Virus record (IMG/VR): IMGVR_UViG_3300048999_000041
Location: 1 to 59,012 of that record
Reading direction: 5' to 3' (one strand)
From: a virus
Taxonomy: Duplodnaviria; Caudoviricetes
DNA: 59,012 nucleotides
The first letter of the stretch is position 1; each line of letters begins with the position of its first letter. Below, piece by piece: positions 1 to 59,012 of the stretch. The position numbers and the translations under genes are program-made. The notes under the pieces are model-generated. The model saw only the letters and a list, made by a program, of their open reading frames with translations. It had not been told where the DNA came from and made no database searches.

Positions 1-127
1 CAAAAAATGCCCCGGGGGATGATTTTCTGGAGACAATCCGAAACCATACTCGTTGGAAGGGGTCGTAAACCCCCTTAGATCATTTCTAAAGCGTTCAGCA
101 AGCCGTATAAACTTTTCTTTTGGGGGA
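1..127. repeat. Terminal direct repeat (circular assembly overlap), copy 1
   Basis: Bases 1-127 are identical to 58886-59012; 127 nt equals a common assembler k-mer, so the contig is circular/complete. Confidence 0.95.
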
Positions 128-130
128 ACC

Positions 131-358
131 ATGGATATTACTAAAGAAGATCTTGACCGCAGGTTTAATTATCACCAACCACAGAACCAAGAGACGCTTG
201 ATTCTCACGCGCGCGTGCGTGAAGTATGTTGCATCGCAGCCGAGGAGATTGTTGCAGTCACTGGTTCTCCTTCTCGAGAGCAGTCTAGTGCGATTACCAA
301 GCTCGAAGAGGCAATGTTCTGGGCGAACGCCGCTATCGCCCGAGGTCGTAGTGTTTAG
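131..358 (+). CDS. Acb2/Tad1-hairpin-family small protein (putative immune-signal sponge)
   Basis: ATG at 131 after GGGGGA; motif FNYHQP...SREQSSAITKLEEAMFWANAAIAR typical of this family. Confidence 0.65.
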   Translation: MDITKEDLDRRFNYHQPQNQETLDSHARVREVCCIAAEEIVAVTGSPSREQSSAITKLEEAMFWANAAIARGRSV

Positions 359-369
359 ATAGGAGAGTC

Positions 370-1251
370 ATGAGCGCAAGTCATAGTCATTGGGAATACT
401 CGACGCCTATTGATACTTGGGAGGATTGGGACGCGTCACGTGTTGACGGCCGTTCTGATGTTAACAATCACTTCCTATCAATTGTAAGAGGTGGTACTCA
501 AGTAGACGACGTGTTGCTGATCACGATGATGATGTACATGCCTTCTGGAGATACTCCGTATCTCGCTCTAGGCCGGTGGCCTACTGGGGCGCCTAGTTTC
601 ATAGACGAAACCTCTCAATGGGCTTCTCTGCCAGATTTCCGAGCGAATGACATTTATGTTCGATCGTGGTGGAAAAGAGCAGACTTAGACACGATCAACA
701 ATGGCGGCGTGAATGTAGATCTCTACAACTTCGATGCGCCAATAGGTAGCCCTAATCCGGGTAGCACCGAAGGCGGCACGTTGTTCATGAATATTTTCCG
801 ATCGGACGGAGATCCAGAGATCGCTTATCAGCAAGGGAGCGTCTCGGACATGCCGGTCACACCAGACCCAGGGACAGAAGCGATTTTACATCAGTTCTTT
901 GCTCAGCGATCTTTTGTTATTGATGAGAGCATTCATGGTGTCGTCGCCGTTACTCCGGGATATCCAACGGGATATGAGGGTACTGGTTCTACCGCTCGAC
1001 CTTGGATGACAACGGCTCTAGAAGATAATGGCGTGTGGAATGCGGCATTAGGTGGTTTTGACAACCAAGATCTTTATGCTATTGGGTTTTATTGGGGCGG
1101 AGACGCCCTTGGCGCTATAGGTAGCGATTATGGACCGGTTACTTGGGATCTGTCAACGCCGGGTCCTTTTGCGGAAGCTTTTGGGCCTGCTGGAGCTATA
1201 CAGCAAGGAATCAAGTTTCTTGATGGTGGACCAATAATTACTTTTGTATAA
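370..1251 (+). CDS. Hypothetical acidic Gly/Pro/Trp-rich protein, possibly virion-associated
   Basis: 293-aa ORF with AGGAG RBS; no recognised catalytic motif. Confidence 0.6.
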   Translation: MSASHSHWEYSTPIDTWEDWDASRVDGRSDVNNHFLSIVRGGTQVDDVLLITMMMYMPSGDTPYLALGRWPTGAPSFIDETSQWASLPDFRANDIYVRSWWKRADLDTINNGGVNVDLYNFDAPIGSPNPGSTEGGTLFMNIFRSDGDPEIAYQQGSVSDMPVTPDPGTEAILHQFFAQRSFVIDESIHGVVAVTPGYPTGYEGTGSTARPWMTTALEDNGVWNAALGGFDNQDLYAIGFYWGGDALGAIGSDYGPVTWDLSTPGPFAEAFGPAGAIQQGIKFLDGGPIITFV

Positions 1252-1268
1252 AAGAAAGGAGAGTCGCT

Positions 1269-1613
1269 ATGGCACGACAAGTCACTACCAGACGTCGTAG
1301 ACCCGCGACGTCTCCTGAAGAACGCGAGATGCAGCTTTCCGATGCTGCGTATGATTTAGCAGAAGAGCAGATCACATCGGGTACCGCATCATCGCAGGTC
1401 CTTACCCATTTTCTTAAGATGGGCTCGACTCGTGAGCGTCTTGAGCAGGAGCGTATGCGTCACGAGGTGGAGTTGATGGAGGTCAAGAAGGAGCAGCTCG
1501 AGGGCCAGAAGCGGGTCGAGGAGCTTTACATCAATGCTCTAGAAGCTATGCGTGGATATTCTGGCCTGGGACAGGGCTCAGGTATGGTTGACGGTGAGTT
1601 CATTGAGGAGTAG
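1269..1613 (+). CDS. Putative terminase small subunit
   Basis: Strong RBS; PATSPEERE...AEEQITSGTASSQVLTHFLK motif conserved in 1706-like phages; next to cos and HNH. Confidence 0.6.
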   Translation: MARQVTTRRRRPATSPEEREMQLSDAAYDLAEEQITSGTASSQVLTHFLKMGSTRERLEQERMRHEVELMEVKKEQLEGQKRVEELYINALEAMRGYSGLGQGSGMVDGEFIEE

Positions 1614-2046
1614 AAGGTATCGTGAACTTCGTCGATTAGAAACTTTTGAAGAGCGCTTTGAATACTTAAATCTTCGTGGAGAAGTTGGTAGGACTACTTT
1701 CGGATTTGATCGATGGGTCAATCAGCAGTTCTATCGGTCTGCGCAATGGCGACGTGTTCGTGATATTGTCATCGTCCGAGACAATGGCTGCGATCTAGGT
1801 ATTGAGGGTTATGAAATTCATAATCAACTGATGGTCCATCACATGAACCCCATTACCGTAGAGGACATAGAAAACGGAGTTGATTTGATTTTGGACCCGG
1901 AGTACCTTATCACGACAACGCACCGTACACACAACGCAATTCATTATGGTGATGCCAGTCTACTTGCTAGGGTACCTATCGAAAGGCGACCTAGGGACAC
2001 TACCCCTTGGTCACCCGTTTCCACTTCAATCCAAGGAGACTCGTAA
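1603..2046 (+). CDS. HNH endonuclease (packaging-associated)
   Basis: FYRSAQWRRVR...RDNGCDLG...VHHMNP...THNAIH HNH motif; start uncertain (TTG 1603 chosen; frame open from 1552). Confidence 0.85.
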   Translation: MRSRRYRELRRLETFEERFEYLNLRGEVGRTTFGFDRWVNQQFYRSAQWRRVRDIVIVRDNGCDLGIEGYEIHNQLMVHHMNPITVEDIENGVDLILDPEYLITTTHRTHNAIHYGDASLLARVPIERRPRDTTPWSPVSTSIQGDS

Positions 2047-2047
2047 C

Positions 2048-2845
2048 ATGAGAAACCTAACTGGCCCCGATAAGGGAGACGACGTCAAACGACTGCAACA
2101 GGCGATTAATAAAAGGCTCAAAGCCCGCTCTGCTCTGCATCATCTGATCAAGGTTGACGGCGTCTTTGGTCCTAGTACCAGAGCTTCACTAGCCTACGCG
2201 TGTTATTTGTTGGGCATGAACAAGCACAAGATCGACACGCACATCAAGCATGGTAGTATCTCACCGGCAGAGCAGAATTTCGTTATTTATCCGAATCGGC
2301 GTACCCCGGAGGAGAAAGAGCTAGGACGCAAGCGTGTCGCTGCTCATCGCCTGGCCTTAAAGAAAGCGGAGCAGAAGGCGGCCGCAGCTAGTAGCGATCG
2401 TAAGAAGATTGTTGCTGTCTGGAAGCAGGCGGCGCATAATTACCGCAATAACCCGGGGGCATATCATTATCTCGCTGGTGGCATTGCTAACACCGAGATC
2501 ATGAAGCCGACGCCGAACAATTGGCGTTCGGATTGTTCGATGTTCGTCGCGTCTGGTTACAAGGACGCTGGCGTTCTGAGCCCCGCTGCGCCGTTAGAGC
2601 ATAAGTGGGCATCAACGTCGTCGATTGTCAGGTCGCCGCACGCACGTATCACTACCGACCCGAAGCCGGGTGACCTCGGTATGTACGGAGATCGTACCGG
2701 ACCTTTGGCTTCTCGTTACACCCATCACGTTGAGGGATATGTCGGAGAGCCCGGGGTCAAGTTCATTGGTCACGGTTCGCCGCCTATGGACTCGCTTACT
2801 CCGGGTGAGCCGGACTTCTACGTCACCTTTGACTTCCTTCACTAG
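2048..2845 (+). CDS. Endolysin: peptidoglycan-binding domain + NlpC/P60-like peptidase
   Basis: ATG 2048 after AAGGAG; GDDVKRLQQAIN...VDGVFGPST (PG-binding) and SDCS...PGDL...HHV catalytic motif. Confidence 0.8.
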   Translation: MRNLTGPDKGDDVKRLQQAINKRLKARSALHHLIKVDGVFGPSTRASLAYACYLLGMNKHKIDTHIKHGSISPAEQNFVIYPNRRTPEEKELGRKRVAAHRLALKKAEQKAAAASSDRKKIVAVWKQAAHNYRNNPGAYHYLAGGIANTEIMKPTPNNWRSDCSMFVASGYKDAGVLSPAAPLEHKWASTSSIVRSPHARITTDPKPGDLGMYGDRTGPLASRYTHHVEGYVGEPGVKFIGHGSPPMDSLTPGEPDFYVTFDFLH

Positions 2846-2854
2846 GAGAACTAT

Positions 2855-3025
2855 ATGACTGACGAACAGCAGACACCTCCTCCGGGATTTATTCCCCAGC
2901 AGGATCTCTCTCCGAATCAGAAGCCGGGGATCGAGGAGCGTGATAGTGATCTTATCGCTGATGCCGAAGCCGTTGTTGGCGAGGCCAATGACGCTGACGG
3001 TGTCGCCGATGATGACGACGATTAA
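2855..3025 (+). CDS. Small acidic hypothetical protein (56 aa, not in ORF track)
   Basis: AGGAG RBS, ATG 2855 to TAA 3025, fills the gap between genes. Confidence 0.6.
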   Translation: MTDEQQTPPPGFIPQQDLSPNQKPGIEERDSDLIADAEAVVGEANDADGVADDDDD

Positions 3026-3072
3026 ATAGAAATAGTTTAAAAACCAAAACAACAAAAAGGAGGCGATTCTTC

Positions 3073-3555
3073 ATGGAGGCATCGCAGACCCCACAGGGAG
3101 ACGGTTCGCCGGATCAGTCTCAGACGGCTCAGGAGACCCAGGATCAGTCTCAGACGGCTCAGGAGACCCCGGATCAGTCTCAGACGGCTCAGGAGACCCC
3201 GGATCAGTCTCAGACGGCTCAGGATGCCCCGCAGCCGGACCCGCAGGAAGAGAGCCAGGCTGCTGATGCAGCTCCGGCTCAGGCCGAGGAGCAGCAGTCG
3301 GCTCAGCCTACGCAGGATCAGTCTGCTCCGGATCCGGTGGATCAGGATGCTCGTCAGGCTCAGCGTGATACCGAGCGCGAGGAGCAGCAGCGTGAGCACA
3401 ACGAGCGTACTGGTGGTGGCCCGGTCAACGCGGGAGAGGTTCAGGCGGCTCGGGATCTCCACAATGCACGTACGGATGCTGGAGTTCCTCGGCCGACTGA
3501 GGCTGAGGTTCAGGCCGCACGTCAGGACGACGCGAACGGCCAAGATCAGGCCTAG
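3073..3555 (+). CDS. Low-complexity Gln/Asp-rich protein with DQSQTAQETP repeats
   Basis: AGGAGG RBS; 160 aa, predicted disordered. Confidence 0.75.
   Translation: MEASQTPQGDGSPDQSQTAQETQDQSQTAQETPDQSQTAQETPDQSQTAQDAPQPDPQEESQAADAAPAQAEEQQSAQPTQDQSAPDPVDQDARQAQRDTEREEQQREHNERTGGGPVNAGEVQAARDLHNARTDAGVPRPTEAEVQAARQDDANGQDQA
3109..3224 (+). repeat. 30-bp in-frame tandem repeat, ~3.8 copies
   Basis: GGATCAGTCTCAGACGGCTCAGGAGACCC(A/C) at 3111, 3141, 3171, partial 3201. Confidence 0.95.
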
Positions 3556-3573
3556 CTGAAAGGAGGTGGGAGA

Positions 3574-3984
3574 ATGGCTTTTGAATTAAGCATTCTCGAT
3601 AGCACTAAGAAGATTCTGAATGTTGATCCAACGGATGATTCGTTCGATCAGGACATCATCACGCAAGTCAACACGGCCTTCTCCCACCTTCAGCAGCTGG
3701 GGATTGGGCCAACCGTCGGCTTTGTGATTGACGACAACTCTAAGCTGTGGGAGGATTTTCTTCCTGCTCCGGATTCCGACATCATAGACGAACGATACCT
3801 GGCCATTCTCAGTGCGGTGAAGACCAATGTTTATCTTCGAGTACGTTTGTTCTTTGATCCGCCAATTGTGTCTTATGTTCTGGCTGCGTTACAACAGCAG
3901 CTTGCCGAATCAGACGCTCGTCTCAGTATGATGCGGGAGGCCAACGATTGGTCGATCCCAATCCGCCCGACATCACCGACCTAG
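3574..3984 (+). CDS. Head-to-tail adaptor-like protein
   Basis: SILDSTKKIL...FDQDII..NTAFS.LQQLGIGP and VRLFFDPP motifs conserved in this phage group. Confidence 0.65.
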   Translation: MAFELSILDSTKKILNVDPTDDSFDQDIITQVNTAFSHLQQLGIGPTVGFVIDDNSKLWEDFLPAPDSDIIDERYLAILSAVKTNVYLRVRLFFDPPIVSYVLAALQQQLAESDARLSMMREANDWSIPIRPTSPT

Positions 3985-4016
3985 TGGCCTAATCAATTCC
4001 GACCGGGAGGTTCAAA

Positions 4017-5615
4017 ATGAGTAGTAACCTCGTCATTGTGGCCATTCCGGCACGCGATGAGAAAGTTTGGAAAGTCTCAAGTGAACAGGTGCCGCATCTG
4101 ACACTGTTGTTTTTGGGAGAGAACACGGAAGATGTAGACAAGCTGGAACGTATCGTCGAGTTTGTCGATCATGCGGTTACTATGAGCGAGCATGGCCCGT
4201 TCATGATGGACGTTGATGAGCGCGGAACGCTTGGTCCCGACACCGCTGATGTGCTCTTTTTCCGCAAGGATTACAGTTCGCGATGGATTACCGGGTTTCG
4301 CAATCAACTTCTTCAGCAGAACGATATTCGCACGGCATATGACTCGGCGCTACAGTTTCCCGAGTGGCAGCCGCATCTGACTTTGGGGTATCCGGCGACC
4401 CCAGCTAATGAAGATGAGATCCCCGAGCATGGGCTTAATTGGATTACCTTTGATCGCATTGCCGTGTGGACCCAGGATTTCGATGGGCCTGAGTTCAAGC
4501 TTCATTGGCCTGATAGAGAGTTAGAGTCGTGTATGGCTATGGCTGGTACTAATAATGTTCGCAAGGCGATAGGTCTTGATACGTTAGTCAAAGAGTTAGA
4601 GATCCCCGTTGAACATCATGGTATCAAGGGTATGCGGTGGGGTGTTCGTAAAGAGAACGTAACTGGTGGAGTTAAGAAAATTGGTCGTGCGATTGGTAAG
4701 GTTGCTAGTGATGTTCAGTTTGAGAACATGGCTCGAGATGGTCGTGCCGCCGACCATATTGAAAACAAAGGTCATGCCGACTTTCGCAAAATAGATTTAC
4801 CTAAGATTAATACCAAGCCGGAGTACCAGGCGGCTAGGAAATTGCGGACACGCCTGAGAAATCCTCGAGACCCAGTGGTAAAGCAATATCGGAAAGAAAT
4901 TAAGACAACTTACATACAGCGTATGGAAAAGACGGCTAACTCGCTCACCAATAAGTCGGGTACTCGACAGTACACTATTCGTGAGCGCGGTTGGGATCTT
5001 CCGTCAGAGGGTGGAAATCTTCCTACAAGTAAGCATATTTGGGAGGTTTCTACACGCACAGTTCAACACGACGACAGTACGACTAAGCCCTTCTTTGTCG
5101 AGCTTATTCTCGACCAGGACGGCTTTGTTACTGACATTAATCAGATTAATCCGTCCGATTTTACTCAGCATACCGCAGAGTTAGGCGCTGAATTCATCGC
5201 GCATTACGGTATCAAAGGTATGCATTGGGGCATTCATACTAGGCAGTCTACTCGATCTACCCCGTCTCCGGTAGCTCCAAAGGCGACGTCTCACGTGCCG
5301 AGTGGAGCTAAGCGCAAGACTAAACTCCAGGTTGAGGGCGGTCAAAATCACCCGGCGCACGAAGACGCAATTAAGGTGGCTTTGGCTAAGGTTAAGCTTA
5401 AGAAAAGCGGTGTGGCCGCGCTGTCTAATCAGGAATTGCGGGATGTGGCCAATCGTGTGCAGCTGGAGAATCAGGTCTCATTGCTTACGTCGCACAAGGG
5501 TAAGCGGTTTGTGACCCAGCAGTTGCAGAACGAGGGCCAGAACCTCGCCCGCACTGGTGTGAAAGTTGGTGTCAAGCGCGGCATTAAGAAAGCGGGAATT
5601 GCCGCGTTAGCATAG
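4017..5615 (+). CDS. 2H phosphoesterase (2'-5' RNA ligase/Acb1-like) fused to two HxGIKGMxWG-tagged basic segments
   Basis: Two HLTL motifs (PHLTLLFLG, PHLTLGYP); VEHHGIKGMRWG at 4608 and IAHYGIKGMHWG at 5196. Confidence 0.8.
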   Translation: MSSNLVIVAIPARDEKVWKVSSEQVPHLTLLFLGENTEDVDKLERIVEFVDHAVTMSEHGPFMMDVDERGTLGPDTADVLFFRKDYSSRWITGFRNQLLQQNDIRTAYDSALQFPEWQPHLTLGYPATPANEDEIPEHGLNWITFDRIAVWTQDFDGPEFKLHWPDRELESCMAMAGTNNVRKAIGLDTLVKELEIPVEHHGIKGMRWGVRKENVTGGVKKIGRAIGKVASDVQFENMARDGRAADHIENKGHADFRKIDLPKINTKPEYQAARKLRTRLRNPRDPVVKQYRKEIKTTYIQRMEKTANSLTNKSGTRQYTIRERGWDLPSEGGNLPTSKHIWEVSTRTVQHDDSTTKPFFVELILDQDGFVTDINQINPSDFTQHTAELGAEFIAHYGIKGMHWGIHTRQSTRSTPSPVAPKATSHVPSGAKRKTKLQVEGGQNHPAHEDAIKVALAKVKLKKSGVAALSNQELRDVANRVQLENQVSLLTSHKGKRFVTQQLQNEGQNLARTGVKVGVKRGIKKAGIAALA

Positions 5616-5628
5616 GAAAGGAGGCATC

Positions 5629-7380
5629 ATGGGACTGTCCAACACCGCAGTGCCTAAGTACTATGGCCAGTTCCGCGATGCTGTTGTTCGTGGTGAGATT
5701 CCGGTAAACCGGGAAATCTCTATGGAGATGAATCGCGTTGATGCGCTTATCGCTAACCCGAACATCTATTACGACGAAGAGGCGGTTGAGGGGTTCGTTC
5801 GGTTCTGTGAAGGGGAGATGACTCTCACCGACGGAGCGGACCTCCATCTCTTGTTTACCTTCAAGCTGTGGGGCGAGCAGATTTTTGGTTGGTATTACTT
5901 TGTGGATCGATCGGTCTATGTTCCATCTGCTGGCGATCATGGCGGTCACTATGAGAAACGCACAGTCAAAATCCGTCTGACCAAGAAGTTCTTTCTTATT
6001 GTCGCTCGAGGTGCCGCCAAGTCGATGTTTGCTTCATTGGTTCAGGCATATTTTCTGACAGTCGACACATCGACTACCCATCAGATCACTACGGCGCCGA
6101 CGATGAAACAGGCGGAAGAGGTCATGTCGCCGTTTCGTACGGCTATCACGCGCGCGCGAGGCCCATTATTTAGATTTCTTACTGAAGGTTCTCTGCAGAA
6201 TACCACCGGTAGTCGAATGCTTCGTCAGAAGTTGGCGGCGACCAAGAAGGGTATTGAGAACTTTCTTACTGGGTCCATACTAGAGATCCGGCCGATGACC
6301 ATCAACAAGCTTCAGGGATTGCGTACGAAGATATCTACGGTTGACGAGTGGCTTTCTGGTGATCTCCGCGAGGATGTTATTGGTGCTATTGAGCAGGGTG
6401 CGTCTAAGCTTGATGATTATCTGATTATTGCCATCTCTTCTGAAGGTACCGTTCGTAATGGTTCCGGAGATACCATCAAGATGGAGTTGATGGATATTCT
6501 CAAGGGTATTTATCATGCACCGCATGTGGGAATTTGGCATTATAAGCTTGATGAGCTTGAAGAGGTGGGCGATCCAGCTACATGGCTTAAAGCCCAACCT
6601 AACTTGGGTCAGACAGTTACCTACGAAACTTATCAGTTAGACGTTGAGCGAGCTGAGAAAGCTCCGGCGGCGCGAAACGATATTCTCGCTAAGCGTTTCG
6701 GTATCCCGATGGAGGGTTACACGTACTTCTTTACCTACGAAGAAACCCTTCCCCACTTTGTCCGCCCGTTTGCCTATAACGGTTTACGAGCGGCGCTGGG
6801 TATGGATGCTTCGCAGGGCGACGACTTCTGGGCCTTTACTTTTCTCTTTCCACTAGGCGGAGATCGTTACGGTGTCGTGACTCGGTCTTATATTACTGAG
6901 CGTACTCTTATGCGTCTACAAGCAGCTATGCGCCAGAAGTACGAGGAGTTCATTGTTGAAGGCTCGTTGCATGTCATGAACGGCACGATTCTTGATTGGG
7001 AAGAGATCTTTGATGATGTCGATGCGTTCATTATTGCCAGCGAATTTGATGTGGCATGCTTTGGTTATGATCCATACAACGCCAAAGAGTTTGTCAAACG
7101 CTGGGAGCAGGAGAACGGACCCTTTGGAATTGAGAAAGTTATTCAGGGCGCTAAGACAGAATCGGTTCCTCTGGGTGAGTTAAAGAAACTTTCCGAAGAT
7201 CGTAATTTGTTATTTGATCAGTCTTTGATGTCGTTTGCTATGGGTAACGCGATAACGCTGGAAGATACTAACGGTAACCGTAAGCTGCTTAAGAAACGAC
7301 AGGACGAGAAGATTGATAACGTGGCTGCGCTTATGGACGCCTATATTGCGATGAAAGCCAATAAGGAGGCGTTTGAATGA
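5629..7380 (+). CDS. terL: Terminase large subunit
   Basis: Walker A VARGAAKS, Walker B STVDE, nuclease motifs GMDASQGDD and KIDNVAALMDA. Confidence 0.95.
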   Translation: MGLSNTAVPKYYGQFRDAVVRGEIPVNREISMEMNRVDALIANPNIYYDEEAVEGFVRFCEGEMTLTDGADLHLLFTFKLWGEQIFGWYYFVDRSVYVPSAGDHGGHYEKRTVKIRLTKKFFLIVARGAAKSMFASLVQAYFLTVDTSTTHQITTAPTMKQAEEVMSPFRTAITRARGPLFRFLTEGSLQNTTGSRMLRQKLAATKKGIENFLTGSILEIRPMTINKLQGLRTKISTVDEWLSGDLREDVIGAIEQGASKLDDYLIIAISSEGTVRNGSGDTIKMELMDILKGIYHAPHVGIWHYKLDELEEVGDPATWLKAQPNLGQTVTYETYQLDVERAEKAPAARNDILAKRFGIPMEGYTYFFTYEETLPHFVRPFAYNGLRAALGMDASQGDDFWAFTFLFPLGGDRYGVVTRSYITERTLMRLQAAMRQKYEEFIVEGSLHVMNGTILDWEEIFDDVDAFIIASEFDVACFGYDPYNAKEFVKRWEQENGPFGIEKVIQGAKTESVPLGELKKLSEDRNLLFDQSLMSFAMGNAITLEDTNGNRKLLKKRQDEKIDNVAALMDAYIAMKANKEAFE

Positions 7381-7784
7381 TGCGTAAGATGCGCATTAGA
7401 GGAGATCTTCAGGTCGATGGAGATATCGTTGACAAGCAGGGTGATCCAATTAGTGGCGGAGGATTTGTTATTGGCGATTGGTTCTTTCGTCCGGATGTCT
7501 CAACAATTGCCGCCTTAGGTAACGATGCATATTTTGAGATTGTTCCGCATATCGTTGATAAGCCGTTTGAGGTTCAAGTTACATTTTCTCCTGGAGCTAC
7601 CGCTTCTCGGTTCTTTGTTGGTTCATACGACGGTGATTCCTCTGTAGAAGCGTTTGTAGTTCCAGAACTTGCCGGAAACGCAATATCGGCGAACCTTATG
7701 CTCAAACCTAATGAGACATACTATATTCAGTGGGATGCAGCAGATGCTACTCCTATCGTGATTCGAGAGCGCTCTCTCGCTTAA
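7377..7784 (+). CDS. QVDGDIV-family paralog 1 (putative virion accessory protein)
   Basis: N-terminus RIRGDLQVDGDIVDKQG shared with 7835 and 22316. Confidence 0.7.
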   Translation: MMRKMRIRGDLQVDGDIVDKQGDPISGGGFVIGDWFFRPDVSTIAALGNDAYFEIVPHIVDKPFEVQVTFSPGATASRFFVGSYDGDSSVEAFVVPELAGNAISANLMLKPNETYYIQWDAADATPIVIRERSLA

Positions 7785-7834
7785 GTGCTTACCGATTAAA
7801 ACGGAGCAATGACGGCTAACAAGGAGGTGTTTAA

Positions 7835-8254
7835 ATGAATCACAGAGCGCATTTTAAGGGTGATATTCAGGTTGATGGGGATATTGTCAAATCGGATAAT
7901 CAGCCGGTTATCTGTGGTTATTTGCCAGATTACGCCAATCAGAGCTTCCCGGATTATCAGGGACTCGACGATGGCGCGGCGGACAACGCGGAGATTGATG
8001 CTACGTTCACTCCAGTTGCTATAGACAAGTGGGTTGAAGTAAAGGTCACCGCCAGGCTCGAGGCAGGACAGAATTCCTGGGCCGCAATTAATCCAGAGAC
8101 AGTGGGTATTGGCTCACGCATTAATGGTCTTGGCGCCACCCAGCCCCGTCAGGAGGCACAGTTTGCTTTACTAATTCCGCCAGGAGAGAACTATGTCATC
8201 ACGGTGTTTGACCAGGCATGGGTTACGCAAATTGTTGAGACGCCTTCGCTTTGA
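7835..8254 (+). CDS. QVDGDIV-family paralog 2
   Basis: N-terminus MNHRAHFKGDIQVDGDIV; AAGGAGG RBS. Confidence 0.7.
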   Translation: MNHRAHFKGDIQVDGDIVKSDNQPVICGYLPDYANQSFPDYQGLDDGAADNAEIDATFTPVAIDKWVEVKVTARLEAGQNSWAAINPETVGIGSRINGLGATQPRQEAQFALLIPPGENYVITVFDQAWVTQIVETPSL

Positions 8255-8311
8255 TGCATTTAATGCGATTTTACTAGACACGACATACGAGCTTTAGAAA
8301 GGGGGTGGCAT

Positions 8312-9424
8312 ATGAGCTTTCTCAGTAAGATTTATCATCCGGATCTAAACGAGGCGAACCATACAATTCAAGCAGTCATTGATCCTAGCGCAGAGTTTAA
8401 AGAGGGTGGTCATCCGTGGAGAATAGCATTCTTTAATGCTGATGGTTCGGCGATTGGCGTTGGCGGTGGAGAAATTGGACCAATGGGTCCACAAGGACCT
8501 GCTGGCCCAGACGGCCCCCAAGGTATTCGCGGGGTTAAGGGCGATACCGGCGATCAAGGTATTCAAGGTAATGCCGGAGCTATTGGCCCAAAGGGTGATC
8601 CGGGAGATCAAGGCATCCAAGGAGTTAAGGGCGATCAAGGTATTCAAGGGGTTAAGGGCGATACCGGCGATCAAGGTATTCAAGGGGTTCAAGGTAATGT
8701 TGGACCTCAAGGGATTCAAGGTAATGTCGGAGCAGTTGGACCAAAAGGCGACCAAGGAAACGCAGGACCTGCTGGAGCGCAAGGAGTTAAAGGCGATACC
8801 GGTGCTGTGGGTGCAACGTTTATTGGCGCATGGTCAAACGCGATTGCTTATACCGCGCGAGATGTTGTTAATTACAACGGCAGCTCATATGTCGCTTTAG
8901 CAAATCGTCCTGCGGGTAGCGCAAATCCTAAGACAGATGCAGCGAATTGGTTAGAGCTGGCTCATGGTGGTGGGGAAATTGCTCGTGCAGAATATGTTGC
9001 TGGAGCGGCTTTGGGTCCTGCGGCAGGAAATACGCAGTTCAATGTTCCAGGTATGAATATTGTAGTTCCAGCTGGTAGTGGTCCATTTCTGTTAGAAGCC
9101 GTAATCTCTTGCCAAGTAGTGTTTTCTGCAGCGGCAGTAGCTGCGGATAGTGCGGTTTTTCGAGCAATAATTATGGACGAGGCTAATATTATGGTTACGC
9201 AAGGCGTATTTAAATCTGTCGCTTCGCCATCGATTTCGATTATACAAACACTTAATCCCAAGCGCGTGATTCCAGGCCCACTTGCCGCCGATAAAACCTA
9301 TAGATTAGTTCTTTTGATTGATGCATTTACACACATTACCCAAACCGCTTTCTTTGGCGATCCTGGAGTAGGTGCCACATCTGCGTCAGTTGGTCCTGCT
9401 ACACTTCAAGCAACGGCTCGATAA
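8312..9424 (+). CDS. Collagen-like (Gly-X-Y) fibre protein with chitin-binding-like module
   Basis: Long GXY run (GDQGIQGVK repeats) then GAWSNAIAYTARDVVNYNGSSYVA (CBM5/12-like). Confidence 0.85.
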   Translation: MSFLSKIYHPDLNEANHTIQAVIDPSAEFKEGGHPWRIAFFNADGSAIGVGGGEIGPMGPQGPAGPDGPQGIRGVKGDTGDQGIQGNAGAIGPKGDPGDQGIQGVKGDQGIQGVKGDTGDQGIQGVQGNVGPQGIQGNVGAVGPKGDQGNAGPAGAQGVKGDTGAVGATFIGAWSNAIAYTARDVVNYNGSSYVALANRPAGSANPKTDAANWLELAHGGGEIARAEYVAGAALGPAAGNTQFNVPGMNIVVPAGSGPFLLEAVISCQVVFSAAAVAADSAVFRAIIMDEANIMVTQGVFKSVASPSISIIQTLNPKRVIPGPLAADKTYRLVLLIDAFTHITQTAFFGDPGVGATSASVGPATLQATAR

Positions 9425-10161
9425 TGGCTTTTGTGAGTTTATATAGTATAAGCGATTATTTAGTTGGCGAATCATTTTTGCTAATGCGTCCAAAAACTAC
9501 CCCAAAAGGAATAATTATTGCGTTGCATGGGCATGGTGCTTCGTCATTACAATTTATTCCGTATGTTGATTCACAAATTTCTGGTCCAGGCTATCATGTG
9601 TGGAAACTTGTAGAAGCTGGCTATCTTGTTTGCGCAATTGATGCTGGCGGGCCACTTACTTGGGGCAATGCGTCGTCTGTCGCTGCGGTTTCTTCGGCAA
9701 TAACTTGGTTAAATACTAAGGGATACGACGTGTCGAAGGTAGGAATAATGGGTTGGTCAATGGGGACGGCCGTTGGTTTGAATTGGATTAAGCGTAATCC
9801 AACTAAGGTATTTTCTGCATTACTTTGGGCAGTAATGCCAAATCTAGATTGGGCAAGAAATAATAGTTCAGCTTGGGCTACTGAGCAAGACGCGGCCTAT
9901 GGTAATAACTATGCTCTTAATTCTCCGGGTTATAAAATTGCTGATGAACCAGCTTCTTTTAGAAATATTTGCCCAATTAAGATTTATCATGGTGACGCTG
10001 ACGCAACTATTCCAATTTTACAGGCACAAGAATTTGTTGCCGATGTGAATGATCCTTTGGTTTCGTTAACGACTGTAGCAGGGAAAGATCATTCAACGGT
10101 TTTCGGCGGAGTAACAGCTCAATCTGTTATACAATTCTTTAAGCAGAACTGGTTCGTTTAG
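9424..10161 (+). CDS. Alpha/beta hydrolase (esterase-like)
   Basis: LHGHG oxyanion motif, GWSMG nucleophile elbow, HGDADAT acid, GKDH His. Confidence 0.85.
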   Translation: MAFVSLYSISDYLVGESFLLMRPKTTPKGIIIALHGHGASSLQFIPYVDSQISGPGYHVWKLVEAGYLVCAIDAGGPLTWGNASSVAAVSSAITWLNTKGYDVSKVGIMGWSMGTAVGLNWIKRNPTKVFSALLWAVMPNLDWARNNSSAWATEQDAAYGNNYALNSPGYKIADEPASFRNICPIKIYHGDADATIPILQAQEFVADVNDPLVSLTTVAGKDHSTVFGGVTAQSVIQFFKQNWFV

Positions 10162-10175
10162 AAAGGAGGTGACAT

Positions 10176-11510
10176 ATGGGGATCACTGATCGGCTTAAAC
10201 ACGCTTGGAATGCTTTTACCGATAGTGACAGTGCACAAAATAAGCCGTTCGGTGGCGGGGGAAGTGGTGGCAGGATGTTTAGCCGCCCCGATCGCAGTTT
10301 TCCAAGGTTTGCCAACGAGCGATCTATCATCTCCTCGATCTATACTCGAATTGGTATCGATGTAGCCGCCGTTCCAATGGTGCACATTCGCACCGATGAT
10401 CAGAATCGATATTTAGAGACTCTCGACAGCGGTTTGAATCGCTGTCTGAGTGTGGGGGCTAATGTCGATCAGGCGGCACGTGCTTTTCGGCAGGATGTTG
10501 TCATGACAATTCTTGATGAAGGTGTTGCGGCAATTGTTCCGGTGGATACTACTATTTCTCCGGAAGACTCTGGCGGTTACGATATTAAGACTATGCGTGT
10601 TGGGCGAATCGTAGATTGGTTTCCTCAGGACGTTCGAGTTAGTCTTTACAACGAAAATAGTGGAGTTAGAGAAGAACTTACACTGTCTAAAAAAGTTGTC
10701 TCTATTATAGAGAATCCTCTATATTCGGTAATGAATGAGCCAAACTCTACGCTTAAAAGACTGATTCGCAAGTTGTCGCTTCTTGATGACGTAGATGATC
10801 AATCTGCGTCTGGTAAGTTGGACATTATCATTCAACTTCCCTACGTGATCAAATCGGAATCCAAACGACAGCAAGCAGAACAGCGACGATCCGATATCGA
10901 GTTTCAGCTCAAAGGCAGCAAATACGGTATTGCTTATTCGGACGCGACTGAGAAGATTACGCAGCTGAACCGACCAGTCGAGAACAATCTTATGCATCAA
11001 GTCGAGTATTTAACAAATTTGTTATATTCGCAACTTGGTCTTACACCCGAAATTATGAACGGTACGGCGGATGAGAAAGTTATGCTTAATTATAACGCTC
11101 GCACGGTCGAACCGCTTCTTGATGCTATGGTTGAAGAGATTCGGCGTAAGTTTCTTACACAGACGGCGAGAACTCAGGGTCAGTCTATTATGTATTTCCG
11201 AGATCCGTTTAAGTTTGTCCCGATTGGCGGCATCGGTGGGATTGCTGACATCGCTGATAAATTCTCTCGTAACGAGATTACTTCGTCGAACGAGATTCGC
11301 CAAGCAATTGGTATGAAGCCACGTCCGGAGCCTAAGGCCGATGCGTTGATCAACGCTAATATGCCGCAAGCTAAGACCGGAGTGGATCTTGGCACACAGA
11401 CCGATCCGTCTGGTGTCGCTAATCAGGCAGCTGATCCTGGTGCTGCTACATTGATCAATGATTTGGGTAACACCAATGCGGAAGTTGATGCAGCTTTGGC
11501 AGGTGGATAA
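10176..11510 (+). CDS. Portal protein
   Basis: 444 aa between TerL and capsid; SSIYTRIGIDVAA, GKLDIIIQLPY, NEIRQAIG (HK97-type portal). Confidence 0.9.
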   Translation: MGITDRLKHAWNAFTDSDSAQNKPFGGGGSGGRMFSRPDRSFPRFANERSIISSIYTRIGIDVAAVPMVHIRTDDQNRYLETLDSGLNRCLSVGANVDQAARAFRQDVVMTILDEGVAAIVPVDTTISPEDSGGYDIKTMRVGRIVDWFPQDVRVSLYNENSGVREELTLSKKVVSIIENPLYSVMNEPNSTLKRLIRKLSLLDDVDDQSASGKLDIIIQLPYVIKSESKRQQAEQRRSDIEFQLKGSKYGIAYSDATEKITQLNRPVENNLMHQVEYLTNLLYSQLGLTPEIMNGTADEKVMLNYNARTVEPLLDAMVEEIRRKFLTQTARTQGQSIMYFRDPFKFVPIGGIGGIADIADKFSRNEITSSNEIRQAIGMKPRPEPKADALINANMPQAKTGVDLGTQTDPSGVANQAADPGAATLINDLGNTNAEVDAALAGG

Positions 11511-12082
11511 TGAAGCCTCTTACCGATCTCGAACGCGAAGAATTGATTCATCAGTATGATCCGGCAAAGGCACATGAGTATTACCTTAGAACGCGGCAGT
11601 TAAAAGGTCGAAAGCCCGCCGTGCTAGAAGCGGTGCCAACACCGAAGCATAAACAAGCTAAAGCTACCGTTAATCATCGAGCTCATCAACGTAAAGCGTT
11701 GTCTGCTTTGATTAATACTCTGCAAGTTAAATTGCAGAAATTGGATGCTTTGATTAAACAGCGGGAACAAGAAGAAGCGTCCACAAATCGTAAGCATAAG
11801 GCTAGAAAAGAGCGGGCAGCCAAAGAGCATCTCAAGCCGAAAACTGCCGCGGAAAAAGCTAAGATCAAACGCGATAACAAACAATATCGTGATAAGCACA
11901 AGCAAGCGCTGAAGACTAAAGCTAGACAAAATCATACTAAATCTGGTAAGTCTGCTTCCGGTAGTGCTTCTGGTAGTGCTTCCGCGGCAACGCATAAGCA
12001 TTCTCTTTCTGAACTTAAAAATTTGGCAATAAGGGTTCGCGGTCAGATTCAAGTGGCCAAGCAAAAATTAGCTGCGCTCTGA
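11510..12082 (+). CDS. Highly basic protein, putative internal head/DNA-binding protein
   Basis: Lys/Arg/His-rich; N-terminal ELIH-QYDPAKAHEYYLRTRQLKGR. Confidence 0.7.
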   Translation: MKPLTDLEREELIHQYDPAKAHEYYLRTRQLKGRKPAVLEAVPTPKHKQAKATVNHRAHQRKALSALINTLQVKLQKLDALIKQREQEEASTNRKHKARKERAAKEHLKPKTAAEKAKIKRDNKQYRDKHKQALKTKARQNHTKSGKSASGSASGSASAATHKHSLSELKNLAIRVRGQIQVAKQKLAAL

Positions 12083-12122
12083 GAGCGCCGAAGCGCCATA
12101 ACATACGAAAGGAACATTCAAA

Positions 12123-14207
12123 ATGGGAGATACATCCCGACTGGACTTCGGTGACTCTTCGCCGGAGAATAGTCTGATGCACTCCGACAGTACTCAGGAG
12201 CCGGATTTCAGCGGCTGGGCCACCAAATTCGGCCTTAGGTGTACTGACGGACGCACGATTCTGCCGGGCTCTTTCGAGCATCAGGATGCTCAGCGAGTCC
12301 CGCTTGTCTGGCAGCACGGACATGGGTCTCCGGAAAACGTCCTTGGGCATGCGATTTTACATAATCGATCTGACGGCGTGTATGCTGATGGGTTTTTCAA
12401 TGAGACCAAGCAGGCAACTAACGCGAAGGTTCTGGTTCAGCACGGAGATATTTCCGCGCTGTCTATCTTTGCCAACTCGCTCGTCGAGCGCGCAAAGCAG
12501 GTTTCGCACGGAGTTATTCGCGAGGTTTCGCTGGTTCTGGCTGGTGCCAATCCTGGAGCCTTGATTGACAATATCTCCATCGTTCACGCCGATGGTGAGG
12601 AAGAGATTCATGTGGATGAAGCCATTATCTACACGGGTCTTGAAATAGAGCATGGTAATAGTTCGTCGTCCACTTCGGAGACGGCTCCCCCCGCAGAAGA
12701 GTCTGCATCTGCGGACGCTACGTCGGATGAGTCTACGTTCAACGATGTCTATAACTCGTTTTCCGACGAGCAGAAGGAAGTTGTTCACTACATGGTTGGG
12801 GCTGCGCTTGAGAGCGTTACCACTTCCGATACCGATACCAAAACCGAGACCGATACCTCCGATTCGGAGGCGTCTGTCACTCACGAGGAAAAGGACGATA
12901 AGAACATGGGACGTAACGTCTTCGAGAAGGAGGGCGGCTCGACGACGGAGCCTAAGCACGTGCTCTCCCACGACGCAATGCAGGAGATCGCGGCAGACGC
13001 TGTTCAGCGAGGCTCCTTAAAACAGGCCGTTGAGCACTATGCGTTTGCGCACGGTATCGACAATATCGATGTCCTGTTCCCGGATGCCCGTAACATCACG
13101 GATACGCCGGACTTCGACAAACGGCGCACCGAGTGGGTCTCTGAGGTTCTGAACAGCGTTCGCAAGAGCCCGTTCTCTCGGATCAAGTCGCTCGTGGCCG
13201 ATCTAACGCACGAAGAGGCTCGCGCGCGTGGCTACATCAAGGGCACGTTAAAGAAGGAGGAGTTCTTCGGGCTCACCCGCCGCGTCACCACCCCGTCGAC
13301 GGTCTACAAGAAGCAGCAGCTCGATCGCGACGATATCCTCGACATCACCGATTTCGATGTCGTCCTGTGGCTGAAGGGCGAGATGCGTCTCATGCTCGAG
13401 GAAGAGCTCGCGCGTGCGGTTCTCATCGGCGATGGGCGAGCGGCAGATGACGCGGACAAGGTCAAGGATCCGGCCGGGTCGAACGAGGGCGCAGGCCTTC
13501 GCTCGATTCTCCATGACGACGACCTCTACGCGGCAACGGTGTTCATCGATGTCGATGGCGATCTCAAGGACACTGGAGTTGTCGACGAGGTCCTGGCGTC
13601 CATGCAGTTCTACAAGGGCTCGGGCGTTCCGACGTTCTTCACGACTCTGCCGACTATGACGCAGATGCTGCTGGCCCGTGACGCGATGGGCCGTCGCTTC
13701 TACCGCACCGCCTCTGAGCTGGCTTCCGAGCTGGGTGTCAGCAAGATTGTCGTGGTCGAGCCCATGGAGGATGAGGTCGATTTGGTTGGCATCATTGTCA
13801 ATCTGCAGGATTACACGCTGGGTGCCGATCGCGGTGGCGAGGTCTCGATGTTCGATGACTTCGACATCGATTACAACCAGTACAAGTACCTGCTGGAGAC
13901 GCGCTCCTCTGGAGCGCTGACCAAGATCCGGTCGGCGATTGTCATTCGCCAGGCCGCTGCCGGGGCTACGTTAGTGACCCCGACAGCTCCGGCGTTCGAT
14001 CCTGACACGTCGCATGTCACGATTACGGATACCGCCGGTGTCACGTATCGCCGTTCGTCGGATAACTCCGCTGTCACTGCGGCGGGTTCCCCGTACACCA
14101 TCGCTCCGGGCGTCGACGAGACGATCTACGCTGTGTCGAACGCCGGGTATTACTTCCGCAACAACGTCGAGGACGAGTGGACGTTCCGCGGCGTCGTTCC
14201 GGCGTAA
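12123..14207 (+). CDS. Capsid maturation protease - major capsid protein fusion
   Basis: N-terminal HK97-type protease (DFSGWAT, VPLVWQH, LSIFAN, EVSLVLAGANPGA), acidic linker, capsid domain from GIDNIDVLFP, C-terminal Ig-like extension. Confidence 0.9.
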   Translation: MGDTSRLDFGDSSPENSLMHSDSTQEPDFSGWATKFGLRCTDGRTILPGSFEHQDAQRVPLVWQHGHGSPENVLGHAILHNRSDGVYADGFFNETKQATNAKVLVQHGDISALSIFANSLVERAKQVSHGVIREVSLVLAGANPGALIDNISIVHADGEEEIHVDEAIIYTGLEIEHGNSSSSTSETAPPAEESASADATSDESTFNDVYNSFSDEQKEVVHYMVGAALESVTTSDTDTKTETDTSDSEASVTHEEKDDKNMGRNVFEKEGGSTTEPKHVLSHDAMQEIAADAVQRGSLKQAVEHYAFAHGIDNIDVLFPDARNITDTPDFDKRRTEWVSEVLNSVRKSPFSRIKSLVADLTHEEARARGYIKGTLKKEEFFGLTRRVTTPSTVYKKQQLDRDDILDITDFDVVLWLKGEMRLMLEEELARAVLIGDGRAADDADKVKDPAGSNEGAGLRSILHDDDLYAATVFIDVDGDLKDTGVVDEVLASMQFYKGSGVPTFFTTLPTMTQMLLARDAMGRRFYRTASELASELGVSKIVVVEPMEDEVDLVGIIVNLQDYTLGADRGGEVSMFDDFDIDYNQYKYLLETRSSGALTKIRSAIVIRQAAAGATLVTPTAPAFDPDTSHVTITDTAGVTYRRSSDNSAVTAAGSPYTIAPGVDETIYAVSNAGYYFRNNVEDEWTFRGVVPA

Positions 14208-14223
14208 GCTAGACGATAATCTG

Positions 14224-14547
14224 ATGGCGAAGTTTCACGGTAAGATCGGATACGCTCAGACCACGGAAACAGCACCTGGTGTGCATGAGGAAACCATCGT
14301 CGAGCGAGTCTATTATGGCGACATTGTCCAAAATAGAAGACTGCTCAACGCTGGTGATCAGGTAAATCCGGATCTCTCCCTCGGTAATTCGATCAGTATT
14401 GTGGCTGATGCATATGCTCATGTGCATTTCTTCGCCATTCGTTATATTGAGTGGGCGGGGGTACGTTGGACTGTGTCAGATGTGGAAGTCCAGCGCCCCC
14501 GTCTCCTCTTACGTTTGGGGGAGGTGTATAATGGGTTCACGCCTTGA
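14224..14547 (+). CDS. Head-to-tail stopper
   Basis: MAKFHGKIGY...NSISIVADAYA...PRLLLRLGEVY; directly after capsid. Confidence 0.7.
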   Translation: MAKFHGKIGYAQTTETAPGVHEETIVERVYYGDIVQNRRLLNAGDQVNPDLSLGNSISIVADAYAHVHFFAIRYIEWAGVRWTVSDVEVQRPRLLLRLGEVYNGFTP

Positions 14548-14839
14548 GCTACAAACGCTTTTCGAAAGCTTAATGGGTCCTGACCCAAATGTATATTATC
14601 AGGCACCGACAAATTCTCAGATGCAATATCCTTGTATTCTGTATAATAGAGATAATTCTCATTCTGAATTTGCTGATAATCTTCCCTATTCGCGCACTAA
14701 AAGATATTTAGTAACGGTTATCGACCGTGATCCCGATAGCGAACTTCCTGACAAAGTGGAGGATCTGCCATGTTGTTCGTTTAATCGATTCTATTCGGCA
14801 GAGAATCTTAATCACTTTGTTTTCACTCTCTTCTTCTGA
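14531..14839 (+). CDS. Tail terminator
   Basis: GGAGG RBS, ATG 14531; NVYYQAP...YPCILY...YLVTVIDRDPDS; directly before major tail. Confidence 0.7.
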   Translation: MGSRLELQTLFESLMGPDPNVYYQAPTNSQMQYPCILYNRDNSHSEFADNLPYSRTKRYLVTVIDRDPDSELPDKVEDLPCCSFNRFYSAENLNHFVFTLFF

Positions 14840-14857
14840 GAAAGGCGATAAAAACGA

Positions 14858-15742
14858 ATGACAGTCCTTACCTGGGACGACGTCGGTGAGCGTCTGTATG
14901 AGACAGGCGTTGATCGCGGTGTCCTTTATCTTCCGGACAATACCGGAGAATACAACGAGGGACATGCGTGGAATGGTCTGACGACCGTCACCGAGTCTCC
15001 CGCTGGTGCAGATTCCAACCCGCAGTATGCAGACAACATCAAGTACCTTAACCTTCTGTCCGCTGAGACGTTCGGCGGCACGGTTGAGGCCTTTACCTAT
15101 CCGGACGAGTTCGGGCAGTGCGACGGGACGATCGAGCCGTCACCCGGCGTCTTTCTCGGTCAGCAGGGTCGTCGAGCCTTCGGCCTGTCTTACCGGTCGC
15201 GTGTTGGTAACGATCTGGATGGTACGGAGCATGGTTACAAGCTCCATCTCGTGTATGGCGCGCTGGCTTCTCCGTCCGAGAAGGCTTATGGCACGATCAA
15301 CGATTCCCCTGCGGCTATTGCGTTTTCGTGGGCGATCTCCACGACTCCGGTTTCGGTCGCTGACCACAAGCCTACGGCGCTTCTGGTCATTGATTCCACC
15401 AAGGTGCCTGCGGACAAGCTGTCTGCACTACAGGATATCCTGTGGGGGACGGATGCGGATGATCCGCGTCTACCTCTGCCGGACGAGATTATCACGCTGT
15501 TTACTACTGGTGAGGTCGACGTTGATCTGAGGCCTCTGGCCAATCAGCCGACGTTTGTGGAGGGCACGGGCGTTATTACCCTGCCTGTTGTCGCTGGCGT
15601 GCAGTGGAAGGTCAATGGTGCCAATCGGGCAGCTGGAGCACAGCCCGCAATTGCGGCGGGTGCGACTGCCGAGGTCGAGGCCGTTGCGCAGGATGGATTC
15701 AACCTCGTTGGCGACGATACGTGGACGTTCGAGCGTCCGTAG
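14858..15742 (+). CDS. Major tail protein
   Basis: LTWDDVGERLYETGVDRGVLY, AWNGLTTVTESP, YADNIKY motifs; Ig-like C-terminus. Confidence 0.9.
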   Translation: MTVLTWDDVGERLYETGVDRGVLYLPDNTGEYNEGHAWNGLTTVTESPAGADSNPQYADNIKYLNLLSAETFGGTVEAFTYPDEFGQCDGTIEPSPGVFLGQQGRRAFGLSYRSRVGNDLDGTEHGYKLHLVYGALASPSEKAYGTINDSPAAIAFSWAISTTPVSVADHKPTALLVIDSTKVPADKLSALQDILWGTDADDPRLPLPDEIITLFTTGEVDVDLRPLANQPTFVEGTGVITLPVVAGVQWKVNGANRAAGAQPAIAAGATAEVEAVAQDGFNLVGDDTWTFERP

Positions 15743-15747
15743 GGAAT

Positions 15748-15866
15748 TGAGTGAAATGCGGTCGAGACTTCCGGGTAAGAGTCCGGGGAAGAATTGCGCT
15801 CATAGGCCCTTACTCTCCGGGGCTGTTTGCCAATTTTTGGAAGGCATCGTAACCGGACCACCGCAT
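15748..15866 (+). ncRNA. Putative structured (pseudoknotted) intergenic RNA element
   Basis: ATGCGGT 15756/ACCGCAT 15860, TCCGG/CCGGA, GGTAAG/CTTACT, and TGAGTG 15748 pairing with loop CGCTCA 15797. Confidence 0.4.
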
Positions 15867-15891
15867 AAGATGGATGAAAGGAGACCAGGGA

Positions 15892-16440
15892 ATGCTTACT
15901 TTAGTGCTTGGCGCTACCGAAGCCTATAATGAAGAAACACAAGCGTTTACAAAACAAGGCGGATTTACACTTCAGCTCGAGCATTCCTTGGTTTCTCTTT
16001 CAAAATGGGAGGCAATTCACGAAACACCTTTTCTTGGCGAAGGTGAAAAGACTGCGGAAGAAATTACTTCCTATGTCGAATGTATGCTTTTGACCAAAAA
16101 TCCCCCGGAGGATTTTCTAGATAGTCTATCGTCTGAAAATTATGCCGAGATAGAAAACTATATCTCTAAAAAGATGACAGCAACTTGGTTCTCTGAGTAC
16201 CCTGGAGCTCCTAGGCCACGCAATTCAGAGATTGTTACATCTGAGTTGATTTATTACTGGATGACGGCGTTTAAGATTCCTATTGAATGCGAAACATGGC
16301 ATTTAAATCGTTTGTTTACTCTAATTCGAATTTGCAATCTTAAGCAAGAAACGCCACAGAAGATGAGTCGTGCCGAGATAGCTCGTCGAAATAAGGAGTT
16401 AAACGAACGGCGCAAAGCCCAACTTGGAACTAAGGGGTAG
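15892..16440 (+). CDS. Tail assembly chaperone
   Basis: AAAGGAG RBS; LEHSLVSLSKWE, TSELIYYWM, WHLNRL motifs; between major tail and tape measure. Confidence 0.75.
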   Translation: MLTLVLGATEAYNEETQAFTKQGGFTLQLEHSLVSLSKWEAIHETPFLGEGEKTAEEITSYVECMLLTKNPPEDFLDSLSSENYAEIENYISKKMTATWFSEYPGAPRPRNSEIVTSELIYYWMTAFKIPIECETWHLNRLFTLIRICNLKQETPQKMSRAEIARRNKELNERRKAQLGTKG

Positions 16441-16452
16441 AAAGGAGGATGC

Positions 16453-17082
16453 ATGACGAGAGTTGTCTGGGACAATATAGAAGAACGAGTGTACTTTGCT
16501 GGTGTCGATCGCGGCGTCATCTATCTTCCTCCCGATAATGCGTTTGCCGCGGTTTGGAATGGCCTGATTTCGGTTACCGACTCGGAACAATTAGAACTAA
16601 AGAAATACTATTACGAAGGACGCACGGCGCTTACTCGAATTGTCCATTCGGAATACAGTGGAAAAATTGAAGCAATTACTTATCCACCGTTCATTGAGGC
16701 GCTTGCTGGTGCGGTTTCATGGGCTCCAGGAATAAATGTGCATAATCTTTTGTCCGCCGATTTTCATATGACGTATCGAACAAAAATTGGTGATTCGAAT
16801 GACGGAACAGATCATGGGTATGTAATACATTTACTTTATTATCTTAAAGCTAGTTTTGATGACGTTGAGCACAAGACATTAGGCGAAACTATAGAACCAA
16901 CGACTTTTTCTTGGACTATCAACGCTACAGAGCGTTATGTCAAGAACAACTATCCTATTACGCACGTATCTATAGATTCGCGAGAGGTCGATCCTGGGTT
17001 CTTAGCCACCCTTGAGGATCAGCTATATGGTACAGATGCTACTGCACCATTTATTCCAGATCCAACTGGATTAATTCCATGA
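16453..17082 (+). CDS. Major-tail-protein paralog
   Basis: WDNIEERVYFAGVDRGVIY...VWNGLISVT, HGYVIHLLY align by eye with 14858..15742. Confidence 0.8.
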   Translation: MTRVVWDNIEERVYFAGVDRGVIYLPPDNAFAAVWNGLISVTDSEQLELKKYYYEGRTALTRIVHSEYSGKIEAITYPPFIEALAGAVSWAPGINVHNLLSADFHMTYRTKIGDSNDGTDHGYVIHLLYYLKASFDDVEHKTLGETIEPTTFSWTINATERYVKNNYPITHVSIDSREVDPGFLATLEDQLYGTDATAPFIPDPTGLIP

Positions 17083-17459
17083 TCAAAGTTCAAGTCAAAG
17101 GATCGTTTAACAAAACGCAAACGTTTTTGCACAGAATGCAAAGACGAGAACAATTCCGAGGACTTGAACGTTATGGTGCGAAAGGAGTAGCTGCTTTGAA
17201 AACGGCCACTCCGGAAGATTCGACACAAACCGCTAATTCGTGGTCTTACGAGATAGTTAATAAACCCGGATATTTTGCCATTCATTGGTTTAACTCAAAT
17301 CTCGACGTTCCAAGAAAAACACCGATTGCCGTATTACTTCAATACGGACATGGTACTCGCAATGGTGGGTACGTTGAGGGACGAGATTACATAAACCCAG
17401 CCTTACAGCCTATATTTGACCAGATAGCAACGGAAATGTGGAAGGAGGTGACCAAGTAA
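17079..17459 (+). CDS. Tail completion / HK97 gp10-like protein
   Basis: GVAALKTATPEDS.QTANSW, LQYGHGTRNGGYVEGRDYINPAL. Confidence 0.7.
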   Translation: MIKVQVKGSFNKTQTFLHRMQRREQFRGLERYGAKGVAALKTATPEDSTQTANSWSYEIVNKPGYFAIHWFNSNLDVPRKTPIAVLLQYGHGTRNGGYVEGRDYINPALQPIFDQIATEMWKEVTK

Positions 17460-20400
17460 TGCCGAGCATTGACGAACGAATTGTTTCTATTGCCTTTGAG
17501 AATCGCAAGTTTGAATCAGCAGTTAATGAAACTATGCGAACTCTTGATAAGTTAGAGTCAGCGTTGCAGAAAGTTGGAGCTAAGAATTCGCTCGCAGACA
17601 TAGAGAAATCGGCAAACAAGGTCACTTTAACCCAGCCGATGTCTGCTCTGGACAAACTGAAGACTCGCTTATTTGGCGCAGGCAGTGGTGCATCCAAAGG
17701 GATGAGCGATATTGAGAAAGCTGGTGGCAAAGTCACTTTGTCGCAGCCTCTTTCTGCATTGGGTAGGATTCGATCAGAAAGCGCGCAGGTTGGTAGTGAT
17801 GCGGCAAGAGGTTTTGGAGAGATAGAACGATCTTCGGGTAGAATAACTTTATCTAATCTTACCGGCGCACTGGATTCTGTAACCGCGAAGTTCTCAATTC
17901 TTCGTGGTGCCGCCGCGGTTGCGTTAGGTAATATTGCTACACGAGCTATCGCTACAGGAACACAAGTTCTCAAGTCTTTGACGTTAGCTCCGGTTATGGA
18001 GGGTTTCCATAACTACGAAACCCAGATTAACGCGGTTCAGACGATCATGGCCAACACCGGATTGACCGGTAAGAAGGGGTTAGGCCAGGTTCAGAAGGCT
18101 CTGAACAATCTGAATACGTACGCTAACAAGACCGTTTATAACTTCTCCGAGATGGCTAGAAACATCGGTACGTTCACCGCGGCTGGTGTTGATCTTAAGA
18201 CTGCTGTTGGATCCATTAAGGGTATAGCCAACTTGGCCGCCCTTTCTGGGTCAACTTCGCAGCAAGCATCTTCGGCAATGTATCAGCTATCACAGGCTAT
18301 TGCCGCAGGTCGAGTCAATCTTCAGGACTGGAACTCGGTGGTCAACGCTGGTATTGGCGGTAAAGTATTCCAGAAGGCATTGGCTAATACCGCTGTCGCC
18401 ATGGGTACGCTGAAGGACGGTTCGGTCAAGATGGTTGGGCCGATGAAGAAGCTCAATGTCCAAGGCTTAACGTTTAGGCAGTCGATCCAGTCAAAGCCTG
18501 GTAAGAATTCATGGCTTACTTCTGAAGTGTTAACCAACACACTTAAGCAGTTTACTGGCGATATGTCAAAAGCACAGCTTAAAGCGCAAGGCTTTACCGA
18601 CGCCCAGATTGGCGATATCCAGAAGCAGGGCAAGGTAGCGACCGACGCGGCGACGAAGATCAAGACGATCACGCAGCTCATGCAAGCACTCAAAGAAGAG
18701 GTTGCTAGCGCATGGGCCACAATCTTCAAGACGATCTTTGGTAACATTTTCGAGGCACGAAAACTGTTTTCGAAATTGCATAATGTTGTACAGAACGCTC
18801 TTACTAAGCCGATTTATGCCATGAACCGGGTGCTTCAAGGTTGGGTGAAGTTGGGCGGTCGGATTCAGCTGCTCGACGCACTTAAACAAGGTGCTAAAGA
18901 CATCGGAGCGATCATCAAACCGATTAAGGCCGCTTTCCGAGACATCTTTCCTCCGACTACGGCAAGGCAGCTTTTCTCTATTACCAAGAGATTCCATGAT
19001 CTTATGGAGAGGCTCAAAATAGGACCTAAAACTGCGGATAATTTGCGAAGAACTTTTCGAGGTTTCTTTGCTCTTCTTGATGTTGGACGTAAAATCATCT
19101 CGGGAATCGTCGGGGCTTTTCTTCATATGTTCGGAACTCTTGGACATGGCGCCGGAGGATTTTTATCGTTTACCGCTACTGTCGGAGATGCTCTGGTAGT
19201 GTTTCGAGATTGGCTTACACAAGGTGATAGGCTTAAGAAATTCTTTGCCACTCTTGCTACGGTGCTTGCTGCGCCAGCGAAGCTCATATCTGGACTACTT
19301 CATGCGTTGGGCAAATTCTTTAATTCCGATATCGGAAGTAATACCGCCGATTCTCTGAACAAGTTAAACACGGCACTAGATCCCACAGCAAGACTGGCTC
19401 AGGTGGCGCAAAAAGCGTGGTCTGGATTGACCGCGATCTTAAAGACCGTTGCCAAGTTCCTCCATCCGGTTATCCAAGCCGTGGGCGATGGGCTGTCCAA
19501 AGTAGGCCATCTTATTGCCAATGCCTTTAATTCTGGTAATGTTGATAAGTTGCTGGCTGGCGTGCAAGTAGGCCTTATTGGTGGTATATTCCTGGCCATT
19601 AAGAAAGCTATTGGCGGAGGAGTTGGATTTAACTTTAAAGCCGAAGTGGGTGGACTTTCTAAGGCTTTGGGTATCATGACGACTTCGCTTACGTCTATGC
19701 AGCGAGCCGTTCAGGCAGCTACTTTGTTGGAGATTGCCGCAGCCGTTGGGCTTCTGGCTATCTCTGTGGCGATCTTAGCCAAAATAGACGATAAGAAAAT
19801 TGCTTCATCAATGACCGCCATGTCTATAGGTTTAGGCCAGCTTGTCGGAGCTATGTACATTCTGGGTCGGACTTCTGGTAAGGGTGTTGGGTTTGCTAAA
19901 TTGCCCGTTATTGCCGCGGCAATGATTTTATTGGCTACGGCCCTTGGTATATTGACGACGACAATGTTGATTATGGCACAGATGGATTGGCAACAGATTG
20001 GCAAAGGATTAGCTGGGGTTACCGGCCTTCTCTTTGGGCTTTCTATAGCGGTTCAACCGTTGTCGAAAGCTAGTCCCACTCTTGTTCTCACCAGCACAGG
20101 GTTGATTGCTGTGGGCGCTGCGCTAGTAATTATTGCTGGGGCAATGAAGATATTTGCTACGATGCAATGGGTTGATATAGCCAAAGGTCTCGCTGGAGTC
20201 GCTGGTGGTTTGATAGCTATTGGTGTCGGAATGAAACTTCTAGGCCCACAAACGTTGTTGATTGGGCCGGGTCTTATTGCCGTGTCAATTGCTCTAAATA
20301 TTCTGGCGGCATCGATGAAGATATTTGCCACGATGAAGTGGGAGGATCTTGCTAAGGGCGTCGCGGCTATTGCTGGATCTTTGGTAGCTATTGGGTTGGC

Positions 20401-22231
20401 TATGAGTTTAATGCCGATTACGCTGCCGATTACAGCGGCGGGTCTTATTATCTTGGGCGTTGCTTTAACGTCTCTCTCCGGTGTGATTGCTATCTTAGGC
20501 CACATGAAGATCGGTACTCTGGCTAAGGGTATTATTGCTATAGGAGCGGCCTTAGGCGTTCTTGCTCTTGGGCTTACGCTGATGAGTGGCTCACTTCCTG
20601 GTGCTGCCGCGTTATTGGTGGCCGCTGGGGCGTTAGCTATATTTGCGCCGACGTTGGCCGTTCTGGGCAATCTTAAGTGGGGAACGATTGGTAAGGGCTT
20701 ATTGGTAATTGCGGCCTCTATGGTGGTAATTGGCGTTACCGGTCTTGTCGCAGCTCCAGCGCTTATTGCTCTGGGTGTGGCATTAGCTATTCTTGGCGTA
20801 GGCGTTCTTGCTGTCGGAGCTGGAGTCAAGCTCATGGCCAGCGGATTTGCTTTGCTAAGTGATTCTGGAAAAGGCTTAGCCATTTTCTTGGCTTCCTTTA
20901 CAGCGTTTATCGCACTTATTCCTAAGATCATCATCGAATTTGTCAAGGGGCTTGTTGATATAGCAGATAGTATAGTTAAACTTGCTCCGCCGTTGATCAA
21001 AGCACTTGGCGAGATTATTACCATGCTTATTGCTTTGGTGATCAAAGAAGTACCGAAGTTTGCCCACGCGATCGCTATCTTTATCGGCGCGTTTACCAAC
21101 TTGATCATCAAGGAAACCCCGCGTATCGTTGCCGCGGGTTTCGGTCTTATTCTTGGGTTGTTACGCGGTCTCGATAAGAACATAGACGAGGTTACTACTC
21201 GTGCGCTAAGCATATTGACGAAATTCTTAAAGGCCTTTGCTGATGGAGCGCCTCAGCTTGTTGATGCTGGGGCTAATCTAATAGTTAAGTTCTTAGAGGG
21301 TTTTGCTAAGCATATTTCCGAGATAGCAACCAAGGGTCTGGATATTGTTTCGCAGCTTATCATCGGTATTGGCAACGGGACAGCCGATTTGATTAGAGCT
21401 GGCGGCATGATGCTCGCTCTTATAAGTCAGGGTATTGGCGAAGCGGCTTTCCATGTTATTAAGGCAGCATTTGATACCGCGACTACATTTATTAATAATG
21501 TAGTCGCCGAAATTCCTAGGCAAGTCGATAAGGTGGCCACTGGAGTAATCCGGATGATCAATCGACTGGCTAAGGTGGTTAGGAAACGAGAGCCTGAATT
21601 TATAGGTGCTGTGTTTAATGTTGGTATAGCAATTGCTGAAGGAATTATTTCCGGTCTGGCTAGATTACCGAAAATGCTGCTTGATAAGGTAAAGCACGCA
21701 TTGAGTTTCTTGCCTGGACCGATTAAGGATTTCTTTCATCTAAATCTAGATTCTCCAGATAAGGCTGATAATAGACTTCTTAACCTTCCTTCGAAGCCGA
21801 TAAGCCCATTTAAGCCACCATCTGGTTTAGGCAAATTGCCGCCACCAAAGAAGAGCACTAGAGCAGTTAAATCGTCAATTGAGGCAGTTAAATCGGCATT
21901 CCCCGACCTTAGAAATCTACAACCAACGATCACTCCAGTTCTGGATCTAAGTTCGGTTCACAAAGAAGCTAAGAAAATGCCGCGCATGGTGGCTCCGACT
22001 GGACTATCTGCTGACGCTACACTTCGTCATGCCCGGGCTATATTGGCCCAGACAGAACTTGCGGCTAAAGTGCGTGCCGAAGCACCTAAGAAGGCGGCGA
22101 CCCCCTCGGTCAGTTTCGTACAGAACAACCACTCTCCGGAGGCGTTGTCTGAACGCGAGATCTATCGACGGACACAGAATCAGCTCTCTAAGATAAAGAA
22201 AGAGATGCGAAAGCATCACGCAAAGAATTGA
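17459..22231 (+). CDS. Tape measure protein
   Basis: ~1590 aa (ATG 17459 overlapping upstream TAA), tape-measure motif LNTYANKTVYNFSEM, long Ala/Gly/hydrophobic repeats. Confidence 0.95.
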   Translation: MPSIDERIVSIAFENRKFESAVNETMRTLDKLESALQKVGAKNSLADIEKSANKVTLTQPMSALDKLKTRLFGAGSGASKGMSDIEKAGGKVTLSQPLSALGRIRSESAQVGSDAARGFGEIERSSGRITLSNLTGALDSVTAKFSILRGAAAVALGNIATRAIATGTQVLKSLTLAPVMEGFHNYETQINAVQTIMANTGLTGKKGLGQVQKALNNLNTYANKTVYNFSEMARNIGTFTAAGVDLKTAVGSIKGIANLAALSGSTSQQASSAMYQLSQAIAAGRVNLQDWNSVVNAGIGGKVFQKALANTAVAMGTLKDGSVKMVGPMKKLNVQGLTFRQSIQSKPGKNSWLTSEVLTNTLKQFTGDMSKAQLKAQGFTDAQIGDIQKQGKVATDAATKIKTITQLMQALKEEVASAWATIFKTIFGNIFEARKLFSKLHNVVQNALTKPIYAMNRVLQGWVKLGGRIQLLDALKQGAKDIGAIIKPIKAAFRDIFPPTTARQLFSITKRFHDLMERLKIGPKTADNLRRTFRGFFALLDVGRKIISGIVGAFLHMFGTLGHGAGGFLSFTATVGDALVVFRDWLTQGDRLKKFFATLATVLAAPAKLISGLLHALGKFFNSDIGSNTADSLNKLNTALDPTARLAQVAQKAWSGLTAILKTVAKFLHPVIQAVGDGLSKVGHLIANAFNSGNVDKLLAGVQVGLIGGIFLAIKKAIGGGVGFNFKAEVGGLSKALGIMTTSLTSMQRAVQAATLLEIAAAVGLLAISVAILAKIDDKKIASSMTAMSIGLGQLVGAMYILGRTSGKGVGFAKLPVIAAAMILLATALGILTTTMLIMAQMDWQQIGKGLAGVTGLLFGLSIAVQPLSKASPTLVLTSTGLIAVGAALVIIAGAMKIFATMQWVDIAKGLAGVAGGLIAIGVGMKLLGPQTLLIGPGLIAVSIALNILAASMKIFATMKWEDLAKGVAAIAGSLVAIGLAMSLMPITLPITAAGLIILGVALTSLSGVIAILGHMKIGTLAKGIIAIGAALGVLALGLTLMSGSLPGAAALLVAAGALAIFAPTLAVLGNLKWGTIGKGLLVIAASMVVIGVTGLVAAPALIALGVALAILGVGVLAVGAGVKLMASGFALLSDSGKGLAIFLASFTAFIALIPKIIIEFVKGLVDIADSIVKLAPPLIKALGEIITMLIALVIKEVPKFAHAIAIFIGAFTNLIIKETPRIVAAGFGLILGLLRGLDKNIDEVTTRALSILTKFLKAFADGAPQLVDAGANLIVKFLEGFAKHISEIATKGLDIVSQLIIGIGNGTADLIRAGGMMLALISQGIGEAAFHVIKAAFDTATTFINNVVAEIPRQVDKVATGVIRMINRLAKVVRKREPEFIGAVFNVGIAIAEGIISGLARLPKMLLDKVKHALSFLPGPIKDFFHLNLDSPDKADNRLLNLPSKPISPFKPPSGLGKLPPPKKSTRAVKSSIEAVKSAFPDLRNLQPTITPVLDLSSVHKEAKKMPRMVAPTGLSADATLRHARAILAQTELAAKVRAEAPKKAATPSVSFVQNNHSPEALSEREIYRRTQNQLSKIKKEMRKHHAKN

Positions 22232-22315
22232 AAAAGCTCAAAAACCCCGGGGGATGTTTTCTAACAAACATTCTTCGGGGGGCTGAGCGGGTCTAAGCCG
22301 AGAGGAGGTGTTTAC

Positions 22316-22708
22316 GTGAATCATAAAGCACATTTCAAAGGCGGCATTCAGGTTGACGGGGATATTGTTGATAAGCAGGGTGCATCTTTAGTTTCTTCTG
22401 GTGGTGGAGCGTTAACGGTTGGCGATCCTAGCTATCCGGATCCAGCAGCGACAGGACAAGTAAATGGCACGGATCGTTTTGATGTGGGCGATAAGCCAGT
22501 GATGGTCTATATTTACTGCGGAGGGTTGGCGATGACCTTGGCGATGTCAGAGTCATCGGATGTTGGATACGGAAACATTTTTGCAGTCGGTAACGGAGGC
22601 CCAACACGTGATATCGTGAGTTTTTTCGTTCCCGCTGGTGGTCGGTACTGGGTGGGCGTTGAGGGAGGTTTTGCAAACTATACCGCAATTGAGATTCCGA
22701 TTGGGTAG
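22316..22708 (+). CDS. QVDGDIV-family paralog 3
   Basis: GTG start after AGGAGG; MNHKAHFKGGIQVDGDIVDKQG. Confidence 0.7.
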   Translation: MNHKAHFKGGIQVDGDIVDKQGASLVSSGGGALTVGDPSYPDPAATGQVNGTDRFDVGDKPVMVYIYCGGLAMTLAMSESSDVGYGNIFAVGNGGPTRDIVSFFVPAGGRYWVGVEGGFANYTAIEIPIG

Positions 22709-22765
22709 TTGTGAAAGGCTACGAGTTCGATTTACACTCAATCGTAAAAGAAAGGAGGCAATATT

Positions 22766-23674
22766 GTGTTAACTCAAGTAGTCAATTTCGGCCCGCCTGA
22801 TTTGGGCCTAGCCGGTTACGTAATGCCTGTGTTGTCTCCTGGTGAGAACGGTATGTTTATCGATCATATCGATGGGCTAGGTCCGGTAGACGACAATATT
22901 ATCACCAAGGCGTTTGGTAATGGTTCGGGTGAGTATTTTGTCGGAAGACAGCGTGGTAAGAGAAATATTGTCTTGCATTTTGGTTTCGAATCTCGTGGGC
23001 ATGATGTTGCCGCCGCTCGTAACGAGCTGATTAGAACTTTTTATACTGTTGGTAGTACCACATCCTTACTTCGATTTATATTTGATGATGGGGCTTCGGT
23101 AGACATTGAAGGATATTTAGAGACCGAAGAAAGCGATATGTTCGCTTCAGATTCGGAATGCACCCTTTCGATAATCTGTCCCAAACCGAATTTCCGTTCA
23201 ACGACAATGTCGTTAGCTACTGGTGTTACCGATCACGACCCGGATCTGACTGATTTAACAAACTTAGGTAATCGTGAAACAGGTATTGCCGTTAGACTTA
23301 TTCCTCTTGTTGGTCATGAGGATTTGTTTGCTAATGATGTAATTTACGAAACAAAAATTGCTACGGCAACTCCTGGGGTATTTCATACCATAAACCGATT
23401 GCATATAAACGCGCAAACTTCAGATTTGCCAGACCCTATGCAACCTGGCGAAGAGTTCTGGATTGATACTCGTTTAGGTAAGAAGAGCGTTTATATTTAC
23501 ACTCCGTCAACGGGTGCGGTCAGAAATGCTATGCGAGGGATGACTAGCGATTCGACTTGGCCTAAGCTGTATCCTGGTACCAGTAAATTTAGCGTCGCTA
23601 TTGATTACTGGGCCCAAGGAGTCCACCCAATGGACTGGACGGCTTACTGGTATGATGAATATGGGTCAATCTGA
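22766..23674 (+). CDS. Distal tail protein (Dit)-like minor tail protein
   Basis: IDGLGPVD, RNIVLHF, IEGYLE, ICPKPNF, WPKLYPG motifs; after tape measure. Confidence 0.8.
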   Translation: MLTQVVNFGPPDLGLAGYVMPVLSPGENGMFIDHIDGLGPVDDNIITKAFGNGSGEYFVGRQRGKRNIVLHFGFESRGHDVAAARNELIRTFYTVGSTTSLLRFIFDDGASVDIEGYLETEESDMFASDSECTLSIICPKPNFRSTTMSLATGVTDHDPDLTDLTNLGNRETGIAVRLIPLVGHEDLFANDVIYETKIATATPGVFHTINRLHINAQTSDLPDPMQPGEEFWIDTRLGKKSVYIYTPSTGAVRNAMRGMTSDSTWPKLYPGTSKFSVAIDYWAQGVHPMDWTAYWYDEYGSI

Positions 23675-25275
23675 TGTTACTTTATCCTCTTGATCCAATT
23701 ACGTTTGATAGAATCGCGGTCATCGAAGAGTATGAATCGTGTGTCTGGACGGAAAGATTTATTGAAGCGGGAGACTTTACTCTGGTTCTCGCCGAAGTTA
23801 ATCCTCACGCAGCATTATTACGTGGCGGAACCGTGATCGAGAATGGGGATTCCGAGTTTCCCATGCTCATTGAGGGAATAGAACGGGCAGATGGTTCTCT
23901 TACGATTACTGGACGAACTATCGAAACGTTTTTTAATGAAATAAGTCTTAGTCCGAAAGACTATGATGGCGAAGACCCCTCAGCCGTCTATTTCTATGAG
24001 GGGTCTACCGGAGATACGCTTATACATTTTGTTCATTTACTGCAGAATGATGATGCGGCTCTTGAGTTTCCTGGGTTCTTTGTTTCGACGACAGAGCTCG
24101 ATCAAGCCGACGACGGCAGTACAGTAGATGGCAAAGTGATCGACCGAGAGTATGGTCACGACTTATTACTTCGCCTTGCTCATCGATACAATGTCGATAT
24201 TTACATCAAACGCGTTGAAGACCTTAGTAATGAAGCAAACGGGCCAGGCACGTACAAGTTTGCTTGGGGCAGCAGAACCTCGGTAAACCGAAGCACTACG
24301 GACACGTTGGGAAGCGTTGAGGTACGTTTTTCTCCGGAAGACGACAATTTGATTGACGTCCAAGAGGCCTATGACGCTACCGCAGACGTTTCGGCCATGG
24401 TCGTTAGAGTTCCCGAGCACTTCACCAAAGAGGGAAGTATTGGTGATGGCGTTTCTACGGTAATGTATGGATATAGGCCGTCTGTTGGACACAACGATTT
24501 CTTGATCTCCTTAGCTAGTTTGCAAAAACCGCCCCTTGAGATACGAATCAAGGAGGCCGATAGCGAGAAATTAACCGTTGAATATCTACGAGATCAGCTT
24601 TGGCGATATTACCCAGGAGATACCCGGGATGATTGGTCTTCTTTAACCAAGGCAGAAAAGTCAGATGTTCTGTTACAAGAGATGCAGAGACTTGCTATAG
24701 GGGAGTTCAACAAGGCTCAGCGGTTACGAGGGCATGTCATAGATGGTGAAGTTGTGTCTGATACATATACATATGGGGTACATTACAAATTGGGCGATAA
24801 AGTCTCTGTTACCAGCGGCCTTACTCCTAACATCCCGTATAGCGTGACTGAAAAGCAAGTAAACGAGTTCATTCGATCGGTAGACGACACTGGAACTAGA
24901 GCTTATCCTACTCTTGCCCCTATAACTACTGCAGCCCAGTATACCAGTAGCTCGCACGAAATAAACTATCCGAAATCTACGTATGTTGATCATACCTTTT
25001 CTATCAATGGTAAATTACCCGCGACGCTTGGTGTGTTATCGCCACATAAAATAAAAGTTAAAAAGGGTGAAACCAAACAACTCGTAGATATAAGTCAAAC
25101 TGGACCAGACGAAGGCTCGTGTAGCTTAGACTTTCTTCTCAATGGTGACTATATTGACATATCGGATTTGCCTATTACTCTTGCTGATGGCGATCTGATT
25201 ACCATTGATGCGTCGGATCATAGTTCTGATGCCAACAACGTATCCGGCCATTTCACTCTTAGGATAAAAGAATGA
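23674..25275 (+). CDS. Minor tail protein (ReqiPepy6 Gp37-like baseplate hub)
   Basis: YESCVWTERFIEAGDF, YGVHYKLGDKV, EFIRSVD...YPTL motifs. Confidence 0.8.
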   Translation: MLLYPLDPITFDRIAVIEEYESCVWTERFIEAGDFTLVLAEVNPHAALLRGGTVIENGDSEFPMLIEGIERADGSLTITGRTIETFFNEISLSPKDYDGEDPSAVYFYEGSTGDTLIHFVHLLQNDDAALEFPGFFVSTTELDQADDGSTVDGKVIDREYGHDLLLRLAHRYNVDIYIKRVEDLSNEANGPGTYKFAWGSRTSVNRSTTDTLGSVEVRFSPEDDNLIDVQEAYDATADVSAMVVRVPEHFTKEGSIGDGVSTVMYGYRPSVGHNDFLISLASLQKPPLEIRIKEADSEKLTVEYLRDQLWRYYPGDTRDDWSSLTKAEKSDVLLQEMQRLAIGEFNKAQRLRGHVIDGEVVSDTYTYGVHYKLGDKVSVTSGLTPNIPYSVTEKQVNEFIRSVDDTGTRAYPTLAPITTAAQYTSSSHEINYPKSTYVDHTFSINGKLPATLGVLSPHKIKVKKGETKQLVDISQTGPDEGSCSLDFLLNGDYIDISDLPITLADGDLITIDASDHSSDANNVSGHFTLRIKE

Positions 25276-25312
25276 ACTGGTGTATTCAACATTTCGGGGA
25301 AAGGAGGGCAAT

Positions 25313-25549
25313 GTGAACAAGCAGACTTATGATTCTTGGTCTAGATTTTTAGCATTCCTCCTTAAGCTGATTGGTCTTTTCGGCATCGTGTTCGTGGTTG
25401 CTTTCTGGGCAGCTACCGGAAGAGTAGAATTAGCTTTCTTACCGTTTTTTGGAGCGGTGGCAGGAGTTGGCCAAGGATTAGACGTATTAAAGGAGATTTC
25501 TGAAAATAAACAACCGGCGGCAAAGGAGACGGGGCGATTAACCAAATGA
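25313..25549 (+). CDS. Small membrane protein (lysis cassette)
   Basis: GTG 25313 after AAGGAGG; two hydrophobic segments. Confidence 0.65.
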   Translation: MNKQTYDSWSRFLAFLLKLIGLFGIVFVVAFWAATGRVELAFLPFFGAVAGVGQGLDVLKEISENKQPAAKETGRLTK

Positions 25550-25716
25550 CACCCAGAACACGTTTGCATTTAAGTTTAGCAATCGTTTTTATTTCGATGA
25601 TCTTTGGATTTCTCGTGCTTTGGGAAAGGGATCTTGCCGCCGACGTTGTCCTTTGGTACGTGCCAACGGTTATAACCATGATTCTTTTCATCGACTTATG
25701 GAAACGCGATACATGA
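25546..25716 (+). CDS. Small membrane protein (56 aa, not in ORF track)
   Basis: ATGA overlaps at both ends; two hydrophobic segments. Confidence 0.6.
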   Translation: MTPRTRLHLSLAIVFISMIFGFLVLWERDLAADVVLWYVPTVITMILFIDLWKRDT

Positions 25717-26129
25717 CTAAATCCGAACTCAACCGGCGCTCGGGCGACGAGCGCAGAACAGAAATTGCTAAGAAGATTATAGATACGGAAAACACGGCTA
25801 ATCGGGTTTCGCGTCTGGTTGTCTTTTGTCTAGTTTCAGTAATGATGTTAGTTGTTTATGTGTTAGTTACAGAGCATGACGGTCGTCAAAGCGTAGTGAA
25901 CGCAGCTCGGATAGGCTGTGAGCGAGACAAACAAGACCGGATCGCTGCCGTAATCCTCAACGAGGATATTGTCGGTATCTTTCATGAAGCAGAAGGCCGA
26001 GCTCCGACTATTGTCAGTCCAGCGAGGGATAGACTTCTTTCTCATATCCAAACGACCAATAATGGGCTTAAATTTCGAGCTAGAGAGAATTGCGTAAAGC
26101 GTTATCCAGCGGCAAGTTGGTTTCCGTAA
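25713..26129 (+). CDS. Single-TM membrane protein
   Basis: ATG 25713 overlapping upstream stop; TM LVVFCLVSVMMLVVYVLV. Confidence 0.6.
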   Translation: MTKSELNRRSGDERRTEIAKKIIDTENTANRVSRLVVFCLVSVMMLVVYVLVTEHDGRQSVVNAARIGCERDKQDRIAAVILNEDIVGIFHEAEGRAPTIVSPARDRLLSHIQTTNNGLKFRARENCVKRYPAASWFP

Positions 26130-26165
26130 TAAGCAACTTTGGCTAAGTTCAAAATAGGAGAGTAT

Positions 26166-26498
26166 ATGATCACAGGTAAGTTATACGACATGCTTAAGTG
26201 GGTCGCACAGGTGATTTTGCCTGCTATTGCTACCCTATATTTCACTTTGGCTGGTATTTGGAATCTCCCAAATGGCCAGCAAGTGATCGGCACTATAACC
26301 GCGGTAGATTTGTTCTTAGGGCTCATTCTCGGTATCTCTCAGACGAATTTTCAAAAAACCATTGAGGATGGCGGAGAGTTAATCGTACATCCAGACGGTA
26401 AACATGTCTTCTCTATTGACAGCAATGTTGTTGACATGGACAAGATTGGTACTAAAAAAGAAGTGAGATTTAAGGTTAAAAAAGCTCCTTCTAGTTAG
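26166..26498 (+). CDS. Holin (Dp-1 family)
   Basis: YDMLKWVAQVILPAIATLYFTLAGIW...VIGTITAVDLFLGLILGIS. Confidence 0.85.
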   Translation: MITGKLYDMLKWVAQVILPAIATLYFTLAGIWNLPNGQQVIGTITAVDLFLGLILGISQTNFQKTIEDGGELIVHPDGKHVFSIDSNVVDMDKIGTKKEVRFKVKKAPSS

Positions 26499-26500
26499 TG

Positions 26501-26530
26501 TTCGCGGGCAAAACGTCGCCTATAATGAGA
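26501..26530 (+). promoter_or_regulatory. CGCG-N14-TATAAT promoter P1
   Basis: TTCGCG-ggcaaaacgtcgcc-TATAAT-GAGA. Confidence 0.85.
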
Positions 26531-26548
26531 CCCTAACTAAGGAGCTGT

Positions 26549-26836
26549 ATGTTCGTTAAGAGCCCAAACAACGCGAAGCTGGATCGAGAGATCGCAGCTC
26601 AGTTCGACAAGCTGGAGGAGCTCAGAGATAGCCCAGAAGATTATAACAACGTCGTCGCGCGCATAGCTCAGCTGGAGAAGCTCAAGTCTGATGAAGGACT
26701 GAGGCCTCTCAGCTGGGACACTGTGCTCGTCGTCGGTGCCAACATCTTCGGCATCCTCTGGCTCGCCCGCTACGAGCGTGAGAATGTGATCAAATCGCAA
26801 ACCGCACTTCGCAACGTGATAAAGCCGAGACTTTAG
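26549..26836 (+). CDS. Cassette gene, small membrane-associated protein
   Basis: Between P1 and terminator; AAGGAG RBS; DTVLVVGANIFGILWLARYE motif. Confidence 0.8.
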   Translation: MFVKSPNNAKLDREIAAQFDKLEELRDSPEDYNNVVARIAQLEKLKSDEGLRPLSWDTVLVVGANIFGILWLARYERENVIKSQTALRNVIKPRL

Positions 26837-26860
26837 TACCGCCCGAAAAAGGATCAAAAA

Positions 26861-26896
26861 GGGAGATCGTGTTAAATACATGGTCTCTCTTTTTTT
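26861..26896 (+). terminator. Intrinsic terminator
   Basis: GGGAGATCGTGT/ACATGGTCTCTC stem + T7. Confidence 0.85.
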
Positions 26897-26955
26897 GCTT
26901 TAAAAAAATCCCGGGGGACATTTTCCACAAACTAAAAGATACTGATACGCGAAAC

Positions 26956-26984
26956 TCGCGCATATTTCATCTCCTATAATGAGA
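26956..26984 (+). promoter_or_regulatory. CGCG-N14-TATAAT promoter P2
   Basis: TCGCG-catatttcatctcc-TATAAT-GAGA; preceded by AGATACTGATACGCG box at 26937. Confidence 0.85.
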
Positions 26985-27005
26985 CCCACTATATAAGGAG
27001 ATGTT

Positions 27006-27233
27006 ATGACGAAGTGGTATGCTTTGGAAGTGGCGAAGACCGACCTCCCGCTGCTCAGATTCCTGAATGACGGATCCTTCCCTAAGACCCCGACCGGTAA
27101 ATACTATTTGGTATTTGGCGTGTCACGGGACGGGAAAGAGATCACCACTCAGATTCTGACCAAGAGCGAGATGTTCAAGCGCTACGACATGGCCAACACA
27201 AGCCCATTCCTCATCGCTTTAAAAGAGATCTAA
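27006..27233 (+). CDS. Cassette gene, hypothetical
   Basis: AAGGAG RBS, flanked by P2 and terminator. Confidence 0.8.
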   Translation: MTKWYALEVAKTDLPLLRFLNDGSFPKTPTGKYYLVFGVSRDGKEITTQILTKSEMFKRYDMANTSPFLIALKEI

Positions 27234-27264
27234 AAGCCATTGCCCCTTCGGGGGCTTTGGTTTT
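27233..27264 (+). terminator. Intrinsic terminator
   Basis: GCCCC-TTCG-GGGGC hairpin + T-rich tail. Confidence 0.8.
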
Positions 27265-27267
27265 GTC

Positions 27268-27297
27268 TTCGCGCATATTTTATCTCCTATAATAGAA
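27268..27297 (+). promoter_or_regulatory. CGCG-N14-TATAAT promoter P3
   Basis: TTCGCG-catattttatctcc-TATAAT-AGAA. Confidence 0.85.
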
Positions 27298-27323
27298 TCC
27301 AACCACATCCAAAAGGAGACCCC

Positions 27324-27551
27324 ATGACCAAGAAGATCAAGCAGATCGCTTCAGCCCCGAAGAGGATCGCTTCCCACGTCTACGTTCGTCGAGGCCGTTA
27401 CGGCGTCGCAGCTGGCATCATCGCCGGTAGCGTCATCGCACGCAACCTCGACAACGAGACGTACAAGGAGGCGATCGCCTTCATCAAGCTGAAGGGACTC
27501 GACGAAGAGTTCTTCAACCCAATGGAGTACGACTGGCAGGACATGGTCTAG
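27324..27551 (+). CDS. Cassette gene, small membrane-associated protein
   Basis: ATG 27324 after AAGGAG; hydrophobic YGVAAGIIAGSVIA. Confidence 0.8.
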   Translation: MTKKIKQIASAPKRIASHVYVRRGRYGVAAGIIAGSVIARNLDNETYKEAIAFIKLKGLDEEFFNPMEYDWQDMV

Positions 27552-27556
27552 TTCAA

Positions 27557-27588
27557 AGTGCGAATCCAAAACCTGGGTTCGCATTTTT
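27557..27588 (+). terminator. Intrinsic terminator
   Basis: AGTGCGAATCCA/TGGGTTCGCATT + T run. Confidence 0.85.
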
Positions 27589-27596
27589 CCCTGCAA

Positions 27597-27626
27597 TTCG
27601 CGTAAAAAACATGTCCTATAATAGAG
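27597..27626 (+). promoter_or_regulatory. CGCG-N14-TATAAT promoter P4
   Basis: TTCGCG-taaaaaacatgtcc-TATAAT-AGAG. Confidence 0.85.
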
Positions 27627-27705
27627 GAGAAACCGAAAGGTTTTGAACCGCCTATACTATAGTCTTCCCTTCGAGATTATATTTACAACTGGCGATTTCT
27701 TTTTT
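27623..27705 (+). ncRNA. Putative small RNA 1 (promoter-driven, ORF-less)
   Basis: AAACC-GAAA-GGTTT, CGCC/GGCG, TATAGTCT/AGATTATA helices; ends in T tract; no RBS/ORF. Confidence 0.55.
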
Positions 27706-27742
27706 CTGTCATCATATTTTAAGATAAGAAAGGTAAGTCCAA

Positions 27743-27946
27743 ATGGACGTTTATATTCTGACAAACCAAAAACCGGATTGGTCGGCACCCACGGGTGCTC
27801 CTATTTCAGTCCATTTAACACTTGACGGAGCTAAGAACGCTTTCTCAGGCGGTAAGTATTTTGACAAATGGCGTACCAAAGACAACGTACGGTGGAGTGG
27901 ACCGGACGGTTTTGGCTCCATTATCAAAATGGAACTACAAGACTAG
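27743..27946 (+). CDS. Hypothetical protein
   Basis: AAAGG RBS, 67 aa. Confidence 0.65.
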   Translation: MDVYILTNQKPDWSAPTGAPISVHLTLDGAKNAFSGGKYFDKWRTKDNVRWSGPDGFGSIIKMELQD

Positions 27947-27953
27947 ATCTTTT

Positions 27954-28027
27954 GGGCCTGTAGCTCAATTGGTCAGAGCAGCAGACTCATAATCTGTCAG
28001 ATCTGGGTTCGAGTCCCAGCAGGCCTA
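27954..28027 (+). tRNA. tRNA with CAT anticodon (probably Ile2, possibly Met)
   Basis: GGGCCTG/CAGGCCT acceptor, GCAGA-CTCATAA-TCTGT anticodon arm, TTCGAGT T-loop; no encoded CCA. Confidence 0.9.
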
Positions 28028-28052
28028 TATTTATACTCAAGATAGGAGACCC

Positions 28053-28382
28053 ATGCCCATTTCCGAAGAGCAGACCATCTGGTATCCCGGTATTTACCGC
28101 GGGTTAGAGGGGGACTACGCCACTACCCTCATAGAGGTGAAGGACGATGATCTCGTTCGTCTAGTTCAGGAACGAGCTGCGATAGATGGTGAGTGGACTA
28201 TCGAGAACTGGATTGTTGGAGATAACAATGAATACTTAATGCGCAAGATGATGGCTTGGGTCAGCGATCCAAAAAACATCCATCAGTGCGCAGAAGCAAA
28301 TTTAGTCATGAACCCCACGATCGACTGGATTTGCCGAGAGCTGGCCAATGCGTCTAAGTGGCTTTTTGACCCGGATTCGTAA
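28053..28382 (+). CDS. Hypothetical protein
   Basis: AGGAG RBS, 109 aa. Confidence 0.7.
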   Translation: MPISEEQTIWYPGIYRGLEGDYATTLIEVKDDDLVRLVQERAAIDGEWTIENWIVGDNNEYLMRKMMAWVSDPKNIHQCAEANLVMNPTIDWICRELANASKWLFDPDS

Positions 28383-28404
28383 ACAAACCAGTTCAGATAT
28401 TAGC

Positions 28405-28434
28405 TCGCGGAAAATTCCTCCCATTATACGAAGA
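28405..28434 (+). promoter_or_regulatory. Degenerate CGCG-type promoter P5
   Basis: TCGCG-N15-TATACG-AAGA; preceded by CAGATATTAG box. Confidence 0.5.
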
Positions 28435-28494
28435 GGCCGGATCGACCCTGTAGAGATCCCAACACCCTTAGCGGTGCACCTCTTTTTCTTTTTT
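28430..28494 (+). ncRNA. Putative small RNA 2
   Basis: GAAGAGG/CCTCTTT closing stem, GGATC/GATCC and CACC/GGTG hairpins, long T tail. Confidence 0.5.
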
Positions 28495-28498
28495 GGAG

Positions 28499-28528
28499 TT
28501 CGCGAAAAAAACATGCCCTATAGTGAGA
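28499..28528 (+). promoter_or_regulatory. CGCG-N14-TATAGT promoter P6
   Basis: TTCGCG-aaaaaaacatgccc-TATAGT-GAGA. Confidence 0.8.
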
Positions 28529-28591
28529 CCCATAACTGAAGCTATCCCAGCTTCGACTATAATCGCGAGATTGTAGTTGGGTTTCTTCTTT
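28525..28591 (+). ncRNA. Putative small RNA 3 (three-way junction)
   Basis: GAGACCCA/TGGGTTTC closing stem, GAAGCT/AGCTTC hairpin, GACTATAATC-GCGA-GATTGTAGTT GNRA hairpin, T tail. Confidence 0.6.
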
Positions 28592-28615
28592 GTCATCTAT
28601 TGAAAGGTTTGGTCA

Positions 28616-28777
28616 GTGCAAGCTAAGACGTCTAAGCGGCTCCATAATGTTGTCATCGAGTTCGCGAACGGCGTTACTCGGACTGTGAAGGTTAAAGCCA
28701 TTTCTCGTGAGCACGCTGAGAATCGCGCGCTTAAATTTCATCCGAATGCGATTGGAATCAAGCGTAATGCGTCGTAG
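28616..28777 (+). CDS. Small basic hypothetical protein (53 aa, not in ORF track)
   Basis: GTG after GAAAGG, open to TAG 28777. Confidence 0.5.
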   Translation: MQAKTSKRLHNVVIEFANGVTRTVKVKAISREHAENRALKFHPNAIGIKRNAS

Positions 28778-28910
28778 TCATACGACATATTGCGAAGTTT
28801 GCCCTAAGCCTTACGGCTTCTGGGCATTTATATTTGACTTGTTCATGGTTGCCATCACCGGTGGGTTTTGGCTCATCTGGATATTCGTGAGGGAGATGCG
28901 TCACCGATGA
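28767..28910 (+). CDS. Small membrane protein
   Basis: YGFWAFIFDLFMVAITGGFWLIWIFVREMR. Confidence 0.65.
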   Translation: MRRSHTTYCEVCPKPYGFWAFIFDLFMVAITGGFWLIWIFVREMRHR

Positions 28911-29057
28911 AAGAGTTTATCGGAGTAGTGCTTGCCGTTCTTGACGAGCGCAGAATGGATATTACGATCATCGTCACAACGTGTATTTGCATCGCTGCGG
29001 TATGGGCAATACTTCTCGCCTGGACTCAGTAGAGTCCACTATATTTTGAAAGGAAAT

Positions 29058-29843
29058 ATGCACATCATCAATGACGCACAGAAGCGAGTTCAGGATTTCG
29101 TTTCTGAGAACTCGTCAACGCTCCTCACTGCCGGTGGGGTTGTCGGCACAGTTACCACCGCGGTTCTGGCTGGTCGTGCCGGATACAAAGCAGCAGAGAT
29201 TGTCGCTGATCACCCGATGTTGCAAGACGTTGGGAAAGACGAAAAAGAGCTTCGTGATCGAACGAGAACCGAAAAGATTCAACTCGTCTGGTCAATCTAT
29301 ATTCCCCCCGTGATCACCGGCGGAGCAACAATCGCCAGCATTATCATGGCAAACAAGATGTCGGCTCAGCGTGCTGCCGCTCTGGCGGCTGCGTACGGTC
29401 TGTCACAGAAGCAATTCGAGGAATACAAGGCCAAGGTGGCTGAGAAGATCACTGGTCCGAAGAAGCAGCAGATCGCCGATGAGCTCGCACAGGAGAGAGT
29501 AGATCGTGCTCCGGGCGCATCGCAGATCGTCATCATCAACGGCGACGATGTTCTCTGCTTTGACGAGCCTACTGGTCGATACTTCAAGAGCTCCATGGAG
29601 AAGATCAATCGAGCGGCCAACTCAACCAACCAAGAGATCATCTCACACGGTCATGCCCGAGCTTCGCATTTCTACGAAGAGCTCGAGCTGCCGCCGACTA
29701 CCTGGTCCAACGACGTTGGTTGGAACCTGGACAACATGCTGGAGCTCGATATCACCACCACACAGGCGGATGATGGCAGGCCATGCTTGTCCATCAACTT
29801 TGCTCGCTTCCCGAACGAGGACTACCACCGCCAGGTGTATTAG
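29058..29843 (+). CDS. DUF6353-like conserved phage protein, paralog 1
   Basis: ENSSTLLTAGGVVGTVTTAVLA, ALAAAY, CFDEPTGRYFKSS; resembles 34440. Confidence 0.75.
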   Translation: MHIINDAQKRVQDFVSENSSTLLTAGGVVGTVTTAVLAGRAGYKAAEIVADHPMLQDVGKDEKELRDRTRTEKIQLVWSIYIPPVITGGATIASIIMANKMSAQRAAALAAAYGLSQKQFEEYKAKVAEKITGPKKQQIADELAQERVDRAPGASQIVIINGDDVLCFDEPTGRYFKSSMEKINRAANSTNQEIISHGHARASHFYEELELPPTTWSNDVGWNLDNMLELDITTTQADDGRPCLSINFARFPNEDYHRQVY

Positions 29844-29855
29844 GAGAGAAACCAA

Positions 29856-29963
29856 ATTTGGGCGTATGAGGATCGACAAAAAGGTATGAGGGCACTTCAT
29901 ATTTTACAAATCGATCGCCCCAGTCCCGGGGAAAGCGGAGCACGTGCGTTTCGCCGCCCAATT
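29856..29963 (+). ncRNA. Putative intergenic four-way-junction RNA
   Basis: TTGGGCG 29858/CGCCCAA 29955 closing stem enclosing GATCGA/TCGATC (with inner TATGAG/TTCATA), CCCC/GGGG and GCGGAGC/GTTTCGC hairpins; followed by TATATTT. Confidence 0.5.
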
Positions 29964-29991
29964 ATATTTTGTACCAAAAAAGGAGAGTTGT

Positions 29992-30144
29992 ATGTTTAAG
30001 AAGGACAAGCCGGTCTATAAGCGCCTTACTGACATCCGGCCCAAGTCTAAGAAGACCCCGAATAAGAAGCTCGTCGGAGCAAGTGTTGGTGTTGTTACCG
30101 TGCTGCTCGGATTGAGCGCCTTTAAGAACCGGGGACAGAAGTGA
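29992..30144 (+). CDS. Small basic membrane protein
   Basis: AAGGAG RBS; C-terminal TM. Confidence 0.6.
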   Translation: MFKKDKPVYKRLTDIRPKSKKTPNKKLVGASVGVVTVLLGLSAFKNRGQK

Positions 30145-30329
30145 TCCGTGGAGCGGTAATTCTAGCCGTGGGGTTCTCCCTCGGCTACGCCAAGGCCATG
30201 CACGATTCAGAAGATATTCGTGCTTTGCTTGCTCAGGCGGTTGATCTACTGCAGGAGCAGCAGCGAAAGTCGGAGGAAGCAGTTGATGGGACGGCAACCG
30301 AGACCCCCGAAGGAGAGACACATGAGTGA
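30141..30329 (+). CDS. Small membrane-anchored protein
   Basis: GTGA overlap; N-terminal hydrophobic segment. Confidence 0.6.
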   Translation: MIRGAVILAVGFSLGYAKAMHDSEDIRALLAQAVDLLQEQQRKSEEAVDGTATETPEGETHE

Positions 30330-30657
30330 CCGAAATGGAGAGGCCGCCGAGCTCGCTGAGCGTGCGGCTAGACAGGGAAAGCAGGCCGGTAAGAACGCCG
30401 CTCGAGCGGCTAAGGCGGTTGCAGAAGACGTGGCTGACACCGTCGTCGACGAGACCCGAGACACCTTGGACAAGCTCGAACAGACTGGAGAGGATGTCAT
30501 GGGCGCAGCTCGTCGTGTGAACCCGAGGACGCTCAGTCGTATCTCTGGTGATACTGGTATGGGCTTCCTTGCCCTGTCCGTGTCTCTATACACCGGAGCC
30601 GTCGCAATTAGCAAGTTCCGCGCAGTCTACGCCGGACGCAGTTCGGTCATCGACTAG
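30322..30657 (+). CDS. Hypothetical protein with C-terminal TM
   Basis: ATG 30322 after AAGGAG. Confidence 0.65.
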   Translation: MSDRNGEAAELAERAARQGKQAGKNAARAAKAVAEDVADTVVDETRDTLDKLEQTGEDVMGAARRVNPRTLSRISGDTGMGFLALSVSLYTGAVAISKFRAVYAGRSSVID

Positions 30658-30987
30658 ATGGATCGTGACCAATTTGAGAACATCCTGGATGCGCAAATCA
30701 AGCGTGTCCGGGATGTTCTGGTCTTAAAAGCGACCGAATACGCTAACGAAGATCGTCTCGCCAATTTCAAAAAGGCGGCGGTCCTTGCTGGTCGAGGAAT
30801 TCCGCAAATTATTGGTGGGATGATGATAAAACATACTGTGTCCATCTACGACATGATCGAAAGCGGCAAGCCATATTCTATTGATGTATGGAATGAGAAG
30901 ATCACCGACCACATCAACTACCTTATTCTTCTACGCGCCTCTTTGATCGAGAACGCTAATTCAGACCAAGGAACTTTATCTTGTTAA
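30658..30987 (+). CDS. All-alpha nucleotide-modification-associated / MazG-like protein
   Basis: KATEYA.EDRLANFK...KH...EKITDHINYLILL pattern. Confidence 0.55.
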   Translation: MDRDQFENILDAQIKRVRDVLVLKATEYANEDRLANFKKAAVLAGRGIPQIIGGMMIKHTVSIYDMIESGKPYSIDVWNEKITDHINYLILLRASLIENANSDQGTLSC

Positions 30988-31589
30988 AGAAAGTCATTAC
31001 CTATACCAACCCGTTCACCGACGAAGAGGTGAGCGAGGAGCATTACTTCCATATTTCCAAGGCCGATCTGGTCGAGATGGAGATGGAGGAGCATAATGCT
31101 ACATACGAGAAAGACGGCGAACAGCTCACCGGCATGCAGGCCAAGCTTCAACGAGTTATCGATTCCGAAGACGGCAAGGCCATTCTTTCAGAGTTTAAGG
31201 ACATCATTCGCCGGTCTTATGGCAAGAAAGACGGAGATCGCTTTATCAAGTCTTCTGAGATTTGGGCGGAGTTCTCTTCGTCCGAAGCGTATTCTCAGCT
31301 CATATTTGATCTGTGCACGGATGCTGAAATTGCTGGCGAGTTTGTCACCGGTATCATTCCCAAGAACTTGGATAAGATCGCTGAAGAGATTAAGTCGCGG
31401 GCAGATGTGGATCAAAGCGAGCCGGAGATCGACACAGCTCCTGATGTCGTTAATAATGCTAATATTTCTACAGCTTGGCCTTCCGACGAGGACTCAATCG
31501 CTCAAATTCTGTCACCCGACGAAGTGGCGGCAATGGACTCTGATGAACTGAAGTCCGGTCTTGCCGAAGGGCGCTACAAGCTCTCCTAG
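30981..31589 (+). CDS. Conserved phage protein with C-terminal MDSxE module
   Basis: MLKKVITY...YFHISKADL...SYGKK.GDRFIKS...F.SSEAYS motif conserved in this group; TTG start. Confidence 0.75.
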   Translation: MLKKVITYTNPFTDEEVSEEHYFHISKADLVEMEMEEHNATYEKDGEQLTGMQAKLQRVIDSEDGKAILSEFKDIIRRSYGKKDGDRFIKSSEIWAEFSSSEAYSQLIFDLCTDAEIAGEFVTGIIPKNLDKIAEEIKSRADVDQSEPEIDTAPDVVNNANISTAWPSDEDSIAQILSPDEVAAMDSDELKSGLAEGRYKLS

Positions 31590-31601
31590 AGAGGGGTCTC
31601 A

Positions 31602-31734
31602 CATAAAAGGGGTATAGGGCGGCTAAAGCGTCTTATATTAAACGACAGCAACGCTCGGTGCAGATGCGGTACTATTCCGTGGAGGGATATGCTCCGTCTG
31701 GTAAGGTAAACCGACGACATGCGCCCCTTTTATG
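31602..31734 (+). ncRNA. Structured RNA module upstream of the large RNA
   Basis: Perfect 11-bp closing stem CATAAAAGGGG/CCCCTTTTATG; TATAGGGCG/CGTCTTATA, TCGGT/ACCGA, CAGATG/CGTCTG helices. Confidence 0.6.
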
Positions 31735-31750
31735 CTCTATATTTCAAAAC

Positions 31751-32155
31751 GTGATGGGACACGCCCATCGCCGTAAGTCCTGACGCTTATTGTACGAAGG
31801 TTTATGTACTAAGCTAAGGTAATCGGCAAACCTTCTGAGTTAGTCGCAGAAGTTGTTGCAAACCCTGGGGTAGTGACCCAGGTACCTGAGGGATCGACTC
31901 CTCGGGTAAGTCTTATCTAGGTGCTAATCGACCTAGAATACTTCGTCGGGAACCCTACCGTTCAAGTACAAGTACCGACGTCGAAAGTATGGTTGGGTCT
32001 GCTAACAAATACCATACTAAAAATAGAACGCGCAAAAAGGGCCCAAGAGCGCGTTCGACAACACAGCAGTTCATGGCAGTAAAACAAATAACTATAGCGT
32101 TCCCGTAACATTGTTCGCTGGTACGGGCTGATTTACATCCATCAGAGCTATAGTT
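31751..32155 (+). ncRNA. Large ornate ncRNA, ROOL-like (copy A)
   Basis: ORF-free; at least 10 consecutive helices, loop-loop complementarities, and covariation with paralog at 43501; ROOL resemblance is from recall only. Confidence 0.7.
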
Positions 32156-32167
32156 CATAGATCCCAT

Positions 32168-32499
32168 CTCACGGCCGCGACCTCCAGGTAAGAGGCGAGG
32201 GGTGCAAGCGAAAGCCGGACTGGCGCCAGTTTAGGCGGCCGGATAAGCTCTGCGGAGGGATACACAACCTGCCCGCCGTGGGTAGTAAGTAGGCCTGCTC
32301 TACTAATTCAGGAAGTCCGATCCCCCAGACAATTGTGCCCTTCGTCGGTGTACGGTTGATCTGGGGGTAGGCACTTAATCTTAGATAGGTCGAGTATCCG
32401 GTAAAGGCAGGAAGGCGTACATCCAATCGCTTCCACCGTGAGGATAAAATGTCAGTAATAGGCGCGGTAGGGACTTATCAGCCGCCTGCTACCTATCTA
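32168..32499 (+). ncRNA. Further structured RNA modules (3' part of the ncRNA cluster)
   Basis: CTCACGGC/GCCGTGGG (32168/32275), CCCCCAGA/TCTGGGGG (32322/32360), TAGATAGGT/ACCTATCTA (32382/32491) closing stems with internal hairpins. Confidence 0.55.
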
Positions 32500-32501
32500 T
32501 A

Positions 32502-32531
32502 TTCGCGTAAAAAACTACTCCTATAATAGAA
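32502..32531 (+). promoter_or_regulatory. CGCG-N14-TATAAT promoter P7
   Basis: TTCGCG-taaaaaactactcc-TATAAT-AGAA. Confidence 0.85.
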
Positions 32532-32555
32532 GACCCTACCTACAAGGAGTATCTA

Positions 32556-32822
32556 ATGGAAAGCCCTGATTTTACCCCGCGCAATGTCGCGAAGTTCGTA
32601 GTCAAGGCCATTGTTGCCGGAAGAGCTGCTCAGCTCGCCGAAGACGCCATCACCGATTACACGCGGTTCGAGGAAGACGATATGATCGTCGACATCTCGA
32701 CCAGCGTGATCGGCTGGTACGTCTCGGACAAGCTGAAGCCCTACACCGACAAGATGGTCGACAAGACTGCCGACTTCATCGCCGCAAAGCGCGGTAAGAA
32801 GGACACCACAGAGACCCAGTAG
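32556..32822 (+). CDS. Cassette gene, hypothetical
   Basis: AAGGAG RBS, between P7 and terminator. Confidence 0.8.
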   Translation: MESPDFTPRNVAKFVVKAIVAGRAAQLAEDAITDYTRFEEDDMIVDISTSVIGWYVSDKLKPYTDKMVDKTADFIAAKRGKKDTTETQ

Positions 32823-32828
32823 CTGGTC

Positions 32829-32864
32829 AAATGAGGATCTGCCTAATACGCAGGTTCTCATTTT
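32829..32864 (+). terminator. Intrinsic terminator
   Basis: AAATGAGGATCTGC/GCAGGTTCTCATTT + T. Confidence 0.85.
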
Positions 32865-32867
32865 GTT

Positions 32868-32897
32868 TTCGCGTTATATTCATCTCCTATAATGAGA
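32868..32897 (+). promoter_or_regulatory. CGCG-N14-TATAAT promoter P8
   Basis: TTCGCG-ttatattcatctcc-TATAAT-GAGA. Confidence 0.85.
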
Positions 32898-32922
32898 CCT
32901 ATATCTATCTAAGGAGACCCTT

Positions 32923-33090
32923 ATGGACACCGATCGATTCCTCACCAACCTTCAGCATCAGGCTGAAGACAATCCGGTGCTGGCTCTCGGAGTTGCAGCT
33001 GCGCTGTTTACTTCGCTGAGCAAGCTCCTGAATGCCGCTGCCTGGAAGAAGGAAGTGAGTCGACGGACCCTGAAGGACCGAAAGAAGTAG
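32923..33090 (+). CDS. Cassette gene, 55-aa membrane-associated protein (not in ORF track)
   Basis: AAGGAG RBS; MDTDRFLTNLQHQAEDNPVLALGVAAALFTSLSKLLNAAAWKKEV... Confidence 0.8.
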   Translation: MDTDRFLTNLQHQAEDNPVLALGVAAALFTSLSKLLNAAAWKKEVSRRTLKDRKK

Positions 33091-33099
33091 TCACCTTAT

Positions 33100-33130
33100 A
33101 ATGAGAATCCAAAACATGGGTTCTCATTTT
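33100..33130 (+). terminator. Intrinsic terminator
   Basis: AATGAGAATCCA/TGGGTTCTCATT + TT; homologous to 27557. Confidence 0.85.
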
Positions 33131-33133
33131 GCC

Positions 33134-33163
33134 TTCGCGTAAAAAACACTCCCTATAATGAGA
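33134..33163 (+). promoter_or_regulatory. CGCG-N14-TATAAT promoter P9
   Basis: TTCGCG-taaaaaacactccc-TATAAT-GAGA. Confidence 0.85.
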
Positions 33164-33253
33164 GAGACAACTGTCGCCGATCCCCGCAAGGGGCAATCCG
33201 TCTGCTGGTTGCGACATAAAAGACTATTACCAGTGTCTTTCTTTTTCTTTTTT
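33160..33253 (+). ncRNA. Putative small RNA 4 (pseudoknot)
   Basis: GAGAGAGACA/TGTCTTTCTT closing stem, TGTCGC/GCGACA, CCCC-GCAA-GGGG, loop CTGGT pairing with ACCAG; long T tail. Confidence 0.6.
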
Positions 33254-33273
33254 GCCAAATCTAAAGGATTTTA

Positions 33274-33915
33274 ATGGAAGACTTCCCAGCCAATAGCCAG
33301 AGGGCTAGAGCGGAACAACCGCGAGAGAAGGTCGAGCGGGTTACCTCAGCTGAAGCTGTTAGGCGGAAGCGAGGGCTCGGCCATAAATTCAAGGAGACCT
33401 TTCTCCCTGGAGATACACGCAGCATGACAGAGCATGTGGTTCAGGGTGTGGTTCTTCCCGGAATCAGAGACCTGTTGTTTGATACTATTTCTGACGCAAT
33501 TCATCGTATGTTCTTCGGGGATAGTAATCGTCCGAGATACGGTGGCGGTGCGTCAATGCCATCGAGCTATGGCCGTGTGGATTATCCTCATACACCATAT
33601 AATCGTATGAACACTACCGCAGCTACGCAGCAGCCACAGCAGAGAATGCTGTCAAGAGGGGCTCGAGCTCGTCATAATTTTGACGATCTGATTATTCCTT
33701 CACGCCAAGAAGCAGAAGAAGTTCTCGACCGTATGTATGACCTGTTGTCAAAATATGGCCGTGTTGAAGTATCGGTTCTGTATGAGCTTACCGGCATCCA
33801 AAGTTCTCATACGGATATGAAGTGGGGCTGGACCAACCTCAAGGGGGCTAAGGCGGTAAAGCTTAGAAACGGAGGATTTCTTCTTGACCTGCCTGAACCA
33901 GAGGCCTTTGTATGA
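33274..33915 (+). CDS. Conserved hypothetical phage protein
   Basis: FPANS...SRQEAEEVLDRM...LYELTG...TDMKWGWTNL...LLDLPEP conserved in this group. Confidence 0.8.
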   Translation: MEDFPANSQRARAEQPREKVERVTSAEAVRRKRGLGHKFKETFLPGDTRSMTEHVVQGVVLPGIRDLLFDTISDAIHRMFFGDSNRPRYGGGASMPSSYGRVDYPHTPYNRMNTTAATQQPQQRMLSRGARARHNFDDLIIPSRQEAEEVLDRMYDLLSKYGRVEVSVLYELTGIQSSHTDMKWGWTNLKGAKAVKLRNGGFLLDLPEPEAFV

Positions 33916-34088
33916 GTAAAAAGAAGAGACAACCCAGACGACGTCCCGATATTCAGATGGTTCGTCATTATTTAAAACGAGAAGAATATCAGCCGTGTAA
34001 AACACCTGGTTGTAAGAACGTCGTGTCCAGCAAAAGCGGCCTCATATTTTGTAGCCGCTGTAAAAAATAACAGAAAGGGGGTCGGACT

Positions 34089-34268
34089 ATGTCCGCCAAC
34101 GATATCGAGAATAAGCGTCAGTTCGTGATTGGTCTATATTCCGGCCCAAGCTGGAAGCGACGGGTGCAGAAGATGTCTGACGTTCAGGTGATTGCTATCT
34201 ACTTGCGCGAGCATAACAAGCCGAAGAAGCCGCCAAAGGAGAGCGACAGTGATCCAGCACCCTTTTGA
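34089..34268 (+). CDS. Small conserved protein (59 aa, not in ORF track)
   Basis: AAAGGGGG RBS; YSGPSWKRRVQKMSDVQVIAIY. Confidence 0.65.
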   Translation: MSANDIENKRQFVIGLYSGPSWKRRVQKMSDVQVIAIYLREHNKPKKPPKESDSDPAPF

Positions 34269-34443
34269 GTCAGGAGAGAAGCCGGAAGAGGAAGGGGACA
34301 CGCGTCCCATGCCTTGTCCTACGTGCGAAAGCACTAGAGGATATTCTCGAGTGGGAAATTATCGAGTTCAGTGTCTGAATTGTAATTCCTTGCTAAAGAA
34401 CGAAGAAGTCGACATGCAATTTTCCGATCAGGAGCAAAAATGA
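34249..34443 (+). CDS. Small zinc-ribbon protein
   Basis: CPTC...CLNC; GTG after AAGGAG. Confidence 0.6.
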   Translation: MIQHPFESGEKPEEEGDTRPMPCPTCESTRGYSRVGNYRVQCLNCNSLLKNEEVDMQFSDQEQK

Positions 34444-35366
34444 ATCTAATTCCAACCGCGATCAGTCGCAAGATCTCAGAACAAGGTCTCCTTGCGTCTG
34501 AGCACGCCCCAAAGGTTCTCTTTGTGGGTGGCGTCGTGGGCATGGTCGGCTCGACCGTTCTGGCCTGTCGTGCGACGCTAAAAGTTGAGGGTATCCTCGA
34601 TCGAGTTGATGCTGGCAAGGAACAAGCCGAAGAGGTCTTTGCTGTGGTCAACGACCCAGAGTATATCGGAGAATCTACATATTCTCTGAAGGAGTACAAG
34701 AAGGACCTTCACATCATCAGGGCGCGTGGGCTTGGACAGGTTGTTAAACTCTATGCGCCCTCTGTGATCTTGGGCGCAGCTTCAGTTGCCGCGTTGACTA
34801 AGTCGCACAACATCCTGCAAGATCGAAATCTTGCCCTGGCTGCTGCCTACACGGCGGTTGACAGTGCCTTCGCTCGGTATCGTGAGCGAGTTATCGACAT
34901 GTTCGGTGAAGAGATGGACGACGATATTCGTTACGAGTCAGAGCAGGTTGACGTTGTCGACGAAGAGACGGGTGAGGTCAAGACGATTACTCGCATTGTC
35001 GACGCACCAGGGTCAGCATATTCTCGATTCTATGACGAAGAGTCGTCGAGGAATTGGTCTACTAACCCGGACATCAACATGGCGTTTCTACGCACTGTTC
35101 AGAACTATGCGAATGATCGGTTGAAGATTCGCGGTCACGTGTTTCTCAATGAGGTCTACGACGAGCTGGGACTGTCACATACTAAAGCCGGATCGGTTGT
35201 CGGATGGCGTTGGAATAAGGAGTCCGGAGACGATTACATCGATTTCGGCATCTGGGACGACACAAGTGAGGCGGTAAACGACTTTTTCAATGGTCGTGAA
35301 GGAGCCATCCTCCTTGACTTCAATGTCGATGGCGTAATCTACGATAAGCTTGAGGAGCGGTATTGA
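34440..35366 (+). CDS. DUF6353-like conserved phage protein, paralog 2
   Basis: HAPKVLFVGGVVG..GSTVLACRAT, RNLALAAAY, GHVFLNEVYDELG, LLDFNVDG. Confidence 0.8.
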   Translation: MNLIPTAISRKISEQGLLASEHAPKVLFVGGVVGMVGSTVLACRATLKVEGILDRVDAGKEQAEEVFAVVNDPEYIGESTYSLKEYKKDLHIIRARGLGQVVKLYAPSVILGAASVAALTKSHNILQDRNLALAAAYTAVDSAFARYRERVIDMFGEEMDDDIRYESEQVDVVDEETGEVKTITRIVDAPGSAYSRFYDEESSRNWSTNPDINMAFLRTVQNYANDRLKIRGHVFLNEVYDELGLSHTKAGSVVGWRWNKESGDDYIDFGIWDDTSEAVNDFFNGREGAILLDFNVDGVIYDKLEERY

Positions 35367-36226
35367 CTACCAAGGACACAGCGAAGGAAATCGCTGAGAT
35401 TGCCGCAGACGGTGTGGCAGACGGCCTGCACATCGTAGGCGAAGAAACTCTGGCTATCGAAGAAGCAACGAGAGCCATTGACCGGGTGGGCCTTGGGTAT
35501 TTTGCCCTTGGCCTTGCCGCTGGTGTCGCTGCTGGAGCATTTTCTGGTTTTGTCGTGGCCTATCGTAAAGCTGAGACAAAGTACAGCGAAATTGCCGCGG
35601 AGGAAATTGCCGAGATGCGACAGCATTATTCCGCCAAGGCTACGGCTCTTGATTCAGAGGCCGGTAAGAAAGATCTCGAGGATATTGTTCGGGAGAGAGG
35701 ATATTCTCCTGAGATCTCAGCCGAGCCGCCGATGGCTGTGTCACCGCCGATCGCTGTGACAGAAGCAGCCGAGGAATCAGACGAAGTTGTCGATCCTGAG
35801 CCTCCTGTGCCTCAAGAGGTTCGCAACGTTTTCGAAGAAAATCAAGTCAAAGACGAGTGGGACTATCACCAGGAGCGAGCTGGACGTTCTCCGATGAAGC
35901 CATACGTTATTCATCTCGACGAACGTGATGATAACGATGCGTACGATGAGGTTACCTGGACATATTACGAAGATGACGACGTTCTTTGTAATGAGCTTGA
36001 CGAGGTCATCTCCGAAGCAGATCGGGAAAGGATCGTTGGCGAGACCAATTTGGAGAAATTCGGCCATGGTTCTGGTGACGCACAGATTGTCTATGTGCGA
36101 AACGACAATCTAGAGATGGATATCGAAGTCATCAAATCGCCAAACTCGTATGCTGAAGAAGTCCATGGTCTAAGCCACTCGAGTAGTCCACGTCGTCGGG
36201 AGAGGATGAGATTCGACGATGAATAA
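35363..36226 (+). CDS. Acidic membrane-anchored conserved protein
   Basis: TTG start overlapping upstream stop; N-terminal TM; PYVIH, TYYEDDDVL, VYVRND motifs. Confidence 0.75.
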   Translation: MTTKDTAKEIAEIAADGVADGLHIVGEETLAIEEATRAIDRVGLGYFALGLAAGVAAGAFSGFVVAYRKAETKYSEIAAEEIAEMRQHYSAKATALDSEAGKKDLEDIVRERGYSPEISAEPPMAVSPPIAVTEAAEESDEVVDPEPPVPQEVRNVFEENQVKDEWDYHQERAGRSPMKPYVIHLDERDDNDAYDEVTWTYYEDDDVLCNELDEVISEADRERIVGETNLEKFGHGSGDAQIVYVRNDNLEMDIEVIKSPNSYAEEVHGLSHSSSPRRRERMRFDDE

Positions 36227-36758
36227 TCATCCTCTGGCTGAGGACTATCTTAACTGGTTGGCCCCTCAGATCAGAGATGAGCATGACGGTAATCCGGATA
36301 AAACATACAGTAATCTAATTGTACTCATGTTCGAGAAGGAGTTTGTCTGGCTCGTCCCCAACGATGATAATCGTTTGGGTGACGGGCTGGGCTTACGTGT
36401 CGAGTTTTGTTATGAGCATCACATTCGTCAAGGATCTTTAGCGCATCTGGGTCCTTGCTCGTTTTTAGAAGTTCTGATTGGGCTGTCTAAGCGATTGGCG
36501 TTTGATATTGGGGGTAATGCTTCCGGTTGGGCGTGGACACTCATCTCTAATCTGGAATTGCATAGAATGTCGGATCCTCTTTCTCAGTATAAAATTGAGA
36601 AAACAAACGATATTCTTGACAGATGTATATGGAGAAATTATGGCCCAGATGGTTCCGGTGGCTTTTTCCCATTAGCGTGGCCAGAAGAAGATCAGAGAAA
36701 GGTGGAGCTATGGTATCAGATGGCCGCGTGGATCAATGAACTCCATCCCGAGCATTGA
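36219..36758 (+). CDS. Conserved hypothetical phage protein
   Basis: FVWLVPNDDNR..DG..LR, CSFLEVLIGLS.R, GGFFPL, DQRKVELWYQM. Confidence 0.8.
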   Translation: MNNHPLAEDYLNWLAPQIRDEHDGNPDKTYSNLIVLMFEKEFVWLVPNDDNRLGDGLGLRVEFCYEHHIRQGSLAHLGPCSFLEVLIGLSKRLAFDIGGNASGWAWTLISNLELHRMSDPLSQYKIEKTNDILDRCIWRNYGPDGSGGFFPLAWPEEDQRKVELWYQMAAWINELHPEH

Positions 36759-36759
36759 T

Positions 36760-36960
36760 ATGAGTCAAAAACCAAAAGGACACGACGAATCTCCGGCAAT
36801 TATCTCTGATCATGCGTTTGAACCAAGAGGCGAATGGTGGGATTTATGTCGGCATTGTGGTTTAGCCATGGCCAGCCATGAAGAAACAACAATTGACCCC
36901 AAAGATCACATCGCCCCACATGTTAGTATTGAATACTACGGTGACGACGAAGATGATTAA
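36760..36960 (+). CDS. Small Cys/His protein
   Basis: DHAF...CRHCG...H. Confidence 0.55.
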   Translation: MSQKPKGHDESPAIISDHAFEPRGEWWDLCRHCGLAMASHEETTIDPKDHIAPHVSIEYYGDDEDD

Positions 36961-36971
36961 TAAGGAGAAGG

Positions 36972-37199
36972 ATGGCTAAAAGAAATACAGCGGAATTTCT
37001 TCGCCTAATGAATGAAGCCAATAATGCTATCGCAGCACGAGCGGCTCAACCTGTGAAAAATCTAAGAGGCGATCCGGTACGCATCCAACGAGACGCCGAA
37101 CGGCGAGAAAAGGCCGGAGGCCCGCTTAGAGCTCGTGAGCACACAAGAAGTCGGCCGGTAACGGCTCGACACGCCTTTGGACGACCGCAGATGTACTAA
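36972..37199 (+). CDS. Small basic hypothetical protein
   Basis: AAGGAG RBS, 75 aa. Confidence 0.65.
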   Translation: MAKRNTAEFLRLMNEANNAIAARAAQPVKNLRGDPVRIQRDAERREKAGGPLRAREHTRSRPVTARHAFGRPQMY

Positions 37200-37214
37200 A
37201 CAGAAAGGAGGATA

Positions 37215-40200
37215 ATGGACTTCTATCAGATCCGAGTGCACGAGACAAAAGAAGGGCCGCTGGAGCTATATCCCGACTTTATCGTCGGGCGTTCTGAGGA
37301 TCTGATGGTCCAAGGTCGTACTTTCTATGCTATTTGGGACGAAGAGAAGAAATTATGGTCGCAAGATGAGTATGATGTACAGCGACTGGTTGATGAAGAT
37401 CTGCGCCAGGAGGCGAATCGACTACATAAGGAGACTGGACAGAAGTACACTATACGTTCTATGCGCTCATTCGGTTCAAACTCCTGGACGCAGTTTCGTA
37501 AGTTCGTTGCTCATATTTCCGATAATAGTCATCCGCTAGATTCCAAGCTGGTCTTTGCTAACGCCGAGATAAAAAAGGAAGACTATGCCTCAAAACAACT
37601 CCCCTACGCACTGTCTGAGGGGGCCACGCCAGCTTGGGATGAGCTCCTCGCAACTCTCTATGCTCCGGAAGAGCGCGCAAAGATTGAGTGGGCTATTGGC
37701 TCGATTGTTTCGGGGGATAGTAAACGCATTCAGAAATTTCTCGTCTTCTATGGCCCGGCTGGTACTGGTAAGTCGACGATTCTCGGAATTATCGAGAAAC
37801 TCTTCGAAGGATATACCACGACATTCGATGGCAAGGCGTTGGGTAACTCCAATTCGTCATTTGCCACCGAAGCGTTTAAACATCACCCCCTTGTCGCGAT
37901 CCAGCACGATGGGGATCTTTCGCGGATCGAGGATAATACACGCCTGAACTCCATCATCTCACACGAGACGATGACTATGAACGAGAAGTACAAGCCATCA
38001 TATTCAGCAAGAGTTGACGCCATGCTGTTCATGGGCTCCAATCAGCCGGTAAAGATCTCTGATGCAAAATCGGGAATCATCCGACGTCTGATGGACGTGC
38101 ATCCGACAGGTATCAAGATTCCAGCCAAGCACTATCAGACTCTCATGACGCAAATCGGCTTTGAACTCGGTGCCATAGCGCACCGTTGTCTCTCTGTATA
38201 TTTGTCTATGGGTAAGAATTACTACGACGCATATCGTCCGTTGGAGATGATGTTGCAGACCGACGTCTTCTTTAACTTCATCGAAGCACATTTTGATGTG
38301 TTCAAGTCACAAGATCATACCACGCTAAAGCAAGCGTATATCTTGTATAAGGAATATTGCTCGGACAGCGGAATCGAGAGACCTATGCCGCAATACAAAA
38401 TGCGAGAGGAGTTGCGAAACTACTTTGATGAGTTTCACGATCGAGGTGAACTCGACGGCCAACCAGTACGAAGCCTTTACTCCGGGTTTAACGCCAATAA
38501 GTTCAAAGCGCCCAAAGACGATCCGGCGACATTTTCGTTAGTGCTTGAAGAAAAGACCTCTCTTCTTGATGAGTTTTTAGCTGACTACAAAGCACAGTTG
38601 GCTTTGACCAAAGATACCGAGTACCAAAAGGCCGGAGATCCGGAGAGAAAATGGGCTAATGTAAAAACCAAGCTATCAGATATTGATACGCGAAAAATTC
38701 ACTGGGTTAAAGTTCCTGAAAATCACGTGGTGATCGATTTCGATCTGAAGGACAGTAATGGAACCAAAGCTCTCGAGCGAAATCTCGAAGCGGCCAGTCA
38801 GTGGCCACCCACTTACGCTGAGTTGTCAAAATCAGGTTCTGGCGTACATCTTCATTTTAGCTACACCGGAGACCCCGATGAGCTTGCGTCTCAATACGCT
38901 GAAGGCATTGAAGTTAAAGTGTATCGAGGGGAAGCTGCCTTGCGCCGTCGTGTGTCCAGATGTAACGCGGTGCCTATTGCGGAGATATCTACCGGACTCC
39001 CAGTAAAGCCTAGAAAGGACAAGATGCTCAAGGAGAAAACTATCAAGAGCGAACACGGGTTGCGGGAACTGATAAAGAAGAATCTGCGTAAGGAGATTCA
39101 TCCAGGCACCAAATCTTCGGTGGACTTTATCAAGCATATTCTTGATGAAGCGCACGAGTCGGGAATGAAATACGACGTCAGCGATATGCGTAACACGATT
39201 GTCGCGTTCGCCAACAACTCTACTAACCAGGCCACTCAGGCCCTGAAAACGGTTATGAACATGAAGTGGGCGTCTGATGAGCCGGATTCAGAAGGTTCTG
39301 GAGTCAGTGAGCCCGTAGTGGAAGTGGCTGACGATCGACTTGTCTTCTTCGATGTCGAGGTATATTCTAATCTGTTTGTTATTTGTTGGAAGTTTCTTGG
39401 CTCCGAAGAAGTAGTCAAGATGATTAACCCAAAACCTCACGAAGTGGCCGAGCTATTTAAATTGAAGTTAGTGGGCTTCTATAATCGACGATATGACAAT
39501 CATATTCTATATGCGGCGGCTATGGGGGCAACCAACGAAGAGCTCTTTCGTTTAAGCAGTAAGATCATTGAAGGCAATCGCTCGGCTACCTTCGGAGCGG
39601 CGTATAACTTGTCTTACGCCGATATTTGGGATTTCTCTTCGGTTAAGCAGAGTCTGAAGAAGTTCGAGCTTGACCTGGGAATACTTCATATGGAGTTAGA
39701 TATTCCCTGGGATCAGGCGGTGGACGAAAGCGATTGGCAGCGAGTGGTTGATTATTGTGTCAATGACGTTAAGGCAACTGAGAAAGTCTTCGAAGATAGA
39801 AAAGCAGATTTCGTAGCTCGACAGATCTTAGCCGAGTTATCCGGTCTTACGGTAAATGATACCACACAGAATCACACCGCGCGAATCATATTTGGCAACG
39901 ACAAACAAGCCTCTAAGAAGTTTATCTACACCGATCTTAGCGAAGAATTCCCCGGGTATGAATTTAAGCTTGGCAAGAGTTATTACCGCGGAGAAGAGCC
40001 TGGCGAAGGGGGCTATGTCTACGCTGAACCGGGAATGTATGAAAACGTCGCAGTATTAGACGTTGCCTCCATGCATCCCAACAGTATTATCGCCTTAAAT
40101 GCGTTCGGCCCGTATACTCAGAAGTTTGAAGACCTTATTAAAGCTCGTATTGCAATTAAGCGTAAAGATTTTGATGCTGCCGCCAACATGTTGGACGGTA

Positions 40201-41057
40201 AGCTCACTTCGTTTATTACTCTCCCCCACGAAGGCTGGGATGTCGAGGGAGCGGAGAAGCTTGCCTACGCGCTTAAGATCGTGATCAATATTGTCTATGG
40301 TCTCACTTCAGCTAAATTTAATAATCCTTTCCGAGATATTCGCAACATCGATAATATTGTCGCCAAGCGTGGCGCTCTGTTCATGATCGATCTCAAGCAC
40401 GCTCTGCAGGACAAGGGCGTCCAGGTCGTGCATATCAAGACCGACTCGGTGAAGATTCCCAACGCAACACCGGAGATCATCGAGTTTGTCACGGAATTCG
40501 GTAAGAAGTACAGTTACGACTTCGAACACGAGGCAACATATAACAAATTCTGTCTGGTCAACGATGCGGTTTACGTGGCCGGTATGGAGACCGTGCCTTG
40601 GGACGATCCTTCGGTTCCCTTCCCGGGATATTCTTGGACAGCGGTTGGTGCTCAGTTTCAGCATCCCTATGTGTTCAAGGCTCTGTTCTCTCACGAGGAA
40701 ACGGAGTTCAAGGATTTCTGTGAAGGTCGGTCGGTGGTCAAGGGCGCCATGTATCTAGACTTTAGCGAAGAAGTCAATGGTATGGAGCCCGATATTTCCA
40801 AGATGCGTCACGTGGGTAAGACCGGACTTTTCGTTCCAGTGTTAGAGGGTGGAGCAAAGCTCTATCGGTATAATGAAGAGAAATACTATGCTGTGTCAGG
40901 TACTAAGGGACATCTCTGGATGGAGGCAGCGGTTGCCGAGAACAAGGATGATCTGCAGATTGACATGACATATTTCGAGAAGTTAAAGAAAGCAGCAATC
41001 GAGGCAATCCAAAAGTTTGGTGCGTTTGACGATCTTATAAAACCCAAGGAAAGGTAA
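37215..41057 (+). CDS. Fused SF3 helicase - primase - family B-like DNA polymerase
   Basis: Walker A GPAGTGKST; primase VIDFD...SKSGSGVHLH; ExoI FFDVEVY, ExoII YNRRYD, ExoIII YCVNDV; Pol motifs DVASMHP, KIVINIVYG, KTDS. Confidence 0.9.
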   Translation: MDFYQIRVHETKEGPLELYPDFIVGRSEDLMVQGRTFYAIWDEEKKLWSQDEYDVQRLVDEDLRQEANRLHKETGQKYTIRSMRSFGSNSWTQFRKFVAHISDNSHPLDSKLVFANAEIKKEDYASKQLPYALSEGATPAWDELLATLYAPEERAKIEWAIGSIVSGDSKRIQKFLVFYGPAGTGKSTILGIIEKLFEGYTTTFDGKALGNSNSSFATEAFKHHPLVAIQHDGDLSRIEDNTRLNSIISHETMTMNEKYKPSYSARVDAMLFMGSNQPVKISDAKSGIIRRLMDVHPTGIKIPAKHYQTLMTQIGFELGAIAHRCLSVYLSMGKNYYDAYRPLEMMLQTDVFFNFIEAHFDVFKSQDHTTLKQAYILYKEYCSDSGIERPMPQYKMREELRNYFDEFHDRGELDGQPVRSLYSGFNANKFKAPKDDPATFSLVLEEKTSLLDEFLADYKAQLALTKDTEYQKAGDPERKWANVKTKLSDIDTRKIHWVKVPENHVVIDFDLKDSNGTKALERNLEAASQWPPTYAELSKSGSGVHLHFSYTGDPDELASQYAEGIEVKVYRGEAALRRRVSRCNAVPIAEISTGLPVKPRKDKMLKEKTIKSEHGLRELIKKNLRKEIHPGTKSSVDFIKHILDEAHESGMKYDVSDMRNTIVAFANNSTNQATQALKTVMNMKWASDEPDSEGSGVSEPVVEVADDRLVFFDVEVYSNLFVICWKFLGSEEVVKMINPKPHEVAELFKLKLVGFYNRRYDNHILYAAAMGATNEELFRLSSKIIEGNRSATFGAAYNLSYADIWDFSSVKQSLKKFELDLGILHMELDIPWDQAVDESDWQRVVDYCVNDVKATEKVFEDRKADFVARQILAELSGLTVNDTTQNHTARIIFGNDKQASKKFIYTDLSEEFPGYEFKLGKSYYRGEEPGEGGYVYAEPGMYENVAVLDVASMHPNSIIALNAFGPYTQKFEDLIKARIAIKRKDFDAAANMLDGKLTSFITLPHEGWDVEGAEKLAYALKIVINIVYGLTSAKFNNPFRDIRNIDNIVAKRGALFMIDLKHALQDKGVQVVHIKTDSVKIPNATPEIIEFVTEFGKKYSYDFEHEATYNKFCLVNDAVYVAGMETVPWDDPSVPFPGYSWTAVGAQFQHPYVFKALFSHEETEFKDFCEGRSVVKGAMYLDFSEEVNGMEPDISKMRHVGKTGLFVPVLEGGAKLYRYNEEKYYAVSGTKGHLWMEAAVAENKDDLQIDMTYFEKLKKAAIEAIQKFGAFDDLIKPKER

Positions 41058-41179
41058 AGACGTGGGAATCGTTAATATCGATATTCTCATGAATGACGAT
41101 GCTGGAGAAGCGGCGCTTAGAGCGCAAGCGGCGCGAGAGGCTAAGCTTATTCTAGCACACCGTCAAGGACAGCATCCTT

Positions 41180-41485
41180 ATGGGTCTATGCGTCGAGACT
41201 GCCCATTATGTCAGGAGCGAGATGGCCGGTAGTTACAACCACATCATTACCAAAGAAGGTAATCTCGTAAGTAACGAGCGCTTCGTTAATTTTATCGAGA
41301 ATCTCGGAGACGCATACGAGATGGCCGAACAGATGTATGGAATGATCTGGTTTCTGGCCCATATGGGCCCTGAGCCACCGACTACAAGTCCCGAAAATTT
41401 GGTTGAGACAGCTCGCCTACACTACGAAGATGGATTAGTGCTTGCTAAAGCAAATAAAAACAAAGCAAAACATCACGAACGTTAG
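41180..41485 (+). CDS. Hypothetical protein (start uncertain)
   Basis: ORF track; plausible coding 3' half. Confidence 0.45.
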   Translation: MGLCVETAHYVRSEMAGSYNHIITKEGNLVSNERFVNFIENLGDAYEMAEQMYGMIWFLAHMGPEPPTTSPENLVETARLHYEDGLVLAKANKNKAKHHER

Positions 41486-41494
41486 TTCTGCTAA

Positions 41495-41734
41495 ATGAAA
41501 AAGAATAAAAACACTGACTACAAAATTTCGTTCCGGCAGAGCAGAATAATAGGCACGTGGTCTTATATCATCAAGACCCCAGACGGTCGAAGGCTTTATC
41601 CCGTTATTATGGGTACCTTCGCTATGAAGGAATCAGCGGAGAGAGACGCCCTGCGAAGAATAAATCTCGATCGAGCGACATACGAGATGACGGGGACCGA
41701 GCTTGCAACCAAGTACAACAAACAGGAGAGCTAA
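41495..41734 (+). CDS. Hypothetical protein
   Basis: 79 aa; stop overlaps SSB start. Confidence 0.55.
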   Translation: MKKNKNTDYKISFRQSRIIGTWSYIIKTPDGRRLYPVIMGTFAMKESAERDALRRINLDRATYEMTGTELATKYNKQES

Positions 41735-42210
41735 TGGCGTCACCAGACCCAAAGCAGTCCGTCCTCATGGAGGGCGTCCGTATCATCTTCCGCAACTTTG
41801 CGGGTAAGGAGGGTAAGTACAACCGAGAAGGCGATCGCAACTTCGGCGTGATTCTGCCACCGGATATTGCTGAGGCTATGTTGGCGGATGGCTGGGCAGT
41901 GAAGTATCTGCAGCCCAGAGAGGACGACGAAGAGCCTCAGGAGACGCCATGGCTGCCGGTTTCGGCAGCCTTTGACAAGGGGCGTCCGCCACAGGTTGTG
42001 TTGATCACTTCTCGTGGTCGGACTAACCTGGATGCCGATACGGTCGAGACGCTTGACTGGGCCGATATCACCAATGTCGACCTGATGGTGCGTCCATATT
42101 TCTGGGACGTTAACGGTAAGACCGGAATCAAGGCCTACCTGCAGTCCATGTACGTCACTATCGAAGAGGATGCGTTGGCGCAGAAGTATGCGGAGATGGA
42201 CTCGCAGTGA
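41734..42210 (+). CDS. Single-stranded DNA-binding protein
   Basis: ATG 41734 after AGGAG; RIIFRNFAG..GKYNREGDRNF...GIKAYLQSMYVTIEED; downstream of polymerase. Confidence 0.8.
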   Translation: MASPDPKQSVLMEGVRIIFRNFAGKEGKYNREGDRNFGVILPPDIAEAMLADGWAVKYLQPREDDEEPQETPWLPVSAAFDKGRPPQVVLITSRGRTNLDADTVETLDWADITNVDLMVRPYFWDVNGKTGIKAYLQSMYVTIEEDALAQKYAEMDSQ

Positions 42211-42452
42211 CCCATACCTATGCGAGTGTCAATCAGACGACACGCGACATGGTCAAAAAAGACCTAGTTAGGGTATTGAGACAGCCGTCGGAAACAGATG
42301 CTTATTTTCTCCCGGAGGGTCATTATACAGTAATGACTTCAAACGGAGAAAGTAAATGTGAGGGTCCGGTGTGGATTCTTTGGGATACCTCTGGTTTTCC
42401 TTACCCTATTACGCCGGAGGAGTTCAAGAAGCTCTACATAATGAAGGACTAG
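42207..42452 (+). CDS. Hypothetical protein
   Basis: GTGA overlap; WIL...G.PYPITPEEFKKLY motif of a common small phage family. Confidence 0.6.
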   Translation: MTHTYASVNQTTRDMVKKDLVRVLRQPSETDAYFLPEGHYTVMTSNGESKCEGPVWILWDTSGFPYPITPEEFKKLYIMKD

Positions 42453-42502
42453 ACAACCCGTGACACCAATGTGGAACTACCAAACAGAAAGAACCAATAA
42501 TC

Positions 42503-43078
42503 GTGCTTATTGAGACAGAGAAGTATATTCGCAAGCCGCTTTATGTCAACGCTATTCGAGTCACCGAGGAGAACTTCGACTCTGTGTCGACTTGGTGTGA
42601 GGGCACGGTGGAGAAGGAGTCCGGAGGACCGAGGGAGGGAAAGCAGTTCATCAAGGTCAACGTTCACGGAGTGCCCAAGAGCCAGCGTCAGACGAAGGCG
42701 TTTGTTGGTGACTGGCTGCTCCATACCGAGCGGGGTTTCAAGGTCTACACCGATAATGCATTTCGTGCCTCGTTTGATTCCGTTCTCGATTCCGTTCCGG
42801 ATACGGTCGTTTCATCGCTTAATGACATTACCACCAAAGAGACCGATGGGCCGATCAACAACGGAACCGTCGGACATAAGCCGTTTACGCCCCCTGAGGG
42901 GGTCGAGGCAACGATCGAGCGTGCTCCAGTGGTGTCGGACAGTGCCAGCGCTCCGCCTCCGAGCACAGAAGACGGACGTCGCATTCTCACAGAGGTCGAG
43001 CAGCGAGAGATGGATTCGGCGGAGGTCGCCGAATTACTACGTTCGGGGCAGGCGATTCTCGCTCAGGATCTGGTGTAA
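42503..43078 (+). CDS. Conserved protein with C-terminal MDSxE module
   Basis: YIRKP..V.AIRVT..N...WC.G, AFVGDWLL...GFKVYT..AF..SF domain, linker, C-terminal motif shared with 30981. Confidence 0.75.
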   Translation: MLIETEKYIRKPLYVNAIRVTEENFDSVSTWCEGTVEKESGGPREGKQFIKVNVHGVPKSQRQTKAFVGDWLLHTERGFKVYTDNAFRASFDSVLDSVPDTVVSSLNDITTKETDGPINNGTVGHKPFTPPEGVEATIERAPVVSDSASAPPPSTEDGRRILTEVEQREMDSAEVAELLRSGQAILAQDLV

Positions 43079-43420
43079 ATGAGTGGCGTCCTGGAAACGA
43101 AAGTAGAAAATCACGTTCCAGATCGTTCACTTGCGCAGCGTATGGATGCGTTAGAACGAGCAAATGATATTCGTATCTACCGAGCACAATTAAAGCGAGA
43201 TATCAAGGCGGGGCGTAAGCAGATTGTTCATCTTTTAGAGAACCCTCCTGAAAAGATCGAATCGATGAAAGTATTTGATCTTCTTCTCACCGTTCCAAAA
43301 TTGGGACGTATAAAGGTTGACAAAATGATTAAGGTTTGTCGAATGTCTCCGTCGAAAACCGTCGGCGGGCTGAGTGATAGGCAACGAAACGAGCTTGTCG
43401 ACTTTCTTCGTCGACGTTAG
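43079..43420 (+). CDS. mihF: Actinobacterial integration host factor (mIHF/sIHF, H2TH fold)
   Basis: QRMDALERAN..R..RAQLKRDIKAG, MKVFDLLLTVPKLGRIK, TVGGLSDRQRNEL. Confidence 0.85.
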   Translation: MSGVLETKVENHVPDRSLAQRMDALERANDIRIYRAQLKRDIKAGRKQIVHLLENPPEKIESMKVFDLLLTVPKLGRIKVDKMIKVCRMSPSKTVGGLSDRQRNELVDFLRRR

Positions 43421-43426
43421 TCATAT

Positions 43427-43494
43427 TTAGGTTACGGAGGCAATACTAGGACCACACCGTTATAAAAGGGGTATTGGCCAATTCCCTTAACCTA
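43427..43494 (+). ncRNA. Structured RNA module upstream of copy B
   Basis: TAGGTTA/TAACCTA closing stem, CAATACT/GGTATTG inner stem; flanked by CATATTT and TATATTT. Confidence 0.45.
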
Positions 43495-43500
43495 TATTTC

Positions 43501-43845
43501 TTGGCGGATCACGCCCGTCGCCGTAAGTCCCAGCAACGAAACCGCTTGCGGTTAGTAACTGGGTAAGTCGGCAACCGGTCTGAGTTAGTCGCAGGCTGAA
43601 GGGTGGACCATTAGGCGCGTTGCGTCGTCCATTCATAAACCCCGGTTCGTGACCGGGTACCTACGGAGATCGACTCCCGTAGGTCAATTGGCTTATATGC
43701 AAGGGGTTGACTTGTGCCTCTTAAAGGAATCCTGTACATAGCTGAGAACAGAGTAAAGACAAGCAGCGTTAGCATACGCAGAAGTACGGTGGTGGGGTCT
43801 CCACGGGGGTCTGGGCTTAATCGCCTGGGCCCCCGTGCCTTACTT
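43501..43845 (+). ncRNA. Shorter paralog of the large ncRNA (copy B)
   Basis: Shares CACGCCC.TCGCCGTAAGTCC, TCGGCAA, TCTGAGTTAGTCGCAG, GTGACC, GGTACCT, GATCGACTCC with 31751 and compensatory stem changes; ends in a 15-bp GC hairpin (43802/43823). Confidence 0.7.
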
Positions 43846-43875
43846 CTAATAACAATATCGAAAGGCTTGCATAGC

Positions 43876-44259
43876 ATGTCCGAGTTAACTTTACCAGTTG
43901 ATATCAAATCCCCCTCAGGAAACGTGGTTGCCCGTTTGGAGATGGGCGCAGCAGAGGGCTCAGAATACGTCACTTTACGAATCTTTGATGGTGATATCAT
44001 CAATGTTCGAAATGTGCAGGGAGGTACGACTGATAACCCCAATCTCGATCTAGGCGCTGGTGACTCAGGGGCTCATCGCGGATCGGTTGTTGTCAATTGG
44101 GATGTCGGTAATGAGTTTGCTGTGTTCAACGGTCGTAAAGTCCGAGCTTTTGATGTCAATCGAGATAACAAAGGCATTATCAACTCCCGACAGCCACATC
44201 GATTTTATCACGGCGCTCTTATACCCGACGGTAAGGGTGGTTGGAAGCGTTTAACCTAA
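43876..44259 (+). CDS. Hypothetical beta-rich protein
   Basis: ATG 43876 after GAAAGG; the upstream in-frame extension to 43714 overlaps the ncRNA. Confidence 0.65.
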   Translation: MSELTLPVDIKSPSGNVVARLEMGAAEGSEYVTLRIFDGDIINVRNVQGGTTDNPNLDLGAGDSGAHRGSVVVNWDVGNEFAVFNGRKVRAFDVNRDNKGIINSRQPHRFYHGALIPDGKGGWKRLT

Positions 44260-44580
44260 GAGACCAAGGAAAAATAATGACTGCGAAAGAACTGATCCAA
44301 TATTTACAAGGTGAGACCGAAGCGGAAGTACTTATCCACGATGACATAATCGACAAGGATGTACCGATCGGTCGGGTCGAGATGAAATATGGCCAGCCGA
44401 TTGTGCTGCATTTCGAAAACAATTAGAGTTAATGTCTAAACCACAGACCCTAGAAGATCTCAAGCGACGTGAATCGGCGTTGCTAAAAAAGCTGTCTGAT
44501 AGTTCATTAAAGCGGCAGGGTAAGCGCTATAACAAACGTGCTTTGGCACGAATTCGTAAACAAATTAAGGAGATGAGCCC

Positions 44581-45060
44581 GTGAAGAAGATATTACTGAT
44601 TATTATCGTATTGTCATTTATCTATACCTCTACAGCTTCAGCCGACTGGCGCTGGTCCTCTCCTCAGTTAAAGAAACAAACCGCGGTCTATCATTGCAGT
44701 ACGTTTAAGTGTATTCGTAAGACATATCTCTCGCAACGAAAGCGACTTAAGCATCGTATCTATAAGTACAATACTCGCCGATTGGTTGAGTGGAAGAAAT
44801 GGATTTCCGCTCCCATTGCGGACTGTACTTGGGCCGGGGAGTCATCACCCCCGGGGGATTATACTGGACAGTTTGCTTCATATCGGTACACTGTACTCAA
44901 TTCTCAAGGCTCAGACGCTCGAGGTAAGTATCAGATGATGCCGGATACATATAGTTCTTACGCCAAATACGGCGATTGGTCTCCGCTTGATCAAGAGATT
45001 GCTGGACATAAACTTTACGCAGACCAAGGAATATATCCTTGGAAATCTTGTACCGGATAA
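44581..45060 (+). CDS. Secreted Rpf-like / lytic transglycosylase
   Basis: Signal peptide ending ASA; AGES (candidate catalytic Glu), ARGKYQMMPDTY, SPLDQEIAG.KLY..QG..PW. Confidence 0.7.
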   Translation: MKKILLIIIVLSFIYTSTASADWRWSSPQLKKQTAVYHCSTFKCIRKTYLSQRKRLKHRIYKYNTRRLVEWKKWISAPIADCTWAGESSPPGDYTGQFASYRYTVLNSQGSDARGKYQMMPDTYSSYAKYGDWSPLDQEIAGHKLYADQGIYPWKSCTG

Positions 45061-45223
45061 GGAAATAGAATGACCTATTTGTATATTCTAGCAGGCATCT
45101 GGACGTTCCTTGCTATGAGCTGGTCGGTTGCCTTTCTGCAATCAGATGGCGAAGCAGGTAAACCGTCTAAGCTCGAGCGATTTATTCGTTCTAAGGAGGA
45201 GCTGGCCGCAGCGTATAAGAATC

Positions 45224-45643
45224 ATGAAAGCTGATTTCATCATCACCGTTCATGAGGCACGGAAGCCTTTGGCGGTGCGGGTCAAGGTCTATGACAATCC
45301 CGTAAATCTTCGACGCGCGATAGTACGTTATACCAACAAATTCAATACCCGAAAGAAACACAAAAGTAAACTCTCAGATTTCTCAGACGTTTTGGGCATT
45401 TGTCATCGATTTCATATGGAGAGCGATCCTGTCTGCGCCATTGTCAGAGTGTCGGAGCCTAATCTAGGTATAGGGCTCATATCGCACGAACTGACGCACG
45501 CCGCGGTGGAGATGTGGAACATTCACCATAAATTTGAGGACGTACCTTTAAACGACACGAACGACGAATGGTTTTGCTGGGTACTGGGTGAGTTGGTCCG
45601 CCAGACGACAGTTAAGTTCATTGAGAAGGGAATCTATACATGA
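45224..45643 (+). CDS. HExxH-motif protein (metallopeptidase-like)
   Basis: AAGGAGGAG upstream; ISHELTHAA...NDEWFCW. Confidence 0.6.
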   Translation: MKADFIITVHEARKPLAVRVKVYDNPVNLRRAIVRYTNKFNTRKKHKSKLSDFSDVLGICHRFHMESDPVCAIVRVSEPNLGIGLISHELTHAAVEMWNIHHKFEDVPLNDTNDEWFCWVLGELVRQTTVKFIEKGIYT

Positions 45644-46005
45644 AGGTCGTTCTCTTTATTCAAGTAATTACGTTTGTTGTTCTTGGCGTGTATTATTTGA
45701 CAGTAAATCAATGGCGGCTTGGGGTAGCTCAGTTGTTGTTAGCCGCGGTTCAAGCTGTTATCTATAGTGAGGGATTTTCTTAAGGAGAAATAATGCCGTG
45801 GTATCTCGTTAAGTTTTATGGAACATTTAAAGACGATAATCGAACAATCCTCGTAACCCACGAAGTTTGGGACAAAACCCAATCCACGCCGTTATGAAAC
45901 TAGACCAAAAATTACTTCTTCCCGATCCAGAAACCTCAAAACAGCTTTCAGAATTATCTTTGTCTGTTAAAGAATTTTAATTGGTGCCAGCCATAAAATA
46001 ACTTA

Positions 46006-46088
46006 GCCCGAGTGGCGGAATGGTAGACGTAGAGGACTTAAAATCCTTTGGTGGCAACACCGTGTGGGTTCGACTCCCACCTCGGGTA
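46006..46088 (+). tRNA. tRNA-Leu (TAA)
   Basis: GCCCGAG/CTCGGGT acceptor, GAGGA-CTTAAAA-TCCTT, long variable arm GGTG-GCAA-CACC, TTCGACT T-loop. Confidence 0.95.
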
Positions 46089-46269
46089 TTATAACGAAAT
46101 GGGAAATCAAACATGCATAGACATAGCTGGGTTGAGCAGACGGCTTGGCGGGGTACGTTTCGGAGCCGATTTATTTGCTCTCATTGTGGTAAAGTGAAAT
46201 GGAAACGATTTGGGTGGGGAATAATATGGCGAATAAGATAAGCTTCCTCAACAACAAGGAGATCTAAGA

Positions 46270-46554
46270 GTGAGTCTGTCCGAACAATCGCGCAAAGATG
46301 CCCGGAAGTGGATTGAACGGCAACTTGTTAACGGCACGCGCGTTCACGAGCTGCACGAATTGATTGACAATACTATGCAGTCTGTTTTTAACCGCGTCAA
46401 TTCGGAAGAGAGGATCGAGCGAAATAGAGCCAACCAACTCGAGTTTGAGAGAGACTTGATCGCTGCGGAGTTACACGAGCTTCGTTCGGGCGTCGCTCGA
46501 TTACAGGAGGTCGGTTTGCTTCCTCAGCCTAACTCGGGTATAACGCAACACTAG
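46270..46554 (+). CDS. Hypothetical coiled-coil protein
   Basis: AAGGAG RBS, GTG start. Confidence 0.65.
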   Translation: MSLSEQSRKDARKWIERQLVNGTRVHELHELIDNTMQSVFNRVNSEERIERNRANQLEFERDLIAAELHELRSGVARLQEVGLLPQPNSGITQH

Positions 46555-46742
46555 GGAACTTATGGATTCTTTAGAAGCAACGACACTAGCTCAAGGTCAC
46601 GCCTCGCGTGCTGAAAAACATCTAATAGAGGTTCAACTTAGTGGAAGTAATCGAGAAGCAAATCTCGGAAAGATCCATGCTCTTCTTGCTATTTATTACC
46701 AACAAGTAGCTATCAAATCAAATCCACCTAGGAGAATTTAAA

Positions 46743-47096
46743 ATGGAAGATTTGCTGGGGCGCGTCGTAGTTCTCCCAAGTGGCGAACGTGCTGCAGTTA
46801 TTAGTGTTGAGCACGAGTATGATGATGGGACGACTCTACGCTATCTTGACGGTCCATATAAGGATAGTACGACGATGCGTGATACTTTCCTTATTCGTTC
46901 CTATCTAAAAGGAGTTCTCTGTCAGAAATGCAAAAAGCGAATTGCCTCGGTGCGCTGGGGCGACGTCCGTCATAGTCGAATATCACGTTGTCAACGCTGC
47001 GCCACAGGAGAACAATTACGACACGCAGCCAATCGCTTTGGCGCTATACCAAAATTAACAGTTAGCTATCTATGGGCTGTTGTACGCAACGTCTAA
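46743..47096 (+). CDS. Hypothetical Cys-containing protein
   Basis: AGGAG RBS; CQKC...CQRC. Confidence 0.65.
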   Translation: MEDLLGRVVVLPSGERAAVISVEHEYDDGTTLRYLDGPYKDSTTMRDTFLIRSYLKGVLCQKCKKRIASVRWGDVRHSRISRCQRCATGEQLRHAANRFGAIPKLTVSYLWAVVRNV

Positions 47097-47203
47097 AAGG
47101 AGAATTTAAAATGATATCAAAACTGCTTAACTGGCTACTTGATCGAGTGTTAGGCGCTCCGATCAAACCAGAGGACGTATATTTTGATGGCTGACAAAAT
47201 TAT

Positions 47204-47276
47204 GGGGGCGGAGCTCGGTTGGATGAGCAGCGGACTTTTAATCCGTAGGCCCAGGGTTCGAGTCCCTGCGCCCCCA
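47204..47276 (+). tRNA. tRNA-Lys (TTT), atypical G8/G14
   Basis: GGGGGCG/CGCCCCC acceptor, GCGGA-CTTTTAA-TCCGT, CAGGG-TTCGAGT-CCCTG. Confidence 0.9.
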
Positions 47277-47306
47277 TTCGCGTAGTAAACATCTCCTATA
47301 ATGAGA
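47277..47306 (+). promoter_or_regulatory. CGCG-N14-TATAAT promoter P10
   Basis: TTCGCG-tagtaaacatctcc-TATAAT-GAGA, abutting the tRNA-Lys 3' end. Confidence 0.85.
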
Positions 47307-47330
47307 CCCAAACTACTATAGGAGTATTGA

Positions 47331-47513
47331 ATGCCCTCAATTGTACACATGCAATCTGAGAGAAAGTATGATACACCTGGGACCCCAATCCATCGCCTCT
47401 GGACCAAGTGGCATGGTGACCCCCATTTTCATACTACTCTCAATAAATCGCAAGTGACGTGCAAGACGTGCCTTCGTATGCTTAGTAGTCCGAAAATCGA
47501 AGAGAAGTCCTAA
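47331..47513 (+). CDS. Cassette gene, small Cys/His protein
   Basis: AGGAG RBS; VTCKTC. Confidence 0.7.
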   Translation: MPSIVHMQSERKYDTPGTPIHRLWTKWHGDPHFHTTLNKSQVTCKTCLRMLSSPKIEEKS

Positions 47514-47529
47514 CCCGGCTTCTCTTTTT
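47501..47529 (+). terminator. Intrinsic terminator
   Basis: AGAGAAGTC/GGCTTCTCT + T run. Confidence 0.7.
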
Positions 47530-47557
47530 CGCGCATATTTCATCTTGTATAATAGAA
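47528..47557 (+). promoter_or_regulatory. CGCG-N14-TATAAT promoter P11
   Basis: TTCGCG-catatttcatcttg-TATAAT-AGAA. Confidence 0.85.
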
Positions 47558-47578
47558 CCTACTATACAAGGAGTATAC

Positions 47579-47758
47579 ATGTTTACCAAGCTGTTTAATC
47601 GCAACGACCCGGTAGAGATCGAAACGACCGAGCCCGACCCTCTGTTCAAATCGTGGATAAACCACCTCCGGAACCCCAATTCCGAGGATGCCTACGAAGC
47701 GTACATGGAAGAGGCTCATCGTGAAGACCTCCACCAGTCCATGCGTCAAGCCGTATGA
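47579..47758 (+). CDS. Cassette gene, 59 aa (not in ORF track)
   Basis: AAGGAG RBS; MFTKLFNRNDPVEIETTEPDPLFKSW... Confidence 0.75.
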   Translation: MFTKLFNRNDPVEIETTEPDPLFKSWINHLRNPNSEDAYEAYMEEAHREDLHQSMRQAV

Positions 47759-47785
47759 CCAAGTAACCCCAAAAGTAGTAGCCCA

Positions 47786-47819
47786 AAGAGAGAATTCACT
47801 AATCCTGGATTCTCTTTTT
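47786..47819 (+). terminator. Intrinsic terminator
   Basis: AAGAGAGAATTCA/TGGATTCTCTTTT; same family as 27557 and 33100. Confidence 0.8.
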
Positions 47820-47843
47820 ATCTCATATTTTAGGAGCACAATT

Positions 47844-48038
47844 ATGACTCGCCACGCCTTATTTCATTTCTTAGCCTATACTATTCTCATCGGAGCGTTG
47901 TTTTTATGGTTGATCGATGCTTTGGGTGAGCTTAACATAGTGTGGGCGCTGCGTATCAAATGGAGTCTGCTGTGGTATGCTCTACGATATTTGTTTGGCA
48001 TGTGCTCAATCGTCCTCGCTCTTGACGTCATATTTTAG
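47844..48038 (+). CDS. Small membrane protein
   Basis: ATG 47844 after AGGAG; two TM segments. Confidence 0.6.
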   Translation: MTRHALFHFLAYTILIGALFLWLIDALGELNIVWALRIKWSLLWYALRYLFGMCSIVLALDVIF

Positions 48039-48046
48039 GAGACCAT

Positions 48047-48289
48047 ATGAGCAGCAGAGAAGTTGAGTTGGCTTGGCTAGTAAGTAAAGTTCAACGAGAT
48101 GCTGAGTTTATCGAGAGACTACGGGAGTATTATAATAGCAATAGCCCTAGGTGGTCTGCGGGTATGGAGGCCGCGTTTAGGGATTACATCGAGCGAAAAA
48201 CCGACCAGTATCTCTATGAATACTCGCGGATGGAGAAATTGGGGTTTCTTATTGCCAGCGGACGAGAACACATCAAGTTAGACATCTAA
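48047..48289 (+). CDS. Hypothetical protein
   Basis: AGGAG RBS, 80 aa. Confidence 0.65.
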   Translation: MSSREVELAWLVSKVQRDAEFIERLREYYNSNSPRWSAGMEAAFRDYIERKTDQYLYEYSRMEKLGFLIASGREHIKLDI

Positions 48290-48552
48290 GTCTTTTTTTG
48301 CTTTCAGATATTAGAAAGGGAACATGATAAAACCAAACCCAAGACATCTACACCCACGGTGTCCACATTGTGGGAGCATTGCCCCCTACGGCGATCCGAG
48401 GCTTACGTGGCTTTCTATGCATATTGATAGTCGGATGCATCGCTGGTGGTGGAGGATTAGAAAACTATTTGGTAAAGGATGGACGGCATGACAGAGTTAT
48501 CTAAAATACTTTTAAGCAAACTAAAATGGTTAAAAATTAAAGGAGAACGATA

Positions 48553-48780
48553 ATGGATCAACCGGCGGGCCCCATCGTTTCAGACGCCATGATCAAATCG
48601 CGTCTTGAGGGCTATCAGAATCACGCAGCCAAGCGCGTTCATTCAATTCTCGATGGCGTTGGCGAAGAGCTTAACATGTCGGTTACTCGGCTTATTACCG
48701 ACGCCTATCTTAAAGGACTGGCTGACGGATTTTCTCAGCGGGTCTACGCCGATGGATTAGAAGATGGCGAGACCTCGTGA
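48553..48780 (+). CDS. Hypothetical protein
   Basis: AAGGAG RBS, 75 aa. Confidence 0.65.
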   Translation: MDQPAGPIVSDAMIKSRLEGYQNHAAKRVHSILDGVGEELNMSVTRLITDAYLKGLADGFSQRVYADGLEDGETS

Positions 48781-48961
48781 ACTGCTCTAAGTGCGATAAC
48801 GACGCCAAGCATTCTATCTTAGTGAGGTTGGGTGAGCTGCCCGATCCGCTTGACCCGAAGTTAAAAGACAAAGATAAGTCCGAAGTGCACGTCGTGCGGT
48901 TCTGTGAGACCCATTGGGGCGATGTCAAGACCCTTATTCCACAGATTGGATAGGAGGTAAC

Positions 48962-49237
48962 ATGAGCACGACCAACAAGGTGGCCAAGAACCCGCAGGCC
49001 TTCCGAATCGCCATAAATTCCCACGACCGTGAGAATCCCGACCACCCACCCGCATATGGTATCGAGATCAGCACGTTCGACGCTGAGCGCCTGGGGTTTG
49101 AGGATGGCGAAACCCTGTGGGAGGGGTGTACACTTCATACCAATTCTGAGCGTCCTAACAACACTTTCGGTGCTCTATGCGATTACGAGGAGCTTCGTGC
49201 AATGCGTGCCGTCTCTGAGCATCCGCTGGAGGTCTAA
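48962..49237 (+). CDS. Hypothetical protein
   Basis: ATG 48962 after AGGAGG. Confidence 0.65.
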   Translation: MSTTNKVAKNPQAFRIAINSHDRENPDHPPAYGIEISTFDAERLGFEDGETLWEGCTLHTNSERPNNTFGALCDYEELRAMRAVSEHPLEV

Positions 49238-49481
49238 TATGCGTAGTATGTATAAAGATGCTATAGCTGCTATGATGCTTAAAGCAACTCTTCGAGAGCT
49301 TAAAATGTTAAAGATCTATGGTGCTTGCTGTAAATGCGAAGGCATGGGGGTTTGAGAATGCATGGAACAATCACCGAATCACACGAAGTGCATCTCCGCG
49401 GTTGGAAGTGGTTTGTTGCCCTTTTTCGTAGGCAGCCACGAAGATATTTAGTCATTGACAAGATTGATTGGGGGTGATCTG

Positions 49482-49658
49482 ATGTACCAATACAAAACAG
49501 TAAATGCTTCTTATCATCCTTCGGTAGAAGACGCATGTAACTTTTGGGGGCGAGAAGGTTGGCGTGTAGTTGCCGTTATACCTCCGCCCGGTCCTGGATA
49601 TGCCCATACTTTGGTTATTGAGCGAGATCGAGGAATAATCACGAACACTGAGGAGTGA
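49482..49658 (+). CDS. DUF4177-like small protein
   Basis: YQYKTV...NFWGREGWRVVAV. Confidence 0.6.
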   Translation: MYQYKTVNASYHPSVEDACNFWGREGWRVVAVIPPPGPGYAHTLVIERDRGIITNTEE

Positions 49659-49882
49659 TGAGGATCAAATATTACAATTGCAAATACGGATGCTGGCATC
49701 TCCGTGGTATCAAGTGTGAATGCGGGTCTAAGCCAGTGAGCTTTTCGTCGAGGAAGTGTCATTGATGGATGACAAAACCACGCACCTGATTATCCATGTA
49801 TCAGCGGTAAGGCTTTGTCTGATCTTGACCTTTTTTGCTGGTATTATATGGGGTATTGCTATCGCCGTATTGGTGGTAGTCA

Positions 49883-50143
49883 GTGTCTAATGTTCGGTAT
49901 TATCCTATGAAAGGAATTGTTGTGGATACGGACGAGCATACCGTTTTCACCAAAGAAGTGCTCAAGGCACAAGACGGTAAAGAAGTCCCACTTACTTTAG
50001 AAACCGGTGGCCCGGTAATTGGTAAAGCCACCCTGCATTATCACGAAGAGTCTGGTGAGCTACGAGCAGACTTTGAAATCACCGATCCGAAAGTAAAAGA
50101 GTTTTTGGAAAACGACTTAAATCCACGCGGGTTTGAAGGATAG
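49883..50143 (+). CDS. Hypothetical protein
   Basis: 86-aa ORF, GTG start. Confidence 0.55.
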   Translation: MSNVRYYPMKGIVVDTDEHTVFTKEVLKAQDGKEVPLTLETGGPVIGKATLHYHEESGELRADFEITDPKVKEFLENDLNPRGFEG

Positions 50144-50155
50144 AAAAGAGAATGT

Positions 50156-50368
50156 ATGCACAATACCATTTGTATTGGCTGCCAACACGGTGAGCATCAT
50201 AGTACCGACGTTATCCAAAACCCGCCCAAGGGGGCTCTAGGGGGTTCACGCTGCCGCTGTGAAGGCGAATGTGTGGACGGTCGTTATATCCCTCCGCAAT
50301 TTAAGAAGGTTATTAAAGCGTTTAAAGACGCATTAGAGAAGGAGGTTAGACATGGAAGATCATTATAG
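50156..50368 (+). CDS. Small Cys-rich protein
   Basis: CIGC..GEH...CRCEGEC. Confidence 0.55.
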   Translation: MHNTICIGCQHGEHHSTDVIQNPPKGALGGSRCRCEGECVDGRYIPPQFKKVIKAFKDALEKEVRHGRSL

Positions 50369-50675
50369 AAAAGCTATAGAAGAACATCGTCTCAATTGGC
50401 AAGAAACCAATGGTGACAGAAACGATACGGCCCGCCCAGCAGATCTCAAACTCTGGAATTCTCTATCAACAAAAAGGGACGATATGGGAGAAGTAGAACA
50501 GTATCGTATGAAAACGCCGGGTACTGGCCAGATAGACACATTAACTTTCGAACCTAATGCCGACGTAGAACAAGCTCTTATTCGATCTTTGGAAAGTGCT
50601 TTGGGCAATTTGCTCTCCTATTTAAAACGCAAACAAGATTACGAAAACAAGATAGAGGAAAGTAAGAAACTATGA
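50352..50675 (+). CDS. Hypothetical protein
   Basis: AAGGAGG RBS, 107 aa. Confidence 0.65.
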   Translation: MEDHYRKAIEEHRLNWQETNGDRNDTARPADLKLWNSLSTKRDDMGEVEQYRMKTPGTGQIDTLTFEPNADVEQALIRSLESALGNLLSYLKRKQDYENKIEESKKL

Positions 50676-51280
50676 TAGACCAAGACTATTGCGGCTCAAT
50701 AAGTTATGAGCCTGGTTACATAGCATGTCTTTTGCCTTTAGGTCACGATGGGCCATGTGTACACGAGTGGGCTAATGAGTCCTGGATTCACAACCGGAGA
50801 ATTTGGTGGGTCTTGTTCGGAGCATTCCTGTCGCCTATGACTCGAGTTCGGGCTTTCTGGCATTACATCATAAAGAGACATGAGTATGAGATCTGCATGG
50901 CCTGTGGCCGCCCGGTGGGCCGCTTTTACGCCAATTGCTCGTATTGGAGCACTGATGACGACCTGTGGCTGCGTGTCACAGGAGACCCTACCAGTATCCG
51001 TTGCCCTGCCTGCTTCAGCATTGAGGCTGGCGCTAAGGGGCTTCATATTCGGTGGGAAGCTATAGAAGGGATTAGGTCGGTGACAAAAGAAGACCCGCAC
51101 GATACTATTAAAATTGATCACGAGAGTCTAAGGGCGGCTAAGCAGAAGTACAGAATGGTAGTGATACAGTTAGAAGAAAGACGGCACCCAGACGATGTTC
51201 TTCACCCAGCATACAAGCTAGGACAATTTCTCACCGAGGCACTAGGATCAGCTTGGGCCGACGCAGACGAAAAGAGGTGA
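50672..51280 (+). CDS. Hypothetical Cys-rich mosaic protein
   Basis: ATGA overlap; CLLPLGHDGPC, CMACG, CPAC. Confidence 0.6.
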   Translation: MIDQDYCGSISYEPGYIACLLPLGHDGPCVHEWANESWIHNRRIWWVLFGAFLSPMTRVRAFWHYIIKRHEYEICMACGRPVGRFYANCSYWSTDDDLWLRVTGDPTSIRCPACFSIEAGAKGLHIRWEAIEGIRSVTKEDPHDTIKIDHESLRAAKQKYRMVVIQLEERRHPDDVLHPAYKLGQFLTEALGSAWADADEKR

Positions 51281-51283
51281 CTA

Positions 51284-51634
51284 ATGAGAATTGAAGATCC
51301 CGGGCACATATACTTTGTGCAGAACGTGGATGGTTCGGGAGAACAGAGAATTCGGTTTGTTCGCCGACGCGACTCAAACGCTGAGCTTCTAAAGACAGAT
51401 AGTCGTGAAGAAGGTATTTTAGCTCAAGAGTTAGTTCGTGTTCTAATTGACAGGACGTTGTATCTCAATGCTGAAGCTCCGTGTGTGGAAAATGTGTCTA
51501 TTGTCAACGATCTTCGTAATGTTCTAGTAAATTTCGAAGCTCGAGCTGCGCGTCGCACTATAGAAAAGAAGTCTATGCCAGAGCGGGCCACTGTGTGCCG
51601 AACATGTCAGCATATATTATGTGATCATAAGTAA
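51284..51634 (+). CDS. Tad1-like protein (putative anti-Thoeris/CBASS sponge)
   Basis: DPGHIY...QRIRFVRR...EGILAQELVRVLIDRT.YLN...PCVEN...LR..L..FEAR pattern parallels Tad1 (GH.Y, I.F, G...E.L...DR, C.EN). Confidence 0.6.
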   Translation: MRIEDPGHIYFVQNVDGSGEQRIRFVRRRDSNAELLKTDSREEGILAQELVRVLIDRTLYLNAEAPCVENVSIVNDLRNVLVNFEARAARRTIEKKSMPERATVCRTCQHILCDHK

Positions 51635-51652
51635 GTAGAAAGGAGGTGACGT

Positions 51653-51883
51653 ATGCCATCTAAATTAGAAGAAACTTGGCAGCATAATACTGCCGATAAT
51701 ATGATTGTTTATGTTTGCCCTGGCCCATCAGACGAATCAGAGGAGTGTACGTTTTGGATGACGGGGCCGGGCTATTGTATGTATCATCCACATATTGATC
51801 TAGTGCCCAAACCTATTCGGCATACTACAGTACCTCCGGATCTAAATCTACCAAAACCGAGCGAAAGATACGACGACTTTTAG
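51653..51883 (+). CDS. Small Cys/His protein
   Basis: AAAGGAGGTG RBS; YVCP...C...PGYCMYH. Confidence 0.6.
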   Translation: MPSKLEETWQHNTADNMIVYVCPGPSDESEECTFWMTGPGYCMYHPHIDLVPKPIRHTTVPPDLNLPKPSERYDDF

Positions 51884-51894
51884 AAAGGAGGAAA

Positions 51895-53115
51895 ATGCAT
51901 ATTCATCCTGATCTGGCTCCGCATCAGCTAACCGCCGTAGGCAAGCTGTCTGATGGCAAGATCCTCGTTGGCGGCGTTGGATCAGGGAAGTCGCGGGTGG
52001 GTCTGGCCTATTACGCATTAACTAAGGGTCATGAGGATATCTACGTCATCACCACCGCTAAGAAGCGAGACAACCTCGACTGGGAGAAAGAGGCGGTCAA
52101 GTTCGGTATCGGTAAAGAGCGTGACGCTACGCTATACGGCGTGCTGCACGTAGACAGCTGGAACAACATCGCCAAGTACGTTGACATATCCAACGCCTTC
52201 TTCATATTCGATGAGCAGCGAGTAGTAGGCTCGGGTAAATGGGCTAAGTCATTTTTAAAGATCGCTCGTAACAATAGGTGGATCATGCTATCAGCGACCC
52301 CCGGAGACACTTGGTTAGACTACATCCCGGTGTTCATCGCCAACGGGTTTTACCGTAATCGCACCGAGTTCAAGCGCGAACACGTCATCTATAACTCGTT
52401 TACCAAGTTTCCCAAGGTTGAGCGTTACGTGGGCGTGGGCAAGCTGTTAAAGCATAGAAACGACATATTAGTCTCTATGCCCTACGCCAAGCAGACCACC
52501 CGGCATGAGAAGATCATATGGTGTGATTATGATGAAGAGGCGATGAGAAGAGTTGCTCACGGCCGCTGGAACATATACAAAGACGAACCGATCCGAGACA
52601 TAGCTGAACTGTTTGGCGTGATGCGAAGAGTGGCTAACTCTGATCCCAGTCGTGCTCGAGCCATAGGAAAGCTGATCAAGCTAAACCCCAGATTGATCTT
52701 ATTTTATAACTTCAACTACGAGTTAGACATCATCAGAGAGCTGTGTGGACCCCTTTGGAAGTCTTCGAAAGTGGCGTTTGCCGAGTGGAACGGGCATAAG
52801 CACGAGGAGATTCCCGAGAGTCCTAAGTGGGTCTACGCCGTGCAGTATGTCGCCGGTTCTGAAGGGTGGAACTGCGTGTCTACCAATGCAACGTGCTTTT
52901 ATAGCTTGCCCTATTCGTATAAGATGTTCGAGCAGGCCCACGGTAGAACCGACAGACTGAACACACCATATTTAGATCTGTATTACTATGTTATGAGGTC
53001 AAAAGCAGACATTGATCACGCTATCTGGCGCTCGCTTAAGGCGAAAAAGGCCTTCCAGGTCGATCATTTCGACATGACCAACGCAGAATTTGCCGACTTT
53101 TCGATCGAGAAATGA
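51895..53115 (+). CDS. SF2 (DEAD/SNF2-like) DNA helicase
   Basis: GGVGSGKS, IFDEQ, LSATPGD, GSEGWN, QAHGRTDRLN. Confidence 0.9.
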   Translation: MHIHPDLAPHQLTAVGKLSDGKILVGGVGSGKSRVGLAYYALTKGHEDIYVITTAKKRDNLDWEKEAVKFGIGKERDATLYGVLHVDSWNNIAKYVDISNAFFIFDEQRVVGSGKWAKSFLKIARNNRWIMLSATPGDTWLDYIPVFIANGFYRNRTEFKREHVIYNSFTKFPKVERYVGVGKLLKHRNDILVSMPYAKQTTRHEKIIWCDYDEEAMRRVAHGRWNIYKDEPIRDIAELFGVMRRVANSDPSRARAIGKLIKLNPRLILFYNFNYELDIIRELCGPLWKSSKVAFAEWNGHKHEEIPESPKWVYAVQYVAGSEGWNCVSTNATCFYSLPYSYKMFEQAHGRTDRLNTPYLDLYYYVMRSKADIDHAIWRSLKAKKAFQVDHFDMTNAEFADFSIEK

Positions 53116-53545
53116 GGAGAGATTTGCCAAGAATGTTTAAGGGGGTCTATGAAAAAAGTGCTCCCAGTATCTAAAACGTCAGATATTGGCGATTGTTAAA
53201 CTTGAATTTGAGGGGGTCAAAAATGGTCGTTTCAGAGAGCTCAAAAAGGCCGAAATCAGATACTGAGACGGGTAATTTTGGTTGAGCGTGAGAACAACGT
53301 TGGCAAATCTTGGCAAAATAATGATCAATTTGTCCGGAAAATGCGGGGTTTTACGGGTCAGTATCTGCCAAGAAAACAGAGGTTAAAAACTTTTATATAA
53401 TCGCTTCCCAATATCTGTATATGTCATATATGCCTATATCTCTATACTCTATCTACGCGCGAGATAATATAAAAGCAGATACTGATACGTGTTTTATAAA
53501 AACTTTTTCATAAACGTTTTTGGCAAGATACTGGGAATCGGGTCT
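53116..53545. other. Putative replication origin (iteron-like repeats, AT-rich)
   Basis: ORF-free; 7 AGATAYTG boxes in both orientations, 5 TGCCAA/TTGGCA boxes, duplicated AAAAACTTTT, TA-rich core. Confidence 0.55.
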
Positions 53546-53562
53546 ATCACAAGGAATGAGGC

Positions 53563-53802
53563 ATGTCGGTACAAATAACACACCCAATCAAATCTGTTGA
53601 TGCTCAACTAGCAGAACACCTCCTGAGAGCCGAGGAGAGCCTCATAGCGGCCCTTGAACTGTTTTCTAAGGGTAAGCGTCCAGAACGGCCTTCTGAGTAC
53701 TTAAAACGCCTTACAAGAGCTCAGGAGCTAGTTACGTCGATATATCGCGAAGAATTAGTGAGAAAGCGTGGTCCAATTAGGCTTAGGCCGAAGAAAGGAT
53801 AG
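53563..53802 (+). CDS. Hypothetical protein
   Basis: 79 aa, GAGG RBS. Confidence 0.6.
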   Translation: MSVQITHPIKSVDAQLAEHLLRAEESLIAALELFSKGKRPERPSEYLKRLTRAQELVTSIYREELVRKRGPIRLRPKKG

Positions 53803-53805
53803 ATA

Positions 53806-54042
53806 ATGGATGATTTTGATGTTCATGATCCGAATGTAGTTATTGATGCGTTTAACAACACGACCGACGAGCTTTACTTTCATCTCGTTCGCGCCGAGTA
53901 TCATGCTAGAAAAGCGCACGATTTGTTGTATAAGGAAAACGCCCCACGACGTAGCATATGGTATCGAATGTCTGTTAGTCGTGCACAAAGCCTTCTTATG
54001 ACTTTATGGATTCGGGAGATGAATCGAAGGAATAAATCATGA
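53806..54042 (+). CDS. Hypothetical protein
   Basis: 78 aa, AAGGA RBS. Confidence 0.6.
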   Translation: MDDFDVHDPNVVIDAFNNTTDELYFHLVRAEYHARKAHDLLYKENAPRRSIWYRMSVSRAQSLLMTLWIREMNRRNKS

Positions 54043-54536
54043 CCGTAGAAGAGTGGGTTGCGGTAGAAGGGTTTCCTGGATATAGCGTAAACCCCTTTGG
54101 TCAAGTTAAGAAAGACTCTACCGGTCGTGTGCTGCATACTAGAGTAAATCAGTATGGCGTTCCTTATGTTGGGCTTATGCGAGGTTGGAAACAGTGTATT
54201 CGTTCGTTACCTCGTCTGGTCGCTTCGGCATTTATTCCACAACCGAACGAAATTTTTGATACACCAATCAATCTTGATGGAGATCGTAGTAATTGTTGTG
54301 TCGATAATCTTCAGTGGCGGCCTCGATGGTATGCGGTTCATTATAACAACCAATTTAAAGATAGATATTCTACTCCCATAGACGGTAAGATAAGAGATAG
54401 TGCTTCCGGTGCAGTGTTTCCTAATTCCTTTGTTGCTGCTTGTAGTTTTGGGCTTTTGGAGCGAGAAGTCGTATTATCGATTTTAAATAGGACCTTAGCT
54501 TGGCCCACATATCAACAATTTGAGCTTGCAGAGTAA
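54039..54536 (+). CDS. NUMOD4 / HNH-like DNA-binding protein
   Basis: EEWVAVEGFPGYSVNPFGQV (NUMOD4), RLVASAFIP...INLDGDRSN...NLQW (degenerate HNH). Confidence 0.75.
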   Translation: MTVEEWVAVEGFPGYSVNPFGQVKKDSTGRVLHTRVNQYGVPYVGLMRGWKQCIRSLPRLVASAFIPQPNEIFDTPINLDGDRSNCCVDNLQWRPRWYAVHYNNQFKDRYSTPIDGKIRDSASGAVFPNSFVAACSFGLLEREVVLSILNRTLAWPTYQQFELAE

Positions 54537-54547
54537 TCAGATACTGA

Positions 54548-54577
54548 TACGCGTGCTTTTCGCGTCGTGTAATAGAA
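54548..54577 (+). promoter_or_regulatory. CGCG-N14-TGTAAT promoter P12 (heads the nuclease-RNAP operon)
   Basis: CGCG 54550, 14-nt spacer, TGTAAT-AGAA; overlapped by AGATACTGATACGCG box at 54539. Confidence 0.7.
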
Positions 54578-54644
54578 GGGAGTAGTGTATCCCGTTTTTA
54601 TTGTCGTATTTTTTTGCTTTATAAAGACTGGAAAGGAGGATTTC

Positions 54645-54962
54645 GTGACTGAGAACAAATATCAGGCCAAGCTTATCAAGAAGCTTTATGATATGTTTCC
54701 TGGTTGCGAGATTCTTAAAAACGATGCCGGGTATAAACAAGGTATTCTTGATCTAACCATTTTTTTTGAGAATCGTTGGGCGATGTTGGAGCCTAAAGCT
54801 TCGGCTAAAGCATCAATAAGGCCTAATCAAGAGTATTTTGTTAAAAAGCTCAACAAGATGTCCTTCGCTTCGTTCATCTTTCCTGAGAACGAGAAGGAGG
54901 TGTTATCTGCGCTTCAGAAAGCACTCTCACCTCGAAGGGCAACACGCGTTTCTAAGTCCTAG
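54645..54962 (+). CDS. VRR-NUC-like nuclease / Holliday junction resolvase
   Basis: GTG after AAAGGAGG; ENKYQ..LIKKL, QGILDL, WAMLEPK, RPNQEYFV. Confidence 0.8.
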   Translation: MTENKYQAKLIKKLYDMFPGCEILKNDAGYKQGILDLTIFFENRWAMLEPKASAKASIRPNQEYFVKKLNKMSFASFIFPENEKEVLSALQKALSPRRATRVSKS

Positions 54963-55464
54963 TTCCTATCATTGGATTAATTACGACGAAGAAAAGTTAG
55001 CGTTTCGATATAAAACGCTTCGTGCTGCTTTAGAAGGCGTAGAACAACATCGATACGCCGCGATTTGTATCGAAGAAGGGATAGTCCAAGATGATGAAAC
55101 AACTACTATCGGTATGTACATCAATCAGTGTATACAGTATAAGATGTCTCCCGAAATTGTGTTGTTTTATTCACCAAACGCCTTCGGGACGGTCGACGCG
55201 ATCGCCTATCGGTATCGACGCCTTAGAATCAGCGACCTCAAGACCGGAGTTTCGCGAACCTCTGAACATCAGTTAGAAGTATATGCTGCGTTGTTCTGTC
55301 TTGAGTATGAGCTCGATCCGTTTTCTATGGATATTGAACTCCGTATTTATCAGGATGGCGGTGTACGACAATACATCGGCGATCCGTATTTTATTAAGGG
55401 GATCATGGACAAAATTATGAAGTTTGATCAAATTCTTAATACACTTCGAGAGGAGGTGTCGTAA
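54907..55464 (+). CDS. PD-(D/E)xK exonuclease (Cas4/RecB-like, DUF2800-like)
   Basis: HAFLSPSSYHW, FGTVDAI, ISDLKTG, QLEVYAALF; probable CTG start at 54907 after AAGGAGG. Confidence 0.75.
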   Translation: MRFRKHSHLEGQHAFLSPSSYHWINYDEEKLAFRYKTLRAALEGVEQHRYAAICIEEGIVQDDETTTIGMYINQCIQYKMSPEIVLFYSPNAFGTVDAIAYRYRRLRISDLKTGVSRTSEHQLEVYAALFCLEYELDPFSMDIELRIYQDGGVRQYIGDPYFIKGIMDKIMKFDQILNTLREEVS

Positions 55465-58352
55465 TGCAAATTGAGGAAGAAGCTTATCTCGCTCATTACG
55501 GCATCCTTCGTAAGTCTGGCCGTTATCCTTGGGGGTCTGGAGCAAACCCTAGTCAGCGTAGTAAGTCGTTTCTTGATATTGTTGACGGACACAGAAAATC
55601 TGGTCTGTCGGATGCAGCAATTGCAGATTTGTATCAGCCGAGAGATGCGAATGGTAAAAAGATTCCTCCTTTCTTTACCACTAGTGATCTTCGAGCTCTT
55701 AAGTCTCGTTCGGTTAATATGCAGAAGCAGGAACAGATTCGTCGAGCCCAGACTCTGAAGGATAAGGGATATGGCGAGTCTGAGATCGCCAGGCAGATGT
55801 CATCACCCGAGAAGCAAATTAATGAATCCACGGTTCGTTCGCTTCTTGCTCCTGGTCGTAAGGAACGTCTTGATATTCTGAACGAAACCGCAGACATGCT
55901 TAAGCGTCAGGTAGAGGAAAAAAATATGATTGACGTTGGTTCTCATGTGGAGTTAGGTCTTCCGTTGGGAATGAACGAAGTACCAGTTGCAATTTCTAAA
56001 GATAAGTTCAATACTGCTTTGTCTATGCTTAAGGAAGAAGGATATTCGGTTGTAACGTTTAAGGCAAAACCGCAGGTGGGAACAGGAGAGCAGACCACCC
56101 GTAGAGTTTTACTTAAGCCCGGTCTAACACAAAAAGACGCGTTTCTCAATCAAGAGAAAATTCAGTTGATTTCAGAGAAGACTACCGACGGCGGTCGTTC
56201 ATACCAAGATGCACTATTTAAGAAGCCGTTGTCTATTGACCCTAAGCGCGTTGCGGTTAGATACGCTGAGGAAGGTGGGCGTGACGCAGACGGTGTAATT
56301 TATGTCCGTCCTGGTGTTCATGATGTTTCTTTAGGTAAATCGCAATATGCTCAGGTTCGTATTGCTGTTGGTGATACGCATTTTCTTAAGGGCATGGCTG
56401 TCTACAAAGACGATCTTCCTCATGGTGTGGATCTTATGTTCAACACCAATAAGTCTAATACGGGTAATAAGCTTGACGCTTTGAAGCCGCTTAAGACGGA
56501 TCAACACGGAAACGTTGATTGGAAGAATCCTTTCGGCGCATTTCCTAAATTAATTGGTGGTCAGCTCCTAGACGAACACGGAAACGTTAAATCGTCTATG
56601 AACATCTTAAACGGACAAGGCGACTGGGACAAGTGGGCTAATACACTTTCTAGTCAGATGCTTTCAAAACAGCAGCCTAAATTAGCGGAATCTCAACTCA
56701 ATTATACCTACGATCGTCGTAGGCAAGAATTTGAGAAAATTAAGGAACTTACTAATCCGTTAATTAAGAAAACACTACTTGAGACATTTGCGGACGAAAC
56801 CGATTCTTCGGCCGTGCATTTAAAAGCGGCAAATATGCCACGTCAGGCAACAAAGGTGATTCTTCCAGTTTCGACCTTGAAGCCCGACGAGGTCTTTGCG
56901 CCAACGTTTAAAGATGGCGAGAAAGTCGCTCTTATTCGATTTCCACATGCTGGAACTTTCGAGATTCCTGAACTTACGGTTAACAATCGTAATAGAGAAG
57001 GAAGAAGGCTTTTCAGTAATGATGGAAAGAAGATTGAAGCTCCTGATGCTATAGGTATTCACCCTAAAGTAGCGGAGCATCTTTCTGGTGCTGATTTTGA
57101 TGGCGATCATGTTGTGGTTATTCCTAACAATCGTGGGCTTATCAAAAATAGCCCACCTTTGGAAGGACTTAAGGGCTTTGATCCGCAAGCTAAATATCCG
57201 CCATATGATGGTATGAAGACCATTACTAGTGGTATATACAATGCTAAAACGGGAGAGGTTGATCACGGAACCTTTCCGGATGGGCGTAAACGTCCGCCCA
57301 AATCTAATAATAAGGGTACTGAAATGGGTAAGATCACTAATCTCATTTCGGACATGACTGTTAAAGGGGCCACAGACAGCGATCTTGCTGCAGCTGTTCG
57401 CCATTCTATGGTGGTCATCGATGCAGAGAAACACCATCTCGATTACAAGGCATCAGAACGCGAAAATGGAATTCTTGCTCTTAAGAAGCGTTATCAGGGT
57501 GTAAATGAGCAAACCGGTCAAGTTCGTGGTGCTTCGACATTGACAACGAGGGCTACTTCAGAATTACGTGTACCTAAACGTAAAGATGCGTTAATTCGTC
57601 CAGGCCTTGCTCGCTTATCTAATGCAACAGTAGACATTAAGACAGGCGCCAAAGTCTATGATTTAACTAATGAGAAGGATAAGCAAGGCAACATCAAGAA
57701 GTTTAGGTCTAGGAAATTGGCCGAAACTAATGATGCGTTCACGCTTGTCTCTGATCATGGTGGCCGTCCTATTGAGCGAATCTATGCTGAGCATTCGAAC
57801 AAGCTCAAGCTATTGGCTAATGAAGTACGTAAGGAAGCCATCTCTGTTCCTAAGTTCAAGCGTTCTCCATCTGCGGCTAAGATCTATGAGCCAGAAGTAC
57901 AGCAGTTAAAGGCTAAGCTTCGGGTGGCGTTGAAGAACGCGCCATTAGAGAGACAAGCACAGTCTCTTGCTAATGAGATCATAGGTCAGCGACGTAGAGC
58001 TAATCCCGACATGGAGAAGTCTGAGCTTAAGAAGATAAGAGGCCAGGTGTTGGAAGAGGCTCGTACACGTACTGGCGCTAAGAAGCATCGTGTGGATATA
58101 ACCGATCGCGAATGGGAAGCCATTCAGGCTAGAGCTGTCTCGGCCGAAACATTAGGGAAGATTCTACGAAATACCGATGTAGACAAGCTTAGAGAGCGAG
58201 CTACCCCTAAGGCTAAGCCGGTTATGGATTCATCTCGTATGAGTCTAGCTCGGGCGCTGCTTAACTCTGGTGCTACTCAAGCAGAAGTGGCAGATCGTTT
58301 GGGCGTCTCTATCTCAACACTGAAGTCTAGTCTTGCGGATGGAGGTGGATAG
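55464..58352 (+). CDS. Single-chain two-barrel RNA polymerase (YonO/QDE-1-like) with HTH domains
   Basis: DADGVI, AQVRI...KGMA, IRFPH, LSGADFDGD (57093-57107), MGKITNL, HSMVVIDAEK in the order seen in YonO/cellular RdRP; N- and C-terminal HTHs; N-terminal LAHYG tag. Confidence 0.8.
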   Translation: MQIEEEAYLAHYGILRKSGRYPWGSGANPSQRSKSFLDIVDGHRKSGLSDAAIADLYQPRDANGKKIPPFFTTSDLRALKSRSVNMQKQEQIRRAQTLKDKGYGESEIARQMSSPEKQINESTVRSLLAPGRKERLDILNETADMLKRQVEEKNMIDVGSHVELGLPLGMNEVPVAISKDKFNTALSMLKEEGYSVVTFKAKPQVGTGEQTTRRVLLKPGLTQKDAFLNQEKIQLISEKTTDGGRSYQDALFKKPLSIDPKRVAVRYAEEGGRDADGVIYVRPGVHDVSLGKSQYAQVRIAVGDTHFLKGMAVYKDDLPHGVDLMFNTNKSNTGNKLDALKPLKTDQHGNVDWKNPFGAFPKLIGGQLLDEHGNVKSSMNILNGQGDWDKWANTLSSQMLSKQQPKLAESQLNYTYDRRRQEFEKIKELTNPLIKKTLLETFADETDSSAVHLKAANMPRQATKVILPVSTLKPDEVFAPTFKDGEKVALIRFPHAGTFEIPELTVNNRNREGRRLFSNDGKKIEAPDAIGIHPKVAEHLSGADFDGDHVVVIPNNRGLIKNSPPLEGLKGFDPQAKYPPYDGMKTITSGIYNAKTGEVDHGTFPDGRKRPPKSNNKGTEMGKITNLISDMTVKGATDSDLAAAVRHSMVVIDAEKHHLDYKASERENGILALKKRYQGVNEQTGQVRGASTLTTRATSELRVPKRKDALIRPGLARLSNATVDIKTGAKVYDLTNEKDKQGNIKKFRSRKLAETNDAFTLVSDHGGRPIERIYAEHSNKLKLLANEVRKEAISVPKFKRSPSAAKIYEPEVQQLKAKLRVALKNAPLERQAQSLANEIIGQRRRANPDMEKSELKKIRGQVLEEARTRTGAKKHRVDITDREWEAIQARAVSAETLGKILRNTDVDKLRERATPKAKPVMDSSRMSLARALLNSGATQAEVADRLGVSISTLKSSLADGGG

Positions 58353-58661
58353 ATGCCAGAGACTGAGCAAAGCAACGCACCTTCAGAGTACATGCTGACC
58401 ACGATTGATAACCCATACGACCCCTTTGAACAGTGGGACGAATGGTATATGTGGGATCTTACTGCTGGATACCATACGCCGGGACTGTTGGCAAGGATCT
58501 CTAAGTCTTCACCTGATCTGTCTGACGTTGATGAATACAACGCTGTGCAAGACGCTATCGAAGAGATAGTTAGAGAGAATGTATCAGGTGTTCATAGGAA
58601 GATACAGCGTGGAGATTTAGCAAAACTCATCGCCACTCATAACGAAGAGGCGAAGGCATAG
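58353..58661 (+). CDS. Conserved hypothetical phage protein
   Basis: YMLTTIDNPYDPFEQWDEWY..D...GY.T..LLARI motif; last gene in this phage group. Confidence 0.8.
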   Translation: MPETEQSNAPSEYMLTTIDNPYDPFEQWDEWYMWDLTAGYHTPGLLARISKSSPDLSDVDEYNAVQDAIEEIVRENVSGVHRKIQRGDLAKLIATHNEEAKA

Positions 58662-58757
58662 ATGTACATGTATAGATGCTAGTAGTGAGAGAGAAGATAG
58701 TACTAGGCGCCTCCCTCTGCCTACCCTATGCCGGGTAGAGGTGAGGTAGTCTAAATA

Positions 58758-58800
58758 ATTCTAAAGTGAATCGCGTTTGATTCGTTTAGAATAAATTTTT
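58758..58800 (+). terminator. Putative terminator at genome right end
   Basis: ATTCTAAA.TGAATC/GATTCGTTTAGAAT hairpin followed by T-rich tract. Confidence 0.55.
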
Positions 58801-58874
58801 ATTTCATTCCATTTACTTTTTGTTTTAAAAGGACCAGGGGGGAGGGGTCAAAAAAATATACCCCCACCCTGAAT

Positions 58875-58883
58875 CGCTCGGCT
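58875..58883. other. Putative cos site (9-nt 3' overhang CGCTCGGCT)
   Basis: Lies in the intergenic gap between the last gene and the terS/HNH module, after a G-run/C-run inverted repeat (58836-58870) and before AAAAAATGCCCCGGGGG; resembles the 9-nt CGCCGnCCT-type overhangs recalled for related phages. Confidence 0.55.
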
Positions 58884-58885
58884 GC

Positions 58886-59012
58886 CAAAAAATGCCCCGG
58901 GGGATGATTTTCTGGAGACAATCCGAAACCATACTCGTTGGAAGGGGTCGTAAACCCCCTTAGATCATTTCTAAAGCGTTCAGCAAGCCGTATAAACTTT
59001 TCTTTTGGGGGA
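58886..59012. repeat. Terminal direct repeat (circular assembly overlap), copy 2
   Basis: Identical to 1-127. Confidence 0.95.

Follow-up and report, generated by a model that had tools for sequence, protein, structure and literature searches.

The 455-nt stretch at positions 43421-43875 of this phage genome, a gap without a credible open reading frame (ORF), raises the question of what kind of element it holds and how that element relates to a longer non-coding region elsewhere in the same genome. The preliminary description took it for a shortened paralog (copy B) of one large RNA (copy A). The reading favored here, from comparison of sequences, is that B is probably a functional and selectively maintained copy of a new phage non-coding RNA family whose members are about 180 nt long.

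The window, meaning the whole stretch of DNA analyzed, is a complete virus record of 59,012 bp with direct terminal repeats, which are 127 bp in length (repeat family D6). The primase-polymerase of the phage (1280 aa) is 62-63% identical to its Gordonia and Rhodococcus phage counterparts and has farther matches in Arthrobacter, Streptomyces and other phages. The sequencing runs with this phage are DNA runs only, labelled soil metagenome, and in DNA contigs that possibly come from the source sample itself both copies are present with 0 differences. At gathering score, Rfam 15 yields three tRNA genes only across the whole window, the closest of them 2.3 kb from copy B. Genes flanking both copies are on the plus strand. 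The features at the B locus are as follows:

43079-43420, plus strand: gene upstream of B, 113 aa, with an S13-like H2TH domain (PF22525, E 5.5e-08)
43462-43498, plus strand: promoter-like motif ATAAAAGGGGTAT-N18-TATATT, just 5' of the B core
43503-43683, plus strand: copy B core, within the gap at 43421-43875
43503-43519, plus strand: helix P1, GGCGGA/CCCGUC with one A-C mismatch, loop UCACG
43520-43572, plus strand: P2, made up of GCCG/CGGC, internal loop UAAGU/UAAGU (5x5), CCC/GGG and, at 43532-43560, a distal hairpin that is variable
43576-43598, plus strand: P3, CGGUCUG/CAGGCUG with two G-U pairs, loop AGUUAGUCG
43599-43640, plus strand: junction J3/4, with an optional hairpin insert (about 43601-43634) and conserved UAAAC as its 3' end
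43641-43657, plus strand: P4, CCCGGU/ACCGGG, loop UCGUG
43660-43683, plus strand: P5, CCUACGG/CCGUAGG, with AUCGACU in its loop
43684-43875, plus strand: B tail, non-coding, with a GC hairpin of 15 pairs (43802-43837) and then CCTTACTTCT, terminator-like
43876-44259, plus strand: gene downstream of B, 127 aa, without family assignment

The predicted fold of the B core has an energy of -81.2 kcal/mol (z -3.33), and 1 of 200 shuffles is as stable. Two loop-loop pairings join its helices: UCAC of the P1 loop with GUGA of the P4 loop (PK1), and AGUCG of the P3 loop with CGACU of the P5 loop (PK2). These are the two kissing pairs that had been proposed for B (TCACG 43509-43513 with CGTGA 43648-43652, AGTCG 43587-43591 with CGACT 43671-43675), all positions in that description being correct, and ten homologs confirm both. 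The extra hairpin ascribed to B was likewise found, inside 43599-43640, as was the 15-bp GC hairpin said to end it.

The tail itself was considered as the N-terminus of the next protein, its frame being open from 43714, and rejected: six homologous proteins, 123-139 aa long, account for no more than 69-70% of the 181-aa reading, so that the gene is taken to begin at ATG 43876, where the homologs start. In blastn the tail has no match at the homolog loci, and inspection found no closing helix joining the 5' flank to the 3' tail.

Copy A provides the comparison within the genome:

31753-31906, plus strand: copy A core, with five helices and both loop-loop pairings as in B, in a 966-nt gap at 31590-32555

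Its fold (-60.6 kcal/mol, z -3.26) is again matched in stability by 1 of 200 shuffles. The three motifs quoted in the preliminary description have one match each in A and in B and no other in the window, and 0 of 100 shuffles contained two matches. The claim that B is a second copy in which loops and junctions are kept while stems change compensatorily holds: between the copies 21 of 66 helix columns have changed against 4 of 40 loop and junction columns (Fisher p 0.010), and of the 14 pairs (out of 42) that differ, 8 keep pairing by two-sided change and 3 by one-sided change, while 3 are unpaired in one copy (twice in A, once in B). A fourth PK1 pair, absent in A, is gained in B. The stem changes are as had been described in P2b (CCU/AGG in A, CCC/GGG in B, both stems being longer still), P4 (CCUGGG/CCCAGG and CCCGGU/ACCGGG) and P5 (CCUGAGG/CCUCGGG and CCUACGG/CCGUAGG), but those in P3 (CCUUCUG/CAGAAGU and CGGUCUG/CAGGCUG) are not clean Watson-Crick swaps, two of the B pairs being G-U wobbles.

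A covariance model and a search for stand-alone short forms, which the preliminary description had called for, returned ten short homologs of 142-207 nt, all from uncultured phage contigs. The 21-nt motif CACGCCCNTCGCCGTAAGTCC is present in four viral contigs, and an independent 3' motif picks out the same four. A 19-nt version of the motif gave 46 metagenome loci, of which 8 are real, two of these being duplicates (L059 of L013, L054 of L014). Thirteen of the 46 belong to an unrelated, eukaryote-looking element in which the shared 19-mer is apparently one strand of a long-range helix, and 25 are apparent chance matches in coding-like DNA, as judged by eye from their flanks. The 9 loci at which viral contigs match TCTGAGTTAGTCGCAG exactly all proved to be chance occurrences within coding-like sequence. 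Two short collinear matches of the B tail to the eukaryote-looking element (E 0.2 and 0.8) are weak and were taken as chance. The covariance models described below recognize 12 distinct sequences as the family: A, B, L013, L014, L015, L016, L034, L038, L042, L048, L055 and L057. Every homolog was found via one conserved motif of 19-21 nt, which leaves the diversity of the family incompletely sampled and makes that motif look invariant in part by ascertainment.

Two covariance models were built, R1 from L013 and L016 with a structure drawn by hand and R2 from eight members. R2 matches A at E 3.8e-29 and B, over the full model, at E 6.9e-21, and these are the only copies in the window. The new family is defined by P1-P5, PK1 and PK2 together with an invariant GCCG-UAAGU ... 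UAAAU-CGGC; B scores 88.1 bits and has every helix and each of the two loop-loop pairings.

Known families and deposited genomes gave no counterpart within the scope of the searches. Rfam 15 (4227 models), run on 43380-43920 and 31500-32620 at E up to 10, returned noise far below gathering only, and it gave 0 matches at the ten homolog loci. Blastn with the region of either copy or with the L013 core gave no match at E 1 among 50,697 deposited phage records, and the core is missing from the full records of two Gordonia phages, Petito and Gravy, and of Rhodococcus phage ReqiPoco6. Among 185,579 species genomes the motif was matched at 27 loci, none of them recognized by the model, so that no prophage copy was found. 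Among 12 related viral contigs with a homolog of the gene at 41557, nine lack the core within 6 kb. A search of the literature found no description of this RNA. That the sequences constitute a new phage non-coding RNA family is well supported, as is their common fold.

The architecture of the family reads, from 5' to 3', P1, P2, three junction bases, P3, J3/4, P4, UA and P5. P1 (6 bp, loop ACACG) runs directly into P2, in which GCCG/CGGC is followed by an internal loop (5x5, UAAGU/UAAAU), then by CC(N)/(N)GG and finally by an arm whose length varies within 5-51 nt. The GCCG, UAAGU and CGGC segments of P2 are identical in 12 of 12 sequences, an invariance that is partly ascertainment, given that both the parse and the search motif required those bases. 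The J2/3 junction varies (AAA, AAC, AUC, ACA, ACC, AAGA) and leads to P3, of 7 bp with loop AGUUAGCCG. J3/4 ends in AAAC, is 7-10 nt long in 9 sequences, and carries a hairpin insert in B, L014 and L015; at B's insertion site the insert is 76 nt in L014 and 42 nt in L015. P4 has 6 bp and loop UAGUG, and P5 has 7-8 bp and a loop that includes UCGGCU. PK1, between the P1 and P4 loops, is mostly ACAC/GUGU, with UUGC/GCAA in L038 and UCAC/GUGA in B. PK2, between the P3 and P5 loops, is AGCCG/CGGCU in nine sequences, CGCCG/CGGCG in L015 and AGUCG/CGACU in A and B.

Compensatory changes in the sequences back all five predicted helices and both predicted loop-loop pairings. In the alignment of the 12 sequences over 42 pairs (A8), 97.8% of 490 cells are paired and 17 of the 42 pairs show two-sided change. 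None of 500 shuffles reached any of five measures, and sliding the partners by 1-3 columns left 32-49% of cells paired and no more than 5 two-sided pairs. In a pattern parse of the same 12 sequences, double change is seen in 19 of the 42 pairs and all but 8 of 504 cells are paired; the registers of this parse were chosen among a few options for best pairing, a slight lean towards pairing. Six of the seven P3 pairs change on both sides within the family. RNAalifold predicts the same nested helices from the 8 members outside the window, although the alignments, both those used for counting and that given to RNAalifold, were fitted to the proposed structure or model. MAFFT alignments of the core were unusable in the variable regions. 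Both R1 and R2 misplace P3 in the insertion carriers (B, L014, L015), where registers were re-derived by pattern, and the A8 counts consequently understate support for P3 and PK2. On the plus strand G-U pairs occur at P4.6 in 7 of 12 sequences and at P5.7 in 3 of 12, as well as at P1.2, P3.2 and P3.4 of B; such pairs would be mismatches on the opposite strand, which indicates that the element is read as RNA from the plus strand.

Set against this family, A is nearer to the consensus than B. The two models score A at 110.7 and 120.1 bits and B at 78.2 and 88.1 bits, the second figure in each case being that of R2, and B has the lowest score among the 12 members. Of the 65 columns that do not vary among the ten relatives, A departs from the common state at 2 and B at 6. 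Two compensated pairs account for four of the B deviations and two are uncompensated; B is accordingly constrained like the other members of the family and is not a relic. A differs from L057 at 13 positions and from B at 24, and over 105 core columns the only state common to A and B and absent from the ten relatives is the U-A for C-G exchange in PK2. The tree of the 12 cores does not resolve their branching, including a sister relation of A and B.

Where the homologs lie bears directly on which copy is the ordinary one. At 9 of the 10 homolog loci the core occupies B's position, the contig of L055 being too short to tell. That position is downstream of homologs of 41557-42210, 42503-43078 and 43079-43420 (the last at four loci, L015, L034, L048 and L057), or upstream of a homolog of 44581-45060. 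It follows the DNA-polymerase genes and belongs to the replication-gene block. One core copy each is found in G001 (94% complete), G002 (100% complete) and the fragments G003 and G004, two copies in this phage only, and none in G005. With ten short relatives, nine of them at its position, B represents the family's usual place and size and A an extra copy, and the idea of B as the shortened or naturally minimised form of a large RNA is not supported. All copies share the strand of their flanking genes. The genes 3' of the core differ among phages, encoding a 73-aa, a 59-aa, a secreted transglycosylase-like or a 68-aa protein, or are replaced by further RNA modules, which disfavors a leader dedicated to one gene. 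A homolog of the gene at 43876-44259 was not found beside the core at any of the ten loci, nor do the small ORFs beside the core in relatives have a counterpart in the window.

The region around A proved to be composite. Its start (31591-31655) matches the sequence 3' of the same upstream gene in G001 and G002, and the intergenic site of A is non-coding in relatives too. Its 3' half contains a further element:

32190-32345 (outer limits approximate), plus strand: element 2, a conserved RNA module distinct from the core, within the 3' half of the A region

The core of element 2 is GUAGGCCUGCUCUACUAAUUCAGGAAGUCCGA (32289-32320), followed by a covarying hairpin. A block of 32-34 nt (32287-32320) is 93-97% identical in L013, L015, L016, L048, L055 and L057, and in the hairpin 3' of it the stem varies among phages with its pairing kept, as judged by eye. 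The place of the element is anything but fixed. It follows the core at a distance of 180 nt in L055, 685 nt in L013 (where two small ORFs with ribosome-binding sites intervene) and about 1.1 kb in L015, and it precedes the core by about 340 nt in L048 and by about 2 kb in L016. The 54-kb genome G005 (92% complete) has element 2 but no core, and the L014 contig has the core but lacks the block. This variable placement, together with occurrence apart from the core, marks element 2 as a module of its own. The conserved part of the 3' half of A, which had been counted as part of one large RNA, accordingly falls out of it, and the A region is a mosaic, not a single large RNA with B as its shortened form.

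The 13-mer of the B motif and its 18-nt spacing to TATATT recur identically at 31603-31639, 5' of A, and the exact 13-mer is found nowhere else in the window; ATAAAAGGGGTAT-N18-TATATT is regarded as a candidate promoter. A sigma-70 promoter scan found none at the B motif. The repeated phage promoter, TTCGCG-N17-TATAAT, with at least nine sites, differs from the A/B motif, and has a copy at 32501-32533, just past the A region, and none beside B. Helix P5, with its tail, was scored terminator-like in L013, L016, L014 and copy A but not in B, where the GC hairpin at 43802-43837 is the first terminator-like signal, so the B RNA may span about 43500 to about 43847, an extent also implied by the coordinates of the preliminary description. 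In 8 of the 12 members P5 is followed by a weak U-tract, with 5-7 U in 13-14 nt. In L013, L015, L016 and L038 an ORF starts 27-59 nt past P5, too near for a promoter of its own, and in these four relatives the RNA would thus lie within a longer transcript.

In the most likely arrangement, each copy would fold by itself, with the two loop-loop pairings made inside the molecule and closing it. The closed end of P2 is the starting point of both P1 and P3, and two bases separate P4 from P5; kissing of P1 with P4 and of P3 with P5 gives parallel stacks of about 16 and 20 bp. Linker lengths, by reasoning rather than computation, indicate that one molecule can satisfy both pairings. The P1-P4 and P3-P5 stacks would then stand side by side, tied at both ends and with J3/4 crossing between them, to produce a rigid body from which P2 protrudes. 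The invariant P2 internal loop and the junctions may form the surface that a protein or other partner recognizes. In several relatives P5 and its U-rich tail probably end the transcript and release a discrete small RNA, while in B transcription probably continues to the GC hairpin. Two copies might raise the dose or broaden the time of expression.

Several alternatives must be weighed against an RNA that folds and functions in this way. The loop-loop pairings could instead be intermolecular, as in the phi29 packaging RNA or the RNA-only cages of ROOL and GOLLD, and build rings or chains, with A and B perhaps entering a mixed oligomer, a sharper form of the co-assembly suggested in the preliminary description. 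The PK2 loops are identical, so that each loop-loop pair of A and B is complementary between the copies as well as within them, and there is precedent in the covariation-inferred kissing loops of ROOL and GOLLD, which sections of PMC12286853 describe as intermolecular; nevertheless the linker argument already allows both pairings in a single molecule, and an oligomer is improbable. The more particular version, in which A with its neighboring module and B with its tail co-assemble through their private U-A pair in PK2 into a mixed RNA-only particle, carries little probability as well. That the pair is private to A and B, even though A is otherwise closer to L057, could mean that the loops are kept compatible within one genome, but a single shared compensated pair is explained equally well if A and B descend from one ancestor and B has changed at a higher rate. 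Further, four related genomes are single-copy, and a two-RNA system therefore cannot be the general mode of the family.

A cis-acting element is a more serious contender, though still rather unlikely. The RNA might be a conditional terminator, in which P5 and its U-tract are locked by the P3-P5 pairing on binding of a ligand or protein, or else a processive antitermination signal comparable to putL and putR of phage HK022, likewise a paralogous pair within one genome. The terminator-like scores of P5 in L013, L016, L014 and copy A are consistent with such a role, as are the ORFs close behind P5 in four relatives, which would be reached by read-through, the shared strand of all copies and flanking genes, and the same promoter-like motif 5' of both window copies. 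The following genes nonetheless vary between phages, the U-tract is weak in most members, the gene after A (32556) has the TTCGCG-N17-TATAAT copy as its own promoter, and inspection revealed no conserved antiterminator pairing. That B is a decaying, functionless relic of duplication is very improbable. Its lowest score, its A-C mismatch in P1 and its change of the P4 loop from UAGUG to UCGUG at an otherwise invariant position might suggest decay, yet 11 of the 14 pairs altered relative to A remain paired, 8 by two-sided change, loops and junctions have changed far less than helices, the fourth PK1 pair is a gain, and B sits at the conserved position of the family. Nor is it at all credible that the similarity acts as DNA, for instance as a replication origin or a packaging or recombination site. 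The site does lie in a replication-gene block and inverted repeats are common at origins, but the G-U pairs are frequent and strand-specific, amounting to C-A mismatches on the other strand, and covariation between distant loops makes no evident sense for duplex DNA.

Provided that the fold is real, the element would represent a new class of compact, highly constrained RNA in soil phages related to phages of Actinobacteria, with 42 pairs held within about 150 fixed nucleotides. Long-range loop-loop helices and invariant junctions are the usual signature of riboswitch aptamers, ribozymes and protein-recognition RNAs. The size of the element permits direct biochemistry and structure determination, and two paralogs and ten homologs together amount to a mutational map. 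More broadly, the long non-coding stretches of these phages prove to be mosaics of independent RNA modules that move among a few intergenic sites, a view that alters how these regions should be interpreted. Should co-assembly of A and B prove true, it would be a natural two-component RNA assembly.

Four known systems come closest. The phi29 packaging RNA (pRNA) is 120-175 nt long and has loop-loop complementarity of 4-5 bp that covaries between related phages, much as the complementary loops of PK1 and PK2 covary in this structured phage RNA. The likeness is a resemblance in possible mode of action, not membership: Rfam includes a pRNA model and gave no match above noise, there are two loop-loop pairs here versus one, and the present element lies in the replication block and not, as the pRNA gene does, at the genome end. 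Nor is the phage genome phi29-like, being 59 kb in length with terminal repeats and a Gordonia/Rhodococcus-like primase-polymerase. The putL and putR RNAs of HK022 offer a different parallel, two paralogous RNAs of about 70 nt in one genome, each with two stem-loops and lacking loop-loop pairings. As in A and B, a paralogous structured pair stands 3' of promoter-like sites, and compensatory differences reveal the fold; unlike the put RNAs, related phages here carry a single copy, and loop-loop pairings are present. What can be set beside the put RNAs in terms of function is position only, namely a promoter-like motif upstream and terminator-like hairpins downstream. Copy A further resembles the c-di-GMP-I aptamer (RF01051) in having two adjacent hairpins, each after a GCAAAC-like junction, but the match, in A only and not in B, reaches 16.1 bits against a gathering score of 35 (E 2.9), and the J2/3 junction is variable in the family.

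ROOL, at about 580 nt, and GOLLD are much larger. GOLLD often exceeds 800 nt, and both are phage RNAs with covariation-supported kissing loops and tRNA genes in the same genomes, according to sections of PMC12286853, where the GOLLD and ROOL profiles are from Rfam and the raiA profile is custom-made. The Rfam GOLLD and ROOL models gave no match in the window or at the ten homolog loci. The present RNA shares with them an elaborate fold, kissing loops with covariation and a genome with three tRNA genes; it differs in a unit of about 180 nt that is not adjacent to the tRNA genes. Phage structured RNAs without an assigned function are already known as a category, and it is the family and its architecture that are new.

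Element 2, a conserved and unannotated RNA module within the 3' half of the copy A region, recurs in other loci of uncultured phages, and its position relative to the core (the structured phage RNA present in the window as copies A and B) varies, such that it is found before, after, alongside or without the core. After its conserved block, GUAGGCCUGCUCUAC.A.UUCAGGAAGUCCGA, comes a hairpin with a stem that covaries from phage to phage, and Rfam gave no match for the module.

Window 32190-32345, element 2, with its core block at 32289-32320
L013:12107-12138, L015:3931-3964, L016:3164-3195, L048:2925-2954, L055:118-149, L057:2163-2194 and L113:440-462, element 2 block in other loci

Further non-coding blocks are likewise shared between related phages.

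L013:11925-12060 and L015 ~3040-3190, third conserved non-coding block, common to these two phages
L014 ~8700-8950, minus strand, downstream of the core, and L055, between core and element 2, further shared block GAUCGGGAGG...GGGACGCCCGCAUA

The third block, for which Rfam likewise gave no match, is closed by GGAGUC...GACUCC and contains GGAGAGUGUCGCUCGAGGCACAGAAGGUCGGGA. The further block comes after the core in both of its phages, and the non-coding stretches around the core in L014 and L055 resemble mosaics in which several RNA modules are combined.

Pairings are also possible on the flanks of both copies. Upstream of the A core, AUAAAAGGGG (window 31603-31612) is complementary to CCCCUUUUAU (31724-31733), a possible helix (31603-31733) enclosing ~110 nt, and a comparable helix lies directly 5' of the core in L048 and L055 (GGGGG/CCCCC versus GAGAG/CUCUC). 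Around the non-coding tail of B, UAUGCAAG (43696-43703) could pair with CUUGCAUA (43866-43873), thereby bracketing the entire tail and ending three bases 5' of the next gene's ATG; this pairing is present in both the minimum-energy and the centroid folds.

Elsewhere, the window carries a repeated promoter-like motif, TTCGCG, ~17 nt, then TATAAT(G/A)AGA, clustered at 26.5-28.5, 32.5-33.2 and 47.3-47.6 kb, and these sites probably make up the main set of promoters in this phage. Two of the sites are preceded by terminator-like hairpins that resemble each other (27559, 33102). Collagen-like repeats occur in a tail-fibre-like gene (8312-9424), and neither RNA copy is adjoined by any of the three tRNA genes.

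26502, 26956, 27269, 27596, 28500, 32501, 32869, 33133, 47276 and 47529, plus strand, promoter-like motif
27954-28027, 46006-46088 and 47204-47276, plus strand, tRNA genes
3079-3372, 30-nt tandem repeat, seven copies, inside ORF 3073-3555

Finally, the 19-mer from the core used to scan metagenomes is also carried by a ~210-nt element, GGGCAGAGCCCGACGUGAGGC-CGCCCGUCGCCGUAAGUCC-GA ... UUUUUUGUU.GUGGACCAAAG, in AT-rich, eukaryote-looking contigs.

L019, L023, L027, L032, L036, L037, L040, L041, L047, L051, L052, L053 and L061, ~210-nt element

Rfam gave no match for this element, which appears to have no relation to the phage core RNA.
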